From a candidate division FCPU426 bacterium (GTDB lineage: Bacteria > Oederibacteriota > Muellerivitia > Muellerivitales > Muellerivitaceae): a stretch of DNA of 64,000 bases. Shown here one piece after another: positions 1 to 64,000 of this stretch (positions are counted from its first letter, which is position 1; each line of letters begins with the position of its first letter). The translations under genes and the position numbers were made by a program. The notes under the pieces were generated by a model. It ran no database searches. It had not been told where the DNA came from and saw nothing but the letters and a program-made list of their open reading frames with translations. The stretch lies in assembly GCA_963771075.1 (NCBI GenBank), contig CAVYSE010000023.1, forward strand, positions 1-64,000. The letters run 5' to 3'.

Positions 1-300
1 GCTCATTTCACCGGTTGGACGGGCGGCCTCTTTGTTTGTACCCTCAAGTTCACTTCCTCCACCGTCTATATCGACGCCACCCAACAGGCCGTGGAAACAT
101 CCGATATCGTCGGAGGATTGGTGAAGGCGCTGGTTTTCGGCAGTATCATCGCGGTGGTTTCATGCCGGCAGGGATTCAACACGACCAACGGGGCGGAAGG
201 CGTGGGCCGCGCCACGACCAACGCGGTGGTCTATTCCTTCATGTCCATTTTGGTGTCGGACTACTTCCTGACGGCCATCTTGACCACCCTGAAAATATAG
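1..300 (+). CDS. mlaE: MlaE-family ABC permease, 3' part (runs off window start)
   Basis: Frame open from base 1; C-terminal motif GLVKALVFGSIIAVVSCRQG...GAEGVGRATTNAVV typical of MlaE; directly upstream of mlaF and mlaD homologues. Confidence 0.9.
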   Translation, partial: AHFTGWTGGLFVCTLKFTSSTVYIDATQQAVETSDIVGGLVKALVFGSIIAVVSCRQGFNTTNGAEGVGRATTNAVVYSFMSILVSDYFLTAILTTLKI

Positions 301-307
301 GAATTCC

Positions 308-1066
308 ATGGTTCCCGTCATCCAACTTAAAAAAGTCTCCAAGCGATTCGGCAAGTTCGTGGTCTTGAACGAAATGGACCTGGAGGTTTTCCCCGGGGAG
401 ACCCTGGTCATCATCGGGCGCTCCGGGGTGGGGAAGAGCACCATCCTGAAGCACATCTCGGGGCTGATGACCCCCGATTCGGGGGAAGTGTGGGTGGAAG
501 GCCAGAAAATTGAACGCATGGCCGAAAACGAGCTCAACGAAATGCGGAAGAAAATGGGAGTGGTGTTCCAGGGAGCGGCCCTGTTCGATTCATTGACCGT
601 GTTCGAGAACGTGGCTTTCCGCCTATTGCGGGATTTCGAGATGCCCCGCGAAAAGGCCATGGAAGTTTGCCGCCAAAAACTGGAACTGGTGGGCCTCCAG
701 GACGAGGTGGCCTTCCGCAAACCTTCCCAACTCTCGGGCGGCATGCGCAAGCGGGTGGGGCTGGCCCGCGCGATCGCCGTCGACCCGGAGATCATCCTTT
801 ACGATGAACCCACTTCCGGGTTGGACCCGGTGACTTCCGAAGCCATCAACGAGTTGATCTTGGACATGCAACGGAAGCTCTCCGTAACCTCCATCGTGGT
901 TACCCACGATATGCAAAGCGCCTACAAGGTGGCGAACCGGATAGCCATGATATATGATGGAAAAATCATCGGTTTGGGGTCCCCGGAGGAAATCCGCAAG
1001 AGCCCAAACCCCTACATCCGGCAGTTCGTGACGGGCAGCGTGCAGGGGCCGATGCCCATCCGGTAA
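308..1066 (+). CDS. mlaF: MlaF/Mkl-family ABC ATP-binding protein
   Basis: Walker A GRSGVGKS, FQGAALFDSLTVFENVAF, LSGGMRKRVGLARA, YDEPTSGLDP, VVTHD. Confidence 0.93.
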   Translation: MVPVIQLKKVSKRFGKFVVLNEMDLEVFPGETLVIIGRSGVGKSTILKHISGLMTPDSGEVWVEGQKIERMAENELNEMRKKMGVVFQGAALFDSLTVFENVAFRLLRDFEMPREKAMEVCRQKLELVGLQDEVAFRKPSQLSGGMRKRVGLARAIAVDPEIILYDEPTSGLDPVTSEAINELILDMQRKLSVTSIVVTHDMQSAYKVANRIAMIYDGKIIGLGSPEEIRKSPNPYIRQFVTGSVQGPMPIR

Positions 1067-1081
1067 AGAACACAAATATTC

Positions 1082-1193
1082 ACCACGGAGACACAGAGGC
1101 ACAGAGTTAAAGACATTGAAGGCCTCCCCATTGCCTTTTTTGCTTTTTCGAAATCAATAAAGATTTTTTTCTGTGTCTCCGTGCCTCTGTGGT
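1082..1193. repeat. Imperfect intergenic inverted repeat built from 8-bp CAC(A/G)GAG(A/G) units (REP-like)
   Basis: Left arm accacggagacacagaggcacaga; right arm tctgtgtctccgtgcctctgtggt; AT-rich spacer. Confidence 0.7.
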
Positions 1194-1236
1194 TAAAGAT
1201 GTTTTTGCAAGCCGCTAAGCCTTAAACGGGGAGAAC

Positions 1237-2112
1237 ATGGAAGATTCCCAACCTTCAATCGCGTCCGAAGAGTTCAAGGTGGGTCTCATGGTGGTGACCG
1301 CCGGCATCGGGCTCATGATCGCCATCCTCTTCGTGAACAATTTCCATTTCGCGGCTTCGGGTTATATCGCCCGCGCGAGGTTCAATTTCCTGGGGGACCT
1401 TAAGTCCAACGCGCCGGTGGAATACGCCGGTGGCATCAAGGTGGGAGCGGTCGAGGCCATCCATATCGATGGGGGCCAGGCGGTGGTGGACCTGCGTATC
1501 ACCGAGCCCCATTTCCAGTTGCGCCGGGATTCCCAAGTGGCCATTTACAGCGCGGGGCTCCTGGGCTCACGCTACGTCCAGATAGCGGCGGACCTGGGCA
1601 AGGGAGATCCGCTGAAAGACGAGGATATCCTGACCGGAGAGGACGCCAACAACCTGGACCGAACCTTCAGCCAGCTGGGCGACGTGCTGGAGGTTTTTGA
1701 GCGGATGTTGGGCGACCCCCAGGCCAAGGAAAATTTCCTCAAGACCTTCGAGAACATGAACAAGACCACCGAGAATCTTTTGGCCCTCTCCGAAACCAGC
1801 CGGAAAAAGGTGGAGCGGATCCTGGACAGCTTGGGGAATTCCAGCGGCAAAGCCGACAAAATCATCAGCAGCGTCGAAAGCGTGGCCAAGAGCCTGGATA
1901 CCCTGGCGACCACCCTGGACAAGAAGCAGGTCCAGGAATCGGTCAAGAACCTCAATTCCACCCTCAGGACCATGAACCAATTGGCCCAGAACATCCAGAA
2001 TGGCCAGGGCACCCTGGGCCTGCTCATCTCCGACCAGAAGACGGCCGACGACATCCGGGACATGGTCTCCGACCTGAAGGCCCACCCCTGGCGCTTGCTG
2101 TGGAAAAAATAA
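1237..2112 (+). CDS. mlaD: MlaD/MCE-domain protein with helical C-terminal extension
   Basis: N-terminal TM (EFKVGLMVV), MCE motifs L..NAPVEYAGGIKVGAV and GLLGSRYVQI, helical tail GTLGLLISD...HPWRLL. Confidence 0.88.
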   Translation: MEDSQPSIASEEFKVGLMVVTAGIGLMIAILFVNNFHFAASGYIARARFNFLGDLKSNAPVEYAGGIKVGAVEAIHIDGGQAVVDLRITEPHFQLRRDSQVAIYSAGLLGSRYVQIAADLGKGDPLKDEDILTGEDANNLDRTFSQLGDVLEVFERMLGDPQAKENFLKTFENMNKTTENLLALSETSRKKVERILDSLGNSSGKADKIISSVESVAKSLDTLATTLDKKQVQESVKNLNSTLRTMNQLAQNIQNGQGTLGLLISDQKTADDIRDMVSDLKAHPWRLLWKK

Positions 2113-2271
2113 TGACGCCCATTTGCCTGTGACATCCTTTTGAATCGAATCGGTATATCCCTTTTTTGTAAATCCAAGGATTCCTGCCCCTTTGGGGCCC
2201 TACCTTTTGTTGTGGGCGTCAATGGTTTCGGATAGAGTATGGCCCGTTGAAAACCTTTCTGGAGGGTAAGA

Positions 2272-2967
2272 ATGAATTTTAAGTTCAAGTCTTTGATCCT
2301 GATCCTGGGGCTCGTGTCATCCGTTGCTTTAACCAAAGCAGCCGCCTTTGAGGGCGTTTTGGATTATCACATTACCACCGGCGATCATCAAATCGACGTC
2401 GAGTATTTAATCAAGGGGCATAAACTGCGTTTCAACGGAAGCGAGAAGATGCAAAACGCCGCTGGTATCATGGATATGGATAGTAAAACCATGACCCTAC
2501 TGATGCCCAAACAAAAGATGTTCATGAAGAATCAGTTAACGGATTACAAAAAATTAGGGGATAAGGCGCAGGGAAAGTTCTCCGATACGGGCCGGAGCGA
2601 TACCATCCTCGGTTATACCTGCGAGGAATATCTTTACCAAACCAAGACGGGCGAGGCGCATGTTTGGCTGGCGTCCAATCTGGGTGTTTTCGCAGGCTTG
2701 GGCGGAAAGGCCGACGCCATGGATTCCTGGGTGAAAGTTGCCCAGGAAAAGGGTCTTTTCCCTTTGAAGTCGGTTTATAAAGACCAAAATGGAAAAGAAA
2801 AGTCCACCATGACGGCTACCAAGGTTTCAAAGCAGTCGGTGGATGACAGCAACTTCCAGGTTCCCGCCGATTACAAGGAAATGAAAATGCCGAATGTCGA
2901 TATGGGGCAATTGGCTCCGAAGGCGGGCGATATTCAGATGCCCAAAGTCAAAATCCCCGGATTTTAA
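2272..2967 (+). CDS. Secreted DUF4412-like protein
   Basis: Signal peptide ending AAA-FEG; TGRSDTILGYTCEEY, VWLA, GLFPLK, FQVPADYKEM motifs resemble DUF4412. Confidence 0.65.
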   Translation: MNFKFKSLILILGLVSSVALTKAAAFEGVLDYHITTGDHQIDVEYLIKGHKLRFNGSEKMQNAAGIMDMDSKTMTLLMPKQKMFMKNQLTDYKKLGDKAQGKFSDTGRSDTILGYTCEEYLYQTKTGEAHVWLASNLGVFAGLGGKADAMDSWVKVAQEKGLFPLKSVYKDQNGKEKSTMTATKVSKQSVDDSNFQVPADYKEMKMPNVDMGQLAPKAGDIQMPKVKIPGF

Positions 2968-2986
2968 AAGGAAAAGAGGAGGCTTT

Positions 2987-3313
2987 ATGGTCACGCACAA
3001 GATTATTGGATATTTGCTCACGATGGCGGTGGGCTATTGGGTCCTGACTCACGCCGAAAAACAGGCGGGATTGACTCAAAAGATCGGCAAGGTGATCGGT
3101 TGGATCATACTGATCGTTTCCTTATCCGGACCCCTTTGCATCGCGGGTTCCTGCCTGATGGGCCATTGTGGAACGGATCATTGCTGTTCCATGTCGCCGC
3201 AGGGTTGCTGTGAGGATCAGGAAAAGATGAAGGGCGGATGTCCCATGGGGGACATGGGAAAGATGGAAGGCGACACGTCCACATCGACTAACCAGGCCGC
3301 TAAGAAAAAGTAA
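2987..3313 (+). CDS. Small two-TM membrane protein with Cys/Met/His-rich C-terminal tail
   Basis: Strong RBS GAGGAGG before ATG 2987; two hydrophobic segments; followed by terminator. Confidence 0.7.
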   Translation: MVTHKIIGYLLTMAVGYWVLTHAEKQAGLTQKIGKVIGWIILIVSLSGPLCIAGSCLMGHCGTDHCCSMSPQGCCEDQEKMKGGCPMGDMGKMEGDTSTSTNQAAKKK

Positions 3314-3320
3314 TTTTTCA

Positions 3321-3358
3321 AAACAAAAAGGCTCCAGGAAACCGGAGCCTTTTTGTTT
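3321..3358. terminator. Rho-independent terminator (bidirectional type)
   Basis: aaacaaaaaggctcc-aggaaacc-ggagcctttttgttt. Confidence 0.85.
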
Positions 3359-3385
3359 GGCAAGGAAGGTATACAAGTGTATAAT
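3357..3385 (+). promoter_or_regulatory. sigma70-type promoter for radA
   Basis: TTGGCA-17bp-TATAAT overlapping the upstream terminator. Confidence 0.6.
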
Positions 3386-3413
3386 CTTCAAAAGTTCCGA
3401 AATGAGGCGCCCT

Positions 3414-4808
3414 TTGCCAAAAACCAAAACCCAATTTGTTTGCAAGAACTGCGGGGCTAAATCCTACAAATGGCAGGGCAAATGCAACCTCTGCGGGGAA
3501 TGGAACAGTTTCGTTGAGGAAAGCATCGATCGGGTCAAAACGGAGGAAAGGGGCCGGAAATTGGCCTCGTCCTCCGGGCCTGTGGATCCCCTCTCCTTGA
3601 TGGATATCGAAGTTTCCGACGGGTTTCGGCTGGAAACGGGCCTTCAAGAGTTTGACCGGGTTTTGGGGGGCGGTATCGTACCGGGGGAAACGGTCATGAT
3701 CGGGGGGGACCCGGGTATCGGAAAGTCCACCCTGCTTCTCCAGGTCGTGGACCGGTTGTCGCGCCTGCCGCAATCGCAAAAAGGAAAGTGCCTCTACGTG
3801 ACGGGCGAGGAATCGGCCCAGCAGATCAAACTCCGGGCCGACCGGTTGGGCATCCGGTCCAACAACCTCTATATTTATCCAGAAACCGACGTAATGGCCA
3901 TCCTGGACCAAATTGAGAAGACCCGCCCGGTCATGACGGTGATCGATTCCATCCAAACCCTTTTTCTCTCGGATATCTCCTCCGCGCCAGGCAGTGTTTC
4001 CCAGGTGAGGGAATCGGCGGCCCGCCTGACTTATCTCGCCAAGCGGGAAAAACTTCCCCTTTTTCTCATCGGACACGTAACCAAGGAGGGAAGCATCGCG
4101 GGGCCCATGACCCTGGAACATATGGTGGACGCGGTGCTTTATTTTGAGGGAGACCTTCGCCGCCAATACCGGTTGCTTCGGGCGGTCAAGAATCGCTTCG
4201 GGAGCACGCAGGAAATCGGAATCTTCGAGATGAAGGAAGACGGCCTGGCCGAGGTGGACGACGCCTCGAAAGCCTTTTTAGAGGACCATTTCACCCATAG
4301 CTCGGGTTCGGTGATTACGGCGAGTTTGGAAGGGAGCCGGCCCCTTTTGTTGGAGGTGCAGGCCCTGGTGAGCCCCGCGAATTTCGGGGTGCCCCAGCGC
4401 CGGTGTTCGGGGATAGACCCCAACCGGCTCGCGCTTCTTTTAGCCATTTTGGAAAAGAGGGTCGGGTTGGCCATCTCCTCCCAGGATGTGTTCATGAACG
4501 TGGCGGGCGGCATAAGGGTGGTGGAACCTTCCATCGACCTTTCCGCCGCGGTGGCGGCGGCTTCCTCTTTCCGTGAAATACCGGTGCCCGCGGATGTGCT
4601 CGTGCTGGGGGAGTTGGGTTTATCCGGCGAGGTGCGGGCGGTTTCCCAAATCGGCTCCCGGCTGGCCGAGGCGGCCCGACTGGGTTTTAAGCAGGCGGTG
4701 ATCCCCCAAGGAAACCTCAAGGCAGTTTCACTCCTTCCGGATTCCACCCTGGAAATATTACCCGTCAAGACCTTGGCCGAGGCCATCGGCATCCTGGTGC
4801 CCCGATAA
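3414..4808 (+). CDS. radA: DNA repair protein RadA/Sms (start TTG 3414 or ATG 3402)
   Basis: Zn finger CKNC..KWQGKCNLCGEWN, GDPGIGKSTLLLQ, KNRFG motif, Lon-like C-terminus. Confidence 0.97.
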   Translation: MPKTKTQFVCKNCGAKSYKWQGKCNLCGEWNSFVEESIDRVKTEERGRKLASSSGPVDPLSLMDIEVSDGFRLETGLQEFDRVLGGGIVPGETVMIGGDPGIGKSTLLLQVVDRLSRLPQSQKGKCLYVTGEESAQQIKLRADRLGIRSNNLYIYPETDVMAILDQIEKTRPVMTVIDSIQTLFLSDISSAPGSVSQVRESAARLTYLAKREKLPLFLIGHVTKEGSIAGPMTLEHMVDAVLYFEGDLRRQYRLLRAVKNRFGSTQEIGIFEMKEDGLAEVDDASKAFLEDHFTHSSGSVITASLEGSRPLLLEVQALVSPANFGVPQRRCSGIDPNRLALLLAILEKRVGLAISSQDVFMNVAGGIRVVEPSIDLSAAVAAASSFREIPVPADVLVLGELGLSGEVRAVSQIGSRLAEAARLGFKQAVIPQGNLKAVSLLPDSTLEILPVKTLAEAIGILVPR

Positions 4809-4931
4809 TCCTCTAAACGGGACTTCACCCACTTCCCTTTTAATTAGGATAGGGCTTTAAAACCCTCAATCTTTTGTTTGTGAACGGGGATGGTTCATCG
4901 GGTATCGTGTTCCCATCCCTAGGAGAACCAG

Positions 4932-6383
4932 ATGGACCTGACCCCACCCAAAGAAAAGGGCTATTTTTCAACCCCGAGGCAAGAGGCCTTCCTTCTGGGT
5001 TTGATGGCGCTTGTCACGTTGGTCTATACCTTTTTGTCCTGCGTCCGGCAATGGAGGTTCGCCACGGGTGGGTGGGATATGGGGACCTTTGATCAGATCG
5101 CTTGGCAATGGAGCCGGGGCCTTCCCCCTTCCTCCACGCTTCTTCACCTTTCAAACAGCCTGGGAGACCATTTCAACCCGATTTTGATATTGGCGGCTCC
5201 CTTTTACTGGGTTCTTGGACGGCCGGAAGTTCTTTTCTTCATCCAGGCTTTTTGCGTGGCCTTGGGCCTTTTGCCGGTCTATCGTTTTGCCTGCCGCAGG
5301 CTGGGCCAGGATTCCGCCTTCCTTTGGGCTTGCGCCTATCCACTCTTCTGGGGGCTGCAAAACGCCCTCGGATATGATTTTCACCCGGACCTTTTTGCCG
5401 TTCCCATGATCGCTTTCGCCGTCGATTTTGCAGATGAGGGTAAAAACCTGGAATCCTTCATCGCTTTGGCCCTGCTTTTAACAGTGAAGGAGGACCTGGG
5501 GCTGTTAATCGCCGGTTTTGGCCTTTATCTCTTTTTCCTGGACAGATGGAAATGGGGATTTCTTTGCCTGGGTTTCGGTTTGTGCGCGTTTTTCTTCGAA
5601 GTGGGCTATTTGGTGCCACACTTGCGTGGAACATCCGCCTATCCCCATTGGCCCTATGCGGAAATTGGGGCAAGCCCTTTGGAGGCCTTTGGGAATGTGA
5701 TCCGCCATCCACTCCGGGTATTCCAATCCGTTTTTTTTAATTTAGAAAAGGTCCAGACAATGGCCTGCACCTTCGCGGCCTGTGCTTTTTTGATTTTTCT
5801 TTCGCCCCTTTTCGTGGTGACCCTTCCCCTACTGGCGGAACGGATGCTTTCTTCGGTCGAATCGATCTATTCCATGGGCTATCATTATTCCGCGATCCTG
5901 GGCCCTCTCTTGATGATGGGCGGGGCGGACGGCCTTTATCGATGGGCCCTTCGATGGTCAAGCGAAACCCAAAGAAGAAAATGGGTCAAAACCCTTTCTT
6001 GGATCGTTCTTTCGTTGAATTTAGCCACGGTTCCGATTTTTCCCTTGAGGGACCTTTTCCGCGCCAAGTTTTACGATTCCACACCTGTGATTGTGGCGGG
6101 ACACAAAATGCTTTCCCTGATCCCGGCCTCTGCCACCGTCGTGGCACAGGACACCATCGTGCCCCACCTCTCCCACCGGGTGAATGTGTTCATGATCGAT
6201 AAGGACAGCTTGGATTTGGATTGCGATTATTTTGCCGCCTGCCGGTTCCTGCCCGCCTGGCCCCTGGATCGTTATGAACCCATTGAGATAAATATTGAGG
6301 AGAAAATCAAACAAGGCTATTTGAAAGTTTTTGAGGGAGAGGGTTGGGTACTGCTCAAAAATGGAAAGCGGACATTCGAATAA
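4932..6383 (+). CDS. DUF2079-like polytopic membrane protein (probable GT-C glycosyltransferase)
   Basis: WDMGTFDQ, LGDHFNPIL, YDFHPD, VKED, YHYSA, IVPHLSHR motifs; many TM segments. Confidence 0.75.
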   Translation: MDLTPPKEKGYFSTPRQEAFLLGLMALVTLVYTFLSCVRQWRFATGGWDMGTFDQIAWQWSRGLPPSSTLLHLSNSLGDHFNPILILAAPFYWVLGRPEVLFFIQAFCVALGLLPVYRFACRRLGQDSAFLWACAYPLFWGLQNALGYDFHPDLFAVPMIAFAVDFADEGKNLESFIALALLLTVKEDLGLLIAGFGLYLFFLDRWKWGFLCLGFGLCAFFFEVGYLVPHLRGTSAYPHWPYAEIGASPLEAFGNVIRHPLRVFQSVFFNLEKVQTMACTFAACAFLIFLSPLFVVTLPLLAERMLSSVESIYSMGYHYSAILGPLLMMGGADGLYRWALRWSSETQRRKWVKTLSWIVLSLNLATVPIFPLRDLFRAKFYDSTPVIVAGHKMLSLIPASATVVAQDTIVPHLSHRVNVFMIDKDSLDLDCDYFAACRFLPAWPLDRYEPIEINIEEKIKQGYLKVFEGEGWVLLKNGKRTFE

Positions 6384-6524
6384 CATTCAAGTGCGGCATC
6401 CACTTTAGGCCCCGCGAATTTAACGGTAACGTTAAAATAGTATTTAAGGCTGAAAGGAAGAGGGTTTCCTAACGACACCGGTTTTATGGAAAGAACCTTT
6501 TCCTTTTGTTAAACTGCAAGCCTC

Positions 6525-7241
6525 ATGAAAAAAATGAAACCCCCCAAAATTACCTCCTGGGCCGTCTTGATCGTGGCGGCAGGCCAATCCACCCGGCTCA
6601 AGGCGAAAGTCCCCAAGCCGTTCCTGTATGTCGATCATCGGCGCACCCTTCTCGATCTTTGCCTGGAGTCTTTCTCAAAGGTACCCGGCCTTTCCTATGT
6701 CGTGGTCGCGACGCGCGAAAATTACATGGAACGGGCGATCCAAGCCATCTACCGGTTCAAATTGACGGGCCTTGTTACCAAGGGCGGAAAAGAGCGCGAG
6801 GATTCGGTCCGGGAGGGCTTGAAGGTCATGCCCCGAGGCATTCGGTACGTTTTGGTTCATGACGCGGCCCGGCCCCTGGTGAGTCCCGAGGTCATCCGAC
6901 GGGTTTTGGAAGCCACGGCTTCCGCTGGGGCGGCGATTCCCGTTGTTCCGGTTCGGGATACGCTTAAAACCGTGGTGGGGAACCGCATTGAGAAGACCCT
7001 GGATCGCCGGCATATAAGGGCCGTACAAACCCCCCAGGGATTCAAGCTGCCGCTTTTGAATAAAGCATTCCGGAAATTAGGCCGCCGGGCCTCCCGGCAA
7101 ACGGATGACGCCGCGGTGATGGAAGCCGCTGGTTTCAAGGTTCGGACCGTGGAGGGGGATGAATTAAATTTCAAAATCACGACCGCCTATGATCTCCAGA
7201 GGGTCAAGGATCTGGTTTGGCGCAGCTCCGAGGGCCGGTAA
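6525..7241 (+). CDS. ispD: 2-C-methyl-D-erythritol 4-phosphate cytidylyltransferase
   Basis: AAGQSTRL..PK, GG.ER.DSV, VLVHDAARP, QTPQGF, TDDA, KITT. Confidence 0.95.
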   Translation: MKKMKPPKITSWAVLIVAAGQSTRLKAKVPKPFLYVDHRRTLLDLCLESFSKVPGLSYVVVATRENYMERAIQAIYRFKLTGLVTKGGKEREDSVREGLKVMPRGIRYVLVHDAARPLVSPEVIRRVLEATASAGAAIPVVPVRDTLKTVVGNRIEKTLDRRHIRAVQTPQGFKLPLLNKAFRKLGRRASRQTDDAAVMEAAGFKVRTVEGDELNFKITTAYDLQRVKDLVWRSSEGR

Positions 7242-7380
7242 ACAGGCTTCTTTTTTCCCTAAATTTTCCTTCTTTAAATATACTTTTCCTTTCCGGCCAA
7301 GCCGATAGGCGCCGGATTTGATAAACTATGCGGCCCTTTGGGGCGAATGTCTTTTAAGTTAGATATTAGGAGCCTGTCAC

Positions 7381-7866
7381 TTGAGCTATCGCATTGGAAC
7401 GGGATATGACGCCCATGCTTTTGTTGAGGGGAGACCCCTGATCCTAGGGGGGGTAACCGTCCCCCATTCCAAGGGCTTGATGGGCCATTCGGACGCCGAC
7501 GCCCTCTCCCATGCCCTTTGCGACGCGCTTTTAGGAGCCGCTGCCTTGGGCACGATCGGGCAATATTTTCCCGACTCAGACCCGAAATGGAAAGGGGCCG
7601 ACAGCCTGTTGCTTCTCCAGGAATGCGGCCGGATGGCCAAAACAAAGGGGTGGGTGGTCAGCAACATGGACGCCACGATTGTTTGTCAAAAACCCAAATT
7701 GTCCCCTTACTTGGTCTCAATGGCCCGTTTGATCGAGGAGACGCTTGAACTTAATCCGGATAGCGTCAATGTGAAGGCCAAAACCACCGAGGGGATGGGT
7801 TTTGAAGGCAGGGAGGAGGGGCTCTCCGTTCAGGCGGTCGTCCTCTTGGAAAGAATAAAGGAATAA
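7381..7866 (+). CDS. ispF: 2-C-methyl-D-erythritol 2,4-cyclodiphosphate synthase
   Basis: RIGTGYDAH, GHSDAD, VKAKTTEGMGFEGREEG. Confidence 0.96.
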   Translation: MSYRIGTGYDAHAFVEGRPLILGGVTVPHSKGLMGHSDADALSHALCDALLGAAALGTIGQYFPDSDPKWKGADSLLLLQECGRMAKTKGWVVSNMDATIVCQKPKLSPYLVSMARLIEETLELNPDSVNVKAKTTEGMGFEGREEGLSVQAVVLLERIKE

Positions 7867-7868
7867 TC

Positions 7869-9329
7869 ATGTCCGACAAGGTCCGGGTCCGTTTCGCGCC
7901 CAGCCCCACGGGTGATCTTCACCTGGGGAACGTCCGTACGGCCCTCTACAATTGGCTTTACGCCCGTCATACCGGGGGAGTTTTCATTCTGCGCGTCGAG
8001 GATACGGACAAGGCCCGTTCCACCGATACGGCCTGCGAAAACCTTTTGGATATCATGAATTGGCTGGGCCTCAAGTGGGACGAGGGCCCGAGAGTGGGTG
8101 GTCCGCATGCGCCCTATAAACAATCCGAACGTACCTCCTTTTATGAGGGGTATCTCCAAAAACTGAGGGATTCGGGCAAGGTTTATCCCTGCTATTGCAC
8201 CGAGGAAGAATTGGAGTTGGAGCGTAAACGCCAATTGGGCCGGGGCCATATGCCTAAATACGGGGGCAAGTGCAAGAAGTTGACGGCGGATGAGATCAAG
8301 GCCAGGGACGACAAGGGCATCCCCTCGGTCCTTCGGTTCATCGTTCCCCCGGGGGAAATCGTGGTTCAGGACGAGGTGCGGGGTGAGGTAACTTTTCCTG
8401 ACGACCAGATCGGCGATTTTGTCCTGACCCGGTCCGACAAAAGCCCCACCTACAACTTCACCGTGGTGGTGGATGACGCTTTGATGGAAGTGACCCACGT
8501 CATCCGGGGCGAAGACCATCTATCCAATACCCCCAAGCAGATTCTGTTATACCAGGCTTTGGGGTTTAAGGTTCCAAAGTTCGCGCATCTTTCCATCATT
8601 AAGGGTCCGGATGGGCAAAAACTCTCCAAACGACATGGGGAAACCAGCGTGGAAAGCTACAAGGCCAAAGGCTATCTGCCGGAAGCTTTTCTTAATTACC
8701 TGGCTTTGTTGGGATGGGCGCCCAAGATCGGGGAGATACTTTCACTGGAACAAATGGCGACTGAGTTCGACCTGACCCATGTGGGCAAGAGCGGGGCGAT
8801 CTTCGACCCGGTCAAGCTGCATTGGATGGGCATGCAATATCTCGCGAAAGAAAAATATTCCTTGGATGAACTGACCCGAGCCCTATTGCCTTACCTGCAG
8901 AATGCCCAATACATCACAAGGGAAGAGGCGCGGGTAAAATTCGAATGGCTCAAGACCGTGGTGGACGCGGTTCGTACCAACCTAGGCTGTTTTTCGGATA
9001 TCGTAAAGGAAACCTTTTATTTCTTCTCGGATGAGCTGCATTTCGACCCAACGCTGACGGAAGAAATGAAGGCCCAAAAGCCGCTTTTGGAAATTTTTGA
9101 GAACGACTTCAAGGAATTTTCGGGTGAATTGACGGGCGAACAATTCTTAAAAATCGTGAAAGAAGTGGGTAAAAAAACGAATATCAAGGGAAAGAACCTA
9201 TACCATCCCTTACGTTTGGCGCTGACCGGCCGGGAAGACGGACCGGAATTGGTTAAGATTGGTCCGCTTTTGGGTCAAAGCAAGATTGTCGAGCGGATTT
9301 CTGTTTGGACTAAGGGCGAGGTCAAGTAA
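7869..9329 (+). CDS. gltX: Glutamate--tRNA ligase
   Basis: RFAPSPTGDLHLGN, RVEDTD, IRGEDHLSNT, KLSKR. Confidence 0.97.
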   Translation: MSDKVRVRFAPSPTGDLHLGNVRTALYNWLYARHTGGVFILRVEDTDKARSTDTACENLLDIMNWLGLKWDEGPRVGGPHAPYKQSERTSFYEGYLQKLRDSGKVYPCYCTEEELELERKRQLGRGHMPKYGGKCKKLTADEIKARDDKGIPSVLRFIVPPGEIVVQDEVRGEVTFPDDQIGDFVLTRSDKSPTYNFTVVVDDALMEVTHVIRGEDHLSNTPKQILLYQALGFKVPKFAHLSIIKGPDGQKLSKRHGETSVESYKAKGYLPEAFLNYLALLGWAPKIGEILSLEQMATEFDLTHVGKSGAIFDPVKLHWMGMQYLAKEKYSLDELTRALLPYLQNAQYITREEARVKFEWLKTVVDAVRTNLGCFSDIVKETFYFFSDELHFDPTLTEEMKAQKPLLEIFENDFKEFSGELTGEQFLKIVKEVGKKTNIKGKNLYHPLRLALTGREDGPELVKIGPLLGQSKIVERISVWTKGEVK

Positions 9330-9349
9330 CCTCTTAAAAAGGTGTGGTT

Positions 9350-9979
9350 ATGCTTCGATATTTCAAATCTATTTTGGACCGGGACCCCGCCGCCCGCTGG
9401 TGGGAACTGCCCCTTTACCCCTGCGTTTACGCCATGTTTTACCATCGCATCGCGCACGCCTTGTGGGTGATCCGGGTTCCCTTTATTCCCAGGCTCATCT
9501 CACAGATCTCACGCTCCTTGACGGGCATTGAGATCCATCCGGGCGCCCGGATAGGCAAGTTCTTTTTTATCGACCACGGAATGGGAACGGTCATCGGGGA
9601 AACCTGCGAAATCGGCGATAATGTGACCCTGTTTCAACAAGTGACCTTGGGCGGAACCGGAAAAGAAAAGGGAAAGCGCCACCCAACCTTAATGGACCAT
9701 GTGGTCGTTGCGACAGGCGCCAAGGTCTTGGGAAATATCGTGATTGGCGAATACTCCAAAGTGGGCGCTAACTCGGTGGTTCTTACGGACGTTCCTTCCC
9801 ATTCCACAGTCGTCGGAGTGCCTGGCCGGATCGTGCGGTTGAGGGGCAGCAAGGACGCGGCGGGAGAATTGGACCATAACAAGCTTCCCGATCCTCTCCT
9901 ACGCCGCCTCGAGCATCTTGAGAAAGAGTTGGCTAGGTATTCAGGCTCCTACACGCCGGTTACAAGAAGGAAAAAATAA
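9350..9979 (+). CDS. cysE: Serine O-acetyltransferase
   Basis: [39 protein letters not shown]. Confidence 0.96.
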
Positions 9980-10030
9980 TCTTCCGCCTGTTTTTTGATG
10001 CGATCCATTTTGATCCCGAGGTTTAGCAAG

Positions 10031-11458
10031 TTGAAAGTCACCAATACCCTCACTGGTAAAAAAGAAGAGCTGGTACCCATTTACCCGCCCCAGGTCAAAA
10101 TGTACGTTTGCGGCCCCACGGTTTATGACGACATCCATATTGGAAACGCACGTTCAGCGGTGAACTTTGATGTCATCCGCAAATACTTGGTTTACACCGG
10201 TTTTCAAGTCACTTACGTCATGAATATCACAGACATCGATGACAAAATTATCAAAAAGGCCATCGAGGGAAATAAGAATTACAAGGAAATTTCCGAAACC
10301 TATTCCCAGGCTTATTTGGAAATAATGGGGAAGTTGTGGGTTCAAAAACCGGATATTCAGCCCAAAGCCACTGACTATATAAATGAAATGATCGATCTAG
10401 TGTCCGGCTTGGTCGCGAAGGGCCATGCCTATCCCGTGCCTTCCACCGAATTGGGCCAGGATGTCCTTTATGACTCAAACACATTTAAGGCTTACGGCCG
10501 CCTCTCGGGTAAAAACCTGGAGGAGCTTATGGAAGGCGCGCGGGTGGATAAAAACGAGAGCAAGAAAAACCCCACCGACTTTGTGCTTTGGAAAGCAAGC
10601 AAGCCCGGGGAACCTCAATGGGACTCCCCTTGGGGCAAGGGAAGGCCCGGGTGGCATATCGAGTGCTCCGCCATGGTGCGCAAACATCTGGGAGATTCCA
10701 TCGATATCCATGGAGGGGGAGTGGACCTGATTTTTCCCCATCACGAAAATGAGATTGCTCAATGTGAGGCCTTTACTCAGAAACCCTACGTGAAATATTG
10801 GCTCCATAACGGTTTTATCGAGATCTCGGGCCAAAAGATGAGCAAGTCCCTCGGCAATATCTGGAAAGCCAAGGACGCCTTGGTCGAGTTCAAACCCGAG
10901 GTTTTGCGCTACTTTTTCCTGAGCGCCCATTACCGCAGCGGGTTGAATTATGACCGGGAAACGCTCGAAGCCTGCGGCAGGGGCTTAGACGAGTTCAACC
11001 AGACCTTCCAAAGGGTCCAAGAGGCCCTCTCCGCCTCGGATGGAGTGGACCCGCAGGATCTTTTGGGTTTGCGCCTGGCGGTGGATGAGGTGGAAGCCAA
11101 GTTCAAAGAAGCCATGGACGATGATTTCAATACGCCGCGGGCCATGGCGGTTTTATTTGATTTAGCCAGGGAAACGCGAAGAATTTTGAGCCAGTCATCC
11201 CACATGACAGCAGGGGCCAAAAGCCTCTTGGGGGAGGCGGCGGAAAAAATGAATCAATTGGGCGGATTATTGGGAATTGCCTCGAATCAAAAGTCTGAAA
11301 TTCCAGCCGAGGTGGAAGAACTGGCCCATCAGCGGGCTCAAATGAAGATGGAAAAACGCTTCAAAGAAGCGGATGAAATTCGCAACCGGGTTCTTCAAAT
11401 GGGGTTTTCGATTGAGGATGTCCAGGGCGGAAAATTCAGGATTCTAGTCAGGAAATAA
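10031..11458 (+). CDS. cysS: Cysteine--tRNA ligase (probable TTG start; ORF open from 9995)
   Basis: YVCGPTVY..HIGN, GRPGWHIECSAM, FPHHENE, KMSKSLGN. Confidence 0.97.
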   Translation: MKVTNTLTGKKEELVPIYPPQVKMYVCGPTVYDDIHIGNARSAVNFDVIRKYLVYTGFQVTYVMNITDIDDKIIKKAIEGNKNYKEISETYSQAYLEIMGKLWVQKPDIQPKATDYINEMIDLVSGLVAKGHAYPVPSTELGQDVLYDSNTFKAYGRLSGKNLEELMEGARVDKNESKKNPTDFVLWKASKPGEPQWDSPWGKGRPGWHIECSAMVRKHLGDSIDIHGGGVDLIFPHHENEIAQCEAFTQKPYVKYWLHNGFIEISGQKMSKSLGNIWKAKDALVEFKPEVLRYFFLSAHYRSGLNYDRETLEACGRGLDEFNQTFQRVQEALSASDGVDPQDLLGLRLAVDEVEAKFKEAMDDDFNTPRAMAVLFDLARETRRILSQSSHMTAGAKSLLGEAAEKMNQLGGLLGIASNQKSEIPAEVEELAHQRAQMKMEKRFKEADEIRNRVLQMGFSIEDVQGGKFRILVRK

Positions 11459-11487
11459 CCTAACCCTTTACGTAAAGCAGGTTCTCC

Positions 11488-12534
11488 GTGAGCGAAAAAA
11501 TCTACGGCCGCAATCCGGTATTGGAAGCCATCCGCTCGGGGAGCCGGGGCGTGAACCGTATTTTTCTTATGCAAGGTTCCCGGGATGGGGTTTTGAATCA
11601 AATAGAAGCCCATGCCAAGGCCAAGGGGATCCCCATCACCATTGAAACCCGTCACCGACTGGATACCCTCGCGGGTACGGATAAACACCAAGGCGTTCTT
11701 GCAGTCGTCGAAGACTTTCAATACGCATCCCTTCAAGATGTTTTGGATATCGCCAAAAAGAAAAACGAAAACCCCTTCCTCCTGTTACTGGATGAAATTG
11801 AAGACCCTCATAATCTCGGAGCTATCCTCCGGAGCGCCGACGCGGCCGGGGTCCATGGAGTGGTTATCCCCAAGAACCGGGCCGCCGAGGTGAATGCGAC
11901 GGTCGTCAAGGCATCGGCTGGTGCCGCCGAACACATCCCGACGGTCAAGGTGACCAACTTGAATGAAACCATCCGGGAATTGAAAGAAGGCAATGTTTGG
12001 GTAGTTGGAACGGATGGGGAAGCCTCAAAAAATTTCTACGAGTATGATTACAAAAGCCCTGTGGCCATTGTCATCGGGAACGAAGGCAGGGGGTTACGGC
12101 GGTTGGTTGCGGAAAACTGCGACGAGCTGGTGAAGATCCCCATGGCGGGCAAGATGTCCTCCTTGAACGCGTCGGTGGCGGCCGCCCTGCTACTCTTTGA
12201 GGTGATCCGCCAGCGTGATTGGGGGAAGGGGTTGGAGAATGGTGAAAAACCGGTGGTCGTGCCGCCGGCTTACGGATCTTTCCACAGTATTCCGGTGACC
12301 CTTCAGCCTGAAATTCCAACGCCGGCTTATGTTCCCCCCGAGCCACGGCCCACGATCGTGAGCAGTCCGCCTGATTTTTATTCCCCTCCCGAAAGGCAAT
12401 TTTTTCGTTCAGGCCCTGACCCGGTTACTGAAACGCCGGTTGAGGGGCCTTCTTCGGTCTTAGACCCGGACTCATCGTTGGAGGAGGGGGATGAAACACC
12501 CGGAAATGACAAGGGCGGCGGTTTCCGATGGTAA
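11488..12534 (+). CDS. rlmB: 23S rRNA Gm2251 methyltransferase with Pro/acidic C-terminal extension
   Basis: YGRNPVLEA, HQGV, DPHNLGAILRSA, GNEGRG, SLNASVA; follows cysS. Confidence 0.93.
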   Translation: MSEKIYGRNPVLEAIRSGSRGVNRIFLMQGSRDGVLNQIEAHAKAKGIPITIETRHRLDTLAGTDKHQGVLAVVEDFQYASLQDVLDIAKKKNENPFLLLLDEIEDPHNLGAILRSADAAGVHGVVIPKNRAAEVNATVVKASAGAAEHIPTVKVTNLNETIRELKEGNVWVVGTDGEASKNFYEYDYKSPVAIVIGNEGRGLRRLVAENCDELVKIPMAGKMSSLNASVAAALLLFEVIRQRDWGKGLENGEKPVVVPPAYGSFHSIPVTLQPEIPTPAYVPPEPRPTIVSSPPDFYSPPERQFFRSGPDPVTETPVEGPSSVLDPDSSLEEGDETPGNDKGGGFRW

Positions 12535-12548
12535 AATAACCCCGCGGG

Positions 12549-12577
12549 TTGACGGGGTTGGAAGTGGTTTTTATAAT
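12549..12577 (+). promoter_or_regulatory. sigma70-type promoter for tRNA-Thr(UGU)
   Basis: TTGACG-17bp-TATAAT. Confidence 0.8.
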
Positions 12578-12677
12578 TCGTTTCCCTTTTTAATTCTTAA
12601 CGAGAGAAATTCGACACCGGGCACCCAACCCTTTTTAGGTTGGGTACTCCCGTGCAGCTCTCGTCTAGTGGACTCGG

Positions 12678-12753
12678 GCTGGGGTAGCTCAGTTGGTAGA
12701 GCAGCCGCCTTGTAAGCGGCAGGTCGCCGGTCCGATTCCGGTCCCCAGCTCCA
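12678..12753 (+). tRNA. tRNA-Thr(UGU)
   Basis: Acceptor GCTGGGG/CCCCAGC, anticodon arm GCCGC-CT TGT AA-GCGGC, encoded CCA; T-loop TCCGATT. Confidence 0.95.
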
Positions 12754-12854
12754 TTTTTAACAGGCATGAAGCCGCCGCGCCCCAAAATTTTGGCGGTTTC
12801 CCGATGAGGCAGTACCGGACCATTCCGGGACGCGTTGCTCCTGAAAGGCAGGAC

Positions 12855-14549
12855 ATGGCCACCACCCTCGAGTTCAAGAACTGGCTGCGCGGCGTCAAAG
12901 ACAAAAAAAAGAACGAGATTACGAAGGTCCTGGGCGTCGAATACGCGCATCTCACGCTCGAGACGGGCGAACTCTACGTCACCTCCCACGGTTTACCCCT
13001 TTTGAGGCTATTGGATCCCTCCAATTACTGGCTGGACAAGGACTGGTTTGAGGGGCATTCCACACGGCTTTCCGGCACCAGTTCCGTTTACAAGATCAGG
13101 ACCAAGGAATCCGAGGGTCGGTCCAGGGATATCGTGATGAAATGGAACCGCATGGGACAGGACATTCCCGGCGCCGAGGAACTGGATATCCTGGAGGGGG
13201 CGGAGTTCAACAGCCCCTTCGAGGAATTCTCCCTTCTTTTCGAGTTGCGGCGCAATTTGTACCATTCCGGCCCCCGTGTCATGGTCCAGAAACCCCTTGC
13301 CATCTTCGTGGCCTCCGGGTCCGTGGACCTTTGGCAGAGCGGCCGTAAAGAATATAAGATGAAAAACAAACTTCGTTCCCACAATGAAGTGACCCTCGAT
13401 ATGCACCGGCTCTACGCAGTGATCTACGAATGGATCAAGGGCATCGACGCCCACCACGCGTTCCGGACCGGCCTCATCAGCCGGGAGAATATGAAGGGCC
13501 TGGCCCTGGACGCCCAGCAGGTGATGGAGAAAACCGGATACAAGGTCCGGGACAACAAACCGGACCATATCATCGTCCGGCCGAAGAAGGATCACACCCT
13601 TTTACACAACCGCCGGGGCGAGACCGTCTACGCCCTGGTGGATTTTGAGCTATTGGAACGCACCCTGACCCAGGAGGAGCAGGTTCGGCGGGAAAAGAGG
13701 CTCGAATACCTCAAACGTCAGCGGGATCGGTTCAAGGCGCCCGTATCGGACAGCCCCTATTCCCACCTGCATCCGGTAAACCACCTGGGGGTTGATTATA
13801 TTTACGGTAGGGTGGAGAGCGTGAAGGGGCGTCTCTGGGTGGTGGGGAAGGACCCGGTTCTTTACGACTACTTCCTGCCGGAACGCTGGCGCCACTTTCC
13901 CAAGACCAAGATCTCCGTCTACGGCGAGATGTACCACACGATCACCAAGGACGGCGTTCACCTCGTGTTGCAGGCTTCCCGGGTGGGGCAGCAGCCGGAC
14001 CTGGACCCTTTCCGCGAGGACGAACAGAAGATCCAGGCCCACGGATACAACAGCCCTTTTGAGGTGGTGTCCCTGGCGCTCGACCTCAATCTACGAGGCG
14101 TGGCCTGCATCTATCCGCGGGCCATCTACATGTCGGAAACCGAGGCGGGTATCTCGAGCACCGTGTTCGACGGATCGCGCTACCATAGCAATGAGGGTAT
14201 CACCACCCCGGACGGCGAGCCAATCCTCAAACCCAACCGGGATTACATCGTCATCTGGGGTTATTGGAACGGACCTGACGAGAAGCTGGCGGACCAGGAC
14301 GGGGATTATTACGAGGGCATTGACGCGTTGCGCGCGTACAAGGAGAATCTCATCGATAAGGACCTGTATTTCAACCTTTTGCGCCGGACCAAGGAAAAGT
14401 TGGCTTCCTTGGGGGTGGAGGACCTGAACCTCAGGGGTAACCATGTCATGGTCTCGAAGGATAGCCGGGGCCGCCTGGTCCAGGACGACCACGGTTTCCC
14501 CGAACTGCGGTTATGCAATTTCGAGTTTCTCAAGAAGATGAAACCCTAG
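12855..14549 (+). CDS. Uncharacterised 564-aa protein with two tandem protein-kinase-like repeats
   Basis: ATG 12855 after GAAAGGCAGG; internal duplication (LGVEY/LGVDY, NSPFEE/NSPFEV, GIDA/GIDA, DFE/NFE); repeat 1 has RDNKPDH and DFE motifs. Confidence 0.75.
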   Translation: MATTLEFKNWLRGVKDKKKNEITKVLGVEYAHLTLETGELYVTSHGLPLLRLLDPSNYWLDKDWFEGHSTRLSGTSSVYKIRTKESEGRSRDIVMKWNRMGQDIPGAEELDILEGAEFNSPFEEFSLLFELRRNLYHSGPRVMVQKPLAIFVASGSVDLWQSGRKEYKMKNKLRSHNEVTLDMHRLYAVIYEWIKGIDAHHAFRTGLISRENMKGLALDAQQVMEKTGYKVRDNKPDHIIVRPKKDHTLLHNRRGETVYALVDFELLERTLTQEEQVRREKRLEYLKRQRDRFKAPVSDSPYSHLHPVNHLGVDYIYGRVESVKGRLWVVGKDPVLYDYFLPERWRHFPKTKISVYGEMYHTITKDGVHLVLQASRVGQQPDLDPFREDEQKIQAHGYNSPFEVVSLALDLNLRGVACIYPRAIYMSETEAGISSTVFDGSRYHSNEGITTPDGEPILKPNRDYIVIWGYWNGPDEKLADQDGDYYEGIDALRAYKENLIDKDLYFNLLRRTKEKLASLGVEDLNLRGNHVMVSKDSRGRLVQDDHGFPELRLCNFEFLKKMKP

Positions 14550-14599
14550 GGTTATTGCTAGATCTTCTTTTGGAGGGGGTGTTCCTCCTTTCAATATAG

Positions 14600-14660
14600 T
14601 TCATATTCCCGAATCGAGTTGTCATTTCCAATATCCTTTGTCATTCCCAATATCCGTTGT
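14600..14660. repeat. 19-bp direct repeats upstream of pckG
   Basis: ttgtcatttccaatatcct (14619-14637), ttgtcattcccaatatccg (14638-14656), plus a degenerate copy at 14600-14618. Confidence 0.6.
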
Positions 14661-14708
14661 TAAACTCCACAACCAACCCAAAGATTTTTACCTCTTTATT
14701 GGAGGGTA

Positions 14709-16493
14709 ATGATGACGAACAACCGGAAATTGCTGGCATGGGTGGAGGAAGTCAAGGCCCTGTGCAAACCCGACCGTGTGGAATGGGCGAATGGTTCCCA
14801 AGAGGAGTATGATCGTCTTTTGAACGAGTTGGTTTCCTCGGGAAGCGCCATTCCTCTGAACTCCCGCAAGCGTCCCAATAGTTTCCTGTTCCGGTCCGAT
14901 CCTTCCGACGTGGCTCGTGTCGAGAGCCGTACCTACATCGCCTCCGTTCAAAAGGACGACGCAGGCCCTACCAACAATTGGATCAACCCCGTCGAGCTCA
15001 AAAAGACCATGCGGCAACTATACGATGGTTGCATGAAGGGCCGTACGTTGTATGTCATCCCCTTCTCCATGGGCCCCATCGGTTCCCCGATCTCAAAAAT
15101 AGGAGTTGAAATCACCGACTCGGCCTACGTGGTCGTGAACATGCATATCATGACGAGGGTGGGAGAAAAGGTTTTAGAGTCGTTGGGCGAGAACGGCGAG
15201 TTCGTCCCTTGCCTGCATTCCATCGGGTATCCCCTGTCTTCAGGGCAGGCCGACAAGGCCTGGCCTTGCGCACCCATCGAACAGAAATATATCGCGCATT
15301 TTCCAGAGGAAAACCTCATTTGGTCATACGGCTCCGGCTATGGCGGAAACGCGCTTCTGGGCAAAAAATGCTTGGCCCTGCGCATCGCATCGGTCCTTGC
15401 CCGGCGGGAGGGATGGTTGGCCGAACACATGCTTATCCTGCGCCTGACGAATCCGCAAGGGAGGCGTTTTCATATCGCCGCGGCCTTCCCCTCCGCCTGC
15501 GGCAAGACCAATCTGGCCATGCTGGTACCCACCATCCCAGGGTGGAAATGCGAGTGCCTTGGGGATGATATCGCCTGGATGAAAATCGGTACCGACGGAA
15601 AACTGTACGCGATCAATCCCGAAGCCGGATTCTTCGGCGTGGCGCCCGGCACCTCGATGAAATCGAATTCCATGGCCATGCGTACCATTGAGAAAAATAC
15701 CATCTTCACCAACTGCGCCCTGACTGACGAAGGGGACGTCTGGTGGGAGGGCATGGACGAAACCTGCGAGCATTCCATCGATTGGAAGGGTCGGGAATGG
15801 ACGACGGCATCCCCTGAACCGGCCGCGCACCCTAACGCCCGTTTTACCACTCCCGCCGCGCAATGTCCGGTCATTTGCCCCGATTGGGAGGACCCGGAGG
15901 GCGTCCCTATCGATATTTTCATATTCGGGGGCCGGCGTTCGACCACGGTGCCACTCGTACACCAAGCGTTTGATTTCGAGCATGGGGTTTATCTGGGCGC
16001 TTCGGCCTCCTCCGAAACCACTGCGGCGGCCCTGGACGTGGGGCAGAAACTGCGCCGCGACCCCTTTGCCATGACCCCTTTCATCGGATACCACGCGGGC
16101 GACTATATCCAGCATTGGTTCAACATGGGGGAACGGATGGGAAACAGGGCACCCGCTGTTTTCTACGTGAACTGGTTCCGGAAGAACCGGGAAGGCCGGT
16201 GGCTGTGGCCCGGATTCGGCGAGAACAGCCGTGTCCTGAAATGGATTTGTGAACGCGTGGAAGGAAAGGTCGGAGCGGTAGAGACACCCATCGGACTTAT
16301 GCCTAAAGAAGGCGATTTAGACCTGACCGGCCTTAAGATTTCTCGGGGGGATTACGAGGAGCTGATGACTGTCAATCGGGACGCTTTTAAGGCCGACCTG
16401 AAGGATGCGGATGCTTATTTTTCCCAATTTGGGAGCCGGATGCCCGAGAAAATGAAGAAACAATTATCGGCGGCTAAACAGCGGTTGGAATAA
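14709..16493 (+). CDS. pckG: Phosphoenolpyruvate carboxykinase (GTP)
   Basis: [63 protein letters not shown]. Confidence 0.97.
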
Positions 16494-16556
16494 GCGGTTT
16501 TCGTCCCGGCTTAAACGCGGTTCAAGATTTTACGCAAAGCATTGAAGTCTTATTCC

Positions 16557-17321
16557 CTATTTAATGGCGACGGGTTCTGGTTCTTGTGTTTCAGGGATTT
16601 CCAACAGTTGTTGCACGTATGGAATGACCTTGATGTCGGGCCTATCCAACTCCCTCCTAAGGTTTTGAAAGGTCGTCTCGGGCCATCCGCCCTGGAACCA
16701 GTTGACCAGCCAAGCCGCCAGGCCGCCTTTGGGATCGCAATGAATTTCCGCTTCCACATAGGTTTCGTCCGGGCATTCTTCCACCAATGTGAAAGTGCAG
16801 GTCATGACCCCTCTTTTGTAATTTTTCTTGACCGGAGCCAGGGGATCGTTCAACGGCGTGTATTTCACGGTGACGTGTCGATGAAGGGAATCGGTTTCAA
16901 CCGTGACAAGTGAAACAAAATCCCGATCGGAAACGAAGGCGTCAAATGGGAAGGGGATCCCCATGTGGTCATATTCGGAGAATTGAAATGGGCCCAAATT
17001 CCGCAGCACTTTCGATTCGACCAGGCTGTCGATCCATTCCGTTCCCCGCGTGGTATCGATGATGACGGAGGCGACCTTGGCGATGGGGGCTTCCACCATT
17101 CCTTCGCCTTTGAGGGCCATGATCTCCGTTCCAGGCACCTTGCTGGAATAAAGTCGGATTCCGTCCGAGTTGGAGGTTTGCTGCCATTGATAGGTTGATT
17201 CGGGTATGGCGGAAAGCTCGGTGACGGCCTCGGTGGCCTGGGTGGGAGATGGGGAAGCCGTTTGACACCAAACCGGTCCGGTGAGGACCCAAAGAGCCCA
17301 TATCCAGGTTGTTTTATTCAT
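16557..17321 (-). CDS. Secreted START-domain (lipid-binding) protein
   Basis: RBS AAGGGGG before MNKTT; signal peptide; DGIRLY, PFPF..SDRDFV, DPKGGLAAWLVN START motifs. Confidence 0.75.
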   Translation of the reverse strand: MNKTTWIWALWVLTGPVWCQTASPSPTQATEAVTELSAIPESTYQWQQTSNSDGIRLYSSKVPGTEIMALKGEGMVEAPIAKVASVIIDTTRGTEWIDSLVESKVLRNLGPFQFSEYDHMGIPFPFDAFVSDRDFVSLVTVETDSLHRHVTVKYTPLNDPLAPVKKNYKRGVMTCTFTLVEECPDETYVEAEIHCDPKGGLAAWLVNWFQGGWPETTFQNLRRELDRPDIKVIPYVQQLLEIPETQEPEPVAIK

Positions 17322-17385
17322 GATACCCCCTTTTGAATAGGGCATAAGATAACATCCTGGGTAAAATTCTTCCGCATAAAGTTGA

Positions 17386-17414
17386 TTGACATGAGTTCAA
17401 CCCTCATGGAAAAT
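17386..17414 (+). promoter_or_regulatory. sigma70-type promoter for tRNA-Tyr
   Basis: TTGACA-17bp-GAAAAT; CATGAG-N7-CTCATG palindrome across the spacer. Confidence 0.6.
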
Positions 17415-17446
17415 CATTCGCCCATACAAGCTTTTAAGACTTTTGT

Positions 17447-17533
17447 GGACAGGTGCCCGAGTGGTCAATGGGAGCAGACTGTAAATCTGCCGGCCGACGG
17501 CCTTCGAAGGTTCGAATCCTTCCCTGTCCACCA
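17447..17533 (+). tRNA. tRNA-Tyr(GUA)
   Basis: Acceptor GGACAGG/CCTGTCC, anticodon GCAGA-CT GTA AA-TCTGC, long variable arm, GGTTCGAATCC, CCA. Confidence 0.96.
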
Positions 17534-17627
17534 TTTATTTTATTTGTCCCTGAAGTTTTGGCGGTTCGATAACGCCTCTCCAACTGCCCAAGTGGAGGAT
17601 ATTGAAGTGCGGGTTGAGGTCTAGGTT

Positions 17628-17660
17628 AAAGGGTGGTCCCGGAAGGGGCTGCCCTTTTTT
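17628..17660 (+). terminator. Rho-independent terminator downstream of tRNA-Tyr
   Basis: aaagggtggtccc-ggaa-ggggctgccc-tttttt. Confidence 0.75.
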
Positions 17661-17789
17661 ATTTGCGGATTTTGAGGTTCGCTCCCTTTCCGCTTAGGAT
17701 GCGTCCGGGGGCGGAAAGGGAAATTGAGGGAGCGCTTCGAGTCGTACTTTACTTTTCGTATATAATATGGGATACATTTGGACAAATTT

Positions 17790-17864
17790 GCGGGAGTAAT
17801 TCAGTGGTAGAATGCCACCCTTCCAAGGTGGACGTCGCCGGTTCGAATCCGGTCTCCCGCTCCA
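17790..17864 (+). tRNA. tRNA-Gly(UCC)
   Basis: Acceptor GCGGGAG/CTCCCGC, anticodon CCACC-CT TCC AA-GGTGG, GGTTCGAATCC, CCA; TATAAT at 17761-17766 upstream. Confidence 0.96.
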
Positions 17865-17919
17865 TTTTTTTTGCGACACCTTCAATCCCCTTTCGAAACC
17901 CGACCCAAGGAATTCGTGA

Positions 17920-19719
17920 ATGGCACAAGAGAAGAAGATCTCGATAAACGATATCCCGGGCAACCCCAATCCAGTGATTGAGATGAACGAGTTCATGGAT
18001 GACCGAGTTATTCTTTACGGCCATCCCGGCCTTTGTAAGACTACCGGTGAACTGCTCTCCAGTGATGGTTTCCGTTTGGTACTTGAACATTTTTTGGACC
18101 AGTTATCCAAAAAGAATTCACCGGTTCTCTCATGCATCCAAGCTTTTAAGCTTAAAGAGGGGTATGACGTTCCCAAACTGGCAGGGTTTTTTAAGACCCT
18201 GCTCGATGACCAGATATCCGAGGCCGCTTTGGCGAATGTGGACCGGGTTGTTTTAAAGGATTTTTTGGAGGAACTCTACACCTATTGGCGCCGGCGGGAA
18301 CGTTTCGTGATCTATGACCGGGACGAAAAGCATGGAAGCATAGACCTGAAAGATTACCACCAGATTTTTATCGAGGCTAATGAGCAATTCAAATTCCTGG
18401 TGTTGAACACCTACCGAGTCATGAGCGCTCAGGTGATGGGTGATTGGTTCAAGGTTTACCGGCAGATTCCCTCGGGCACGGGAATGTCGCTCCTGGCCGA
18501 AAAAATAAATTGGGACATGCCGGGCGAACAATACCAAAAGCTGAAGAATATACCCTTCATCCGTCTTTCACTGATTTACCCTCCCCTGATTTATTACACC
18601 AAGAGCAACAGCCGCAAAGGTAAGTTCAGCCCCCTTTCCAAGAACCCGCTGGACACCATGGGTCTGGATCCAACCCGCTGGATCTGTTTCCCGGCCAAGA
18701 TTGGCGGGCTCTTCATCCACATTTTTTTCCACAAGAACTTCTTATCCCACGCGGCGGGGCTCTCCAATCTTTTCGAGTTGGCCAGCGCCCAGGAGATCGC
18801 CAACCATAAGCCGGACGGCATCATGCTTTTCGGCGTGGACCCATCCCTGATGAACAACCAACTGGTTGGTTTTTACGAAGATGTCCCGAACGGGGTGATT
18901 GTGGGGGCGGTCGCCTACCACCTGACCGACGTGGATTATTTCGGCTATTTCAAGAAAACGGCCTTGACCCTGCATAACTTGATCATGATCGAACGCGGGA
19001 ACCTGCCCATCCACGGGGCCATGGCCAAGATCGACCTGAAATCGGGGAAAAGCGCCCATGTAGTGATTGTGGGGGACTCCGGCGCGGGGAAGTCCGAGTC
19101 GCTGGAAGCTTTCCGCGTGTTGGCCGATCAGTACATCCGCCAATTGACGGTGGTATTTGACGATATGGGATCCCTTTCCATTGATCCCAAGGGGCAGGTA
19201 TCAGCTTTCGGCACGGAGATCGGGGCCTTTGTTCGATTGGACGATCTGCATCCGGGTTATCCTTATACCGAAATCGATCGGGCGGTTTTTATGAATCCCC
19301 ACTTAGGCAACGCGCGGGTTGTCATGCCGATCACCGAGTTCCGCCATGTGATCGCGGGTTATCCGGTCGATCTGTTCCTATACGCGAACAATTACGACGA
19401 TGTTGATGATGAGCATCCCGCCCTGGAGATCATGTCCGACGCCGTGGAAATTGGCGAGGTGTTCGCTAGCGGCGCGCGTTTGGCAAAGGGTACAACCGAT
19501 GAGAAGGGCCTTGTTCACACCTATTTCGCCAATCCTTTCGGCGCCCCCCAAAAGAAGAAAAAACACCAATTCCTGGCGGACAAGTACATCGGGCAATTGC
19601 TGAAGAACGGCAAAAAGGTGGGTCAGCTCCGGACCCGGTTGGGGATTCACGGGTTTGAAACCAAGGGTCCCGAGGAAGCCGCACAGGCCCTTTTCCAGTA
19701 CATTACTAACAATCTCTAA
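17920..19719 (+). CDS. Atypical PEP carboxykinase-superfamily protein
   Basis: YFGYFKK, PIHGA, P-loop GDSGAGKSE, VFDDMG, GTEIGAF, NAR motifs in the same order as ATP-PEPCK catalytic motifs; N-terminal half unrecognisable. Confidence 0.75.
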   Translation: MAQEKKISINDIPGNPNPVIEMNEFMDDRVILYGHPGLCKTTGELLSSDGFRLVLEHFLDQLSKKNSPVLSCIQAFKLKEGYDVPKLAGFFKTLLDDQISEAALANVDRVVLKDFLEELYTYWRRRERFVIYDRDEKHGSIDLKDYHQIFIEANEQFKFLVLNTYRVMSAQVMGDWFKVYRQIPSGTGMSLLAEKINWDMPGEQYQKLKNIPFIRLSLIYPPLIYYTKSNSRKGKFSPLSKNPLDTMGLDPTRWICFPAKIGGLFIHIFFHKNFLSHAAGLSNLFELASAQEIANHKPDGIMLFGVDPSLMNNQLVGFYEDVPNGVIVGAVAYHLTDVDYFGYFKKTALTLHNLIMIERGNLPIHGAMAKIDLKSGKSAHVVIVGDSGAGKSESLEAFRVLADQYIRQLTVVFDDMGSLSIDPKGQVSAFGTEIGAFVRLDDLHPGYPYTEIDRAVFMNPHLGNARVVMPITEFRHVIAGYPVDLFLYANNYDDVDDEHPALEIMSDAVEIGEVFASGARLAKGTTDEKGLVHTYFANPFGAPQKKKKHQFLADKYIGQLLKNGKKVGQLRTRLGIHGFETKGPEEAAQALFQYITNNL

Positions 19720-19813
19720 GAGCCACAATCATCGAACCCGTAGAGGCTGTTCGCGTAAGTTGGAATTGTGTCCACCTTAACCTGATTATTTCTAACTTTA
19801 AGGGGAGGTCATC

Positions 19814-21223
19814 ATGGAATTTCGTATTGAGCATGATTCCATCGGCGAGTTAAGGGTTCCTGGGGATGCGCTCTGGGGGGTGCAGGCCCAAAGGGCGGTC
19901 GAAAATTTCCCTATCAGCGGGATCAAACCCCACCCGGTGTTTATCGAAGCCACGGTTCACATCAAAAAAGCCGCGGCTCGTTTCCATGGTAAGGTCGGCA
20001 TGCTGGACAAGAAAAAGGCCGCCGCCATCGTAAAGGCCGCCGATGAGATTTTGAATAAGGGAAAATGGCTTGACCATTTCGTGGTTGATGTCTACCAGGC
20101 CGGAGCCGGCACCAGCCACAACATGAATACCAATGAGGTTTTGGCCAACCGCGCAATCGAGATCCTGAAGGGCAAGCGAGGCGACTACAAACTCATCCAT
20201 CCCAACGACCATGTGAACATGGGCCAATCCACGAACGACGTGATCCCCACGGCCATCCGCTTGTCAGGTCTACTCCTGACGAGGTCTTTTCTTCCGGTCC
20301 TGAAAAAACTAGCATTGACCTTCCGAAAAAAAGGAAAAGAATTCAGATTCGTTTACAAATCGGGTCGTACCCATCTTCAAGATGCGGCGATCATGACCCT
20401 GGGACAAGAATTCAACGCTTACGGGGAGAATCTGGAGCGTCATGCGAAACGGGTTGAGCGGGCCTCGGAAGATTTGTGTGAATTGGGCATTGGCGGATCG
20501 GCTGTCGGGACGGGCCTGAATACCCATAAGGATTACTGCGCGGACATGGCCAAGCTCCTGTCCGAACAAACGGGGTTAAGACTTAAGCCCCATCCCGATC
20601 TCTTTGAGGCTATGCAAAGTTTGTCCCCGGCAGTCTCCCTATCAAATGCCTACCGGAGTTTGGCCCTGGACCTCATCCGCATCGCCAACGATTTTCGCCT
20701 GATGACCAGCGGACCCGCCACGGGTTTTGGGGAAATCACCTTGCCGATCATGCAGCCCGGCTCCTCCATCATGCCCGGAAAGGTGAACCCCGTCATGGCG
20801 GAATGCCTCAATATGGTCTGCTACCAGGTGTTGGGCCATGACACCACCGTGGCTTTCGCGGCCCAGGCGGGCCAGATGGAACTTAATGTCATGATGCCTG
20901 TTTTAGCCTATAACCTGAACCAGGAAATCCTTTTGATGACAAATATGCTCAAAGCCTTTGATGAAAAGTGCGTTTCCGGCGTCCGGGCGGAAGAGGGACG
21001 CTGCCGCCAATACGCGGACCAGAGCAGTCAGGTGGCGGCGGCTTTGAACCCTGTGATCGGTTATGAGAAGGCGGCGGAAGTGGTCAAGGCTTCCTTAAAA
21101 GAGGGCAAAACGGTGAAACAGGTGGTCCTCGAGAAGAACCTTTTAAGCGAAGCACAATACCAACAATCAGTGCGGTTGGAAAAGCTGGTGGACCCCCACG
21201 GGCGGATGTCCAAGAAGAAATAA
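19814..21223 (+). CDS. Aspartate ammonia-lyase / class II fumarase family enzyme (AspA-like)
   Basis: QAGAGTSHNMN, HPNDHVNMGQSTND, GRTHLQDA, GSSIMPGKVNP; GAGTS and QSTND favour aspartase over FumC. Confidence 0.88.
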   Translation: MEFRIEHDSIGELRVPGDALWGVQAQRAVENFPISGIKPHPVFIEATVHIKKAAARFHGKVGMLDKKKAAAIVKAADEILNKGKWLDHFVVDVYQAGAGTSHNMNTNEVLANRAIEILKGKRGDYKLIHPNDHVNMGQSTNDVIPTAIRLSGLLLTRSFLPVLKKLALTFRKKGKEFRFVYKSGRTHLQDAAIMTLGQEFNAYGENLERHAKRVERASEDLCELGIGGSAVGTGLNTHKDYCADMAKLLSEQTGLRLKPHPDLFEAMQSLSPAVSLSNAYRSLALDLIRIANDFRLMTSGPATGFGEITLPIMQPGSSIMPGKVNPVMAECLNMVCYQVLGHDTTVAFAAQAGQMELNVMMPVLAYNLNQEILLMTNMLKAFDEKCVSGVRAEEGRCRQYADQSSQVAAALNPVIGYEKAAEVVKASLKEGKTVKQVVLEKNLLSEAQYQQSVRLEKLVDPHGRMSKKK

Positions 21224-21283
21224 GAATGGGCCATCGGAAAGAGAAAACTCCTCTAAAATCAGCAGGTTTTGGCCCGCTTTTTC

Positions 21284-21311
21284 TTGACAGGGGGGTTTCG
21301 AAACGTAAAAT
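21284..21311 (+). promoter_or_regulatory. sigma70-type promoter for tRNA-Thr(GGU)-tuf
   Basis: TTGACA-16bp-TAAAAT. Confidence 0.75.
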
Positions 21312-21333
21312 ACATCCTCTTGCAATTACCCCC

Positions 21334-21409
<76 letters not shown>

Positions 21410-21457
21410 TGTATAGAAGGTAGACTAGTCTCAAACCTATTGATTTGGAGGAAGACG

Positions 21458-22648
21458 ATGTCGAAGGAAAAATTCGTACGCTCAAAGCCGCATGTGAATA
21501 TCGGGACGATCGGACATGTGGACCACGGCAAGACCACTTTGACGGCGGCGATCACGACCGTACTGGCCAAGAAGGGATTGGCGACGGCGAAGGGATATGC
21601 GGACATCGACAACGCGCCCGAGGAGAGGGAACGCGGGGTGACGATCAATACGAGCCACGTGGAGTACCAGTCGGACAAGCGGCATTACGCGCATGTGGAC
21701 TGCCCGGGTCACGCGGACTATATCAAGAACATGGTGACGGGTGCGGCGCAGATGGACGGAGCGATTCTGGTGGTGTCGGCGGCCGACGGCCCCATGCCCC
21801 AAACGCGGGAACACATTCTTTTGGCCCGCCAGGTCGGTGTGCCTTACATCGTGGTGTTTTTGAACAAGTGTGACATGGTCGATGACAAGGAACTGCTGGA
21901 ACTGGTGGAGGAGGAAGTGCGGGACCTCTTGACCAAGTACGGATTTCCCGGAGACAAGACGCCGATTATCAAAGGATCAGCGACGAAGGCCCTGGAAGGG
22001 GATACTAGCGAGATCGGGGAAAAGGCCATCCTACAACTGGTGGAAGCGGTGGACAGCTACGTACCCGAGCCGAAGCGGGATATCGACAAGGATTTCCTGA
22101 TGGCGGTGGAGGACGTGTTCCTGATCACGGGCCGAGGTACGGTGGCAACGGGCCGTGTGGAGCGTGGGAAGGTGAAGGTGGGGGACACGGTTGAAATCGT
22201 GGGGATCAAGCCGACGCGGGAAACGGTGGTGACGGGCGTTGAAATGTTCCGGAAACTGCTGGACGATGCGCAGGCAGGAGACAACATTGGAGCCCTGTTG
22301 AGGGGCGTGGAAAAGAAGGACATCGAGCGCGGGCAGGTATTGGCGAAGCCCAAATCGATCACGCCGCACAAGAAGTTTAAGGGGGAAGTGTACGTGTTGA
22401 CGAAGGAAGAGGGCGGCCGGCACACGCCGTTTTTCAATGGATACAAGCCGCAATTCTTCTTCCGGACGACGGACGTGACGGGAAGCGTGCAGTTGCCTTC
22501 GGGGACGGAGATGTGCATGCCGGGGGACAACATCACGATGGATATCGAGTTGATTGTGCCGGTGGCGATGGAGAAGGAACTGCGGTTCGCCATTCGGGAA
22601 GGCGGACATACCGTGGGCGCCGGAGTGGTCACGGAAATCATCGAATAG
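21458..22648 (+). CDS. tuf: Elongation factor Tu
   Basis: [54 protein letters not shown]. Confidence 0.99.
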
Positions 22649-22674
22649 AACAGTCATCGAAGGAATAAAGTCTC

Positions 22675-22824
22675 ATGCGTGAACAAATAACGTTGGCCTG
22701 TTCCGAGTGCAAGCGCCGCAATTACGACAAAACGCGCGACAAACGGAAAAAGCCGAACAAAATCGAGATCAAGAAATATTGCCGGTGGTGCCGCAAGCAC
22801 ACATTGCATAAGGAAACTAAGTAG
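22675..22824 (+). CDS. rpmG: 50S ribosomal protein L33 (Zn-binding form); absent from the supplied ORF track
   Basis: Manual translation MREQITLACSECKRRNYDKTRDKRKKPNKIEIKKYCRWCRKHTLHKETK. Confidence 0.96.
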   Translation: MREQITLACSECKRRNYDKTRDKRKKPNKIEIKKYCRWCRKHTLHKETK

Positions 22825-22833
22825 GGTAATTCC

Positions 22834-22862
22834 GGGGCCCGCCGATAGGGCGGGTTCCTTTT
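22834..22862 (+). terminator. Terminator-like hairpin between rpmG and tRNA-Trp
   Basis: ggggcccgcc-gatag-ggcgggttcc-tttt. Confidence 0.55.
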
Positions 22863-22864
22863 GA

Positions 22865-22940
22865 AGGGCAGTAGCTCTAATGGTAGAGCGGCGGTCTCCA
22901 AAACCGCGCGTTGCAGGTTCGAATCCTGCCTGCCCTGCCA
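22865..22940 (+). tRNA. tRNA-Trp(CCA)
   Basis: Acceptor AGGGCAG/CTGCCCT, anticodon GCGGT-CT CCA AA-ACCGC, GGTTCGAATCC, CCA. Confidence 0.96.
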
Positions 22941-22969
22941 TCCGGATGACCGAAGGGTTTGGGGTTCGA

Positions 22970-23155
22970 ATGATTGAACAACTGAAGCAGTTTTTTTCCG
23001 AGGCCAAGTCGGAATTCAAGAAGATATCCTGGCCTTCCCGGGAGGATATCAAGGGGTCGACCACGGTCGTGTGCGTCACCATTTTCTTCCTGATGATATT
23101 GCTGGCCACTTACGACTTGATCATTCAAAGCCTGGTTAAACTCATCATTAAGTAA
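22970..23155 (+). CDS. secE: Preprotein translocase subunit SecE (single TM)
   Basis: FFSEAKSEFKKISWPSR motif then TM; between tRNA-Trp and nusG. Confidence 0.94.
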   Translation: MIEQLKQFFSEAKSEFKKISWPSREDIKGSTTVVCVTIFFLMILLATYDLIIQSLVKLIIK

Positions 23156-23179
23156 CTGAAAAGAGAGGATTTAAGCCGC

Positions 23180-23710
23180 ATGTCCAAACGCTGGTACGTC
23201 ATCAACACCTATTCGGGCTACGAGGCCAAAGTAAAAACCAACCTCGAGAACCGGATTAAAAGTATGAACATGGAAGACAAGATCTTCCAGATCCTGATCC
23301 CTTCCGAAGAGGTTACCGAGACCCGGAACGGAAAGAAAAGGGTGACGAACAAGAAATTTTTCCCGGGCTACATCCTGGTAGAAATGGACATGGACGAGAA
23401 TTCTTGGTCAGTGGTGCGCAATACGCCCAAGGTGACCAGTTTCGTGGGATCGGGCAATACCCCCATTCCCCTGCCGGACGAGGAAGTCACGGCGATCCTG
23501 GAGCATATCGGCAAGCGACGTGAGCGCCGGGCGTTGAAGAGCCAGTTCGAAAAGGGTGATTTGGTAAAGGTCATGGACGGACCCTTCTCGAATTTCTCGG
23601 GTTCGGTCGAGGATATCAATCCCGAACGGGAGCGCGTGAAGGTTATGGTGACCATATTTGGCCGCCAAACCCCAGTCGAGTTGGAATATCACCAAATCGA
23701 GAAAGAGTAA
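23180..23710 (+). CDS. nusG: Transcription factor NusG
   Basis: WYVINTYSGYE, FFPGYILVEM, KOW domain DGPFSNFSG..IFGRQTPVEL. Confidence 0.98.
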   Translation: MSKRWYVINTYSGYEAKVKTNLENRIKSMNMEDKIFQILIPSEEVTETRNGKKRVTNKKFFPGYILVEMDMDENSWSVVRNTPKVTSFVGSGNTPIPLPDEEVTAILEHIGKRRERRALKSQFEKGDLVKVMDGPFSNFSGSVEDINPERERVKVMVTIFGRQTPVELEYHQIEKE

Positions 23711-23765
23711 TACACTAACCCCTGTTGCCCGAAAGGGTCAGGCCAGAAAGTAGAAGGAAACAGGA

Positions 23766-24191
23766 ATGGCAAAAGAATTGACGGCGATGGTGAAGCTTCA
23801 GATTCCAGCGGGTAAAGCGAACCCGGCCCCCCCGGTGGGTCCCGCCCTAGGCCAGCATGGCGTGAATATCATGGAATTCTGCAAGCAATTTAATGCGGCG
23901 ACCCAAAAGCAGGACGGTTTGATCATCCCGGTGGTCATTTCCATTTTCAAAGACCGCTCCTTCACTTTCATCACCAAGACCCCGCCAGCTTCCGTCCTCC
24001 TCTTGAAAGCCGCTGGATTGGCCAAGGGCTCTCCGGTACCAAATAAGCAAAAAGTTGCCAAAGTTACCCTAAAGCAGGTCGAGGAAATCGCCAAGACGAA
24101 GATGCCGGATTTGAACGCGCAAAAGTTGGATTCCGCCATGCGCATGGTGGAAGGCACGGCCCGCAGCATGGGCATCGAGATCACGAAATAG
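23766..24191 (+). CDS. rplK: 50S ribosomal protein L11
   Basis: [39 protein letters not shown]. Confidence 0.99.
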
Positions 24192-24192
24192 A

Positions 24193-24267
24193 AGTCGACG
24201 GTCAACAGCCAACGGTCGGCCAGTAAGTCTTTAAACCTGTAGACGGCGAACAGTCGACTGTGGACTG
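24193..24267. repeat. Degenerate heptamer-based inverted repeat
   Basis: gtcgacg gtcaaca gccaacg gtcggcc ... ctgtaga cggcgaa cagtcga ctgtgga ctg. Confidence 0.5.
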
Positions 24268-24278
24268 AATTTATTAAC

Positions 24279-24318
24279 TGTGGGAGCTCCATCCTAGTGG
24301 TGGGGCGCTTGAACCACG
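24279..24318 (+). promoter_or_regulatory. L1-binding autoregulatory RNA abutting the rplA RBS
   Basis: GTGGGAG...GAACCAC with inner stem gctccatc/ggtggggc, resembling the 23S rRNA L1 site. Confidence 0.7.
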
Positions 24319-24329
24319 GGAGGCATCAG

Positions 24330-25046
24330 ATGGCGAAGAAAGCAAGCAAGCGAGTCCGTAAGAACAATGAGTTGATCGATAAGGCCAAGGCCTTCCCCCT
24401 GGGGGAGGCGGTCTCACTCCTTAAGAAAACCGCTCCCGCCAAATTTAATGAGACGGTTGAGCTCCATATCATGCTGGGTGTTGACCCCAAAAAAGCCGAC
24501 CAACAGGTGCGCGGTACGGTGAGCCTTCCCCACGGTACGGGTAAGACACTGCGTGTGGCGGTTTTGGCGAAGGGTGAGAAGGTAAAAGAAGCGGAGGCGG
24601 CAGGCGCTGATTTCGCCGGGGACGCTGACCTTGTGGAAAAGATCGCGGGTGGATTCCTGGATTTCGACGTACTCGTGGCCACGCCCGATATCATGCGCGA
24701 GGCGGGTAAGCTGGGTAAGGTCCTGGGACCGAAAGGCCTCATGCCCAATCCCAAGGCGGGAACCGTCACCGCGGATGTGGGCCGGGCCGTCAAAGAAATC
24801 AAGGCCGGTAAGATCGAGTACCGCGTGGACGACCAGGGTATTTGCCACGCTGGCATCGGCAAGATCAAGTTCGAGGAAAACCAAATCAAGGAAAATGCGG
24901 ACATGTTATTCCGTACACTGGTGGCGGCAAAGCCTGCCGCGTCAAAAGGAACCTATTTGGTCTCCGCTTACCTGAGCTCCAGCATGGGGCCCGGCATCAA
25001 GGTGGACCCGTCGGAATTCATGAAGCAGGCCTCTAAGAACGCGTAG
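24330..25046 (+). CDS. rplA: 50S ribosomal protein L1
   Basis: [52 protein letters not shown]. Confidence 0.99.
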
Positions 25047-25156
25047 AAATTTATGTTCCCCTCGCGAGGGGGGCAGATGAAGTAAATGGAGCCTGGGGAT
25101 AAAAACCCGGGCAAGCGAAACCGGGGAAGCGTTAAAAAAAGCTTCAACGGTGAGTT

Positions 25157-25303
25157 GACCATCGGAGACAGCAGGCGTCCTGAAAAAGCGTAAGTTGTAT
25201 TCAGGGCTTAATAAAAGGCCTGCCGAGACGGTCCGGAAAACTGAGGCTTAAGGATCAACCCTTACCCCTCGTCCGGTCGTTTCGGGCGAGGGGTTTTCTT
25301 TTT
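25157..25303 (+). ncRNA. L10 leader RNA with intrinsic attenuator
   Basis: GAGACAGCAGG...TTAAT...CCTGCCGAG core, followed by hairpin acccctcgtccg/cgggcgaggggt and a U-tract. Confidence 0.8.
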
Positions 25304-25336
25304 CCCCAAGTCCCGTCGATAAATATCCCACGAAGG

Positions 25337-25894
25337 GTGGTGAAACATTTGACTGAAATGAAGAAACGAGAACCCCGTCCAGAGAAAGTGAAGGTGGTGC
25401 AAGATTTCCTGGAGAGGGTTCAAAAATCCAAGTCGGCGCTTATTACCGGCTATTCGGGTTTAACCGTGGAGGAAGTAACCCAATTGCGGGCCCAGCTTTT
25501 CCACGCCAAGGTCGAATACCACGTGGTGAAGAACAACTTGGCGCGGCTGGCTCTCAACCAGGCCAACATCACCGTTTTGGACGACCTCCTGGTCGGCCCA
25601 ACGGCCATCGCCTTGGCGATGGACGACGCGGTGGCCCCGGCCCGGGTGTTGAGCAAGTTCGGGAAGGACCACGACAAACTGGTGCTCCGGGGGGGCTGGA
25701 TGGATGGCCGCAAGATCACCGTTCAGGACATCAAGGCCTTGGCTAACTTGCCAAGCCGGGAAGTTCTTTTGGCGAAAGCTTTGGGCAGCATGAAATCGCC
25801 CATTACGGGCATTGTCCGAGTGCTGGCGGGTCCAATGAACAAGCTGGTGTACGCCCTCAATGCCGTCAAGGAAGCCAAGGCCAAGACCGCCTAG
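25337..25894 (+). CDS. rplJ: 50S ribosomal protein L10 (start uncertain, 25337-25358)
   Basis: YSGLTV, VVKNNLARLA, GPTAIA, LANLPSREVLLA. Confidence 0.96.
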   Translation: MVKHLTEMKKREPRPEKVKVVQDFLERVQKSKSALITGYSGLTVEEVTQLRAQLFHAKVEYHVVKNNLARLALNQANITVLDDLLVGPTAIALAMDDAVAPARVLSKFGKDHDKLVLRGGWMDGRKITVQDIKALANLPSREVLLAKALGSMKSPITGIVRVLAGPMNKLVYALNAVKEAKAKTA

Positions 25895-25958
25895 GTTTCG
25901 TTACTCACATCTCCCCCTTGGGGGATACAAACGAATTTGATAACGGAGGAAGTTTGAA

Positions 25959-26339
25959 ATGGCTACTTTAACGAAGGATGAGTTCATCGCCGCCATTGAG
26001 CAGATGAGCGTGTTGGAATTAAGCGAGTTGGTAAAGGCCCTCGAGACCAAGTTCGGCGTCTCGGCCGCCGCCCCCGTGGCGGTCGCCGCCGCCGGAGCAG
26101 GTGCGGGCGCCGCCGCCGCCGAGGAAAAGACCGCTTTTGACGTGATCCTGAAGGCCGCTGGAGCCAACAAGATCGGTGTCATCAAGGTCGTGCGCGAGAT
26201 CACCGGATTGGGCTTGAAGGAAGCAAAGGATCTGGTGGATGGCGCTCCCAAACCCGTGAAGTCCGGCATCTCCAAGGCCGAAGCCGACGGCATTGTCGCC
26301 AAGTTCAAGGAGAGCGGAGCCGAGTTGGAAGTGAAGTAA
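25959..26339 (+). CDS. rplL: 50S ribosomal protein L7/L12
   Basis: [46 protein letters not shown]. Confidence 0.99.
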
Positions 26340-26352
26340 ACATTCGGTTCCG

Positions 26353-26390
26353 AAGCCCCTTTCCCTGGCGGGAAGGGGCTTTTTTATTTT
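26353..26390 (+). terminator. Rho-independent terminator after rplL
   Basis: aagcccctttccc-tggc-gggaaggggctt-ttttatttt. Confidence 0.88.
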
Positions 26391-26421
26391 GAGTCCTAGG
26401 AAAGGTGGTTAAAATGCCGGT

Positions 26422-28035
26422 ATGGACAACCTCCCGGCGCCTGCCCTGACCCCTCATCCTCCATCCTCCCAGGTGATCTCACAGGTTTCCCTCTGGCGGA
26501 TCCTGTTTGTATTGGCCGCCGCCCTTTTAGGCTTTTTCGCTCGGGCCGAATACGTGGTCACGGGTTTTCAGTCCTTGACTAGCGACGAGGTTTGGTATTA
26601 TCACGATGTCCATTTCTTATCCCAGCCGAAAACGAGATGCTTTCCAACCTGATTTACTGTCCATCCCAAATGAACAAATAGGTTCTCGACGGTGGATCAT
26701 CCAAGCCTGCTACTTGCTTTCCGGCCGAAACCTGAATTTACTCCCCTTCTTTGTGTGCCTCATTAACGTACTGCTTTACCTGTTTTGGGCCTATGTGCTT
26801 GTCCGCCGAACTGGGTGCTGGGTGGCGGGTATTCCCCTATTGGCCTTTCTGGCTCTGCCCCCGCCCTGCCTTCAATACTTCGGCACCCAGATCTCGGAAA
26901 CACGCTCCTTTTACTGGTTCGGGGCCTTACTGGTGCTTTTTGCAGGCTTTTGGATGAAAGATTTTCTCTGGGCTTTGATTTTCGGTTTTCTCGCCGCTTG
27001 GGCTTGTTTGGAAGACCCTTTTTCCGCTTTTTTCCTACTTCCCGTCTTGGGGTTCGAAGATGTTGCCCTGGAAAGGTTGCGTCTTGGAAATGATCTGGAC
27101 CCGCCTGCCAGGCCTTTTCCTGGGGGCGGTTTCTGCCTTCATATTTTTTTCTGGGGATCTACCCTGGGCCGCCCTTTATCGCAGTGGATACGTGAATCCC
27201 TCTCTGGGATCCTGGACCCAGATCCAACAGCACGCCGTCCTCCTCTTGCAGGCCTGGCCCCAGTATTGGTTTGGTCGTCTGCCCTGGGGATACCTGCAAA
27301 ACTCAACCCTGGGCCGTTTGCTGAATCCCCCCGTTCTTCCCATTCCTGATGGGGCCATCGGCCTTGCCTTTGGTGTCCTATTGGCCCTCACCCTGGCGGT
27401 GGCTCTCAAGGCCATCTTGGGAAAATTGGATGATAAGGAAATGTTACTCTGGTTTCTTCCGCCGGTCTTCTTCTTGGCTTTTTTTATCTTTGGCAACCAG
27501 GCCTGGGACGCCTTGACCCTCCGTTACATCGGCTTTTGGCAGTACTTTATCCCATCCTGCTGGGGCTAGCGGCCACCCAGGTCGGAAAGGGCGATCCACG
27601 AGGCTCTTGGGTCTGGATCCTGGGGCTATGGCTGCGGTTCAAGCCCTGTTCCTGGCCGCCCAGTGGATGGAGCCCGAAAGGCCGAACCCGGGCCGGGTTT
27701 TGGCTGAAAGGGTAGAACAGGCGGGATATCACGCCGGTTACTGCAATTATTGGGCTTCCGAGCTCATCCGGTATTATTCCCAGGACCGGGTTCTCATGGC
27801 GCCTTATAACCATCTGCCCATCAGCCGAAGGGTCACGGAAAAGGTGCAAACCAGCCCCAAAATCGCCTTGGTCTGGGTGGAAGGGTTGGACCATCCGGAC
27901 AGGTTTCCTTTGGTGATAAATCAATTGGTCCTCATGGGATACCGTCCCTCGCAAAAAATTGAGTTTAAGCGGGAAGGATGGTCGATCCTAGGCTGGGAAA
28001 TACGGCCTTCCAAACTGTCCAAGGGTCGGTTGTGA
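26422..28035 (+). pseudogene. Polytopic membrane protein (GT-C/ArnT-like) split into four consecutive frames; pseudogene or sequencing indels
   Basis: ORFs 26422-26652, 26606-27349, 27060-27569 and 27607-28035 join into one hydrophobic protein; LTSDE motif after first TM, TLRY and YCNYWASE motifs later. Confidence 0.6.
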
Positions 28036-28072
28036 TATATTTCTTTTCTAATCTTAAAGGCGGCGGGGATTC

Positions 28073-28732
<660 letters not shown>

Positions 28733-28753
28733 TCAAAACGAAGGGGATCAAGA

Positions 28754-29818
28754 TTGTCCGAATTCATCACTCCCCGGCTTGAGAAGCTTCATTCCCAGCC
28801 GAAAGCGCAGAAACTGCTCCTGGAACTGAAACAGAGGGGCGGGGTACAGACTTTCCTTTGGACAGGACCCTCTGGAGTGGGCAAGAAAACGCATGCGCTC
28901 GCACTGGCCCGAACCCTCTTCTGTCGCTTGGGGGAGGACTGCCATGGGTGTCCTGATTGCCGTCAGGTCCTTTCCAAGTCCCATCCCGACCTTTATTGGG
29001 TCCATCGCGAACATTTCTGGTCGGACGAGAAGGACGACCGGGAAAAGCAGGGCATTATTGTGAACACCACCAAATTATTGGCCCAAAAGTTATCGCAAGC
29101 ACCTTTTTCCGCTCCGCTCAAGATTGCGGTCATACCCGACGCGGGGCTAATGAACGACGATGCTCAAAATGTCCTCTTGAAAACGTTGGAAGAACCCCCC
29201 GGCGACACCCTCATCATTCTCATCACTGAGAAAAAAGGGGATTTGCTTCCCACCATTCTTTCCCGTTGCCGATCCGTGCGTTTTTCGGCCTTGGCGCCGG
29301 CGCTTATTCAACGCCTGCTGGTCGAAAGTCTGGGCTGGGGAAAGAAAGACGCCGAGGAAGCGTCCCGTAAAGCCCAGGGAAGCCTGACACTGGCTTTGAG
29401 GGAAGCGGACCCGGCTTGGAAAGGATTTCGAGAAAAGGTTGAAAAAGATTTGGACGAGGCCCTCTTGGGGCCGGAAGAGGGCTGGTTGACCCTGGGCAGT
29501 GAATATGAAAAGTGGGAACCGGAAGTCCTAGGCGACGAGGAAAGAACCGCAACCCAACGCAAGTTCGAAGTGATGACCCTGGTTTTCGACGCATGGACAA
29601 GGCTTTGGAACCGGCGCGTCGGGGGCGAATCCCCCTTGCCTGAAACTTGGAACGACCTATTGGCTGAAGATGTCTTGAAAAGCCTGACCATCCACCAATC
29701 GATGATCCCGACCAACCTTCCGGCCCGAATGATCCTGGACCATTTGTTTCTGGAACTGCGGGAGGGAATGAATAAGGGAGAAATGAGCCACATGCCTTTG
29801 ACGGAAATAACGATTTAA
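28754..29818 (+). CDS. holB: DNA polymerase III delta' subunit
   Basis: GPSGVGKKT, Zn cluster CHGCPDC, HPD, AQNVLLKTLEEPP, LLPTILSRC; tmk-holB synteny. Confidence 0.9.
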   Translation: MSEFITPRLEKLHSQPKAQKLLLELKQRGGVQTFLWTGPSGVGKKTHALALARTLFCRLGEDCHGCPDCRQVLSKSHPDLYWVHREHFWSDEKDDREKQGIIVNTTKLLAQKLSQAPFSAPLKIAVIPDAGLMNDDAQNVLLKTLEEPPGDTLIILITEKKGDLLPTILSRCRSVRFSALAPALIQRLLVESLGWGKKDAEEASRKAQGSLTLALREADPAWKGFREKVEKDLDEALLGPEEGWLTLGSEYEKWEPEVLGDEERTATQRKFEVMTLVFDAWTRLWNRRVGGESPLPETWNDLLAEDVLKSLTIHQSMIPTNLPARMILDHLFLELREGMNKGEMSHMPLTEITI

Positions 29819-29821
29819 TCC

Positions 29822-31408
29822 ATGGAGAAAGCAATGCCGGACAATAAAAAAACATTCTATGTGACGACGCCCATTTACTACGTCAACGACGTGCCCCATA
29901 TCGGCCACGCTTATTGCACGGTGGGTGCGGACGCCATGGCCCGCTTCAAGCGTATGGACGGGTATGAAGTTTATTTTCTTACGGGCACGGATGAGCACGG
30001 CCAGAAGATCGAGAAAACCGCCAAGGAGCAGGGCCTTTCCCCGAAGGAATTGGCCGACAAGGTCGTCCTGCGGTTCCAAGAGGCCTGGGTGAAGTTGGGA
30101 ATCTCCAACGACGATTTCATCCGCACCACCGAAGAAAGGCACAAGGAGCCGACCCGTCTGTTTTTCAAGCGGGTACTCGATGCCGGCTTCATCTACCAGG
30201 GGGAGTACGAGGGCTGGTACTGCCTGCCGGATGAGAAATTCCTCCTCGATTCCGAGGTCGTGGAGGGGAAATGTCCCGACTGCGGGCGTCCGGTCGACCG
30301 CATCAAGGAACACAACTATTTCTTCGCTATGAGCAAGTTCCAGAAAAAGCTCGAGGAGCACCTGGAAAAGAACCCCGATTTTATCCAGCCGGAAAGCCGT
30401 CGCAACGAACTGGTCAACAATTTCATCAAGCCCGGCCTGGCGGATGTTTCCATCACCCGAAATTCGGTGAATTGGGGTATCGCAGCCCCGGTGCCCGAAA
30501 AGACGGTCATCTATGTTTGGTTCGATGCTCTCTTGAACTACATCACGGCCCTGGGTTGGCCCGATGGGGAAAAGTACAAGAAGTTCTGGGTGGGCGAAGG
30601 GGTTGGGCAGCGCGAGACCATCAACCTGATCGGTAAGGACATCTTGCGCTTTCACGCCACCATTTGGCCGACCATGCTCATGGCCGCGGGGCTGCCCCTT
30701 CCAGATAAGGTTTTCGGTACCGGCTACATCAATAAGGACGGCAAAAAGATGTCCAAGAGCCTTGGAAATGTGGTGGACCCGTTCGAACTGGTGGAAAAGT
30801 ACGGGCCCGACGCCCTGCGCTATTACCTTTTGCGCGAAATCCAGTTTGGCCTGGACGGCAACTATACCGACACGGCCTTCGAGCTTCGCTTCAACGGCGA
30901 CTTGGCCAACGACCTGGGCAATCTGGTGAGCCGCTCCTTAACCATGTTGGAAAAGTATTTCGAGGGAGCCGTGCCCCAGCCTGGCTTGTCGGGCGATTTT
31001 GAAAAATCACTCTCCGAGATGGCATGCGCCTTCGCTCCCAAGGCCCGCAAGGCCATGGTGACTTTCGATTTCCCGAGCGCCCTTACGGCCGCCTGGGATC
31101 ATGTCAAAAGGGCCAATAAATACATCGAGGAAACATCGCCCTGGAAGGTCGCGAAAGAAGGGGATTCGGGCAAGGAAAAATTGGCCACGATTATGTTTTC
31201 CCTTATGGAATCCTTGAGGGTCACGGCCATCTCCGTCGCTCCTTTCATGCCCTTTACCGCATCCTCCATTTGGAAACAGCTGGGTTTTTCCGATGATGTC
31301 CACAAGCATATGCTTTCCGAGACGGAAGAATGGGGCAAGATTCCGGTAGGACAGAAAATCGCGAAGGCCCAGCCACTGTTTCCGAGATTAGAGAAAAAGA
31401 AAGATTAA
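29822..31408 (+). CDS. metG: Methionine--tRNA ligase, short form without C-terminal tRNA-binding domain
   Basis: TTPIYYVNDVPHIGH, GTDEHGQK, YVWFDALLNY, GKDILRFH, KMSKSLGN; ends LFPRLE. Confidence 0.97.
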   Translation: MEKAMPDNKKTFYVTTPIYYVNDVPHIGHAYCTVGADAMARFKRMDGYEVYFLTGTDEHGQKIEKTAKEQGLSPKELADKVVLRFQEAWVKLGISNDDFIRTTEERHKEPTRLFFKRVLDAGFIYQGEYEGWYCLPDEKFLLDSEVVEGKCPDCGRPVDRIKEHNYFFAMSKFQKKLEEHLEKNPDFIQPESRRNELVNNFIKPGLADVSITRNSVNWGIAAPVPEKTVIYVWFDALLNYITALGWPDGEKYKKFWVGEGVGQRETINLIGKDILRFHATIWPTMLMAAGLPLPDKVFGTGYINKDGKKMSKSLGNVVDPFELVEKYGPDALRYYLLREIQFGLDGNYTDTAFELRFNGDLANDLGNLVSRSLTMLEKYFEGAVPQPGLSGDFEKSLSEMACAFAPKARKAMVTFDFPSALTAAWDHVKRANKYIEETSPWKVAKEGDSGKEKLATIMFSLMESLRVTAISVAPFMPFTASSIWKQLGFSDDVHKHMLSETEEWGKIPVGQKIAKAQPLFPRLEKKKD

Positions 31409-31598
31409 CCATAGAATCAAATAGGGAATTAAACCAAAAATTAACATGGATTCACGGAATATTTGGGATTTATACCCCTTAGCCTTCCGATCCCTGTGCA
31501 TCCCAAGCATCGGTGGGATATTAAAGGTTTTATTTTTCATCTTTTATGGCCAAGATAAGCTGCAAACTCCATTCAATCTGAGATTCAAGAGGGTTTAA

Positions 31599-32366
31599 TT
31601 GTCAGGTTTAATTGATACCCACTGCCATTTAGACGATGAAAGGCTGATCGCCGAGGAAATCGGGGTCCTCTGGCGGGCGAAGGAAGCCGGAGTGGGCATT
31701 TGCATCACCATCGGTACGGATGAGAAAACCTCGGCCGCTGCAGCCGCGCTCGCGGCACGACATCCCGGTGTGGTGTTCCACACCGTGGGGGCCCATCCCA
31801 ATGACGCGGACCGATTTGGGGAAGTCGAGCTAGCGGAAATCGAGAGGCTGGCCAGGGAAACCCGTCCCAAAGCCATCGGTGAGGTCGGGCTGGATTATTA
31901 TCACGCCGCCGACAAGGCCAAGCAAAAGAACCTCTTTTCCCGCATGATCAAGCTGGCCAAAGAACTTTCATTGCCCATCATCATCCATGACCGGGACGCT
32001 CACGAGGATATCTACGAGCAGTTAAAGGCCGAGGCTCAGGGCATGAAGATCCTGATGCATTGCTACTCCGCGGGTGAGGAATATGTGAAAAGATTCATGG
32101 CCTTGAATTGTTATTTTTCAATTGCAGGTCCAGTCACATTTAAGAACGGCCAGGATATCCGCCTTTCCGTTTCCTTGATACCGCTAGATAGGCTGGTAGT
32201 TGAGACGGACGCGCCTTACCTGACTCCCCATCCCCACCGAGGAAAGCGTAACGAGCCAGCCTATGTGAAACTTACCGCGGAAAAGGTTGCGGAAGTAAAG
32301 GGGATTGGCTTTGACGAACTGGCCCGCCAAACGACCGAAACCGCCCGCCGATTTTTCAATCTTTAA
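31599..32366 (+). CDS. tatD: TatD-family DNase
   Basis: IDTHCHL, GAHP, IGEVGLDY, IHDRDA, MHC, ETDAPYLTP. Confidence 0.95.
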   Translation: MSGLIDTHCHLDDERLIAEEIGVLWRAKEAGVGICITIGTDEKTSAAAAALAARHPGVVFHTVGAHPNDADRFGEVELAEIERLARETRPKAIGEVGLDYYHAADKAKQKNLFSRMIKLAKELSLPIIIHDRDAHEDIYEQLKAEAQGMKILMHCYSAGEEYVKRFMALNCYFSIAGPVTFKNGQDIRLSVSLIPLDRLVVETDAPYLTPHPHRGKRNEPAYVKLTAEKVAEVKGIGFDELARQTTETARRFFNL

Positions 32367-32410
32367 TGGGCAATTAGGGTTTAAGAGGATGAAACTACCC
32401 TAGGTTCAAC

Positions 32411-33462
32411 CCCCAGTTCAATAACGAAGTGCAACACTTAGGCCCGGCAGAACCCGGGGGTTATCCTAAGTTTCATGAAACAATCCTACAGGCATCTATT
32501 GTTAGCCGAACGTGAAAAAATCTCTATTTGGAAGGCTCAAGGCCTTTCCCTGCGAAAAATCGCCAAACGCCTTGGCCGTGATGTTTCCAGCGTTTCCCGA
32601 GAGTTGAAGCGCAACGCCCCTCCCTTACGTCCCGGCCGGTATCTTCCTGCCAGGGCTCACGATCGGGCCATCTTGCGCAACCAGATCTCTCGAACTCACT
32701 TTCGGCTCAAGAAACCCGAACTGCGCCGGTATGTCTTGCGTAAACTTCGGCAAGGTCTTTCACCCGAACAAATCGCCGGTCAACTTCACCAGGAGAAATC
32801 CAAAATCTCCATTTCCCACGAGGCCGTCTACCAGTTCATCTATAGCAAAGCTCGGCATCTCATTCCCTTCTTGGCTCGCTCCCATCGAAAACGACTTCGG
32901 CGATGGCATTCCCACAATCACCGCAAAAGCCATATCCCACAACGCGTTTCAATCACCCAACGCCCTGCCATCGTCAAGGCACGGGACCAATACGGCCACT
33001 GGGAGATGGACACTATCATTTCCAGGCAGAGCAAAGCTTCTATCTTGGTCATGGTCGAAAGAAAGAGCCGACTGGTAAAACTTGCTTGGCTGCCCCAGAA
33101 ATCCGCGTCAAATACCCGTATGGCTATCAATCGTCGCCTCGGTCAATTTTCCAAGGGACTCCGCAGGACCATCACCTATGACAACGGCTCGGAGAACGTC
33201 GAACACCTCCAGGTCAATGCCGTTTTGGGCACTAGGTCTTTCTTCTGCCTGCCATTCCACAGTTGGGAAAAAGGCACCGTGGAAAACACCAACGGTTTGA
33301 TTCGACGCTTCTATCCGAAGAAAACCGATTTTGCTAACATAACCCCAGCTCAAGTCAGGCGCGTGGAACGGATTCTCAATGGTCGTCCCCGCAAGTGTCT
33401 TGGCTTCAAAACGCCGGAGCAAGTCTTTCGCCTAGGTGTTGCACTTACTGGTTGAATTCAGC
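32411..33462 (+). mobile_element. IS30-family insertion sequence (1052 bp)
   Basis: 26-bp imperfect IRs ccccagttcaataacgaagtgcaaca (32411-32436) and tgttgcacttactggttgaattcagc (33437-33462); AAC on both flanks. Confidence 0.9.
32475..33455 (+). CDS. IS30-family transposase
   Basis: HTH IAKRLGRDVSSVSRELKRN, SPEQIA, GHWEMD, TYDNGSE, WEKGTVENTNGLIR, RPRKCLGFKTP; stop codon inside right IR. Confidence 0.96.
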   Translation: MKQSYRHLLLAEREKISIWKAQGLSLRKIAKRLGRDVSSVSRELKRNAPPLRPGRYLPARAHDRAILRNQISRTHFRLKKPELRRYVLRKLRQGLSPEQIAGQLHQEKSKISISHEAVYQFIYSKARHLIPFLARSHRKRLRRWHSHNHRKSHIPQRVSITQRPAIVKARDQYGHWEMDTIISRQSKASILVMVERKSRLVKLAWLPQKSASNTRMAINRRLGQFSKGLRRTITYDNGSENVEHLQVNAVLGTRSFFCLPFHSWEKGTVENTNGLIRRFYPKKTDFANITPAQVRRVERILNGRPRKCLGFKTPEQVFRLGVALTG

Positions 33463-33735
33463 AACAAGAATCTTTATCCCTTAGCTTAAATGGGACTCGG
33501 AACAGATATCCATTCCAGTTGGCCTTGATTTCCGCGAAGGTTCAGGCGGCCTGGAAAGAACATGAAACATAAATATGGGAAATAAAAAGCCCAGAGAATA
33601 TACTTCCGTATTTTTTTATGCACTGATTTAGCAACAAATATCGGTAAAACCGACTTTAGTTCTAAAACCAACAGCCTTGGAAAACGAAGAGGGACAGGTA
33701 CAATAACCCCTCCTAGTTTGATAAAGGCGGTGTTC

Positions 33736-34761
33736 ATGATTCGGGAAGCTCTTTCCAAATTATCCCAAAAAAAATCTCTGACCGAGAAGGAAGCCTATGC
33801 TTGCATGATCGAGATCCTGGAGGGAACGGCCCTTCCTACCCAGGTGGCGGCCTATCTGGCCTTCTTGAACCTGGAATTCGAGACTCCCGCCGAGGTGGTG
33901 GGGAGCGTAAAGGCCATGCGTGACAAGATGGTGCGATTGAACGCCGAGGGGATGGATGCCATTGACGTTTGCGGGACCGGTGGGGACCACCGGGGAACAT
34001 TTAATATCTCTACCGCCGCCGCCCTAGTTCTGGCGGGTGGCGGGGTAAAAGTGGCCAAACATGGAAACCGCGCGGCTTCAAGCCAATGCGGGAGCGCTGA
34101 GGTGCTTGAGGCTTTGGGTGTCAAGATCGATCCCTCAATCCCTATCCTCGAAAAGTGTCTTAGGGAAGCGGGAATGGCCTTTTTATTCGCCCCCCATTTT
34201 CATCCGGCCATGAAAAACGTTGGGCCCATCCGCAAGGAACTGGGCATCCGGACCATTTTTAATGTGCTTGGGCCTATGAGCAACCCGGCTTCGGTGAGGC
34301 GCCAGGTGATTGGGGTTTTCGATGCCGAGAGGGCCCGCGTCATGGGCGAGGCCTTGATGGAGGCGGGCATGGACAGGGTGGTGACCTTGCATAGTAAGGA
34401 TGGACTGGATGAAGTTTCCAATGCCGATGAAACTTTTTTCTGGGAACTAGAACGGATGAAGGATGGAACCCTCAAGCGCTCGGTTGGCGTGCTACAACCC
34501 GAGCTTTTCGGTTTGTCACGCCGCAGCCTGGACGCCATCAAGGGGAGCGACGCCCCATCTAACGCTAAGATTTTGATTGGCATCTTAAACGGCGAAAAGG
34601 GCCCTCACCGCGATGCGGTCGTGATGAACGCTAGCGTGGGTTTCTACGTGGCGGGGAAATGCAATGCCATTCCCGACGGCCGGGCCCTCGCAGAGGAATC
34701 CATCGATTCAGGCAAGGCCCTGATCGTTTTGGGTCGTCTGAAGAAGGTTTCCAACGAATGA
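33736..34761 (+). CDS. trpD: Anthranilate phosphoribosyltransferase
   Basis: DVCGTGGD, FNISTAA, KHGNRAASS, RTIFNVLGP, GLDE. Confidence 0.97.
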   Translation: MIREALSKLSQKKSLTEKEAYACMIEILEGTALPTQVAAYLAFLNLEFETPAEVVGSVKAMRDKMVRLNAEGMDAIDVCGTGGDHRGTFNISTAAALVLAGGGVKVAKHGNRAASSQCGSAEVLEALGVKIDPSIPILEKCLREAGMAFLFAPHFHPAMKNVGPIRKELGIRTIFNVLGPMSNPASVRRQVIGVFDAERARVMGEALMEAGMDRVVTLHSKDGLDEVSNADETFFWELERMKDGTLKRSVGVLQPELFGLSRRSLDAIKGSDAPSNAKILIGILNGEKGPHRDAVVMNASVGFYVAGKCNAIPDGRALAEESIDSGKALIVLGRLKKVSNE

Positions 34762-35534
34762 GCATCCTTCAAAAAATCACCGAGACCAAAAATAGGGAAG
34801 TAGAGCGTCTTAAAAGAGAAAGGGGACTTCTTTCCCTCCGGGAAGGGGCCAAAAGGCAGGATCCGCCCAAAGATTTTCTATCTGCCGTTTGCCGGCCGGG
34901 AAAACTTTCACTGATCGGGGAACTCAAAAAAGCCAGCCCTTCAAAAGGGGTGTTGCGCTCGGATTTTGACCCGGAAGCAATTGCGAAAACCTATCATGAA
35001 GCTGACGCCCAAGCCCTCTCGGTTTTGACCGACGAGACCTATTTTCAAGGCCATCTATCCTTTCTAGGAATGGCCAAAAGAGCCTCGGCCCTGCCCGTCT
35101 TGCGTAAAGATTTCATCATTGACGAACACCAGGTGTACCAGGCCCGGGAAGCGGGGGCGGATGCGATCCTCCTCATCGTGGCTATGCTCGATGACGCCCG
35201 GCTGACGCAATTTCAGGATTTGGCTTGGTCCCTTTCCATGACGGCGCTGGTGGAGGTGCACAACGAACTGGAAATGGACAGGGCCTTAAGGTCCGGAGTA
35301 AAGCTTTTGGGGATTAACAACCGAGACTTAAATGAATTCTCCGTTTCTCTTCAGACCACTTATAAATTGCTTCATAAAGTCCCTAAAAACTTGCCAGTGG
35401 TAAGCGAAAGCGGGATAAAAAACCGGGAGGACGCTCAAACGTTGTGGCAAAAAGGAGTGACGGCCTTGCTGGTGGGAGAAACCTTCATGACTTCCCCGGA
35501 TATAGCTGCGGCCGTAAAGGCCTTGATGCCTTGA
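34758..35534 (+). CDS. trpC: Indole-3-glycerol phosphate synthase
   Basis: ELKKASPSKG, SVLTD, LRKDF, GADAILLI, GINNRDL, VSESGI. Confidence 0.96.
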   Translation: MSILQKITETKNREVERLKRERGLLSLREGAKRQDPPKDFLSAVCRPGKLSLIGELKKASPSKGVLRSDFDPEAIAKTYHEADAQALSVLTDETYFQGHLSFLGMAKRASALPVLRKDFIIDEHQVYQAREAGADAILLIVAMLDDARLTQFQDLAWSLSMTALVEVHNELEMDRALRSGVKLLGINNRDLNEFSVSLQTTYKLLHKVPKNLPVVSESGIKNREDAQTLWQKGVTALLVGETFMTSPDIAAAVKALMP

Positions 35535-35541
35535 GGAATCC

Positions 35542-36165
35542 ATGTTTCGAGTGAAAATTTGCGGTTTAACCCGGGACAAAGACGTGCGTTGGGCCGCTCG
35601 TGCGGGTGCGGACGCGCTTGGGTTCCAGATGTCGCTTGGTCCCCGAAAACTTACGCCTGAGTCCGCTCGAAAACTTGTGAGGGCGGTTCCTCCTCTGGTG
35701 GTTCCGGTGGGAGTCTTTTTCAACGAACCGCTTGCAAAAGTCAAAAAGCTCGTGCGTTATTGCGGTTTCCTGGCCGTACAGCTTCATGGGGAAGAATCGC
35801 CGTTCTATTGTTCCCAAATGCACGTGCCGGTCCTGAAGTCCGCGCGTATGCGCTCTGCCGGGGCTTATAAACCTCTCCGGTCCTTCAAGGTTGCGGGCTA
35901 TCTTTTAGATTCTTATAATAAAAAGGCAGTAGGCGGCACGGGCATTAGTTTCGATTTTAAATGGGCCCAGGCCGCGGTTGAGGCCCTTCCCGCCCCGGTC
36001 ATCCTGGCGGGCGGTTTGAACCCAAGGAACGTCCAGGAAGCCATCCGTCTTTCGAAGGCTTTCGGGGTGGATGTGTCCAGCGGGGTTGAAAGCCGGCCCG
36101 GAGTCAAGGATCCCCGTCTCGTATCCCAATTTATCCGGCTCGCCAAGAGAGCCTTTAAGCAATGA
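35542..36165 (+). CDS. trpF: Phosphoribosylanthranilate isomerase
   Basis: VKICGLT, VQLHGEE, GGTG..FD, LAGGL, DVSSGVE. Confidence 0.96.
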   Translation: MFRVKICGLTRDKDVRWAARAGADALGFQMSLGPRKLTPESARKLVRAVPPLVVPVGVFFNEPLAKVKKLVRYCGFLAVQLHGEESPFYCSQMHVPVLKSARMRSAGAYKPLRSFKVAGYLLDSYNKKAVGGTGISFDFKWAQAAVEALPAPVILAGGLNPRNVQEAIRLSKAFGVDVSSGVESRPGVKDPRLVSQFIRLAKRAFKQ

Positions 36166-36183
36166 AAGGACCTGTCAACCTCC

Positions 36184-36768
36184 ATGGCTGACCAGAAATC
36201 GCTCATTATCAAACTGGCCCATATCTACTACCACACCGGCAGTTGGGATAAGGCCATCCTGGAATATGAAAAAATCATCGCCCTGGATCCCAATGACATC
36301 AACGTGCATTTGACTCTGGGGGAGCTTTACCAGAAAAAAGGTGATTTGGACCGGGCCTACAAGGAATACGAGCTTTCCGCCAATGGTTTTTTAAAGGAAA
36401 AAAACATCCGAAAGGCGTCAGCGGCATTCAGGGAGTTGGCCGGCTTGGTGCAAAAAATGGTGGAGCCGCAGGACTTGGACCGGGCCATTGAGATTTACAA
36501 GGCCATGCTTTCCAAAATCCCGGATTCACAGGAAGTCCTTACCAATTTGCGGGACCTTTACCTTCGACACAATCAAATGGAGGATGCTTTGAGCCGAACC
36601 CTGGAATTGGGGGATATGTACAACCAGTTGGATTACGTGGATAAGGCCATGGAGGAATATACCAAGGCCTGCTCCATCGATCCCGGCCATGAGGGAGCTC
36701 GGATGAAGCGTGACAAACTTAAGAATGACCTCGCCTCGCCACCGCCGCCCGCTGAACCGGGGAATTAA
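36184..36768 (+). CDS. TPR-repeat protein
   Basis: LAHIYY..WDKAILEYEKIIALDP, LGELY, LGDMY...KAMEEYTKACSIDP repeats. Confidence 0.8.
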   Translation: MADQKSLIIKLAHIYYHTGSWDKAILEYEKIIALDPNDINVHLTLGELYQKKGDLDRAYKEYELSANGFLKEKNIRKASAAFRELAGLVQKMVEPQDLDRAIEIYKAMLSKIPDSQEVLTNLRDLYLRHNQMEDALSRTLELGDMYNQLDYVDKAMEEYTKACSIDPGHEGARMKRDKLKNDLASPPPPAEPGN

Positions 36769-37977
36769 ATGGCCACTTATCCAGATTCCCAGGGTTATTT
36801 CGGCGTTTTCGGGGGCCGTTACGTTCCCGAAACGCTGATGGTGGCGCTAGATGAACTGACCAACGCCTATCAAAAGGCGAGGAAAGACCCGGATTTTAAA
36901 AACCGCTACCAAGAGCTTTTGAAAAATTATGACGGCCGTCCAACTCCCCTGACTTTTGCCCGAAACCTATCCAAAAAACTGGGTGGGAGCAGGATTTACC
37001 TGAAAAGGGAAGACCTGAACCATACGGGGGCCCACAAGATCAACAATTGCCTTGGACAGATCCTCCTGGCCGTCAAGATGGGGAAAAAGCGGATCATCGC
37101 GGAAACAGGGGCGGGTCAGCATGGGGTGGCGACGGCCACGGTCTGCGCGCTCTTCGGCCTGCCCTGTGAGATTTACATGGGCGAAGAGGACGTCCATCGG
37201 CAAGCCCTTAATGTTTTTCGCATGAGGCTCCTGGGCGCGAAGGTTCATTCCGTGACATCCGGAACCCGGACCCTGAAGGATGCTATGAGCGAGGCCATCC
37301 GCGACTGGGTAACCAACGTCCGCACGACCTATTACTTGATAGGCTCCACGGCCGGGCCGCATCCTTATCCCATGCTGGTGAGGGATTTTCAGCGGGTCGT
37401 GGGCGATGAGGCCAAAAGGCAAATTCGGGAGGCGGAGGGGCGATTGCCGGACGCTTTGGTCGCCTGCGTGAACGGTGGGTCAAACGCCATTGGACTTTTT
37501 TATCCTTTCTTGAGAGACCGGAATGTAAAGATGGTGGGTGTCGAAGCTGCGGGGGATGGAGTTGAAACTAAAAGAACCGCCGCGACCATGGCCAAGGGAA
37601 AACCGGGTATCCTTCACGGAAGCTACAGCTATGTGCTTCAAAGCCCGGAAGGACAAATCGCCGAAACCCATTCTATTTCGGCTGGCTTGGATTATCCGGG
37701 GGTGGGCCCCGAACATGCTTGGCTCAAAGACACCGGACGGGCCCAATATGTCTCTGCAACTGACCGCCAAGCCCTGAAAGCCTTCCAAACTCTTGCAGCC
37801 ACCGAGGGAATCCTGCCCGCTTTGGAAAGCGCCCATGCGGTTTTTCACGCCATGCGGATGGCACCCCGAATGAGCCGGAAATCCATCATTGTGGTCAACC
37901 TTTCCGGGCGTGGTGACAAGGACGTCAACACGGTTCTGGCGAAGCTGGGGATGGAATTAAAGGGAAGCAAGCCATGA
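36769..37977 (+). CDS. trpB: Tryptophan synthase beta chain
   Basis: [51 protein letters not shown]. Confidence 0.98.
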
Positions 37978-38771
37978 ATGATACGCTAAACCGGGTATTT
38001 GAGGATGCCCGACGCGGCCGGAAAGCGTTGTTTTTTCCATATATCTGTTTAGGTTATCCGAGTTATTCCCTTAGCCTAGCCTGTGCCAGATCGGCTTTGA
38101 GGGCGGGGGCGGCGGGATTGGAACTGGGGTTGCCTTTTTCTGATCCCATCGCGGATGGTCCAACCCTTCAAATGGCTACCCAGCAAGCATTGAACCGGGG
38201 GACCAAGCCCGCGGATGTTTTCAAAGTGATTCGAACCCTTCGCCAAGAGGGATTTCAACAGCCTCTGTTGGTTATGAGTTATGCCAATCTTTTGGAGCGA
38301 ATGGGGTGGAAATACTTCGCCAGCCAGTTGGAGAAGGTGGGCGGGAGCGGAGCCATTGTTCCCGACTTGCCCCAGGAGAAGTTCAGTACCATCGGAAAGC
38401 CCCTTTTTGAACGTAATTTGTCATTAATACCCTTTGTGGCCCCCACCTCTGATCCGAATCGAATTCGTAAGGTCGATGCCATGAAGGCCCCCTTTTTATA
38501 TTATGTTTCGGTAACAGGTGTGACCGGGGCCAGGAAAACCCTCCCCGTCGGTCTTTTGAACGATCTGCGAAAGATTAAAAGGAAGATTCGCACCCCCCTT
38601 GTAGTCGGATTCGGCATATCAACCCCCCTTCAGGCCGCCCAAATCGGGAAAACGGCTGACGGGGTCATTATCGCCAGCGCCCTCATTAAGTTGATTTCGA
38701 AGATGCCAAGTGGACGTGTTTCCTTCGGGGTGGAGCGGTTTTGCCGGGACGTTTTGCGGAAAATGAGTTAA
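37974..38771 (+). CDS. trpA: Tryptophan synthase alpha chain
   Basis: [40 protein letters not shown]. Confidence 0.96.
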
Positions 38772-38844
38772 GTTTAGATTTAGGAGAACGAATTAAGGAG
38801 TCTTTTTCTAACTTTAGAAACGCGCTCATTTTTGGAGGCATCCA

Positions 38845-39693
38845 TTGGTTTGGTACAAAACACTCAAAAAAGCTATCACACAAACCCCGGTCGAGAACAA
38901 GGCCGTCCAGGTACCCGAAGGTCTTTACGCCAAGTGCAAGGGCTGTTCTGAAATTCTTTATAACCGGGACCTGGATAAGAACTTGCGGGTATGCCCGAAG
39001 TGCGGTTATCACTACCAGCTTTCGGCCCTCGAGCGGTTATACCTGACGTTGGATTCGGGAACCTTCCAGGAATTCGACGAGAAACTAACCTCCCTGAACC
39101 CCTTGGGGTTCCCTGAGTATGAGGCGAAGATCAAAAAGGGCCAGGACCGAACCAAAATGCTGGAGGGCGCGGTGACCGGATTGGGAAAGATCAACGGGCA
39201 AAACGTATCGATTGCCATCACCGATTTCCAGTTCATGGGTGGTAGCATGGGCAGCGTGGTGGGTGAAAAAATCACTCGGGCCGTGGAAAGAGCCATTTTG
39301 AGAAGGGTGGGTACGGTAATCATATCCTCTTCCGGGGGTGGGGCTCGGATGCAGGAGGGGATCCTTTCCTTGATGCAAATGGCCAAGATCTCAGCGGCCC
39401 TTTCCCGCTTAGGTGAGGCGGGACTGCCCTATATCTCGGTCCTGACCGATCCAACCGCTGGAGGCGTGGCCGCATCCTTCGGTATGCTGGGGGACGTCAA
39501 CTTGGCCGAACCCGGCGCCATGATCGGCTTCGCCGGTCCAAGGGTTATCGAGCAGACCATCCGGCAGAAACTTCCCAAGGGATTTCAACGCTCAGAGTTT
39601 CTGCTTGAGCATGGCTTTATTGACGTGATTGTCCCACGGCAGCAGGTGAAAGCAACGGTGGGTCAGTTCCTCAAATTCTTCCACCACAACTAA
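38845..39693 (+). CDS. accD: Acetyl-CoA carboxylase carboxyltransferase beta subunit
   Basis: Zn finger KCKGC..VCPKC, FMGGSMGSVVGEKI, GGARMQEG, GFAGPRVIEQT. Confidence 0.97.
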   Translation: MVWYKTLKKAITQTPVENKAVQVPEGLYAKCKGCSEILYNRDLDKNLRVCPKCGYHYQLSALERLYLTLDSGTFQEFDEKLTSLNPLGFPEYEAKIKKGQDRTKMLEGAVTGLGKINGQNVSIAITDFQFMGGSMGSVVGEKITRAVERAILRRVGTVIISSSGGGARMQEGILSLMQMAKISAALSRLGEAGLPYISVLTDPTAGGVAASFGMLGDVNLAEPGAMIGFAGPRVIEQTIRQKLPKGFQRSEFLLEHGFIDVIVPRQQVKATVGQFLKFFHHN

Positions 39694-39698
39694 AAACT

Positions 39699-40982
39699 TT
39701 GCGCCTCAATCTGGATTCCCTGGAACGCCTTGGTTGGCGTTTTGGTTTGGAAACCACCCAAGCCCTGCTAGAGGCATTAGGCAATCCCCACCTGGGCCTT
39801 CGTATCGTGCATGTTGCGGGAACCAACGGCAAAGGGTCCACAAGCGCCTTTACCGCTTCCATCCTTAGGGAAAACGGGTACAAAACAGGTCTTTATACAT
39901 CCCCCCACCTTTGGGACGTTCGGGAAAGGTTCCGAATCAACGGCGTTTGGATTCCCCAAGCTGATTTTCGACGGCACTCCGGAAGGGTACTGGCCGCTTG
40001 CGGATCAGTTCAAAAACGGATGGGGCATTTACCCACTCAATTTGAGGCCCTTACCGCGGTGGCCTTCTTGTGGTTCAAGGAACAAAGGGTTGATTGGTTA
40101 GTGCTGGAAGTGGGACTGGGAGGACGTTTGGACGCAACCAACGTCATACCGGCGCCCGAGGCGGCGCTCATTACGCCCGTGGGGTTGGAGCATCGGGAAA
40201 TTTTGGGCAACAGCCTTCGACAGATTGCCCAAGAAAAAGCCGGGATTCTCAAAGCGGGGGGGCTGGCCGCAACGATTCAATCCCAACCAGAGGCTTTGGA
40301 ATCGGTGCTGAATATTGCAAGGCAAAGGGGTGTCGGTCTTTGGGTGGGAGGCAGGGATTTTCAATACCGCCGGGAGGGAAACCAATTCCACTGGGAAGGA
40401 CCCGGTCTCCACCGGTCCTTTCAGCTTCCCAGGTCTCCCGAGTTTCAAACCATGAACGCGGCTTTGGCCGTCGCGGGAGTGCAGATACTCCAAACCAGTG
40501 GAGCGAAGTTATCGGACGACAAGATTCAAAGGGGCCTCTCCGATATGCGTTGGCCGGGTCGGTTGGAACGGCTTCAAGCCGATCCATTGACGCTCTTAGA
40601 TGGGGCCCATAACCCGGAAGCGGCCAAGGCCCTTGCGTCGGCATTGAAAAGAGCCTATCCCCATCGAAAGATGATCCTCCTGAACGGATTTTTGAAGGAT
40701 AAAGACTATGCTTCTTGCGCGATGATCCTGGCCCCCCATACCCAATTGGCGGTGGTTTCAACCCCTCCCAGCGATCGTGCGGCGGAAGGACAAACGATCG
40801 TGAAAGGTTGGGAAGCGGCCGGGGTTCGTGCTCTTTGGGTCAACGATTGGAAACATGCGCTCGCGTTGTCGCGATCGCTCGCAAGACAAAAAAAGTGTCC
40901 CCTTTTGATCATGGGATCACTCTACCTGGGTGGGGCATGCCGCCATGAAATAATTGGAAACCGGGGGTTGGCTCGGATATAA
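39699..40982 (+). CDS. folC: Folylpolyglutamate synthase/dihydrofolate synthase
   Basis: HVAGTNGKGST, YTSPHL, EVGLGGRLDATN, WPGRLE, DGAHNP. Confidence 0.95.
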   Translation: MRLNLDSLERLGWRFGLETTQALLEALGNPHLGLRIVHVAGTNGKGSTSAFTASILRENGYKTGLYTSPHLWDVRERFRINGVWIPQADFRRHSGRVLAACGSVQKRMGHLPTQFEALTAVAFLWFKEQRVDWLVLEVGLGGRLDATNVIPAPEAALITPVGLEHREILGNSLRQIAQEKAGILKAGGLAATIQSQPEALESVLNIARQRGVGLWVGGRDFQYRREGNQFHWEGPGLHRSFQLPRSPEFQTMNAALAVAGVQILQTSGAKLSDDKIQRGLSDMRWPGRLERLQADPLTLLDGAHNPEAAKALASALKRAYPHRKMILLNGFLKDKDYASCAMILAPHTQLAVVSTPPSDRAAEGQTIVKGWEAAGVRALWVNDWKHALALSRSLARQKKCPLLIMGSLYLGGACRHEIIGNRGLARI

Positions 40983-41039
40983 ACCAATTGGTCTACTTTG
41001 TTATACTTGCAGGACATGCAGTTTGAAGGAGGACCCCGG

Positions 41040-41747
41040 TTGGCCAAATCAATGAAATCCCCCACCCTTTCCATCATCGTGCCGGTTTTCAACGAGGCAA
41101 AAACACTCCTGGCACTCCTGGATAAGGTTCAAGCGGTCAAGTTGAGGGGCCTGAAAAAACAGATCCTGGTGGTTGACGATGGTTCAGCGGATGGAACCAG
41201 GGATGTACTTAAAAAACTTCGAAAAAGCAGCATTGAGATTTATTTTCACGAAAAAAACCGTGGTAAAGGGGCGGCCATCCGAACGGCCATTCCCCATACC
41301 AAAGGGGATTACGTGGTGGTCCAAGATGCCGACCTGGAATATGATCCGGCGGATTATGAAAAACTTCTCGGACCTCTTCTGGAAGGGAAGGCGGATGTGG
41401 TTTATGGTTCACGGTTCATGGGTACCCATCAAGCCTTTGTTTTCTCCCATTACCTGGGGAATATTTTCTTAAGCTTTGTGACGACCCTTTTATATGGGAC
41501 TGTTTTGACCGATATGGAGACTTGTTACAAGGTTTTTAAGGGGGACATTCTGCGCGGGTTGACCCTTCGTTCCAATCGTTTTGAGTTCGAACCAGAGGTC
41601 ACCGCAAAGATTCTTAAAAAGAATTTCAAGATCTACGAGATGCCAATCTCCTACCACGGCCGAGGATTTTCGGAAGGGAAGAAGATTACTTGGAGGGACG
41701 GAATCACGGCTCTTTGGTGCCTGATTCGTTACCGGATATCGGATTAG
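41040..41747 (+). CDS. GT2 polyprenol-phosphate glycosyltransferase (DPM1-like); probable TTG start
   Basis: SIIVPVFNE, VDDGSADGT, NRGKGAA, QDADLEYDP, GSRF, DMETCYK; RBS AAGGAGG. Confidence 0.88.
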   Translation: MAKSMKSPTLSIIVPVFNEAKTLLALLDKVQAVKLRGLKKQILVVDDGSADGTRDVLKKLRKSSIEIYFHEKNRGKGAAIRTAIPHTKGDYVVVQDADLEYDPADYEKLLGPLLEGKADVVYGSRFMGTHQAFVFSHYLGNIFLSFVTTLLYGTVLTDMETCYKVFKGDILRGLTLRSNRFEFEPEVTAKILKKNFKIYEMPISYHGRGFSEGKKITWRDGITALWCLIRYRISD

Positions 41748-41793
41748 AAACACCGTTCAACAAAGTTCAAATATTCAATCCGGAAAACAAAAA

Positions 41794-43371
41794 ATGAACC
41801 GTCCGCCTTTGGCTGACCCAATCCGAAGCGTTCCCTTTAAAATCACTCTGGCTTTGTTGAGGCTGTTGCGCATACTAGCGGCTGTTGATTTTTTGGCTTT
41901 GATGCTTACTGGCGGCTATAAGATTCCCTTCACTCCCTTGCGGTCCCTTTACCCTTGTACTTCCCTATTTCTTATTCTTCTCACGACCCTTTTCATCCAT
42001 TGGGCGGGGGGGGATATGACTCCGGGAAAAAAGGATTGGCTGGGAACCGACGGAAGGATTCTCATCATCATTTGGATGGTGTTTTTGGGCAATTTCCGTT
42101 GGAGGGGAAGCGGTGATGTGGTGGCCGCTAGCCTACAGCCCTTCGCCCTTTTGGAGCACGGGCATTTGTACCTTGATGAATATTTCACGATACCGATTGA
42201 TGGGGATGTGAGCGGAGTTTACCGCCGGGGAGGCCACATCCTCTCCAAGTATTCCAGCGCCGCGGGTCTTTGTCTGGTGCCCTTTGACCTGATCCCCGGC
42301 CTGGCGGGAGTCGTCCCAACGGATCTTTTTCTGCACCAAACCCAGAAGATTGGCGCCTCCTTCATGGTGCTTCTTTCTGTTTTTTTTCTTTTGAAAACCC
42401 TGTTCCTTTTTCTTCCCCGCCGGGAAGCCTGGTTTCTGGCCCTCGCCTATTCCTTTGGCACATCGGCTTTGAGCCTCACCAGTCAGGCTATCTGGCAGCA
42501 TGGGCCGGGACAATTGGCCCTCAGCCTTGGCTTGTGGGCTGTGCTGAAAGGCGTGGAAGCTGGAGAAAAAGAGGGGAAGAACTCCCCCGCCCAGTATTTT
42601 GCCATTGGCGGGTTTGCCTTTGCCATGGCGGCCTGGTGCCGATATACCGACATCCTTTTTTTCCCCGCGCCATTGGCCTACATGGTCTTTAAGAAACGCC
42701 GCGGCCTCATCCCTTTTCTTCTCGGTGCCGTCCTGCCCTTCGCGGCCTTGGCGGCAGACAATACATTTCATTCCGGCATTCCTTGGCAGACGGGTTACCC
42801 CGGAAGGGAAACCGAATTCACACGCCACTGGTGGAGGGGTTGGCGGGGATTCTTTTTAGCCCCGCGCGGGGGCTTTTTTTATATTCCCCTTTTCTGGTTT
42901 TACGCTTTCTACGGATTTTACCGCAAATGGAGAAGTAACAACGATGCGTTTCTCTTTAGGGCTCTTATCGATTTCAGCCTTCGCGCTTATTATTCTTATT
43001 TCAAAGTACATTCAATGGTCTGGAGGATTTTGCTTCGGCCCCCGTTATTTGGCGGACATGGACCCGATCCTTGTTTTTGCCTGCGTTCCGGCGGTGTCGC
43101 TGTTGAAATGCGGGGATGGGGGGAGTTCTTCTGCCTGAACGTTGTATTTTCCTTCCTTATCCATTGGATGGGCGCTTACTTGACATGGAAATGGGAAAAT
43201 GAACCTTTATGGTCCCCCTTCCACCATCCCGTTCTATATCTTTTGATAGGAGGGGAAAGCCTGGACGCTGGTACTCGAATTCTATTAACGTCTTCAACCG
43301 CTCTCGTGCTGGGGCTGGCGGGATGGTTTGCCCTGCGTTGGGCCCGGAGTTTCAGGATTCAAACTGCCTGA
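41794..43371 (+). CDS. Polytopic membrane protein, probable GT-C glycosyltransferase; internal compensating frameshifts (~42840-43110)
   Basis: SGD motif, SQAIWQHG, many TMs; WSGGFCFGPRYL motif found in alternative frame 42944-43138. Confidence 0.65.
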   Translation: MNRPPLADPIRSVPFKITLALLRLLRILAAVDFLALMLTGGYKIPFTPLRSLYPCTSLFLILLTTLFIHWAGGDMTPGKKDWLGTDGRILIIIWMVFLGNFRWRGSGDVVAASLQPFALLEHGHLYLDEYFTIPIDGDVSGVYRRGGHILSKYSSAAGLCLVPFDLIPGLAGVVPTDLFLHQTQKIGASFMVLLSVFFLLKTLFLFLPRREAWFLALAYSFGTSALSLTSQAIWQHGPGQLALSLGLWAVLKGVEAGEKEGKNSPAQYFAIGGFAFAMAAWCRYTDILFFPAPLAYMVFKKRRGLIPFLLGAVLPFAALAADNTFHSGIPWQTGYPGRETEFTRHWWRGWRGFFLAPRGGFFYIPLFWFYAFYGFYRKWRSNNDAFLFRALIDFSLRAYYSYFKVHSMVWRILLRPPLFGGHGPDPCFCLRSGGVAVEMRGWGEFFCLNVVFSFLIHWMGAYLTWKWENEPLWSPFHHPVLYLLIGGESLDAGTRILLTSSTALVLGLAGWFALRWARSFRIQTA

Positions 43372-43397
43372 TAAATTATTTATTGATTTTTCCCCAA

Positions 43398-44576
43398 TCA
43401 AGTATTTGTGTGTTGGATAAGTTTTTCTTTATTCCAAAGCCCCAGTTGAAGCCCTATAAGGGCAAATTGAAGGTACATGAACTGCTGGGCAAAGGTGAAC
43501 TCGGTCAGACCCCATGCAAGAGCCGCTATAAAACAACAGGTCATCGTCCAATTCAGGTTCTGCTCGTTCAGGTCTTTACCTTTAAAACGGATGGCGTTTA
43601 AAAAAAAACAAAAAATCCAACCCAGGTAAACAGTTAAACCTTGCCAGCCGTTTTGGACCGTGATTTGAAGGAAGTTGTTGTGCAAATGAGGTTCGGTCAC
43701 TTCTACCAGCCCTTTCGGATGGTATCGGGGAAAGATCACGCCGATATTACCCTGGCCTATTCCCCAGGGATAATCCCGGATGATACGCAAACCCGAATCC
43801 CAGATCAGGATGCGGGTTTGGTCGCTGTAGTCCACCTCGTGTTTTTCGTCAAAGTGGGTTTCCACGCGGGTAATGCTTTTGATCTTGTCCTGTAGATAAA
43901 CCGGCATGAAGAAGTAACCCACAATGCCGGCCATCAACCCCGCAAGAAGCCACTTTCGGTTGAGGCGGCCGCCTAAGATCAAAAAACCGGCTGCCAGCCC
44001 AACCCATGCCCCGCGGGTTTCAGTTAAAAGAAGCGCTGCGAGGTTGAGCACTACCCCTGCCCAGAGGGGTAGATTCTTAGGTTGCAGCATGAGGAAGCCC
44101 AATTGAAGGATAAGGGCAGTCATGAGCAGGCCACCGAAGACGATTTTGTCGCCGGAGAATGAATCGATTCGATCCTGATGCAACCAATAATGTTTCCCGA
44201 TTCCGCAAACCGCGCAAAAGACGGTTCCCCAGATGAAAAAAGCCAGAATTTTGCGGATTTCCACCGCCGCCAGACCCATGGATCCGACAAAAAGGATTAG
44301 GAGAATAGTCAGGTAACGGTGAACGGTTTCAAAGCTATTGGCCTGATTGACGCCGAGCAAGGCACCTAGGTAAAAAGTGAAGACCCATAAAAGTGTAAGG
44401 ACCAGAAATGGATCCCAGCGGATAGGGGTGTGGGATGGGTCCCGGAAATAAAGCCAAAGGATCCAAAGTGCCGGGAGCCAGACCAGGTTTTGTAGCGCGA
44501 TGGAAGCTGTGGAAACGAAGAAGAAAAACGCCAAGGAAAAGAAAAAGAACCGGCGGGAGGTTGGAGGAATATTCAT
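43398..44576 (-). CDS. O-antigen ligase (WaaL/Wzy_C) family protein
   Basis: LTETRGAW, R..IW..GL.II.D.PWGIG.G, HLHNNFLQ. Confidence 0.85.
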   Translation of the reverse strand: MNIPPTSRRFFFFSLAFFFFVSTASIALQNLVWLPALWILWLYFRDPSHTPIRWDPFLVLTLLWVFTFYLGALLGVNQANSFETVHRYLTILLILFVGSMGLAAVEIRKILAFFIWGTVFCAVCGIGKHYWLHQDRIDSFSGDKIVFGGLLMTALILQLGFLMLQPKNLPLWAGVVLNLAALLLTETRGAWVGLAAGFLILGGRLNRKWLLAGLMAGIVGYFFMPVYLQDKIKSITRVETHFDEKHEVDYSDQTRILIWDSGLRIIRDYPWGIGQGNIGVIFPRYHPKGLVEVTEPHLHNNFLQITVQNGWQGLTVYLGWIFCFFLNAIRFKGKDLNEQNLNWTMTCCFIAALAWGLTEFTFAQQFMYLQFALIGLQLGLWNKEKLIQHTNT

Positions 44577-44585
44577 GGGATTAAA

Positions 44586-46124
44586 TTATAAACGCTTTTG
44601 GGAAGTGCAAAAAGAGGATGGGGTTGTCCCTCGAAGCGGGATCAAACGGTAAAGAATCAGGATGGATTTATCCGGCAGGTCATAGCGCGCGACCAAGCTG
44701 TAACCGGCTGGGGCAGGCCCGATGAAATCCTTGCGTTGGGCGACAAAAGAAGCGTTTTCGTTTTCCGTTTTTAATAAAGAAACCCCATATTTCAAGGCGT
44801 AGTAGGTAAATCCCCAGCCGTTAAAAAACATGGTATCCAGGCAATCAGTCCTTAAGTTCCTTTCCTTTTCCGGAAAACGCGAAATGACCTGGAAGAGTTC
44901 CTCCTGGTGCCATTGTTCATGGGTGGGAGGACTCGCAGTGGTATAAACGGATTGGGCGAAAACCTTAACGGGACCCCAGCTTATTTCTTGGGGAAGGAAG
45001 CTAAATCCGAAACTCATGACCCAGAAGGATAAGACGCAATAAGAGACGATCCCGGTCCGCGCCAAAGACTTCAACCAAGGGGTTTTAATCAGTGAAACCC
45101 AATAAACGGAAATTATCGAAACTCCCACCATCATAGGCATGATGTATCTCACATCCCTGTGAGATGGCAATAAAAATACATAATTCCCAATAATCAAAAG
45201 TAGGGGAAGACGATTCGCCTTATGCCGTCGTGAAAAGCCGATGACTAGGCCGAGAACAAATAAAGCGGTTGGGCAAAGGTACGTCTGGATGGTTTCAAAC
45301 ATGACAGGATAGCACAGGAGGTTAGGGATGCTATACCAAGGGCCGACCAGGGTGATGGAAGAATTGCCCGACAGATCATTTATTAGCATTCGCGGGTGAT
45401 TACCGTACCAGAGTAGGGTGACGCAAAAAGCTATAAGGGCCGACCGAAAGACGTTCCAGAGAATCGTGGACCTTACGGGCCCTTTAACACCTCTGGCGAT
45501 CCAAATTTCGTGGGCCAAGGGCAACATCATGCAATGGATGAAGGTCCATTTGGTGAGCATCCCGAGACCGAAGATGAGGCCAAAGATCATCGACTTCCGA
45601 TAATCCGTGAAATGTCTCGTCCTAATCAGAGCATACAAGCTCCACGCCACCATGGCTGAAAGCTCGACATCAAGTTGGTATTCCTTGAATTGGGAAACGA
45701 ACATGGGTAGAGAAAGTACGAAAATCGCGGATAACAGGCCGGTTGAGCGATTCCAGAGATCTATGCCGATCCCGTAAATCGAGAAAGCCAGTATGGCAAT
45801 AAAGACCACGTTGCTCATGATTGCGACCGTCATGGAGGTTCCGAAAAGAAGATAGAAGGGAAGTGTGGTCCAATACCGGAAGGGGGGATAAAAGTAATAA
45901 TTCGTCCATAAGTGATAAAAGGTTCTCGGCTGCAACTCGTGAAGATACAAGAGACTTGTCCATAGGTGACGGGCCTCATCCCAATGGGGCGGTCTCGTCT
46001 CCGCTGTAACATAAAAATAATTCAATACGCTTACTAATCCGATCAAGAGCGCGAGTAGAAAGACGTCCCTGGACGGCCAGCGGGGTGAATCAGAAAGGGT
46101 CAGGTTGGAGCCGTAATTTTCCAA
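44586..46124 (-). CDS. ArnT/PMT-like GT-C glycosyltransferase
   Basis: PPHWDEARH, YPPF, GLGMLTKW, RYIMP motifs with multiple TMs. Confidence 0.8.
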   Translation of the reverse strand: MENYGSNLTLSDSPRWPSRDVFLLALLIGLVSVLNYFYVTAETRPPHWDEARHLWTSLLYLHELQPRTFYHLWTNYYFYPPFRYWTTLPFYLLFGTSMTVAIMSNVVFIAILAFSIYGIGIDLWNRSTGLLSAIFVLSLPMFVSQFKEYQLDVELSAMVAWSLYALIRTRHFTDYRKSMIFGLIFGLGMLTKWTFIHCMMLPLAHEIWIARGVKGPVRSTILWNVFRSALIAFCVTLLWYGNHPRMLINDLSGNSSITLVGPWYSIPNLLCYPVMFETIQTYLCPTALFVLGLVIGFSRRHKANRLPLLLIIGNYVFLLPSHRDVRYIMPMMVGVSIISVYWVSLIKTPWLKSLARTGIVSYCVLSFWVMSFGFSFLPQEISWGPVKVFAQSVYTTASPPTHEQWHQEELFQVISRFPEKERNLRTDCLDTMFFNGWGFTYYALKYGVSLLKTENENASFVAQRKDFIGPAPAGYSLVARYDLPDKSILILYRLIPLRGTTPSSFCTSQKRL

Positions 46125-46297
46125 GATTGAATACCTTCAATTATTTTTGGCGGACAAGCCGTGCGTGCTTGATTCGCGATTTGAAAGGGAAAAAGGCATG
46201 TTCTTCCATGATTAGATCACTTGTCGGGAAGGATTGCGTTAAGGATTATAAGGCTAATCGAATTAGGTCCGAATGATCCTGTTGATCAGATTGTTCG

Positions 46298-46326
46298 TTG
46301 ACAGCCCCTGTGGTGAATGTTTAAAT
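46298..46326 (+). promoter_or_regulatory. sigma70-type promoter for the sugar ABC ATPase gene
   Basis: TTGACA-17bp-TTAAAT with TG extended -10. Confidence 0.55.
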
Positions 46327-46491
46327 ACTCAAGGTTTTTCAGGGTTTTCGGAGGAACTTTGGGCCGAAACCCATGCTGGTTCTGAAGCGTTCCCGTTCGA
46401 CGGCTCCCCTTTTTCATATCCATCAGGGGGGCGCGCAGCCCCTGGAAACAGGAGTCTCGAGGCGATTCGGTCCCTATCTTTGGAGGAAATC

Positions 46492-47598
46492 ATGGCGAAG
46501 GTCGTCCTAAAGAACGTGAATAAGGTTTACGGCAACAACGTGGTGGCCGTGAATAACGTCAATATCGAGATCGCGGACAAGGAATTCTTGATTCTGGTGG
46601 GCCCCTCGGGCTGTGGCAAATCGACAACCCTTCGCATGGTCGCTGGTCTTGAAGAACTCTCTGGGGGTGAGATTCGCATTGATGATGTGCTGGTCAACGA
46701 CGTTCCTCCCAAGGACCGGGACATTGCCATGGTTTTCCAAAACTACGCCCTTTACCCCCATATGACGGTGTTCGACAACATGGCGTTCGGCCTGAAACTG
46801 CGGAAATACCCTAAGGAAGAGATTAAGCAAAGGGTTTACGAGGCCGCTAATATATTGGGTATTCAAGAGCTTCTGGCCCGTCGCCCCAAGGAACTATCCG
46901 GCGGTCAGCGCCAGCGCGTTGCGGTGGGCCGGGCCATAGTGCGCAAACCGAAGGTGTTCCTGTTCGACGAGCCCCTCTCCAACTTGGACGCCAAACTTCG
47001 AGTGCAGATGCGCGCTGAAATATCAAAGCTTCACACCCGCCTTCAGGCCACGATGATTTACGTGACCCACGACCAGTTGGAAGCCATGACGATGGGCGAC
47101 CGCATCGCGGTTATGAAGGATGGGTTCGTCCAGCAGATTGCCGATCCCCTGACCCTTTACGAGAAGCCCGTCAACAAGTTCGTGGCCGGCTTCATCGGCA
47201 CCCCCGCCATGAACTTTATGGAAGGGACCCTCAACAAAAAACGCACTGGAATTTATTTCAATGAGGAAAATTTCGAGATCAAGTTACCCGACCAATTCGC
47301 GCCCCAAGTGGAAAGCCACGTGGGCCGGGACGTCATTTTAGGAGTGCGGCCTGAGGATATCCACGACAAGATGGATGCCGCCAACGCTTCTCCCGACAAC
47401 ACGATTAGCGCGACAGTTGAAATCATCGAACCTCTCGGCGCGGAGGCCTATTTGTACCTGACCACGGGCAAAAGTCCATTTATCGCCCGTGTTTCCAGCC
47501 ACGATCAAATCGAGATCAACCAGGATATCGAGCTGGTCTTTAACATGCAAAAATCGCACATCTTCGACAAAGAAACGGAGAAGTGCCTGACCACCTAA
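46492..47598 (+). CDS. Stand-alone MalK/MsmX/UgpC-type carbohydrate ABC ATPase
   Basis: GPSGCGKST, MVFQNYALYPHM, LSGGQRQRVA, DEPLSNLDAKLR, TOBE domain; RBS GGAGG. Confidence 0.95.
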   Translation: MAKVVLKNVNKVYGNNVVAVNNVNIEIADKEFLILVGPSGCGKSTTLRMVAGLEELSGGEIRIDDVLVNDVPPKDRDIAMVFQNYALYPHMTVFDNMAFGLKLRKYPKEEIKQRVYEAANILGIQELLARRPKELSGGQRQRVAVGRAIVRKPKVFLFDEPLSNLDAKLRVQMRAEISKLHTRLQATMIYVTHDQLEAMTMGDRIAVMKDGFVQQIADPLTLYEKPVNKFVAGFIGTPAMNFMEGTLNKKRTGIYFNEENFEIKLPDQFAPQVESHVGRDVILGVRPEDIHDKMDAANASPDNTISATVEIIEPLGAEAYLYLTTGKSPFIARVSSHDQIEINQDIELVFNMQKSHIFDKETEKCLTT

Positions 47599-47624
47599 GC
47601 CTTCGGGGAGTTGGATTCTTATTG

Positions 47625-47655
47625 AAAACCGGAGCGGGTAACCGCTCCGGTTTTT
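47625..47655. terminator. Rho-independent terminator
   Basis: aaaaccggagcgg-gtaa-ccgctccggttttt. Confidence 0.9.
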
Positions 47656-47705
47656 GAGTTTATAATGGGGTCTTCAACCTTCTTTTACCTCGTGAGGGAG
47701 TATTT

Positions 47706-49013
47706 ATGCGGATCGCGGTGGTAGGTACGGGATATGTGGGTTTGGTGACGGGTTCCTGTTTCGCGGACCTGGGCAACCAAGTCATTTGCGTGGACGTGGA
47801 CCGCAAAAAGATCAAGGGCCTGCAAAAGGGCGTGGTCCCGATTTTTGAACCGGGTTTGGAAGAAGTTGTCCATCGAAATATGGGCAACCGCCTTACCTTT
47901 ACAACCGACTTGGCCAAGTCGGTCCGGGAATCCGACTTCATTTTCATCGCGGTCAGTACTCCCCCGGGCAAGGACGGGGAGGCGGATATCACCAATGTAA
48001 AGGCGGTAGCCCGTGGAATCGCCAAGGCCATCAATCGATACAAAATCATCATCAATAAAAGCACTGTTCCCATCGGCATGGGAGATGTGGTCACCCAGAT
48101 CATCATCAAGAACGGCCCTAAGGACGTTGCTTTTGACGTGGTTTCAAATCCTGAGTTTCTAAGGGAAGGTTCGGCGGTCATGGACCTTTTGCACCCCGAC
48201 CGGGTGGTCATCGGAGCCACCCGCCGATCGGCGGCCCAGAAGGTTGCGGAAATCTACAAACCCCTCAATAGCCCCGTTCTTATTACTGACCTGAAAAGCG
48301 CGGAGATGATCAAGTACGCCTCTAACGCTTTCTTGGCCACGAAGATCTCCTTTATCAACGAGATCGCTAATCTTTGCGACGCAGTGGGAGCGGATATCGG
48401 ACAGGTGGCCAAGGGAATGTCATATGACCCGCGTATCGGCGGCCAGTTCCTGAATGCCGGGTTGGGTTTCGGCGGGAGTTGCTTCCCGAAAGACGTATCC
48501 GCCCTTATCAAGATTGGTCAGAAGAGCCGGGCAGCTTTTCGGATCCTGCCCCAGGTAATGGATGTGAACCAAAACCAAAGATCCCTGTTCCTTCAAAAAA
48601 TTCGCCAAGTGTTGGGCCCCGTGAAAGGCAAAACTCTCGCGGTATGGGGCCTTTCGTTCAAGCCCAATACCGATGATATGCGCGAGGCCCCATCCCTGAC
48701 GATCATCCCCGCCCTCCTAAAGGCCAAGGCCAGCCTGAGACTATATGATCCCGTGGCAATGGAGAGGGCGAGGGACCATTTCAAGGGCGTAAGATTCGTC
48801 AAAAACCCCTATGAGGCCGCCCAAGGCGCCGACGCTGTGCTTGTTCTCACGGAATGGAATGAGTTCAAACAGGTGGATTTCAAGAAGCTTCGGGGGATCA
48901 TGCGACGGGCGGTGGTCATCGATGGGCGTAACATGTACGGCAGCGAGGAATTGACCGAAGAGGGATTCGCCTATTACGGCATGGGCCGGGGCGAGGTACT
49001 GGATTTCGGCTGA
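47706..49013 (+). CDS. ugd: UDP-glucose 6-dehydrogenase
   Basis: GTGYVGL, KSTVP, NPEFLREG, GFGGSCFPKD, FKPNTDDMRE. Confidence 0.94.
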   Translation: MRIAVVGTGYVGLVTGSCFADLGNQVICVDVDRKKIKGLQKGVVPIFEPGLEEVVHRNMGNRLTFTTDLAKSVRESDFIFIAVSTPPGKDGEADITNVKAVARGIAKAINRYKIIINKSTVPIGMGDVVTQIIIKNGPKDVAFDVVSNPEFLREGSAVMDLLHPDRVVIGATRRSAAQKVAEIYKPLNSPVLITDLKSAEMIKYASNAFLATKISFINEIANLCDAVGADIGQVAKGMSYDPRIGGQFLNAGLGFGGSCFPKDVSALIKIGQKSRAAFRILPQVMDVNQNQRSLFLQKIRQVLGPVKGKTLAVWGLSFKPNTDDMREAPSLTIIPALLKAKASLRLYDPVAMERARDHFKGVRFVKNPYEAAQGADAVLVLTEWNEFKQVDFKKLRGIMRRAVVIDGRNMYGSEELTEEGFAYYGMGRGEVLDFG

Positions 49014-49034
49014 TACCCGAGAGAAAGGCGTTCA

Positions 49035-49907
49035 TTGAAAATCGCTCTATTGGGATCAACGGGAATGCTGGGTTCGCGGGTGGCCCAGGAACTTTCCCGC
49101 CGTTCGCATCAGGTCCTGACGCCCAATCGGGACCAGGCGGATCTCACACGGCCTCTTTTACTGGAGAAGTTCTTCCGAGAAAACGATTTTGAGATATTAA
49201 TCAACTGCGCTGGCTATACGCGGGTGGATTTTTGCGAGGAACCCTCCCAGTTCCCCATCGCGCAGGCCGTAAATGGTTCCGGAGTAGCTTGGCTGGCTCG
49301 GTTTTGCCGTCAAACGAAACGGTTCCTTGTCCATTATTCCACCGATTACGTTTTTGACGGTTCCAAGGATGGCCCCTATGAGGAGTCGGATAGGCCCCAT
49401 CCGCTGAACGCCTACGGGCGTACCAAGTGGGAGGGGGAAAGGCTTTTGATGGCCGAAAACCCAAATTATTACATTATCCGAACCTCTTGGCTTTTCGGCC
49501 CGGGAGGCCGGAAACATTTCGTGACCTCGATGCTGGATATTTTCCGCACCCGTCCAAAGGCCGAGGTTGTTTCCGACCAGGTTGGCGCGCCCACCTATGC
49601 TCCCGACCTTGCCTGGTTTACCCTGGAGCTGTTGGAACGGAAAATTCCACCGGGAATCTTTCATTTTGCAAATAGGGGTTTTGCCTCATGGTTTGACTTT
49701 GCCGTATCGATCCAGGCAAAGAGCGGTTTGACCCAATGCCGGCTAGTGCCTGCCCTTACCGAGTTCGTATTCCGGCCCGCAGTTCGTCCCTCCAATTCCC
49801 GATTCAGCCTGGACCGTGTGGAGGGAATCCTGGGTAAACCAATCCGTCCTTGGACCGAGGCGTTGGACGAATATCTCACCAAGGAACTCGGAATTGAAAA
49901 AGCTTGA
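49035..49907 (+). CDS. rfbD: dTDP-4-dehydrorhamnose reductase
   Basis: GSTGMLG, STDYVFDG, YGRTK, DQVGAPT. Confidence 0.9.
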   Translation: MKIALLGSTGMLGSRVAQELSRRSHQVLTPNRDQADLTRPLLLEKFFRENDFEILINCAGYTRVDFCEEPSQFPIAQAVNGSGVAWLARFCRQTKRFLVHYSTDYVFDGSKDGPYEESDRPHPLNAYGRTKWEGERLLMAENPNYYIIRTSWLFGPGGRKHFVTSMLDIFRTRPKAEVVSDQVGAPTYAPDLAWFTLELLERKIPPGIFHFANRGFASWFDFAVSIQAKSGLTQCRLVPALTEFVFRPAVRPSNSRFSLDRVEGILGKPIRPWTEALDEYLTKELGIEKA

Positions 49908-50640
49908 TCTATCGGTGGTGATACCGGTTTATAACGAGGAAAAACGCCTCCCCAAGACCTTGGATGAGTCCTTAAGCTACTTGAAAAAATCCAAATTGAG
50001 CCATGAAATTCTTATTGTCGATGACGGCTCCAAGGACTTGACCTTAGAAAAAGTGGAATACTTCCGAAAAAAAGGGGGAGGCAGAGCTATTCGAGTTCTA
50101 AAACAGGAAGTTAATCAAGGCAAAGGGGCGGCGGTTAAAAGGGGTGCTTTGGAAGCGCAAGGAGAGATCATCCTTTACATGGACGCGGATAACGCGACCC
50201 CGCTTGATCAATTTGAAAGATTTCGACCCCAGTTCAATAAGGGGACCGATGTGGTCGTTGGGAGCCGGGCGATTGACCGAAGTATGGTGAAAGTTCATCA
50301 ACCCATTTATCGGGAAGCCATGGGTAGGTTTTTTAATGTTTTGGTTCAGTTAGCGGCCACTCCGGGCCTGCAAGACACCCAATGCGGGTTCAAGGCCTTT
50401 CGGCGCAGGGCCGCCCAGGCGGTATTTCCATTGCAAACGATCCACCGGTTTGGCTTTGACGTTGAAGTCCTTTATATAGCGCGCAAACAAGGCTGGTCCA
50501 TGACCGAGACGCCGGTGGAATGGTTCGACGCCCCTGGATCAAAAGTCCACGTATTCCGGGATTCCTCGACCATGTTTCTGGACCTGCTACTGATCCGCTA
50601 CAACGATCTTGCGGGCCGATACAAATCAAAACCCTCCTGA
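49894..50640 (+). CDS. GT2 dolichyl-phosphate beta-glucosyltransferase-like enzyme
   Basis: SVVIPVYNEEKRL, VDDGSKD, NQGKGAAV, DAD, DTQCGFKAF, FGFDVE. Confidence 0.88.
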   Translation: MKKLDLSVVIPVYNEEKRLPKTLDESLSYLKKSKLSHEILIVDDGSKDLTLEKVEYFRKKGGGRAIRVLKQEVNQGKGAAVKRGALEAQGEIILYMDADNATPLDQFERFRPQFNKGTDVVVGSRAIDRSMVKVHQPIYREAMGRFFNVLVQLAATPGLQDTQCGFKAFRRRAAQAVFPLQTIHRFGFDVEVLYIARKQGWSMTETPVEWFDAPGSKVHVFRDSSTMFLDLLLIRYNDLAGRYKSKPS

Positions 50641-50651
50641 AAGGCCTCTCC

Positions 50652-52103
50652 ATGGATTCCGCGGAAGGCCGGGCCCGCCGAATCGGTCGAAACACACTTT
50701 TTCTCCTTTCCACGGACGTGGCGGCCCGTCTGTTTTCATGGGCAGCCCTAGCTTTTCTTTGGCGTCAATGGACGGTTGAGACCTATGGCCAGTACGCCCT
50801 AATCAAAAACCTAGTGGCGGTATTCGCGACCGCTAGCGACATGGGATTGAACGCACTCACCATCCGAGAAGTGGCTTTCCGTAAGGATTTAGCCGGGTTT
50901 TATCTGCGTAATGTTATGGGAATCCGTGTGCTCTTTTCCTTAATTCTCATCGTGATACTTCTCTCCACTGGATATGTTTTGGGTTATGAGAAAACCATTC
51001 AAATTGGACTATTGATTATGGGCCTGAGGTTGCTTTTGGATTGTTCCTCGGGAGCCTATGTTTACCTTCTCCAGGCGCATGAACGGATGGGAATTCATGG
51101 GAGCATCATTATGGGAGCCAGTTTGTTTCGATTGGTAGGTACCGTCTTGGTGGTCGCCTTGGGCGGGGGTTTGACTCCGGTTTGTGCTGTTTGGGTCTTA
51201 AGCAGTGGGGTGACCTTGTTTGTGTTGGGAACCATGGGTACCCGAATGGGCTGGAAACTGGAATTTTCCATTTGGAACTGGGAAGAGGCCTACGGGGTGC
51301 TCCGGAACGCGCTTCCTCTGGCGGCTTTTGGGGCCTTTCAAATGCTTTATTACAGAGTGGACTCCATATTGCTGAAGAGTTTGAAAGGAAACGCATCGGT
51401 GGGCCTCTACGACGCTGCCGCGACTTTCTTGCTGGTGATTCTTTCCTTTTCCCAACATTTTGGGCTCTCAACTTTTCCCGTTTTTTCGACCGACCAAAAC
51501 CAAAAATCGGAATTTAAGAGGTTGGCCAGGAGATCTGTAAAATTTCTGATGGTTATGGGGTTTCCTATTTCCGTTGGCGGATTCCTCCTTGCCGGGCCCT
51601 TGATGTCTTTCGTCGGTGGCTCGAAATACATTTCCTCGGCACCCGGTTTTTCCATTTTGGCCCTTTCAACGGTTCCTTTTTTTCTTTCCAATGTTTATGT
51701 GAACGTGCTCATGGTGCGAAAGCCCAAGGCGTTGGTTTATCTTTATTTATTTCTCTTCGCGTTGAATGTGGGGCTTAATCTTTTATTGATTCCACGGTGG
51801 GACACCGTGGGCGCTGCTTGGGCCACTGTATTATGCGAGATTTTTGGCGTAATGCTTGGTTTGGGTCTGATTCGAAATGACCTAAGGCTGGAAGGTTCCA
51901 AAGGTTTTTTATGGTCATTAGTCGCTTCGGGTTTGGCGGCGGGCCTAATGGGACTAGGCATCAATTGGGACCCGCGCCTCTATTGGCTATTCCTGGGACC
52001 ACTAGTTTACGGCTTCGCCTTTTGGGTTTTGGGTGGTGTGGAAAAGGAGGATTGGCGGGCTCTTCGGAGTTTTGCGACCGGTAGGAAGGCTACCGTCGAT
52101 TAA
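50652..52103 (+). CDS. Wzx-type polysaccharide flippase
   Basis: MOP-family pattern: RNTLFL, YGQY, DMGL...IREVA, YYRVD.ILL, VGLY, NLLLIPRW..GAAWAT. Confidence 0.85.
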   Translation: MDSAEGRARRIGRNTLFLLSTDVAARLFSWAALAFLWRQWTVETYGQYALIKNLVAVFATASDMGLNALTIREVAFRKDLAGFYLRNVMGIRVLFSLILIVILLSTGYVLGYEKTIQIGLLIMGLRLLLDCSSGAYVYLLQAHERMGIHGSIIMGASLFRLVGTVLVVALGGGLTPVCAVWVLSSGVTLFVLGTMGTRMGWKLEFSIWNWEEAYGVLRNALPLAAFGAFQMLYYRVDSILLKSLKGNASVGLYDAAATFLLVILSFSQHFGLSTFPVFSTDQNQKSEFKRLARRSVKFLMVMGFPISVGGFLLAGPLMSFVGGSKYISSAPGFSILALSTVPFFLSNVYVNVLMVRKPKALVYLYLFLFALNVGLNLLLIPRWDTVGAAWATVLCEIFGVMLGLGLIRNDLRLEGSKGFLWSLVASGLAAGLMGLGINWDPRLYWLFLGPLVYGFAFWVLGGVEKEDWRALRSFATGRKATVD

Positions 52104-52872
52104 ACGGGGTGAGGTTGGATATTCTTGGTTTGGTGGCCGCGCAAAAGAGGGATAACCCGATGGGCTTCGGAAGGAACTTTTCGACATGCTGGGAAAACCA
52201 AACCACCCGGTCATAAAGCATCATCTGGGATCGGGGGATGATCTTTCGCCTTAAAACCTTGCCGTTCAGCCACCAGCCGAAGATTCCCAACAGGTTCAAG
52301 AAGCGGCAATACTCCACTTGAAAACCAGCCCTCTCCATTTTTTGATAAAGATCCTTTCGGTCGTAACGCCGGAAATGACCGTAACTTTCATCCATTGATC
52401 CATATAAATAGGGAAGAGCCGGGACAAAAAACATCAATCGGCCGCCTGACGGGAGCAATTTATAGCATTCGGTTAAGACCTTTTGATCATCGGCGATGTG
52501 TTCCAAGACATTGACACAGATGATGCTGTCAGGTTTGAAAGAGCGTAGGTGAGAAAGGGAATGATTTAAATCGATCTTTTGATAGGAAAGATTGTCATGT
52601 TCCCTCAACCGCTTTTTTGCTGAATTCAAATAGAGTTGATTGACGTCCGTGGCCAGAACCTGGCCGTGTCGGGCCAAAAAACCGGTGATATTGCCTGTGC
52701 CACATCCGATTTCCAAGATCCGATTTCCAATATAAGGGCGCAAAATACCGTAGATCCATTGATTGTAGTTGATCGCATTGGATAGATCGTCCAGGGTTTC
52801 CCTTTGACCGTCCCACCCCCTGTCATTGGGCCTATTTTTTTTCGATTTTTGGGATTTGTGATGAAGCGGCAT
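52090..52872 (-). CDS. Class I SAM-dependent methyltransferase (type associated with GT2 loci)
   Basis: ILEIGCGTG, NVLEHI, VPA...LYGSMD...GHFRRY; start could be 52905. Confidence 0.85.
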   Translation of the reverse strand: MPLHHKSQKSKKNRPNDRGWDGQRETLDDLSNAINYNQWIYGILRPYIGNRILEIGCGTGNITGFLARHGQVLATDVNQLYLNSAKKRLREHDNLSYQKIDLNHSLSHLRSFKPDSIICVNVLEHIADDQKVLTECYKLLPSGGRLMFFVPALPYLYGSMDESYGHFRRYDRKDLYQKMERAGFQVEYCRFLNLLGIFGWWLNGKVLRRKIIPRSQMMLYDRVVWFSQHVEKFLPKPIGLSLFCAATKPRISNLTPFNRR

Positions 52873-53136
52873 TCGGTTTTCGCTTTCGCCATGGCATAAA
52901 AACAATTGGTTGATTGGAATGAGGCATCATAACATCGAGTGGGAATCAAGAGCCTGTTTTCCCTTTGTTTTCATTTGGAATTAAACACAAGGTTGGATTT
53001 TTAATCCCCTTTTCCTTGCGGCTTCTAGTCTTGGCCTGCGATAATTCAGGCTTCCTTTCGGGAACGGATGAATAATAGTGGCATTTTGGTCCCTGGATAG
53101 CGATAAAGTCATTTCAACACGGAGCGATTCAATCCA

Positions 53137-53910
53137 ATGAAAGCGGTCATACTCGCGGGGGGGCTGGGTACCCGCATCACGGAAGAAACCCATCTCAAAC
53201 CCAAACCCATGATTGAGATCGGCGGAAAGCCCATTCTTTGGCACATCCTGAAGATCTATTCCCACTACGGTATCAATGATTTTGTGATCTGCTGCGGTTA
53301 TAAGGGTTACCTTATCAAGGAATATTTCGCCAATTATTTTCTTCACATGTCTGACGTGACCTTCGACATGGCCCATAACAAAATGGAGGTTCACCAGCAG
53401 AAGGCGGAACCATGGCGCGTGACCTTGGTCGATACGGGGGAGGAAACCATGACCGGTGGCCGCTTGAAGAGGGTGGCTGGCTACATCCAAAAAGAAGAAT
53501 CTTTTTGCTTCACCTATGGGGATGGCGTCAGCGACGTGAATATCAAAGAACTGGTGGCCTTCCATAAAGCCCAAAAAGTAAAAGCCACCATCACCGCAAC
53601 TTTGCCTCCCGGCCGTTTCGGAGCTTTGGATATCCAGGGGGACAAGGTTCGCAGTTTCAAGGAAAAGCCAAAAGGCGACGGAGCTATGATCAATGGAGGT
53701 TTTTTTGTCCTTTCGCCATCGGTTCTTGATTTGATCCAGGATGACAAAACGCTTTGGGAAAAAGAACCCCTGGAAAAATTGGCCGAATCCAACCAACTTG
53801 CCGCATACCACCATTCTGGCTTTTGGCAGCCCATGGATACCTTGCGGGATAAGGACCATTTGGAGAAGTTATGGTCTTCCGGCAAGGCTCCCTGGAAGGT
53901 CTGGGCATGA
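53137..53910 (+). CDS. rfbF: Glucose-1-phosphate cytidylyltransferase
   Basis: [46 protein letters not shown]. Confidence 0.96.
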
Positions 53911-54986
53911 ACCCGGGTTTTTGGGCTGGTAAAAGGATATTTCTCACGGGCCATACCGGTTTTAAAGGCTCCTGGCTTTCCCTTTGGCTGCAACAGTTGG
54001 GGGCCCAGGTAACGGGTTATGCCCTTCAACCGCCCACGAATCCCAGCCTGTTTGAGAGCGCCAAGGTTGCCGAAGGCATGAAGTCCGTCTTCGGGGATAT
54101 CCGCGACTTGAGCGCCTTGAAAAAGGCCATGGGCGAGGCGAAACCTGAGATTGTGATCCATTTGGCGGCCCAGTCCTTGGTTCGGGAATCCTACAATTTT
54201 CCCGTGGAAACCTACGAGATTAACGTGATGGGGACGGTCCATCTCCTGGAGGCCGTGCGCCAAACCCCCGGGGTTAAGGCGGTGGTCGTGGTCACAACGG
54301 ACAAATGTTATGAGAACCGCGAGTGGGCCTGGGGCTATCGGGAAAATGATCCCATGGGCGGGTTTGACGTTTACAGCAACAGCAAGGGTTGCGTGGAACT
54401 GGTCTCCGCGGCTTACCGCTCTTCCTTTTTTAATCCCCAAAGCTACCAAACCCATGGGGTTGCGGTGGCCACAGCCCGAGCGGGAAATGTCATTGGGGGA
54501 GGGGATTGGGCGAAGGACCGATTGATTCCCGATATTCTCTCCGCCTTTGAGTCGGGTCGGCCTGTTTTGATCCGTTCGCCCCATTCCATCCGTCCCTGGC
54601 AGCACGCGCTTGAGCCTCTTCGGGGCTACCTGACCCTGGCTGAGAAACTTTATCTGGATGGGCCCCTCTACGCTGAGGCTTGGAATTTCGGCCCTCAAGA
54701 TGAAGATAATCTTCCGGTGGAATGGCTGGTGAAGCGTTTGGCCGAGCTTTGGGGCAAGGGCGCCCAGTGGCAAATCGACAAAGGCGAACATCCCCATGAG
54801 GCTGCATTCTTAAAGTTGGATATTTCAAAGGCCCGGACCCGGTTGAATTGGCACCCAACCCTTCGTTTGGACAAGGCCTTAAGCCTTACGGTGGATTGGG
54901 CAAAGAAAAAGGCGGAGGGTAGAGCGCCGAAAACCCTTACCTTGGAGCAGATTCAAGCCTATCAATCGCTTATCTTGGAAAACTAA
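53907..54986 (+). CDS. rfbG: CDP-glucose 4,6-dehydratase
   Basis: [37 protein letters not shown]. Confidence 0.96.
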
Positions 54987-55011
54987 ATAATATGTTTTTA
55001 TTGAGGTTCAT

Positions 55012-56334
55012 GTGACCCAACCTAGTGATGAACTGCGCGCCCAAATACTGGCACTCTCCAAGCGTTTTCACAACACCCAATGGCCCCATAAGGATTTTGT
55101 GCCGGGAGAAAACCAGGTTCCCGTAAGCGGAAAAGTTTTCGATGGCGAGGACCTGTCCAATTTGTTGGACGCCTCGCTTGATTTCTGGCTGACCACCGGC
55201 AGGTATGCCCATGAATTTGAGAGGGGCTTTGCCGAGTTCATGGGGGTCCGTTATGCGATTCTGACGAATTCGGGATCCAGCGCCAACCTGCTGGCAGTAT
55301 CATGCCTGACCTCTAAAACGCTGGGGGAGAGGCGCTTGAAACCCGGGGACGAGGTCATCACTGTCGCGGCGGGGTTTCCGACCACGGTGAACCCGATCCT
55401 GCAAAACCAATTGGTGCCTGTTTTCATAGACGTGGAGATACCGACTTATAATATCGACCCGAATCAACTAGAAGCCGCGCGAAGTCCTAAAACCCGCGCG
55501 GTTATGATGGCCCATACTTTGGGAAACCCCTTCAATGTTGAGGCAGTCCAGGCTTTTGTCAAAAAATATGACCTGTGGCTCATCGAAGATTGCTGCGACG
55601 CGGTGGGTGCCCAATATGACGGGACCAAGTGCGGGACCTTTGGCCATATCGCTACGACCAGTTTTTATCCCGCCCACCACATCACGATGGGTGAGGGCGG
55701 AGCGGTTTTGACCAGTGACTCCAAGTTGAAAAAACTTATCGAGTCATTCCGAGATTGGGGACGGGATTGTTGGTGTGAGACCGGGCATGACAATACCTGC
55801 GGCAAGCGCTTTGATTGGAAACTGGGTGACCTGCCCCAAGGTTATGACCATAAATACACCTATTCCGAAATTGGGTATAACCTCAAAGTGACGGATATGC
55901 AGGCCGCCATCGGTGTTTCCCAGCTCAAGAAATTACCGGGTTTTATCCAGAAAAGATTGGAAAATTTCGAATATTTAAGTAAAGGTCTCTCCGGCCTGGA
56001 GGACTATTTGATACTACCCGCGGCCACCCTGAATTCCCAACCCAGCTGGTTTGGTTTTCCCCTCGCGGTCAAAGAAAAGGCGCCTTTTACTAGGGAGCAA
56101 TTGATAGCCCATCTTGACCAGGCCAAGGTCCACACCCGGCTACTGTTCGCGGGTAACATGACCCGCCAACCTGCCTATAAGGGGCTCGACTTCCGAGTGG
56201 TGGGGGACCTTCCGAATTCCGATTTCGTCATGAACCGGGTTTTCTGGATCGGGGTTTATCCGGGGTTGACGAAACCCATGTTGGAATATGTCATTGCGGT
56301 TTTTACCGCTTTTATCCAAAAATTGAAGAAATAG
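55012..56334 (+). CDS. rfbH: CDP-4-keto-6-deoxyglucose 3-dehydrase (E1)
   Basis: [28 protein letters not shown] (His in place of the PLP Lys), RDCWC...DNTC Fe-S motif, GYDHKY. Confidence 0.95.
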
Positions 56335-56366
56335 GCCGGTAAGAGACCGAGGAGCCTTTAAAAAAC

Positions 56367-58202
56367 ATGGCTAAAATTCAAAAAAACAAACAAATCAAGG
56401 TCACTGATTACATTTTCAGCCATTTAGTGAAGATCGGCGTACGGGATATCTTCATGATTTCCGGCGGGGGAGCCATGCATCTGGTGGATTCAGTGGGGAA
56501 ACAACCCGGACTGAATTACTATTGCCCCCATCATGAACAGGCGGCTGCTATCGCCGCGGAAGGCTACGCAAGGGTTTCGGGCAAGATGGGAGTTGTAGTT
56601 GTGACCAGCGGCCCGGGCGGTACCAACACCCTCACTGGGCTCATCGGCCAATGGCTTGATTCGGCGCCATGCCTTTATCTTTCCGGCCAGATCAAGCAGG
56701 AAACCTCCATCGCCTCTTTTCCCGGTTTGGGACTCCGGCAACTGGGAGACCAGGAAATCAACATTGTGGATATGGTCAAGCCCGTAACCAAATACGCTGT
56801 AATGCTCAAGGACCCCAAGACCATCCGCTACCACTTGGAAAAGGCTGTTTATTTGGCAACCCATGGCCGGCCAGGTCCTGTATGGCTGGATATGCCGTTG
56901 GATATCCAAGGTGCCATGATCGATCCGGATGACTTGCCCCCTTATGATCCTAAAGAGGACGAGTTAAGGACAGATGAGTTTGAACTTAAAGAAAAGGTTT
57001 CGAAAACCATCGAGCTACTGAAAAAAGCCCAACGGCCCGTCTTTCTCGCGGGAAACGGAATCCGCATCAGCGGGGCGCAAGACCTGTTCCTGAATCTGCT
57101 GAAGGATCTTCCCATTCCCGTTCTTTCCACCTTCAATGGATTTGATCTGATCGATTCCGAGAATCCGCAATATATAGGCAGGATCGGCACAATTGGTAAC
57201 CGGGCCGGCAATTTCGCCCTTCAAAACTCCGATCTTCTTCTCTGCGTTGGTTCCCGAAACAACATCCGGCAGATCAGCTATAACTGGAAGGCCTACGCTC
57301 GGGTGGCGAAAAAGGTAGTCGTGGATATCGATCCGGCCGAACTGAAAAAGCCCACCATCAAGCCGGACCTAGCCATTCAGGCTGACGCGAAGGCCTTTCT
57401 TTCGGAACTCCAAAAACAGTTGAAAAAATCATCCCTTCCCGAATTTTCCGATTGGTTGAAATGGACGCAAAAAAGGAAGAAACAATACCCAATCATCCAT
57501 GCGGAGCACATGAAGACCAAGGACAAGGTTGATCCCTATTATTTTTCCAAGGTATTAAGCGAATTATTGGGCCCCAAGGCCGTAGTCGTAACGGGTAACG
57601 CCACCGCGAGCGTTGCTTATTTCCAGGCGGGTGAAGTGAAGCAGGGCCAAAGGGTGATCTGGAACTCGGGCTGCGCCTCCATGGGTTTCGACCTCTCTGC
57701 CTCCATCGGCGCCTGCGTGGCGAACCATCAAAAAGATGTGGTCTGCCTCGCGGGGGAGGGAAGTCTGATGATGAATATTCAGGAACTTCAGACCGTCTCC
57801 CACCACCGGTTTCCCATTAAGCTCTTTGTCCTGAACAATAACGGTTACGTATCCATCAAGCAAACCCAGGAAAGTTTTTTCCAGGGCCACTACGTGGCCA
57901 CCGGCCCGAAGAGCGGGGTGACCTTCCCCGACATGGCCAAGATCGCCAAGGCTTTCCGCCTGCGTTATGAGCGAATCAAGGATCAAAAGGGTTTGAAAGC
58001 GAAATTGAGAAGCGTTCTCCGCAAAAAGGGACCGGTCTTGTGCGAGGTAATCCTGCCCGAATCCTATATCTTCTCGCCGAAACTTTCTTCCCAGCGCCTG
58101 CCGGACGGAAAGATGGTCTCCAAACCCTTGGAGGATATGTTCCCTTTCCTGGACCGGGAGGAGTTCAAGCGGAATATGCTGATCCCGGAATGGGAAGGAT
58201 AG
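56367..58202 (+). CDS. ThDP-dependent acetolactate-synthase-like carboligase (YerE-like)
   Basis: GGGAMHL, HHEQ, TSGPGGTN, GRPGPVW, ThDP motif GEGS...LNNNGY; directly after rfbH. Confidence 0.85.
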   Translation: MAKIQKNKQIKVTDYIFSHLVKIGVRDIFMISGGGAMHLVDSVGKQPGLNYYCPHHEQAAAIAAEGYARVSGKMGVVVVTSGPGGTNTLTGLIGQWLDSAPCLYLSGQIKQETSIASFPGLGLRQLGDQEINIVDMVKPVTKYAVMLKDPKTIRYHLEKAVYLATHGRPGPVWLDMPLDIQGAMIDPDDLPPYDPKEDELRTDEFELKEKVSKTIELLKKAQRPVFLAGNGIRISGAQDLFLNLLKDLPIPVLSTFNGFDLIDSENPQYIGRIGTIGNRAGNFALQNSDLLLCVGSRNNIRQISYNWKAYARVAKKVVVDIDPAELKKPTIKPDLAIQADAKAFLSELQKQLKKSSLPEFSDWLKWTQKRKKQYPIIHAEHMKTKDKVDPYYFSKVLSELLGPKAVVVTGNATASVAYFQAGEVKQGQRVIWNSGCASMGFDLSASIGACVANHQKDVVCLAGEGSLMMNIQELQTVSHHRFPIKLFVLNNNGYVSIKQTQESFFQGHYVATGPKSGVTFPDMAKIAKAFRLRYERIKDQKGLKAKLRSVLRKKGPVLCEVILPESYIFSPKLSSQRLPDGKMVSKPLEDMFPFLDREEFKRNMLIPEWEG

Positions 58203-58261
58203 AACTTAGACACGCAGGCTCAAATAAGCTGAATCACTTTTAAATGTGAAGGGGTGCGACG

Positions 58262-59350
58262 ATGAGAAGCGACATATTCGAGGACCTGTTCGTGCTGGAG
58301 ATGGCCAACAACCATTGGGGCAAACTAGAGCGTGGAATGAAGATCATCACCGATTTTGCCCGGATCGTTCGCTTCAACAATGTCCGAGCTGCGATCAAAC
58401 TCCAAGTCCGGGACGTGGACCAATTCATTCACAAGGATTTTCGGAACAGCGATATCCGCTACATTAAAAAGACCCTCGATACCAAGGTTTCCATCGCGGA
58501 CCTGACCCAAATGGCCCAGGCTGTCCGGAAAAGCGGCTGCATCCCCATGGCCACACCTTTTGACGAGCATTCGGTGGACATGTGCATGGAAATGGGGATC
58601 CAAATCATCAAGGTCGCCAGTTCCGACCTCAACGATTGGGTGTTACTGGAAAAAATAGCCAAGACCAAGAAACCCGTCATCGTCTCCACGGGCGGGTCCT
58701 CCCTGAAGGACCTAGACGACCTGGTGACCTTTTTTGAGAATCGCAACATTCTTTTGGCGATCAACCATTGCGTTTCGGTCTATCCTTCCGAGGACAAGGA
58801 ATTGGAGTTGAACCAGATCGATTTCCTGAAAAACCGCTATCCGAACCATATCATTGGTTTTTCCACGCATGAGTATCACGACTGGATCTCTTCCATTATG
58901 ATGGCCTATGCGAAAGGGGCTCGGACCTTCGAGCGACACATCGACATCCAAGCCGATAACATCCCGGTTTCGCCCTATTGCTCGCTTCCCGAGCAGGCTG
59001 ACCTATGGTTTAAAGCTTACCAAAAGGCAAAGGAAATGTGCGGGGCGAGCGGGGCCTCGAAGCGCAACCCGTCGGAAAAGGAGATCACCTACTTGGACGG
59101 ACTGGTGAGGGGAATCTACGCCAAGCGCGATCTGCCTGAAGGCCATATGCTTTTGCATGAGAGGCTGGAAGAGGACATTTACCTGGCTATCCCCCTGCAA
59201 AAGGGCCAGATTTCCTGCCGGGAATTGATGAGCGGAGAGGTATTACTGAAGGCCGTCAAAAGGGATCAGCCGATCCTGATCGATTGCATCGACAGCCCTT
59301 ACAGCAATAGTCCGGACTTAAAACAAATCATATACAACCGAGGAATTTAG
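58262..59350 (+). CDS. NeuB-family PEP-dependent ulosonate synthase with SAF domain
   Basis: EMANNH.G, IKLQ, TPFD, IKVAS, STG, HCVSVYP, GFSTHE, FERH, RGIYAKRDL. Confidence 0.85.
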   Translation: MRSDIFEDLFVLEMANNHWGKLERGMKIITDFARIVRFNNVRAAIKLQVRDVDQFIHKDFRNSDIRYIKKTLDTKVSIADLTQMAQAVRKSGCIPMATPFDEHSVDMCMEMGIQIIKVASSDLNDWVLLEKIAKTKKPVIVSTGGSSLKDLDDLVTFFENRNILLAINHCVSVYPSEDKELELNQIDFLKNRYPNHIIGFSTHEYHDWISSIMMAYAKGARTFERHIDIQADNIPVSPYCSLPEQADLWFKAYQKAKEMCGASGASKRNPSEKEITYLDGLVRGIYAKRDLPEGHMLLHERLEEDIYLAIPLQKGQISCRELMSGEVLLKAVKRDQPILIDCIDSPYSNSPDLKQIIYNRGI

Positions 59351-59396
59351 CCCCGCCCCAAACTCCCGTAAGAATGACTTTATTTAAAGGTGCGAA

Positions 59397-60338
59397 GTGA
59401 CGGACCCAAAATTAAACCTTTTCATCACCGGTGCGAATGGTTTCGTCGGTAAAAACATCTCGGAATATATCCGGTCGGTCTTCCCAGGCCGATACGCCGT
59501 CTTTGGACCTGCCCACCGGGAATTGGACCTGCTGGAAGCCGATAAGGTCGAGGCCTTCATGCGGGAAAACCGCATTGATCGCGTCATCCATTGCGCCAAT
59601 GTGGGGGGATCCCGAAAAACGGCTTATGATGCCGGAACCATCGATGTGGTGGAAAAGAATTTGCGAATGTTTTTCAACCTTGCGAGGTGCCTGGGTCCGG
59701 CGCGAAAAATGATCCACTTTGGGTCCGGCGCCCAATATGGCATGAAGCACTATCGGCCCGCCATGATGGAGGATTATTTTGGACTCCATGTCCCGGAGGA
59801 CTCTTACGGGTTCTCAAAGTATGTTATTTCCAACTATATCCAAAAGACCGATCGAATCCTGGAACTGAGAATTTTCGGGATGTTCGGAATATACGAGGAT
59901 TACGACTACAAATTCATTTCGAACGCCATCGTCAAGAACCTGTTCCATCTGCCTATTGTGATCAACCAAAATGTCTATTTTGATTATATGTATATCAAGG
60001 ACGCGGTGAAGTTAGTCGAGCGGTTTCTTTCAGCCGACCCGGCGCATAAGGCCTACAACTTGACTACGGGCAAGACCGTGGACCTCCTTACGATCGCGAA
60101 TACGATCAATGAGGTCTCGGATTTCAAATCCGAGATCATCGTCAAGAATTCGGGCCTGAACGTCGAATACAGCGGGGATAACCAGCGGTTGATGCGGGAA
60201 ATGAAATTCGACTTCACCTCCCTGCGGGATTCGGTGAGGGAATTGGTGGGTTACTACCGGGGAATCATGCCCCAAATCGATAGGTCGCGGATCGAGACGG
60301 ACGAATTCATCAAGTTCTGTAAAATAGTTAAAAACTAA
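59397..60338 (+). CDS. NAD-dependent epimerase/reductase (extended SDR)
   Basis: ITGANGFVG, GSGAQY, YGFSK. Confidence 0.88.
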   Translation: MTDPKLNLFITGANGFVGKNISEYIRSVFPGRYAVFGPAHRELDLLEADKVEAFMRENRIDRVIHCANVGGSRKTAYDAGTIDVVEKNLRMFFNLARCLGPARKMIHFGSGAQYGMKHYRPAMMEDYFGLHVPEDSYGFSKYVISNYIQKTDRILELRIFGMFGIYEDYDYKFISNAIVKNLFHLPIVINQNVYFDYMYIKDAVKLVERFLSADPAHKAYNLTTGKTVDLLTIANTINEVSDFKSEIIVKNSGLNVEYSGDNQRLMREMKFDFTSLRDSVRELVGYYRGIMPQIDRSRIETDEFIKFCKIVKN

Positions 60339-60361
60339 ATTATTTGGAAGGCGTTCCGGAC

Positions 60362-61714
60362 ATGCGAAGCCAGGCTTTGAGGGTGACTCGGTTTCTCGGC
60401 ATCGACCGGGCGGTGGGGTTCACCATTTTAGGTCGCGTTTGGTCCCTGGCCACCAGCGCGGTCAGCTTATGGATGATCGTGCATTTTCTGAACAAGGATG
60501 AGCAGGGCTTTTACTATACCTTTGGAAGTGTTCTGGGCCTCCAGATCTTTTTTGAGTTGGGACTCAGCTACGTCATATTACAGTACGCGAGTCACGAAAT
60601 GGCAGACCTGAAATTCAACGAACAAAGACTGGTTCAGGGCGACGCAGTCGCGAAGGCACGCCTAGCCTCCCTCCTTTGGTTCGCGATGAAATGGTACGGG
60701 GTAGTCGCATTCCTCGTTGTTTTGCTGGTCCTTCCCTCCGGTTTGTGGTTTTTCAGCAGCCATTACCCCAGCGATTTAGGAGTGGTTTGGAAGGGCCCCT
60801 GGACCATCCTCAGCTTGGCCACCGCCGCATCCTTGTTTTTGAGCCCGCTTTGGTCGATCGTGGAGGGCGTTGGCCGGGTTGCGGAAACCGCGATGATGCG
60901 AATGTGCCAGGGAATTTTCTCCACCCTGGTGATGTGGGCCGCCCTGTTTTCAGGGTGCAGGCTATACGCCTCCCCGATCTTGAGCAGTTTGAACGTCTTA
61001 TTCGCCTCCGCCTGGCTGATAGTTCGTTTCGGGCCCTTTCTATTGGACTTAATGAGGTCCCGCACTCCCGTCTATGGCGTGCGTTGGTGGGAAGAAATCT
61101 TTCCTTTTCAATGGAAGATCGCAGTGAGCTGGTTGAGCGGGTATTTCATCACCCAGCTCTATAACCCCGTCATGTTCGCCTATCACGGGGCCGCGGAAGC
61201 CGGCCGGATGGGGATGGCCCTTTCGATGTCCTCCAGCCTGTCGGGCGTAGCCTTGTCCTGGCTCTCGACCAAATCCTCCCCCTTTGGCCAGATGGTAGCC
61301 CGCAAAGACTACGAGTCCCTTGACCGGGTTTTTTTCCGCAGTTTATGGCAATCCTTAGGCTTGCTGGTGATGGCGGCGGGAGGGGTTTTCGCCATTTTGC
61401 TCTATTTAAAATACATCCATCATCCCATCGGGCTTCGGGTATTGGACCCTTTGCCATTGGCTTTCCTTTTTACGGCGACCATTATTCAGCATATTGTCAA
61501 CGCCGAAGCGGTTTACCTGAGGGCGCATAAAAAAGAGCCCTTCCTTTGGACCTCGGTCGCGGGTGGTGTCATGACCGCTTTATCCGTGTATATATTGGGC
61601 AAACCCTATGGAGCCATGGGCCTTTGCTCGGCGAATTTGGTCCTCGTGGCCATTATCGGGTTCGGGGCGGGTACCGTCATCTTCTTGAAATGCCGCCGTG
61701 AATGGCACGGTTAG
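60362..61714 (+). CDS. Wzx-like O-unit flippase
   Basis: EQGFYYTFGS...FFELGL, FPFQWKIAVSWLSGY, YLRAHKKEPF; many TM segments. Confidence 0.75.
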   Translation: MRSQALRVTRFLGIDRAVGFTILGRVWSLATSAVSLWMIVHFLNKDEQGFYYTFGSVLGLQIFFELGLSYVILQYASHEMADLKFNEQRLVQGDAVAKARLASLLWFAMKWYGVVAFLVVLLVLPSGLWFFSSHYPSDLGVVWKGPWTILSLATAASLFLSPLWSIVEGVGRVAETAMMRMCQGIFSTLVMWAALFSGCRLYASPILSSLNVLFASAWLIVRFGPFLLDLMRSRTPVYGVRWWEEIFPFQWKIAVSWLSGYFITQLYNPVMFAYHGAAEAGRMGMALSMSSSLSGVALSWLSTKSSPFGQMVARKDYESLDRVFFRSLWQSLGLLVMAAGGVFAILLYLKYIHHPIGLRVLDPLPLAFLFTATIIQHIVNAEAVYLRAHKKEPFLWTSVAGGVMTALSVYILGKPYGAMGLCSANLVLVAIIGFGAGTVIFLKCRREWHG

Positions 61715-61723
61715 GATAGTGAT

Positions 61724-62641
61724 ATGAATAAAATTTTGGTTTCCATTTGTATCCCGACTTTCAACCGTTCCCATGAGCTCGGTATGACGCTCCAAAGCCT
61801 TGTCCGGCAGAAGGGGTTTGATTCCACCGTTGAAATTGTGATCGTGGATAACGCCTCCACGGACTCAACGGAACAAACCGCGAAAAAGTTTGCCCGAAAA
61901 CACAAGAACATTCGTTATGTCCGAAATAAGACCAACATTGGTTCGGACAACAACATGGTCAAGGCGGCGATGCTGGGAAAGGGGACCTATATCAAACTGC
62001 TTAACGACAACAAGTCCTTCACGGCGGGCGCATTACAAAGGATGAAATCGATTTACAACGACGCCGAGGAATGCGTGGTGTTTTTCAAGAATGTGGGCGG
62101 GCACGGCATTACCCGAACCGCCACGGTGGATGATTTTTTGAGGGACGTGTCCATCCACTGCACTTGGCTCGCAGGGGTTTCCTTCCGCCGAGACCTTTTA
62201 CACCGGGTCGGTATCACAAAAGAGGATTATCCACCCTATATGTCGCAAACCGGGGTGATGTTGAAGTTATTGAAAGCTCGTCCGACCGCGCTGGTCGTGA
62301 GCGGACAATACATGACAGAACCAGTTGTACCGATACGAACGGGATATAATTTTTATGAGGTTTTTGGCCCTATCTATATCGGGTATTTGTCCAAACTGTT
62401 GCGAGAAAATATTATCACAAAATCCACCTTCAAAAAGATGAAGAGGGACATTCTCCATCGTGTCATCTTCCCTTTTACATTCGAAACCCTGTTTAACCGG
62501 AGGCTTAACAAATTGGGGACTGACAAGGCTCTTTATCATTTGTTTAAGAATTATAAAAAAGACTATTTGTTGTATTTGTTTCCACTTTGGGTCTTGAGAA
62601 AAATGTTGAAGGGGGGGTTTAAAAAAGCCGCCGAAGTTTAA
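61724..62641 (+). CDS. GT2 glycosyltransferase (RfbV/abequosyltransferase-like)
   Basis: SICIPTFNR, VDNASTD, NIGSDNN; AT-rich; follows the flippase. Confidence 0.8.
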   Translation: MNKILVSICIPTFNRSHELGMTLQSLVRQKGFDSTVEIVIVDNASTDSTEQTAKKFARKHKNIRYVRNKTNIGSDNNMVKAAMLGKGTYIKLLNDNKSFTAGALQRMKSIYNDAEECVVFFKNVGGHGITRTATVDDFLRDVSIHCTWLAGVSFRRDLLHRVGITKEDYPPYMSQTGVMLKLLKARPTALVVSGQYMTEPVVPIRTGYNFYEVFGPIYIGYLSKLLRENIITKSTFKKMKRDILHRVIFPFTFETLFNRRLNKLGTDKALYHLFKNYKKDYLLYLFPLWVLRKMLKGGFKKAAEV

Positions 62642-63059
62642 ACCGACACAAGTATGAATCGTCGAAAGTCGTTCTCCTCCTGGGCCGGATCGTGGTTTTT
62701 TTGGTTTTTTACTTATGTTTCGCGGCGAATACATTTTTATAACCTATTAAAATGGTGGCAAAGCCAACTTTTTCAGGAAAAGATTCAATATAGTCCAATG
62801 ATTTCCTGCGAAAATATTTGGGTCGAGAACTTAGTTGTTGTTCTTGAGTTTTTCAGAGGTTTCAGATTTTAACTTTTTCCTTCGTTAAATCTGGGGTTAA
62901 CTTGATCCCAGGCCCGCCCCATGGAAGGAGAGCTTTGCGGTAAGCCATTGGATATTCCTGCATTAGGATTTGTAATAGCTGGGTTGTCGGAAGATAATTA
63001 GATTCTAAAAATAATATTTCTTAACGAATTATTTGAAAATTAGTTCCTGGTTCAAAGGA

Positions 63060-64000
63060 ATGTCATTGCGACTGGCAAATAAAATCGGCAATAAACTAAT
63101 TAAAATCATCCATTCCCAGCTCGTTCGTTCTGAACTGTGTTCGGACAAAAATTATATTCTTCAATCAGTGGAAGACGGTTTTGCACAAAAGCGAAACGAC
63201 GTACAGGACCCATTGATCTTTGAGCGAATCATCCGTTCTTATAACAAGGCGAAAGCGGTTCAGTTCGATTCCCCTGGGTTTTATCAGGTCAGTAACGAAT
63301 GGTTGCCGATTTTTGAGGTTTATCTGGGTGAGGTCATGGCCACCCTGAAAAATGGAAACGTCGATAGGCTGAAATCCATTTACAACAATTTCTTTCGAGA
63401 CCCTTGCAGTGTTGGCCTGCACGGATTGCCACTCGACATGTTCAAGTGTTTCTTTTCCGGACACATCAGCGATCGCCACAAAAAATTATTCCTCACCGAT
63501 GTTCTTTACCGCCACAGGCTATGGAAAAATTTGGTGGGACCGTCTTTTGGGATCGAATCCTTGGAATCGCCTCTAAGGGGTAACCCTTACGGTTACTATA
63601 TCGGCAGAACTTTTATCAAGGCTGGTTCCGAGTACCAACATTATTACGCTATCTTGATTGAGAAGCTGGTTCGCGGAGATTGCCACAAAACGGTCGTGGA
63701 ATTGGGAGCCGGTTATGGTGGCATGGCCTATTACTTGGTTAGAGATAACTCGGATTTGACCTACATTGACTTCGACCTACCAGAAAATGTCGCGCTCACT
63801 GCCTTTTATCTTTTGACATGTTTCCCTGATAAAAAAATTGCTTTATTCGGGGAAATGGACCTGTCCCAGGATAAGGTGGAGGATTATGACCTGATCCTGA
63901 TGCCCAATTTTGAGATCCACAAGGTGAAAGACCAAAGCGTGGATTTAACCTTCAACTCTTACAGCCTCGCCGAAATGTCCAAGGAAACAATCGAGAATTA
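63060..64000 (+). CDS. Putative sugar O-methyltransferase, partial (runs off window end; absent from ORF track)
   Basis: Manual translation open from ATG 63060 (or TTG 63066): GNPYG, VVELGAGYGG, YIDFDLPE, FNSYSLAEMS. Confidence 0.75.
   Translation, partial: MSLRLANKIGNKLIKIIHSQLVRSELCSDKNYILQSVEDGFAQKRNDVQDPLIFERIIRSYNKAKAVQFDSPGFYQVSNEWLPIFEVYLGEVMATLKNGNVDRLKSIYNNFFRDPCSVGLHGLPLDMFKCFFSGHISDRHKKLFLTDVLYRHRLWKNLVGPSFGIESLESPLRGNPYGYYIGRTFIKAGSEYQHYYAILIEKLVRGDCHKTVVELGAGYGGMAYYLVRDNSDLTYIDFDLPENVALTAFYLLTCFPDKKIALFGEMDLSQDKVEDYDLILMPNFEIHKVKDQSVDLTFNSYSLAEMSKETIEN

Follow-up and report, generated by a model that had tools for sequence, protein, structure and literature searches.

AceK switches off isocitrate dehydrogenase by phosphorylating an active-site hydroxyl residue and possesses a second, ligand-sensing domain. 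PDRP/PSRP is not known to have the protein-kinase fold, and plant PEP carboxylase (PEPC) kinase is of the eukaryotic type and acts on a terminal regulatory serine. IDHK is named as a kinase-like family in the relevant part of PMC1821047. The pertinent passages of one review (PMC8100219) describe on/off control of PPDK and PEP synthase by PDRP/PSRP (DUF299) through phosphorylation of an active-site threonine, and a plant protein kinase, PEPC kinase, that is dedicated to a C3/C4 carboxylase; they name phospho-control for PPDK/PEP synthase, for plant PEPC and possibly for one bacterial pyruvate kinase, name no bacterial PEP carboxykinase (PEPCK) kinase, and state that little is known about phospho-control of bacterial PEPC.

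The window analyzed here (64,000 nucleotides of a candidate division FCPU426 bacterium, contig CAVYSE010000023.1, positions 1 to 64,000) carries a tandem kinase-pseudokinase gene next to pck, the gene of a GTP-dependent PEPCK. Like AceK, its product is a divergent protein of the kinase fold whose gene lies with those of carbon-node enzymes; it differs from AceK in sequence (no AceK/IDHK match in Pfam or NCBIfam at E ≤ 1), in its target, which would be PEPCK, and in its second domain, which is a duplicate of the kinase. With PDRP/PSRP it would share the role of a dedicated switch acting on an enzyme of the PEP-pyruvate-oxaloacetate node via an active-site threonine, whereas PDRP/PSRP is ADP-dependent and has other targets, PPDK never being a neighbour of the kinase in the 160 loci surveyed below. 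Plant PEPC kinase differs in its enzyme and in its site, a terminal serine as against the catalytic lid here. The Kdo/WaaP/WaaY (PF06293, PF06176) and RIO/Bud32 kinases yield no HMM match and have another gene context, and unlike them the domain described here comes to an end directly behind the DFG-equivalent Asp. The tandem kinase-pseudokinases, JAK and the plant Yr15/WTK family (the latter as portrayed in part of PMC6170490), likewise couple an active kinase to a dead copy; these consist of full eukaryotic-type domains, whereas here a minimal bacterial domain has been duplicated independently. A literature search, with subscription papers and supplements outside its scope, retrieved no description of this kinase family or of a bacterial PEPCK kinase. 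The family is real and undescribed.

The kinase-pck locus and the internal duplication

The kinase gene (12855..14549, + strand) encodes 564 aa according to the ORF list, its translation and the starts of homologues, its start Met being common to the full-length homologues. It is followed on the same strand, after a gap of 159 bases, by pck (14709..16493, + strand; 594 aa), which matches PEPCK_GTP and PEPCK_N and scores above the cut-off of NCBIfam PRK04210. Upstream lie tRNA-Thr(TGT) (12678..12753, + strand) and, before it, a sigma-70-type promoter-like site (12549..12577, + strand; 11/12 consensus matches), which, judging by its sequence and position, may be the promoter of tRNA-Thr, the kinase and pck; no terminator-like site separates these three. 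The tRNA-Thr gene marks the left edge of an insertion of the kinase, pck and a START-domain gene (16557..17345, − strand) into a tRNA Thr-Tyr-Gly cluster. This cluster is intact in two relatives without the kinase (L278 and L279); in two other relatives the kinase-pck pair is inverted and shifted. The START gene and the kinase are found together only within the genus of the window genome, so the former is probably a passenger. The initial annotation had also named the 17920 protein as one to be assayed with the kinase; this gene accompanies the kinase in 1/160 homologous loci and is also present in kinase-negative relatives, and it was dropped as a linked partner.

That the protein is an internal duplication, as first proposed from paired motifs, is confirmed by these motifs in the translation and by alignment of its halves to each other (23% identity over 265 columns, E 2e-12). 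The Smith-Waterman score of the two halves is 132, against 34 ± 5 (maximum 56) in 1000 shuffles, and comparison of their profiles gives a probability of 99.6 (E 4.7e-24, 234 columns). Repeat 1 (about aa 20-272; 12912..13670, + strand) is a minimal protein-kinase-like domain with G74, K96, E124, D233, K235-P236, H238 and D263, which ends, according to model and alignment, a few residues past D263. A linker helix and loop, delimited by model and profile alignment (aa 271-305; 13665..13769, + strand), joins it to repeat 2 (about aa 306-561; 13770..14537, + strand), a conserved pseudokinase in which N525 and N555 take the place of the two catalytic Asp. In hydropathy the protein reaches a 19-residue mean of no more than 1.25, and therefore it has no transmembrane helix, as had been assumed.

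Fold and catalytic residues of the two repeats

The AlphaFold2 model of the whole chain has a pLDDT of 88.9, that of repeat 1 a pLDDT of 96.0. The 50 VIA matches listed for repeat 1 are all kinase-fold chains or siderophore synthetases; the best Z, 9.4, was obtained for both an APH (4pdy; rmsd 3.2, 135 aligned) and WaaP (6dfl; rmsd 4.8, 169 aligned). No single family leads: APH, WaaP, ABC1, BRAF, RIO and Bud32 all fall at Z 8.6-9.4, and adenylating siderophore synthetases appear at Z 8.1-8.5. Foldseek produced 320 matches at E ≤ 0.001 (best E 1e-5), the listed ones all being kinases; neither AceK nor PDRP is among the matches listed in the fold searches. Repeat 2 (model range 287-563) was matched to PINK1 (Z 8.0, rmsd 3.9, 156 aligned), and JAK 7t6f was aligned across both halves only at rmsd 20. 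Both halves are predicted to adopt a protein-kinase-like fold lacking the usual C-terminal helices, which agrees with the PKL fold initially postulated for each of them. The repeat 1 model has the bilobed kinase fold that characterizes the PKL superfamily; the activation segment and the C-lobe helices, including the one bearing the D220 equivalent (alphaF), are absent from it, and several one-domain members of the family end within ten residues of the DFG-equivalent Asp. Protein kinases hold peptides by the activation segment and the C-lobe helices.

The conservation of the catalytic residues was determined in 182 homologues, namely 118 close, 32 divergent and 32 short one-domain ones. K235 and D263 are kept in all of them, D233 in 117/118, 32/32 and 32/32, E124 in 118/118, 32/32 and 31/32, H238 in 118/118, 31/32 and 32/32, and K96 in 117/118, 30/32 and 29/32, respectively, the remainder at the last position being Arg. 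Repeat 1 thus keeps the catalytic Lys, Glu, Asp and DFE Asp across the family, as the initial annotation had held for the single sequence. P236 is found in 111/118, 28/32 and 30/32, and the residue before K235 is variable, mostly polar; the pair K235-P236 resembles the Lys-Pro of the [LI]KPx motif, in the relevant part of Kannan et al. a mark of Ser/Thr protein kinases (PMC1821047). The ten key kinase residues discussed there include G52, K72, E91, D166, D184, N171, H164 and D220 (PMC1821047). The equivalents of the first five in repeat 1 (G74, K96, E124, D233 and D263) are all conserved; of the other three, N171 is replaced by His238 and the HxD His by Val231, and there is no alphaF helix. 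R99, R164, R185 and Y187 are near-invariant in repeat 1, and none of them is in the named co-fold interface.

In repeat 2 the two catalytic Asp are never present together (0/119 rows), while 68/255 columns are at least 95% conserved, compared with 57/249 in repeat 1. Since its conservation matches that of repeat 1 although it never has both Asp, repeat 2 appears to be a pseudokinase under selection. N525 occurs in 109/118 and N555 in 113/118 close homologues, and R442, Y464, W468, G528, H530 and R552 are invariant in all 118. Four changes, K>Q, E>V and two D>N, had been put forward as making this repeat dead. The two D>N changes are family traits; K>Q and E>V are real in the window copy and are not traits of the family, the beta3-Lys position holding Lys in 91/118 and the alphaC-Glu position Glu in 117/118 close homologues. 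Judged by these alignments, K>Q and E>V are local decay, and the dead state rests on the two Asp-to-Asn changes together with a lost Gly-loop glycine.

Distribution of the family and its linkage to PEPCK and other C3/C4 enzymes

Pfam and NCBIfam contain no family matching the protein at E ≤ 1, no relative was found in PDB by sequence or profile search, and the eukaryotic-type Ser/Thr kinases (PF00069, PknB) give no Pfam match, all of which agrees with the first impression that no named family applies. Weak ABC1 matches were seen in 3/71 diverse homologues. By language-model features, the nearest clusters bearing a name are those of LPS sugar kinases (Kdo/WaaP/WaaY), with low shared-feature counts (137-154/256). 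A word-seeded search, in which 8000 candidates were scored, gave at least 2404 clusters; where names were given among 120 listed clusters, all were "hypothetical". A HMMER scan of 50% representatives identified 611 members. Three forms were observed: the tandem form of about 565 aa, a form of about 650 aa whose second half is extended, and a one-domain form of about 300 aa corresponding to repeat 1, whose genes are closed by a stop codon and followed by other genes (L132, L134, L137, L147, L161, L173, L200). In even genome samples the kinase is patchy and single-copy, being found in 2/201 (leaving out a third, weak match at E 5e-4), 19/221 and 16/251 genomes; among relatives of the window genome it occurs in 3/25. 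A metagenome scan with a single one-domain protein had no match, and a tighter alignment used as the query found 257.

Gene neighbours were counted by tblastn, because gene calling in GC-rich DNA is imprecise. Among the best 80 of 469 genome loci, 19 have pck as the direct neighbour, six have OadA/PycB and four have malic enzyme (29/80); among the best 80 of 257 metagenome loci, 18 have malic enzyme in this position, nine DUF4914, five PEPC and two pck (34/80). This choice of loci is biased to close kin and includes many short flanks. The totals over the 160 loci are 22 for malic enzyme, 21 for pck, nine for DUF4914, six for OadA/PycB and five for PEPC; a sixth PEPC lies 4 kb from the kinase in a DUF4914 locus, and MDH, IDH and fumarase are single cases. 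Pyruvate kinase and PPDK are neighbours in 0/160 loci. The pck gene is upstream of the kinase in some loci and downstream in others. A tree of 152 repeat-1 sequences requires at least four changes (gains or losses) for adjacency to pck and at least four for adjacency to malic enzyme, and on it neighbour type clusters by kinase subfamily, with 19 changes compared with 59.7 after shuffling. In the even samples a C3/C4-node enzyme lies within 1.5 kb of the kinase in 3/35 cases (rough chance estimate 2e-4), none of them pck, and fumarate hydratase is beside one further kinase (44/82 neighbour ORFs scanned); most of the even-sample kinases have unrelated neighbours. In one genome (G527) pck is 6 kb from the kinase.

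In the window's own family, 3/15 relatives have the kinase, with pck beside it in all three; of the other 12, eleven have neither gene and one has only a distant pck. Within this family the two genes are gained and lost as a pair, and they move and invert as a block. In one protein (P0272), a singleton on one contig, a Pro/Ala-rich linker connects the tandem kinase and a complete GTP-PEPCK within a single frame. Two other candidate fusions were rejected: the chimeric PEPC-kinase ORF in L139/L141, in which both parts are truncated, is probably a deletion junction, and a 1171-codon frame in G518 lies antisense to a gene read from the other strand.

GTP-PEPCK is present in 83/85 kinase-bearing genomes, including those with the kinase beside malic enzyme, OadA/PycB, PEPC or DUF4914; the two exceptions are incomplete genomes, one with ATP-PEPCK only (G038) and one with neither type (G008). 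The background frequencies of GTP-PEPCK are 43/201, 152/221 and 230/251 in the even samples and 2/14 in controls. In the 221-genome sample it was found with the C-domain model in 18/19 kinase-positive and 134/202 kinase-negative genomes (p 0.009, uncorrected for kinship). Co-occurrence is uninformative in the phylum with pck in 230/251 genomes, and kin are not independent. The neighbour survey, the block movement, the fusion and the co-occurrence bear out the pck linkage that had been noted at this single locus, and we regard the link between GTP-PEPCK and the kinase as strong.

Thr438 of PEPCK is present in 70/70 newly sampled enzymes, from 30 kinase-positive and 40 kinase-negative genomes alike. 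Two residues enriched in a first set failed as signatures tracking the kinase: a hydrophobic residue at 442 was then seen in 3/30 positive vs 12/40 negative genomes, and Trp498 in 10/30 vs 13/40. Among the lid and interface residues tested in the 70 enzymes, none tracked kinase presence. A kinase-only PEPCK clade of 21 rows, obtained with a quick tree and negatives of one class, was likewise abandoned, only 17 kinase-adjacent rows being pure with better negatives; the first, cleaner-looking clade is partly a sampling effect. A role of the kinase as a replacement for pyruvate kinase or PPDK was rejected too, pyruvate kinase being present in 47/50 kinase genomes and both enzymes in that of the window.

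Predicted contact with the PEPCK lid and possible roles of the kinase

Repeat 1 and the window's PEPCK were co-folded without ATP, the output being contacts rather than distances. The score was 0.70 (runs 0.70, 0.73 and 0.57), while the best of three controls reached 0.00; the mark applied is reached by 116/157 solved complexes and 2/215 mismatched pairs, a rough calibration, since the alignments were self-made. The runs share at least 75% of contacts, and the partner pLDDT is at least 84. The predicted interface on PEPCK comprises residues 436-446, the omega-loop lid (16014..16046, + strand; also identified by alignment to the rat enzyme), and residues 494-503. Thr438 (codon 16020-16022, + strand), the predicted phospho-acceptor, touches construct residue 218, which is D233, the catalytic-base position (codon 13551..13553, + strand), and residues 439-440 touch K235. 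A memorised PDB template is unlikely, because the kinase has no sequence relative there. The co-fold supports, and does not show, binding of repeat 1 to PEPCK; the model may place any flexible Thr-bearing loop in a kinase cleft.

PEPCK residues 425-464 align without gaps to 452-491 of the cytosolic (rat) enzyme, and therefore Thr438 is rat Thr465. By the same alignment Ala440 and Arg450 are the latch Ala467 and the hinge His477 of the rat enzyme as given in section 3.4 of PMC12529880. Lid closure in PEPCK is essential and shields the enolpyruvate from protonation to pyruvate, as stated in the part of PMC11370597 that deals with the lid.

We estimate at roughly 0.55 the probability that repeat 1 is a dedicated PEPCK threonine kinase targeting the lid Thr438, with repeat 2 as its regulatory pseudokinase, a reading supported by the linkage, the fusion and the co-fold. 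In such a kinase, K96, E124, H238 and D263 of repeat 1 would bind ATP and metal, the open PEPCK lid would enter the cleft, and D233 would activate Thr438. The phosphate would then hinder latching of the lid over the active site, and either PEP formation would be switched off or the enolate would leak to pyruvate. Futile cycling with PEPC, pyruvate carboxylase/oxaloacetate decarboxylase and malic enzyme would be prevented, and where the kinase gene lies next to that of PEPC, OadA/PycB or malic enzyme, brake and futile-cycle enzyme would be expressed together. The latter idea fits the presence of GTP-PEPCK also in genomes with neighbours other than pck. The least firm element is the role of repeat 2, which may tune repeat 1 as a pseudokinase that binds a nucleotide or metabolite; since there are relatives with one domain, the core activity does not require it. 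It is also conceivable, if rather doubtful, that this new family of minimal kinases is the first in bacteria to be devoted to PEPCK and that its phosphorylation of the universally conserved lid threonine, Thr438, converts PEPCK to an oxaloacetate decarboxylase, directing C4 carbon from PEP to pyruvate, with the pseudokinase reading the energy or carbon state or reversing the mark.

The diversity of the neighbours could be explained differently if repeat 1 were a kinase or phosphotransferase for small molecules, with a C3/C4 acid of the PEP-pyruvate-oxaloacetate node (or else bicarbonate or a side product) as its substrate, and its gene were placed beside whichever enzyme makes or uses the compound. 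At least four unrelated enzyme folds are encoded by direct neighbours, the named proteins that repeat 1 most resembles are sugar and antibiotic kinases, it has no peptide-binding C-lobe, and the near-invariant R99, R164, R185 and Y187 could form an anion site. Such an enzyme would fill no obvious gap, however, given the pyruvate kinase of 47/50 kinase genomes, the presence of both it and PPDK in the window genome and the absence of the two from the neighbourhoods; it would leave the lid Thr at D233 in the co-fold unexplained, as well as the retention of GTP-PEPCK where the neighbour is not pck. We consider a metabolite kinase unlikely, though worth keeping in view.

Alternatively, the protein may bind the PEPCK lid and act in another way, as a nucleotide-gated stoichiometric inhibitor or scaffold, by another modification (e.g. 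AMPylation) or by phosphatase-like reversal. Kinase-fold enzymes with other chemistry include SelO and SidJ. The co-fold bears on binding only, a His takes the place of the metal-binding Asn, the HxD His and the alphaF Asp are missing, and the fold matches include the adenylating siderophore synthetases; on the other hand, the full K-E-D-K-D phosphotransferase set is found in almost all of the 182 homologues and a hydroxyl residue is at the catalytic Asp in the co-fold, which makes a different action improbable.

There is only a small chance that the family consists of protein kinases with subfamily-specific targets (malic enzyme, PEPC, OadA/PycB, DUF4914), or of one broad kinase of node enzymes, PEPCK being the local case. 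The clustering of neighbour type by kinase subfamily and the chimeric PEPC-kinase ORF would agree with this, but the would-be targets are unrelated folds, GTP-PEPCK is present almost whatever the neighbour, and the chimera resembles a deletion junction. A role as a Kdo/WaaP/WaaY-type kinase of LPS-core or other sugars, with pck adjacency being incidental, is very improbable, as neither the query nor any of 71 diverse homologues matched Kdo/WaaP (PF06293) or WaaY (PF06176) at E ≤ 0.01, the scanned neighbours include scattered glycosyltransferases only and no LPS-core cluster, and the linkage to carbon-node enzymes is recurrent and extends to fusion.

In summary, the new elements are the fusion of kinase and PEPCK, their co-occurrence, the movement of the two genes as a block and a named predicted phospho-site. 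PEPCK sets the direction of flux between glycolysis/gluconeogenesis and the TCA cycle, and the wider kinase family is tied to other C3/C4 carboxylating enzymes beyond it. If the dedicated PEPCK kinase reading is true, the locus would represent an undescribed on/off switch of bacterial carbon metabolism and, after AceK and PDRP, the third case of a metabolic enzyme switched by a kinase of its own, with a testable residue put forward by name. It would also provide a kinase architecture without C-lobe helices and a natural tool locking a lid conserved from bacteria to mammals, the lid threonine being present in animal PEPCK as well (rat Thr465). An unannotated family of at least 2404 clusters, spread across many uncultured phyla, would thereby gain a function.

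Metabolic genes inserted in a tRNA cluster

In the window, the tRNA Thr-Tyr-Gly-Thr-tuf cluster (12678–21409) carries inserted metabolic genes in two intervals: the tandem kinase-pseudokinase gene (hereafter the kinase), the GTP-PEPCK gene pck and a START gene lie between the Thr and Tyr tRNAs, and the 17920 gene shares the interval between the Gly and Thr tRNAs with a fumarase-like gene. Genomes G719 and G721 differ from the window in the order and orientation of the inserted genes. No integrase was noticed at the insertions in this cluster.

The 17920 gene (17920–19719, plus strand) encodes a P-loop protein of 599 aa, whose weak similarity to PEPCK_ATP (E 0.003) falls under the cut-off, and it is found within the tRNA cluster in the compared kinase-negative relatives as well. 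Its product may be an unnamed PEPCK-like enzyme.

GTP-PEPCK and a probable carboxykinase of the kinase loci

A divergent clade of GTP-PEPCK (homologous kinase loci L039, L066 and L118–L128), with proteins of about 626 aa and about 30% identity to the window PEPCK, is the form found in 30 of the 50 kinase genomes and retains the lid threonine. At nine loci a DUF4914 gene is directly upstream of a one-domain kinase. The DUF4914 genes (L161:3033–4952; L173, L193, L200 and L201) have PEPCK-like motifs and align weakly with the window PEPCK (E 0.02), and a literature search for the term DUF4914 found no paper. DUF4914 is probably an uncharacterised PEP carboxykinase.

Other neighbors of the kinase

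Five genome loci (L010, L013, L019, L031 and L054) have genes with PTS EIIA domains in the vicinity of the kinase, often accompanied by Na/H-exchanger or CBS-domain transporters; this proximity is possibly a second PEP-sensing link. Polyphosphate kinase 2 adjoins the kinase at L060, L068, L076, L080 and L217, and the arrangement pck-kinase-ppk2 occurs in four loci. Cache-domain histidine kinases adjoin it in three phyla (L027, L036 and L051), in two of these loci followed immediately by a sigma-54-type regulator. The kinase forms that adjoin malic enzyme genes are those of about 650 aa.

Variants and a possible further branch

These forms of about 650 aa (the P0134–P0153 entry) constitute a subfamily with a longer second half. 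Two singletons are fusions, one with an N-terminal GNAT domain (P0123) and one with a C-terminal extension of about 190 aa that has no match (P0135). A chimeric ORF (L139:132–2693; L141:2941–5502), joining a truncated PEP carboxylase to a one-domain kinase lacking its start, looks like a deletion junction.

In the ESM Atlas, the kinase-family protein P0226 matched an unnamed cluster (305 aa, 142 members) with a score of 0.93 and 175 features in common. The members are mostly from Actinomycetota, a phylum known to use GTP-PEPCK, and may represent a further branch of one-domain kinases.

Follow-up and report, generated by a model that had tools for sequence, protein, structure and literature searches.

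A NeuB-like synthase as the probable donor source for a YerE-type ThDP enzyme in a putative branched-sugar gene cluster of a candidate division FCPU426 bacterium

We describe an eight-gene cluster from a candidate division FCPU426 bacterium, in which a NeuB-like enzyme, judged from sequence, probably supplies a 2-keto-3-deoxy acid donor to a ThDP enzyme for the synthesis of a long-branched surface sugar. The cluster is located within a stretch of 64,000 nucleotides that was analyzed as a whole (the window). A first-pass annotation of this DNA had proposed that the NeuB homologue is the source of the ThDP donor, and this reading is supported by two-way co-occurrence of the NeuB clade with ThDP and rfbH genes versus neuA, as well as by the lack of neuA and neuC genes.

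The pathway logic itself is already known, the predicted NeuB-type donor synthase being the apparent new part. A route type combining an aldolase, a ThDP enzyme and a reductase has been published, with donor suppliers of the DmpG and HpcH/citrate-lyase types (Steitz et al. 2022, PMC9306805). Like the pathways for erwiniose (ErwI/J/E/F), caryophyllose (MMAR_2331/2332) and gastriose (MygI/MyGE/MygF), the studied cluster includes CDP-4-keto-3,6-dideoxyglucose genes and a YerE-type ThDP enzyme, together with an adjoining aldol enzyme, an SDR and a glycosyltransferase (PMC9306805). Unlike in these pathways, the aldol enzyme of the cluster has a PEP-dependent NeuB fold and is not a pyruvate aldolase, and acetaldehyde dehydrogenase is absent from the cluster. 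The yersiniose A pathway (YerE/YerF) shares with the cluster the rfbFGH genes, ThDP carboligase and SDR, but not the extra aldol-type gene fixed beside the ThDP gene.

The eight contiguous ORFs of the first-pass annotation were confirmed in their order and place on the forward strand at positions 53137..62641, with intergenic gaps of -4 to 59 nt (Table 1). The gene order is rfbF, rfbG, rfbH, the YerE/JanthE-type ThDP enzyme, the NeuB-like synthase, SDR, Wzx-like flippase and GT2. A promoter and terminator scan remained at chance level (13 vs 10.1 and 18 vs 16.5, respectively).

Table 1. Genes of the cluster and the adjacent O-methyltransferase gene, with positions in the window
Feature	Position	Strand	Evidence
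RfbF, glucose-1-phosphate cytidylyltransferase	53137..53910	+	TIGR02623 487 vs cut-off 300
RfbG, CDP-glucose 4,6-dehydratase	53907..54986	+	TIGR02622 509 vs cut-off 278
RfbH/DdhC (E1), C3 dehydratase	55012..56334	+	NF011936 739 vs cut-off 423
YerE/ErwE/JanthE-type ThDP carboligase, 611 aa	56367..58202	+	three TPP domains
NeuB-like PEP-dependent synthase, short STHE clade; predicted donor synthase	58262..59350	+	PF03102
Extended SDR, candidate YerF-like side-chain reductase	59397..60338	+	PF01370
Wzx-like flippase, ATG at 60362	60362..61714	+	NF041503 below cut-off
GT2 glycosyltransferase, candidate CDP-sugar transferase	61724..62641	+	PF00535
NanM-family sugar O-methyltransferase	63033..64000 (ends contig 64127)	+	TIGR04371 88 vs cut-off 44

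RfbF, RfbG and RfbH each scored above their own family cut-offs in the profile search, so that the rfbF/rfbG/rfbH set needed by a YerE-type pathway is present, and RfbH carries the SFYPAHH and cysteine motifs. The ThDP enzyme fell below every acetolactate-synthase cut-off among the best 25 of 54 families. Unlike in the yersiniose A pathway, it is nearer to JanthE (8RPH, the nearest solved structure at 439 bits) than to the next structure, 5AHK (264 bits), which we take to be PpYerE. Its cofactor motif is GEG in place of GDG, as in 3 of 70 ThDP partners of the short NeuB clade. In grouping, this enzyme falls with the DmpG- and HpcH-paired ThDP enzymes, and its closest relative (60%) belongs to a ThDP-SDR-DHQS-HpcH cassette at locus L186, which matches M. 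marinum MMAR_2329-2332 in gene set and sizes. This match was made solely on annotation and the lengths of the genes, and none of the 120 matches listed was a mycobacterial protein.

The NeuB-like protein matches PF03102 with 131 bits and scores far below the equivalog cut-offs of TIGR03569 (117 vs 400) and PseI (TIGR03586, 110 vs 340). Its predicted model (pLDDT 92.9; TM 0.73 to N. meningitidis NeuB) keeps the TIM barrel and the C-terminal domain along with the PEP and metal residues, which are conserved in 81-83 of 83 short-clade proteins. Thus, the protein resembles the NeuB/PseI/LegI nonulosonate synthases and KDN-9-P synthase in fold (TM 0.73-0.76) and in the PEP and metal residues, and differs from them in the replaced ManNAc contact positions, sub-cut-off scores and absence of neuA/neuC. 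We presume the PEP and metal roles of the NeuB residues and take the ManNAc contacts to be D247, T285, F288 and R314 of N. meningitidis; in the sequence alignment, these four positions correspond to S237, Y277, G280 and I310. The closest structure, PDB 3G8R from Chromobacterium violaceum ('probable SpsE'; TM 0.89, 34% identity), is nearer to the sister group than to the short clade. Among the deviant motifs named in the first-pass annotation, STHE for SDHT is a true difference from canonical NeuB and is common to 3G8R, while FERH was rejected as a diagnostic motif, because N. meningitidis NeuB has LERH and ERH occurs in canonical NeuB too. Proteins 80-100% identical to this copy exist elsewhere, Microcystis aeruginosa has proteins 75% identical to it, and no clade members were found on PLSDB plasmids or GenBank phages.

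The genome, which is 96.7% complete, contains a single NeuB by profile search. It has no match to PF02350/NeuC and two matches to PF02348, namely KdsB adjoining kdsA on another contig (C17) and IspD in the window. The absence of neuA and neuC, initially claimed for the window, therefore extends to the remainder of the locus and to the rest of the genome. The search for HpcH or DmpG produced no genome match at E 1e-8 with seeds from loci L186 and L197, and only partial matches with the L048 seed. The slot that a pyruvate aldolase of either the DmpG or the HpcH/citrate lyase type occupies as donor supplier in the long-branch pathways is filled by the NeuB-like gene instead.

Genome context of the short clade links it to ThDP genes. 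A ThDP gene was found within 3.2 kb of the short-clade NeuB in 80/80 genome loci; one is also present in all 55 viral loci and beside five of six short-clade matches in a 401-genome sample with 1.5-kb flanks. These counts are not independent, since Acidobacteriota account for 71 of the 80 genome loci and the viral loci are related to one another. The rfbH gene is present in 59/80 genome loci (49 of the 59 having 9 kb or more of upstream sequence), and the CMP-transferase HMM matched in one locus of 80, the match being a housekeeping KdsB. As a control, a PF02348 gene lies no more than 8 kb from 10 of 13 canonical-scoring NeuB genes in 35 of the clade genomes, whereas none of the 35 clade genes has one within 10 kb. 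The remaining three canonical-scoring NeuBs occur in rfbFGH-NeuB-KdsC-ThDP cassettes and are a second NeuB lineage in the same slot. Exceptions were found among the viral loci: HpcH and NeuB occur together at L241, L237 carries a PF02348 gene at a distance of 5.6 kb, and two of the 55 ThDP partners are only 26% identical.

In the reciprocal direction, 19 of 20 related ThDP loci from the phylum of the host encode exactly one aldol enzyme each, represented by short NeuB (3), NeuB-cupin (6), HpcH (4), DmpG (4) and long HMGL-like (2) proteins. The 80 loci of the sister NeuB-cupin clade comprise 37 with ThDP only, 12 with NeuA only, 31 with neither and none with both. In the tree, a NeuA-linked group is sister to the short clade (99 support, long branch), hence the lineage is able to feed a CMP route. 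This bears on an unlikely alternative, by which the ThDP enzyme uses pyruvate to form yersiniose and the product of the NeuB-like enzyme is an ulosonic acid of a separate route, activated by KdsB or an unlinked CMP-transferase. The ability of the sister clade to pair with NeuA and a HAD speaks in favor of it, as do the KdsB in the genome, the acceptance of pyruvate by JanthE, the nearest structure to the ThDP enzyme, and orphan NeuA-class matches on other contigs of three clade genomes (G007, G021 and G035). Nevertheless, such a division of labor leaves unexplained both the ThDP adjacency in every short-clade locus and the pattern of one aldolase per ThDP enzyme, and it is opposed by the mutually exclusive ThDP and NeuA contexts in the sister clade and by two small, incomplete genomes, one without a PF02348 match (G034) and the other with none above the cut-off (G024).

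The order of the two carbon-carbon bond-forming steps is not given by co-occurrence alone, and the aldehyde pocket is unlike that of NeuB. It is conceivable, at a very low probability, that the NeuB-like enzyme uses the CDP-keto sugar, or a side chain already branched, as the acceptor for PEP, the ThDP enzyme acting on the adduct before or after; C4 branches derived from pyruvate do occur in sugars, shewanellose being one. This reverse order is opposed by the closed NeuB architecture kept in the predicted model, by the interchange of the NeuB-like gene with the ErwE-linked aldolase type, and by the HAD phosphatase partner found in 41/80 genome loci, which points to a phosphorylated product and suits a free sugar-acid phosphate. 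For ErwE, Steitz et al. tested the reaction order and found that the aldol step comes first (PMC9306805).

The accessory genes of the cluster are less conserved than the ThDP-NeuB pair. SDR homologues adjoin ThDP genes with HpcH, NeuB-cupin or KDN-type partners and are found in only 6/80 short-clade genome loci; a characterized close relative was not found, the PDB search giving one weak match. The flippase is a weak call (NF041503 84 vs cut-off 300, no Pfam match, seven hydrophobic segments by a crude scan). The GT2 gene has a GC content of 0.45 vs 0.53 for the genome, and searches for its relatives revealed no informative named relative and no indicated acceptor. With homologues in 3/80 and 2/80 loci, respectively, Wzx and GT2 were rejected as parts of the core module and are local additions. 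The NanM-family O-methyltransferase, a possible tailoring enzyme, has no homologue in the other loci compared, and other methyltransferase types occur in 29/80 and 24/80 short-clade genome loci. Its gene ends immediately 5' of IS4, and past the window the locus continues from the O-methyltransferase into the IS4 transposase, followed by genes for a GT2 and an acetyltransferase and by rml-like genes.

It is very improbable that the module is real elsewhere and that this copy is incomplete, decaying or forms another product (unreduced, phosphorylated, or a plain dideoxyhexose via the SDR). The cluster has neither an E3 reductase (DdhD/AscD), for which the genome contains a single weak PF00970 match elsewhere, nor a phosphatase; the GEG motif, the IS4 and a GT2 fragment downstream, and the absence of the cassette from the three same-genus genomes searched also fit decay. 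On the other hand, an E3-like gene occurs in only 2/80 short-clade genome loci and the HAD is missing from 39/80, so both absences are normal for the module. The eight ORFs are full-length and tightly spaced, and, besides the close NeuB homologues, an 87%-identical GT2 exists elsewhere.

In the favored pathway, RfbF, RfbG and RfbH, established by family matches, make CDP-4-keto-3,6-dideoxyglucose, with a general reductase presumably replacing the missing E3. The NeuB-like enzyme would condense an aldose phosphate with PEP to form a 2-keto-3-deoxy acid, whose terminal phosphate may be removed by an unlinked phosphatase or kept. The ThDP enzyme would then decarboxylate the acid and join the remainder to C4 of the keto sugar, the SDR would reduce the branch ketone, GT2 and Wzx would deliver the sugar to a repeat unit, and the methyltransferase may O-methylate it. 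Within this model, erythrose 4-phosphate is our best guess for the aldehyde substrate, at about an even chance, and pentose 5-phosphate is a more doubtful candidate. Erythrose 4-phosphate would give 3-deoxy-D-ribo-heptulosonate 7-phosphate and thus a hydroxylated C6 branch, caryophyllose-like but with a terminal CH2OH. The first-pass annotation envisaged a caryophyllose-like or new higher-carbon branched sugar; plain caryophyllose was rejected as unlikely, because the window, unlike the M. marinum cluster (MMAR_2329/2330), lacks the DHQS-like and short-SDR pair, which is present in L186. In 28/55 viral loci this SDR and DHQS pair is found together with the short NeuB, and all 28 NeuB and DHQS loci contain a kinase, for which the simple erythrose-4-phosphate model has no need.

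A NeuB-type donor synthase was not found in the branched-sugar literature searched, the scope of which did not include Krug et al. 2024, which reportedly surveys over 200 YerE-like clusters, or Lanza et al. 2024, said to deal with JanthE; NeuB-like genes may already be shown there. Both 'NeuB' and 'neuraminate' are absent from the Steitz supplement, 'NeuB' is absent from the branched-sugar review, and the NeuB phylogeny paper contains no 'thiamine', '3G8R' or 'Chromobacterium'. Searches joining YerE/yersiniose, branched sugar or rfbH/thiamine/cupin with neuraminate synthase, and those on ribo-heptulosonate, on the active-site residues or on M. marinum LOS with dehydroquinate synthase, found nothing relevant, and aurantose led to the review alone.

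More tentatively, with the odds somewhat against it, the large clade annotated as N-acetylneuraminate synthase across many phyla and uncultured phages may add a fourth type to the PEP carboxyketose synthases, serving solely as a ThDP donor source. Its product might be the C4 epimer of DAHP (the above heptulosonate) or an octulosonate analogue, beyond the reach of the housekeeping DAHP and KDO8P synthases; the NeuB family would have been recruited at least twice, implying a whole series of C6-C8 branched sugars not yet described. Should the donor role of the NeuB-like enzyme hold, a testable function would be assigned to a widespread clade labelled sialic-acid synthase in databases, to which belong the Microcystis aeruginosa proteins and probably PDB 3G8R, and surveys of nonulosonate producers based on NeuB gene counts would over-count. 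The published branched-sugar scheme would extend to PEP-driven donors, with new higher-carbon sugars predicted, and a new enzyme pair for C-C bond formation would become available.

The eight-gene cluster at 53137..62641 is genuine: all of its genes were found among the window ORFs in the same orientation and with tight spacing. RfbF, RfbG and RfbH exceed their NCBIfam cut-offs, the Wzx assignment scores below its cut-off, and the ThDP protein has three TPP domains and scores below every acetolactate-synthase cut-off shown; its cofactor motif, GEG, is a form seen in 3 of 70 ThDP partners of the NeuB clade. The NeuB-like protein matches PF03102, but its scores against the NeuB and PseI models are less than one third of the respective cut-offs. 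Its genomic context suggests that it probably acts as the donor synthase of the ThDP carboligase. The literature searched yielded no NeuB-type donor synthase, which does not imply its absence from print; added here are an internal neuA control, a second NeuB lineage in the donor slot, a split of the sister clade and a stereochemical prediction. Counting against this role are the minority GEG motif, the lack of E3 and phosphatase genes in the cluster, and the acceptance of pyruvate by the related ThDP enzyme JanthE (PMC12188165).

The cognate neuA/neuC set that the first-pass annotation had considered as a possibility just beyond the window was not found in the host genome (96.7% complete; the window is the initial 64 kb of a 114-kb contig), which has one NeuB, no PF02350 match and two PF02348 matches, a KdsB adjoining kdsA and an IspD. 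The contig continues 3' of the window with O-methyltransferase, IS4, GT2, acetyltransferase and rml-like genes. The cassette was not found in the three same-genus genomes examined.

The proposed co-occurrence test linked the short clade (short STHE NeuB-like proteins, including that of the window) to ThDP genes. The best 80 of 306 genome-contig relatives (71 from Acidobacteriota, 9 from other groups) all have a ThDP gene no more than 3.2 kb from the NeuB-like gene (80/80 loci); these counts come from related genomes. At these loci rfbF is present at 60, rfbH at 59, rfbG at 56, HAD at 41, a PgfS/ArnC-like GT2 at 62, an SDR of the window's type at 6 and another SDR at 64, with Wzx at 3 and the window's GT2 at 2. 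The CMP-transferase HMM, which finds true neuA-type neighbours in control loci, matched one of these best 80 loci, and this match is KdsB. As an internal control, family matches were compared by hand in 35 of the 80 genomes: a PF02348 gene lies within 8 kb of 10 of the 13 canonical-scoring NeuBs, and within 10 kb of 0/35 clade genes. The superclade that includes the short clade occurs in 9 genomes of a 401-genome sample, with ThDP within 1.5 kb of 5/6 short-clade matches. The 80 loci retained from 403 viral relatives include 55 of the short clade, all 55 with ThDP, 44 with rfbH-like and 28 with DHQS-like genes, and one each with PF02348 and HpcH. The exclusivity patterns are broken at two viral loci, L241 (HpcH plus NeuB) and L237 (PF02348 gene 5.6 kb away).

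The reverse search agreed with this pairing. A related ThDP enzyme occurs in 24 genomes besides the host's, out of 99 in its phylum; in the 20 loci examined (all except those of G042, G047, G107 and G115), exactly one aldol-type gene lies within 3 kb in 19, and the twentieth stops at a contig edge. These genes encode short NeuB (3), NeuB-cupin (6), HpcH (4), DmpG with acetaldehyde dehydrogenase (4) and long HMGL-like proteins (2). The erwiniose arrangement is DmpG plus dehydrogenase and that of caryophyllose is of the aldolase/citrate-lyase type (PMC9306805); the NeuB-like gene thus holds the position that published pathways give to the donor-supplying enzyme. When 69 ThDP proteins were placed in a FastTree tree, short-NeuB partners were interspersed with HpcH- and HMGL-paired ones, DmpG partners stood apart, and so did NeuB-cupin partners except that of locus L121.

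Most relatives at 35-45% identity have a cupin resembling D-lyxose isomerase, and one also has a HAD. Among 80 metagenome loci of this sister clade, 37 have ThDP, 12 NeuA, none both and 31 neither, many of the latter being short contigs. The short clade has a support of 100 in a 113-row tree and is joined at 99, by a long branch, to the NeuA-linked subgroup. These data cut both ways: the lineage is predicted to make a free ulosonate open to CMP activation, and loci with a ThDP gene have no CMP-transferase left. The NeuB-cupin/NeuA-like gene set is a probable CMP-ulosonate pathway.

The predicted structure of the NeuB-like protein (pLDDT 92.9) is nearest in fold to 3G8R (TM 0.89), followed by NeuB and PseI (TM 0.70-0.76). 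In the alignment, 81-83 of 83 clade proteins keep N. meningitidis NeuB positions E25, K53, Q55, T110, K129, S132, S154, Y186, S213, H215, E234 and H236, which we take to be mainly PEP, metal and catalytic residues; in place of D247, T285, F288 and R314, presumably ManNAc contacts, the clade has S, Y, G/S/A and I/V. R50, H57 and R66 are almost invariant and K69 is found in 76/83; these could be phosphate-binding residues. The ERH portion of the earlier motif argument fails, since N. meningitidis NeuB also has ERH.

The caryophyllose branch is D-altro-1,3,4,5-tetrahydroxyhexyl (PMC5706390), and its donor therefore has three D-ribo centres, the configuration preferred by ErwE and MMAR_2332 (PMC9306805). 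DAHP has the D-arabino and KDO the D-manno configuration (PMC12531865); for NeuB-family products, KDN among them, it is D-glycero-D-galacto. A Fischer-projection argument of our own predicts that an enzyme with the facial selectivity of NeuB would give D-ribo from erythrose 4-phosphate, and the need for such a donor would also explain why housekeeping synthases are unable to serve. In M. marinum, DHQS-like and SDR genes adjoin the aldolase and ThDP genes (PMC13354803); locus L186, which holds the closest relative of the window's ThDP protein, is a cassette of this kind, and the pair is found in half of the viral NeuB loci. These genes would remove the branch's terminal oxygen; the pair is absent from the window, so the branch would end there in CH2OH or its phosphate. 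A kinase accompanies NeuB and DHQS in 28/28 viral loci and would have no obvious role if the product were already a 7-phosphate; the aldehyde may therefore be a pentose phosphate instead of erythrose 4-phosphate, giving a seven-carbon, gastriose-like branch.

Locations of the second NeuB lineage and of further observations at the compared loci
Location	Feature	Arrangement	Source
L209:3103-9532, L210:873-9848, L317:4254-14000	Second NeuB lineage + KdsC/KDN-9-P-phosphatase-like HAD	Between rfbH and ThDP, without neuA	Three Acidobacteriota genomes
47706-52905	UDP-glucose dehydrogenase, RmlD, GT2, second flippase (glycan genes)	5' of cluster; methyltransferase on opposite strand	Window
G000:C23:64235-66000 (L217:1736-3500)	IS4 transposase	Directly after methyltransferase; then frameshifted fragment like 3' end of GT2 gene (50-56% identity), another GT2, WbbJ-like acetyltransferase	Host genome
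L216:3668-4654 (G000:C17)	kdsB frame with RfaE-type adenylyltransferase end	Fusion or two in-frame genes	Host genome
L048:363-11119	Two adjacent ThDP cassettes	One with DmpG aldolase, one with NeuB-like + HAD	Patescibacteria contig
L189, L190	530-aa HMGL-like protein in donor slot, a further aldolase type	With SDR + DHQS-like genes	
L151, L154, L155, L167, L175 and others	NeuB-cupin (lyxose-isomerase-like) fusions	With Gfo/Idh/MocA oxidoreductase, HAD, NeuA-like gene, TIGR04396 protein	
L227-L306	NeuB-ThDP-SDR-rfbH module (55 of 80 retained loci)	Half additionally have SDR, DHQS-like and kinase genes; some lie near RegA and tail genes	Uncultured phage contigs

Three canonical-scoring NeuBs without neuA sit in rfbFGH-NeuB-KdsC-ThDP cassettes. 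They are mutually related (85% in the pair compared), and we count them as one further recruitment. Proteins of this lineage have an SGHE motif, about 300 aa and about 34% identity to that of the window over 134 aa. From these cassettes one would expect a longer side chain, possibly one derived from KDN.
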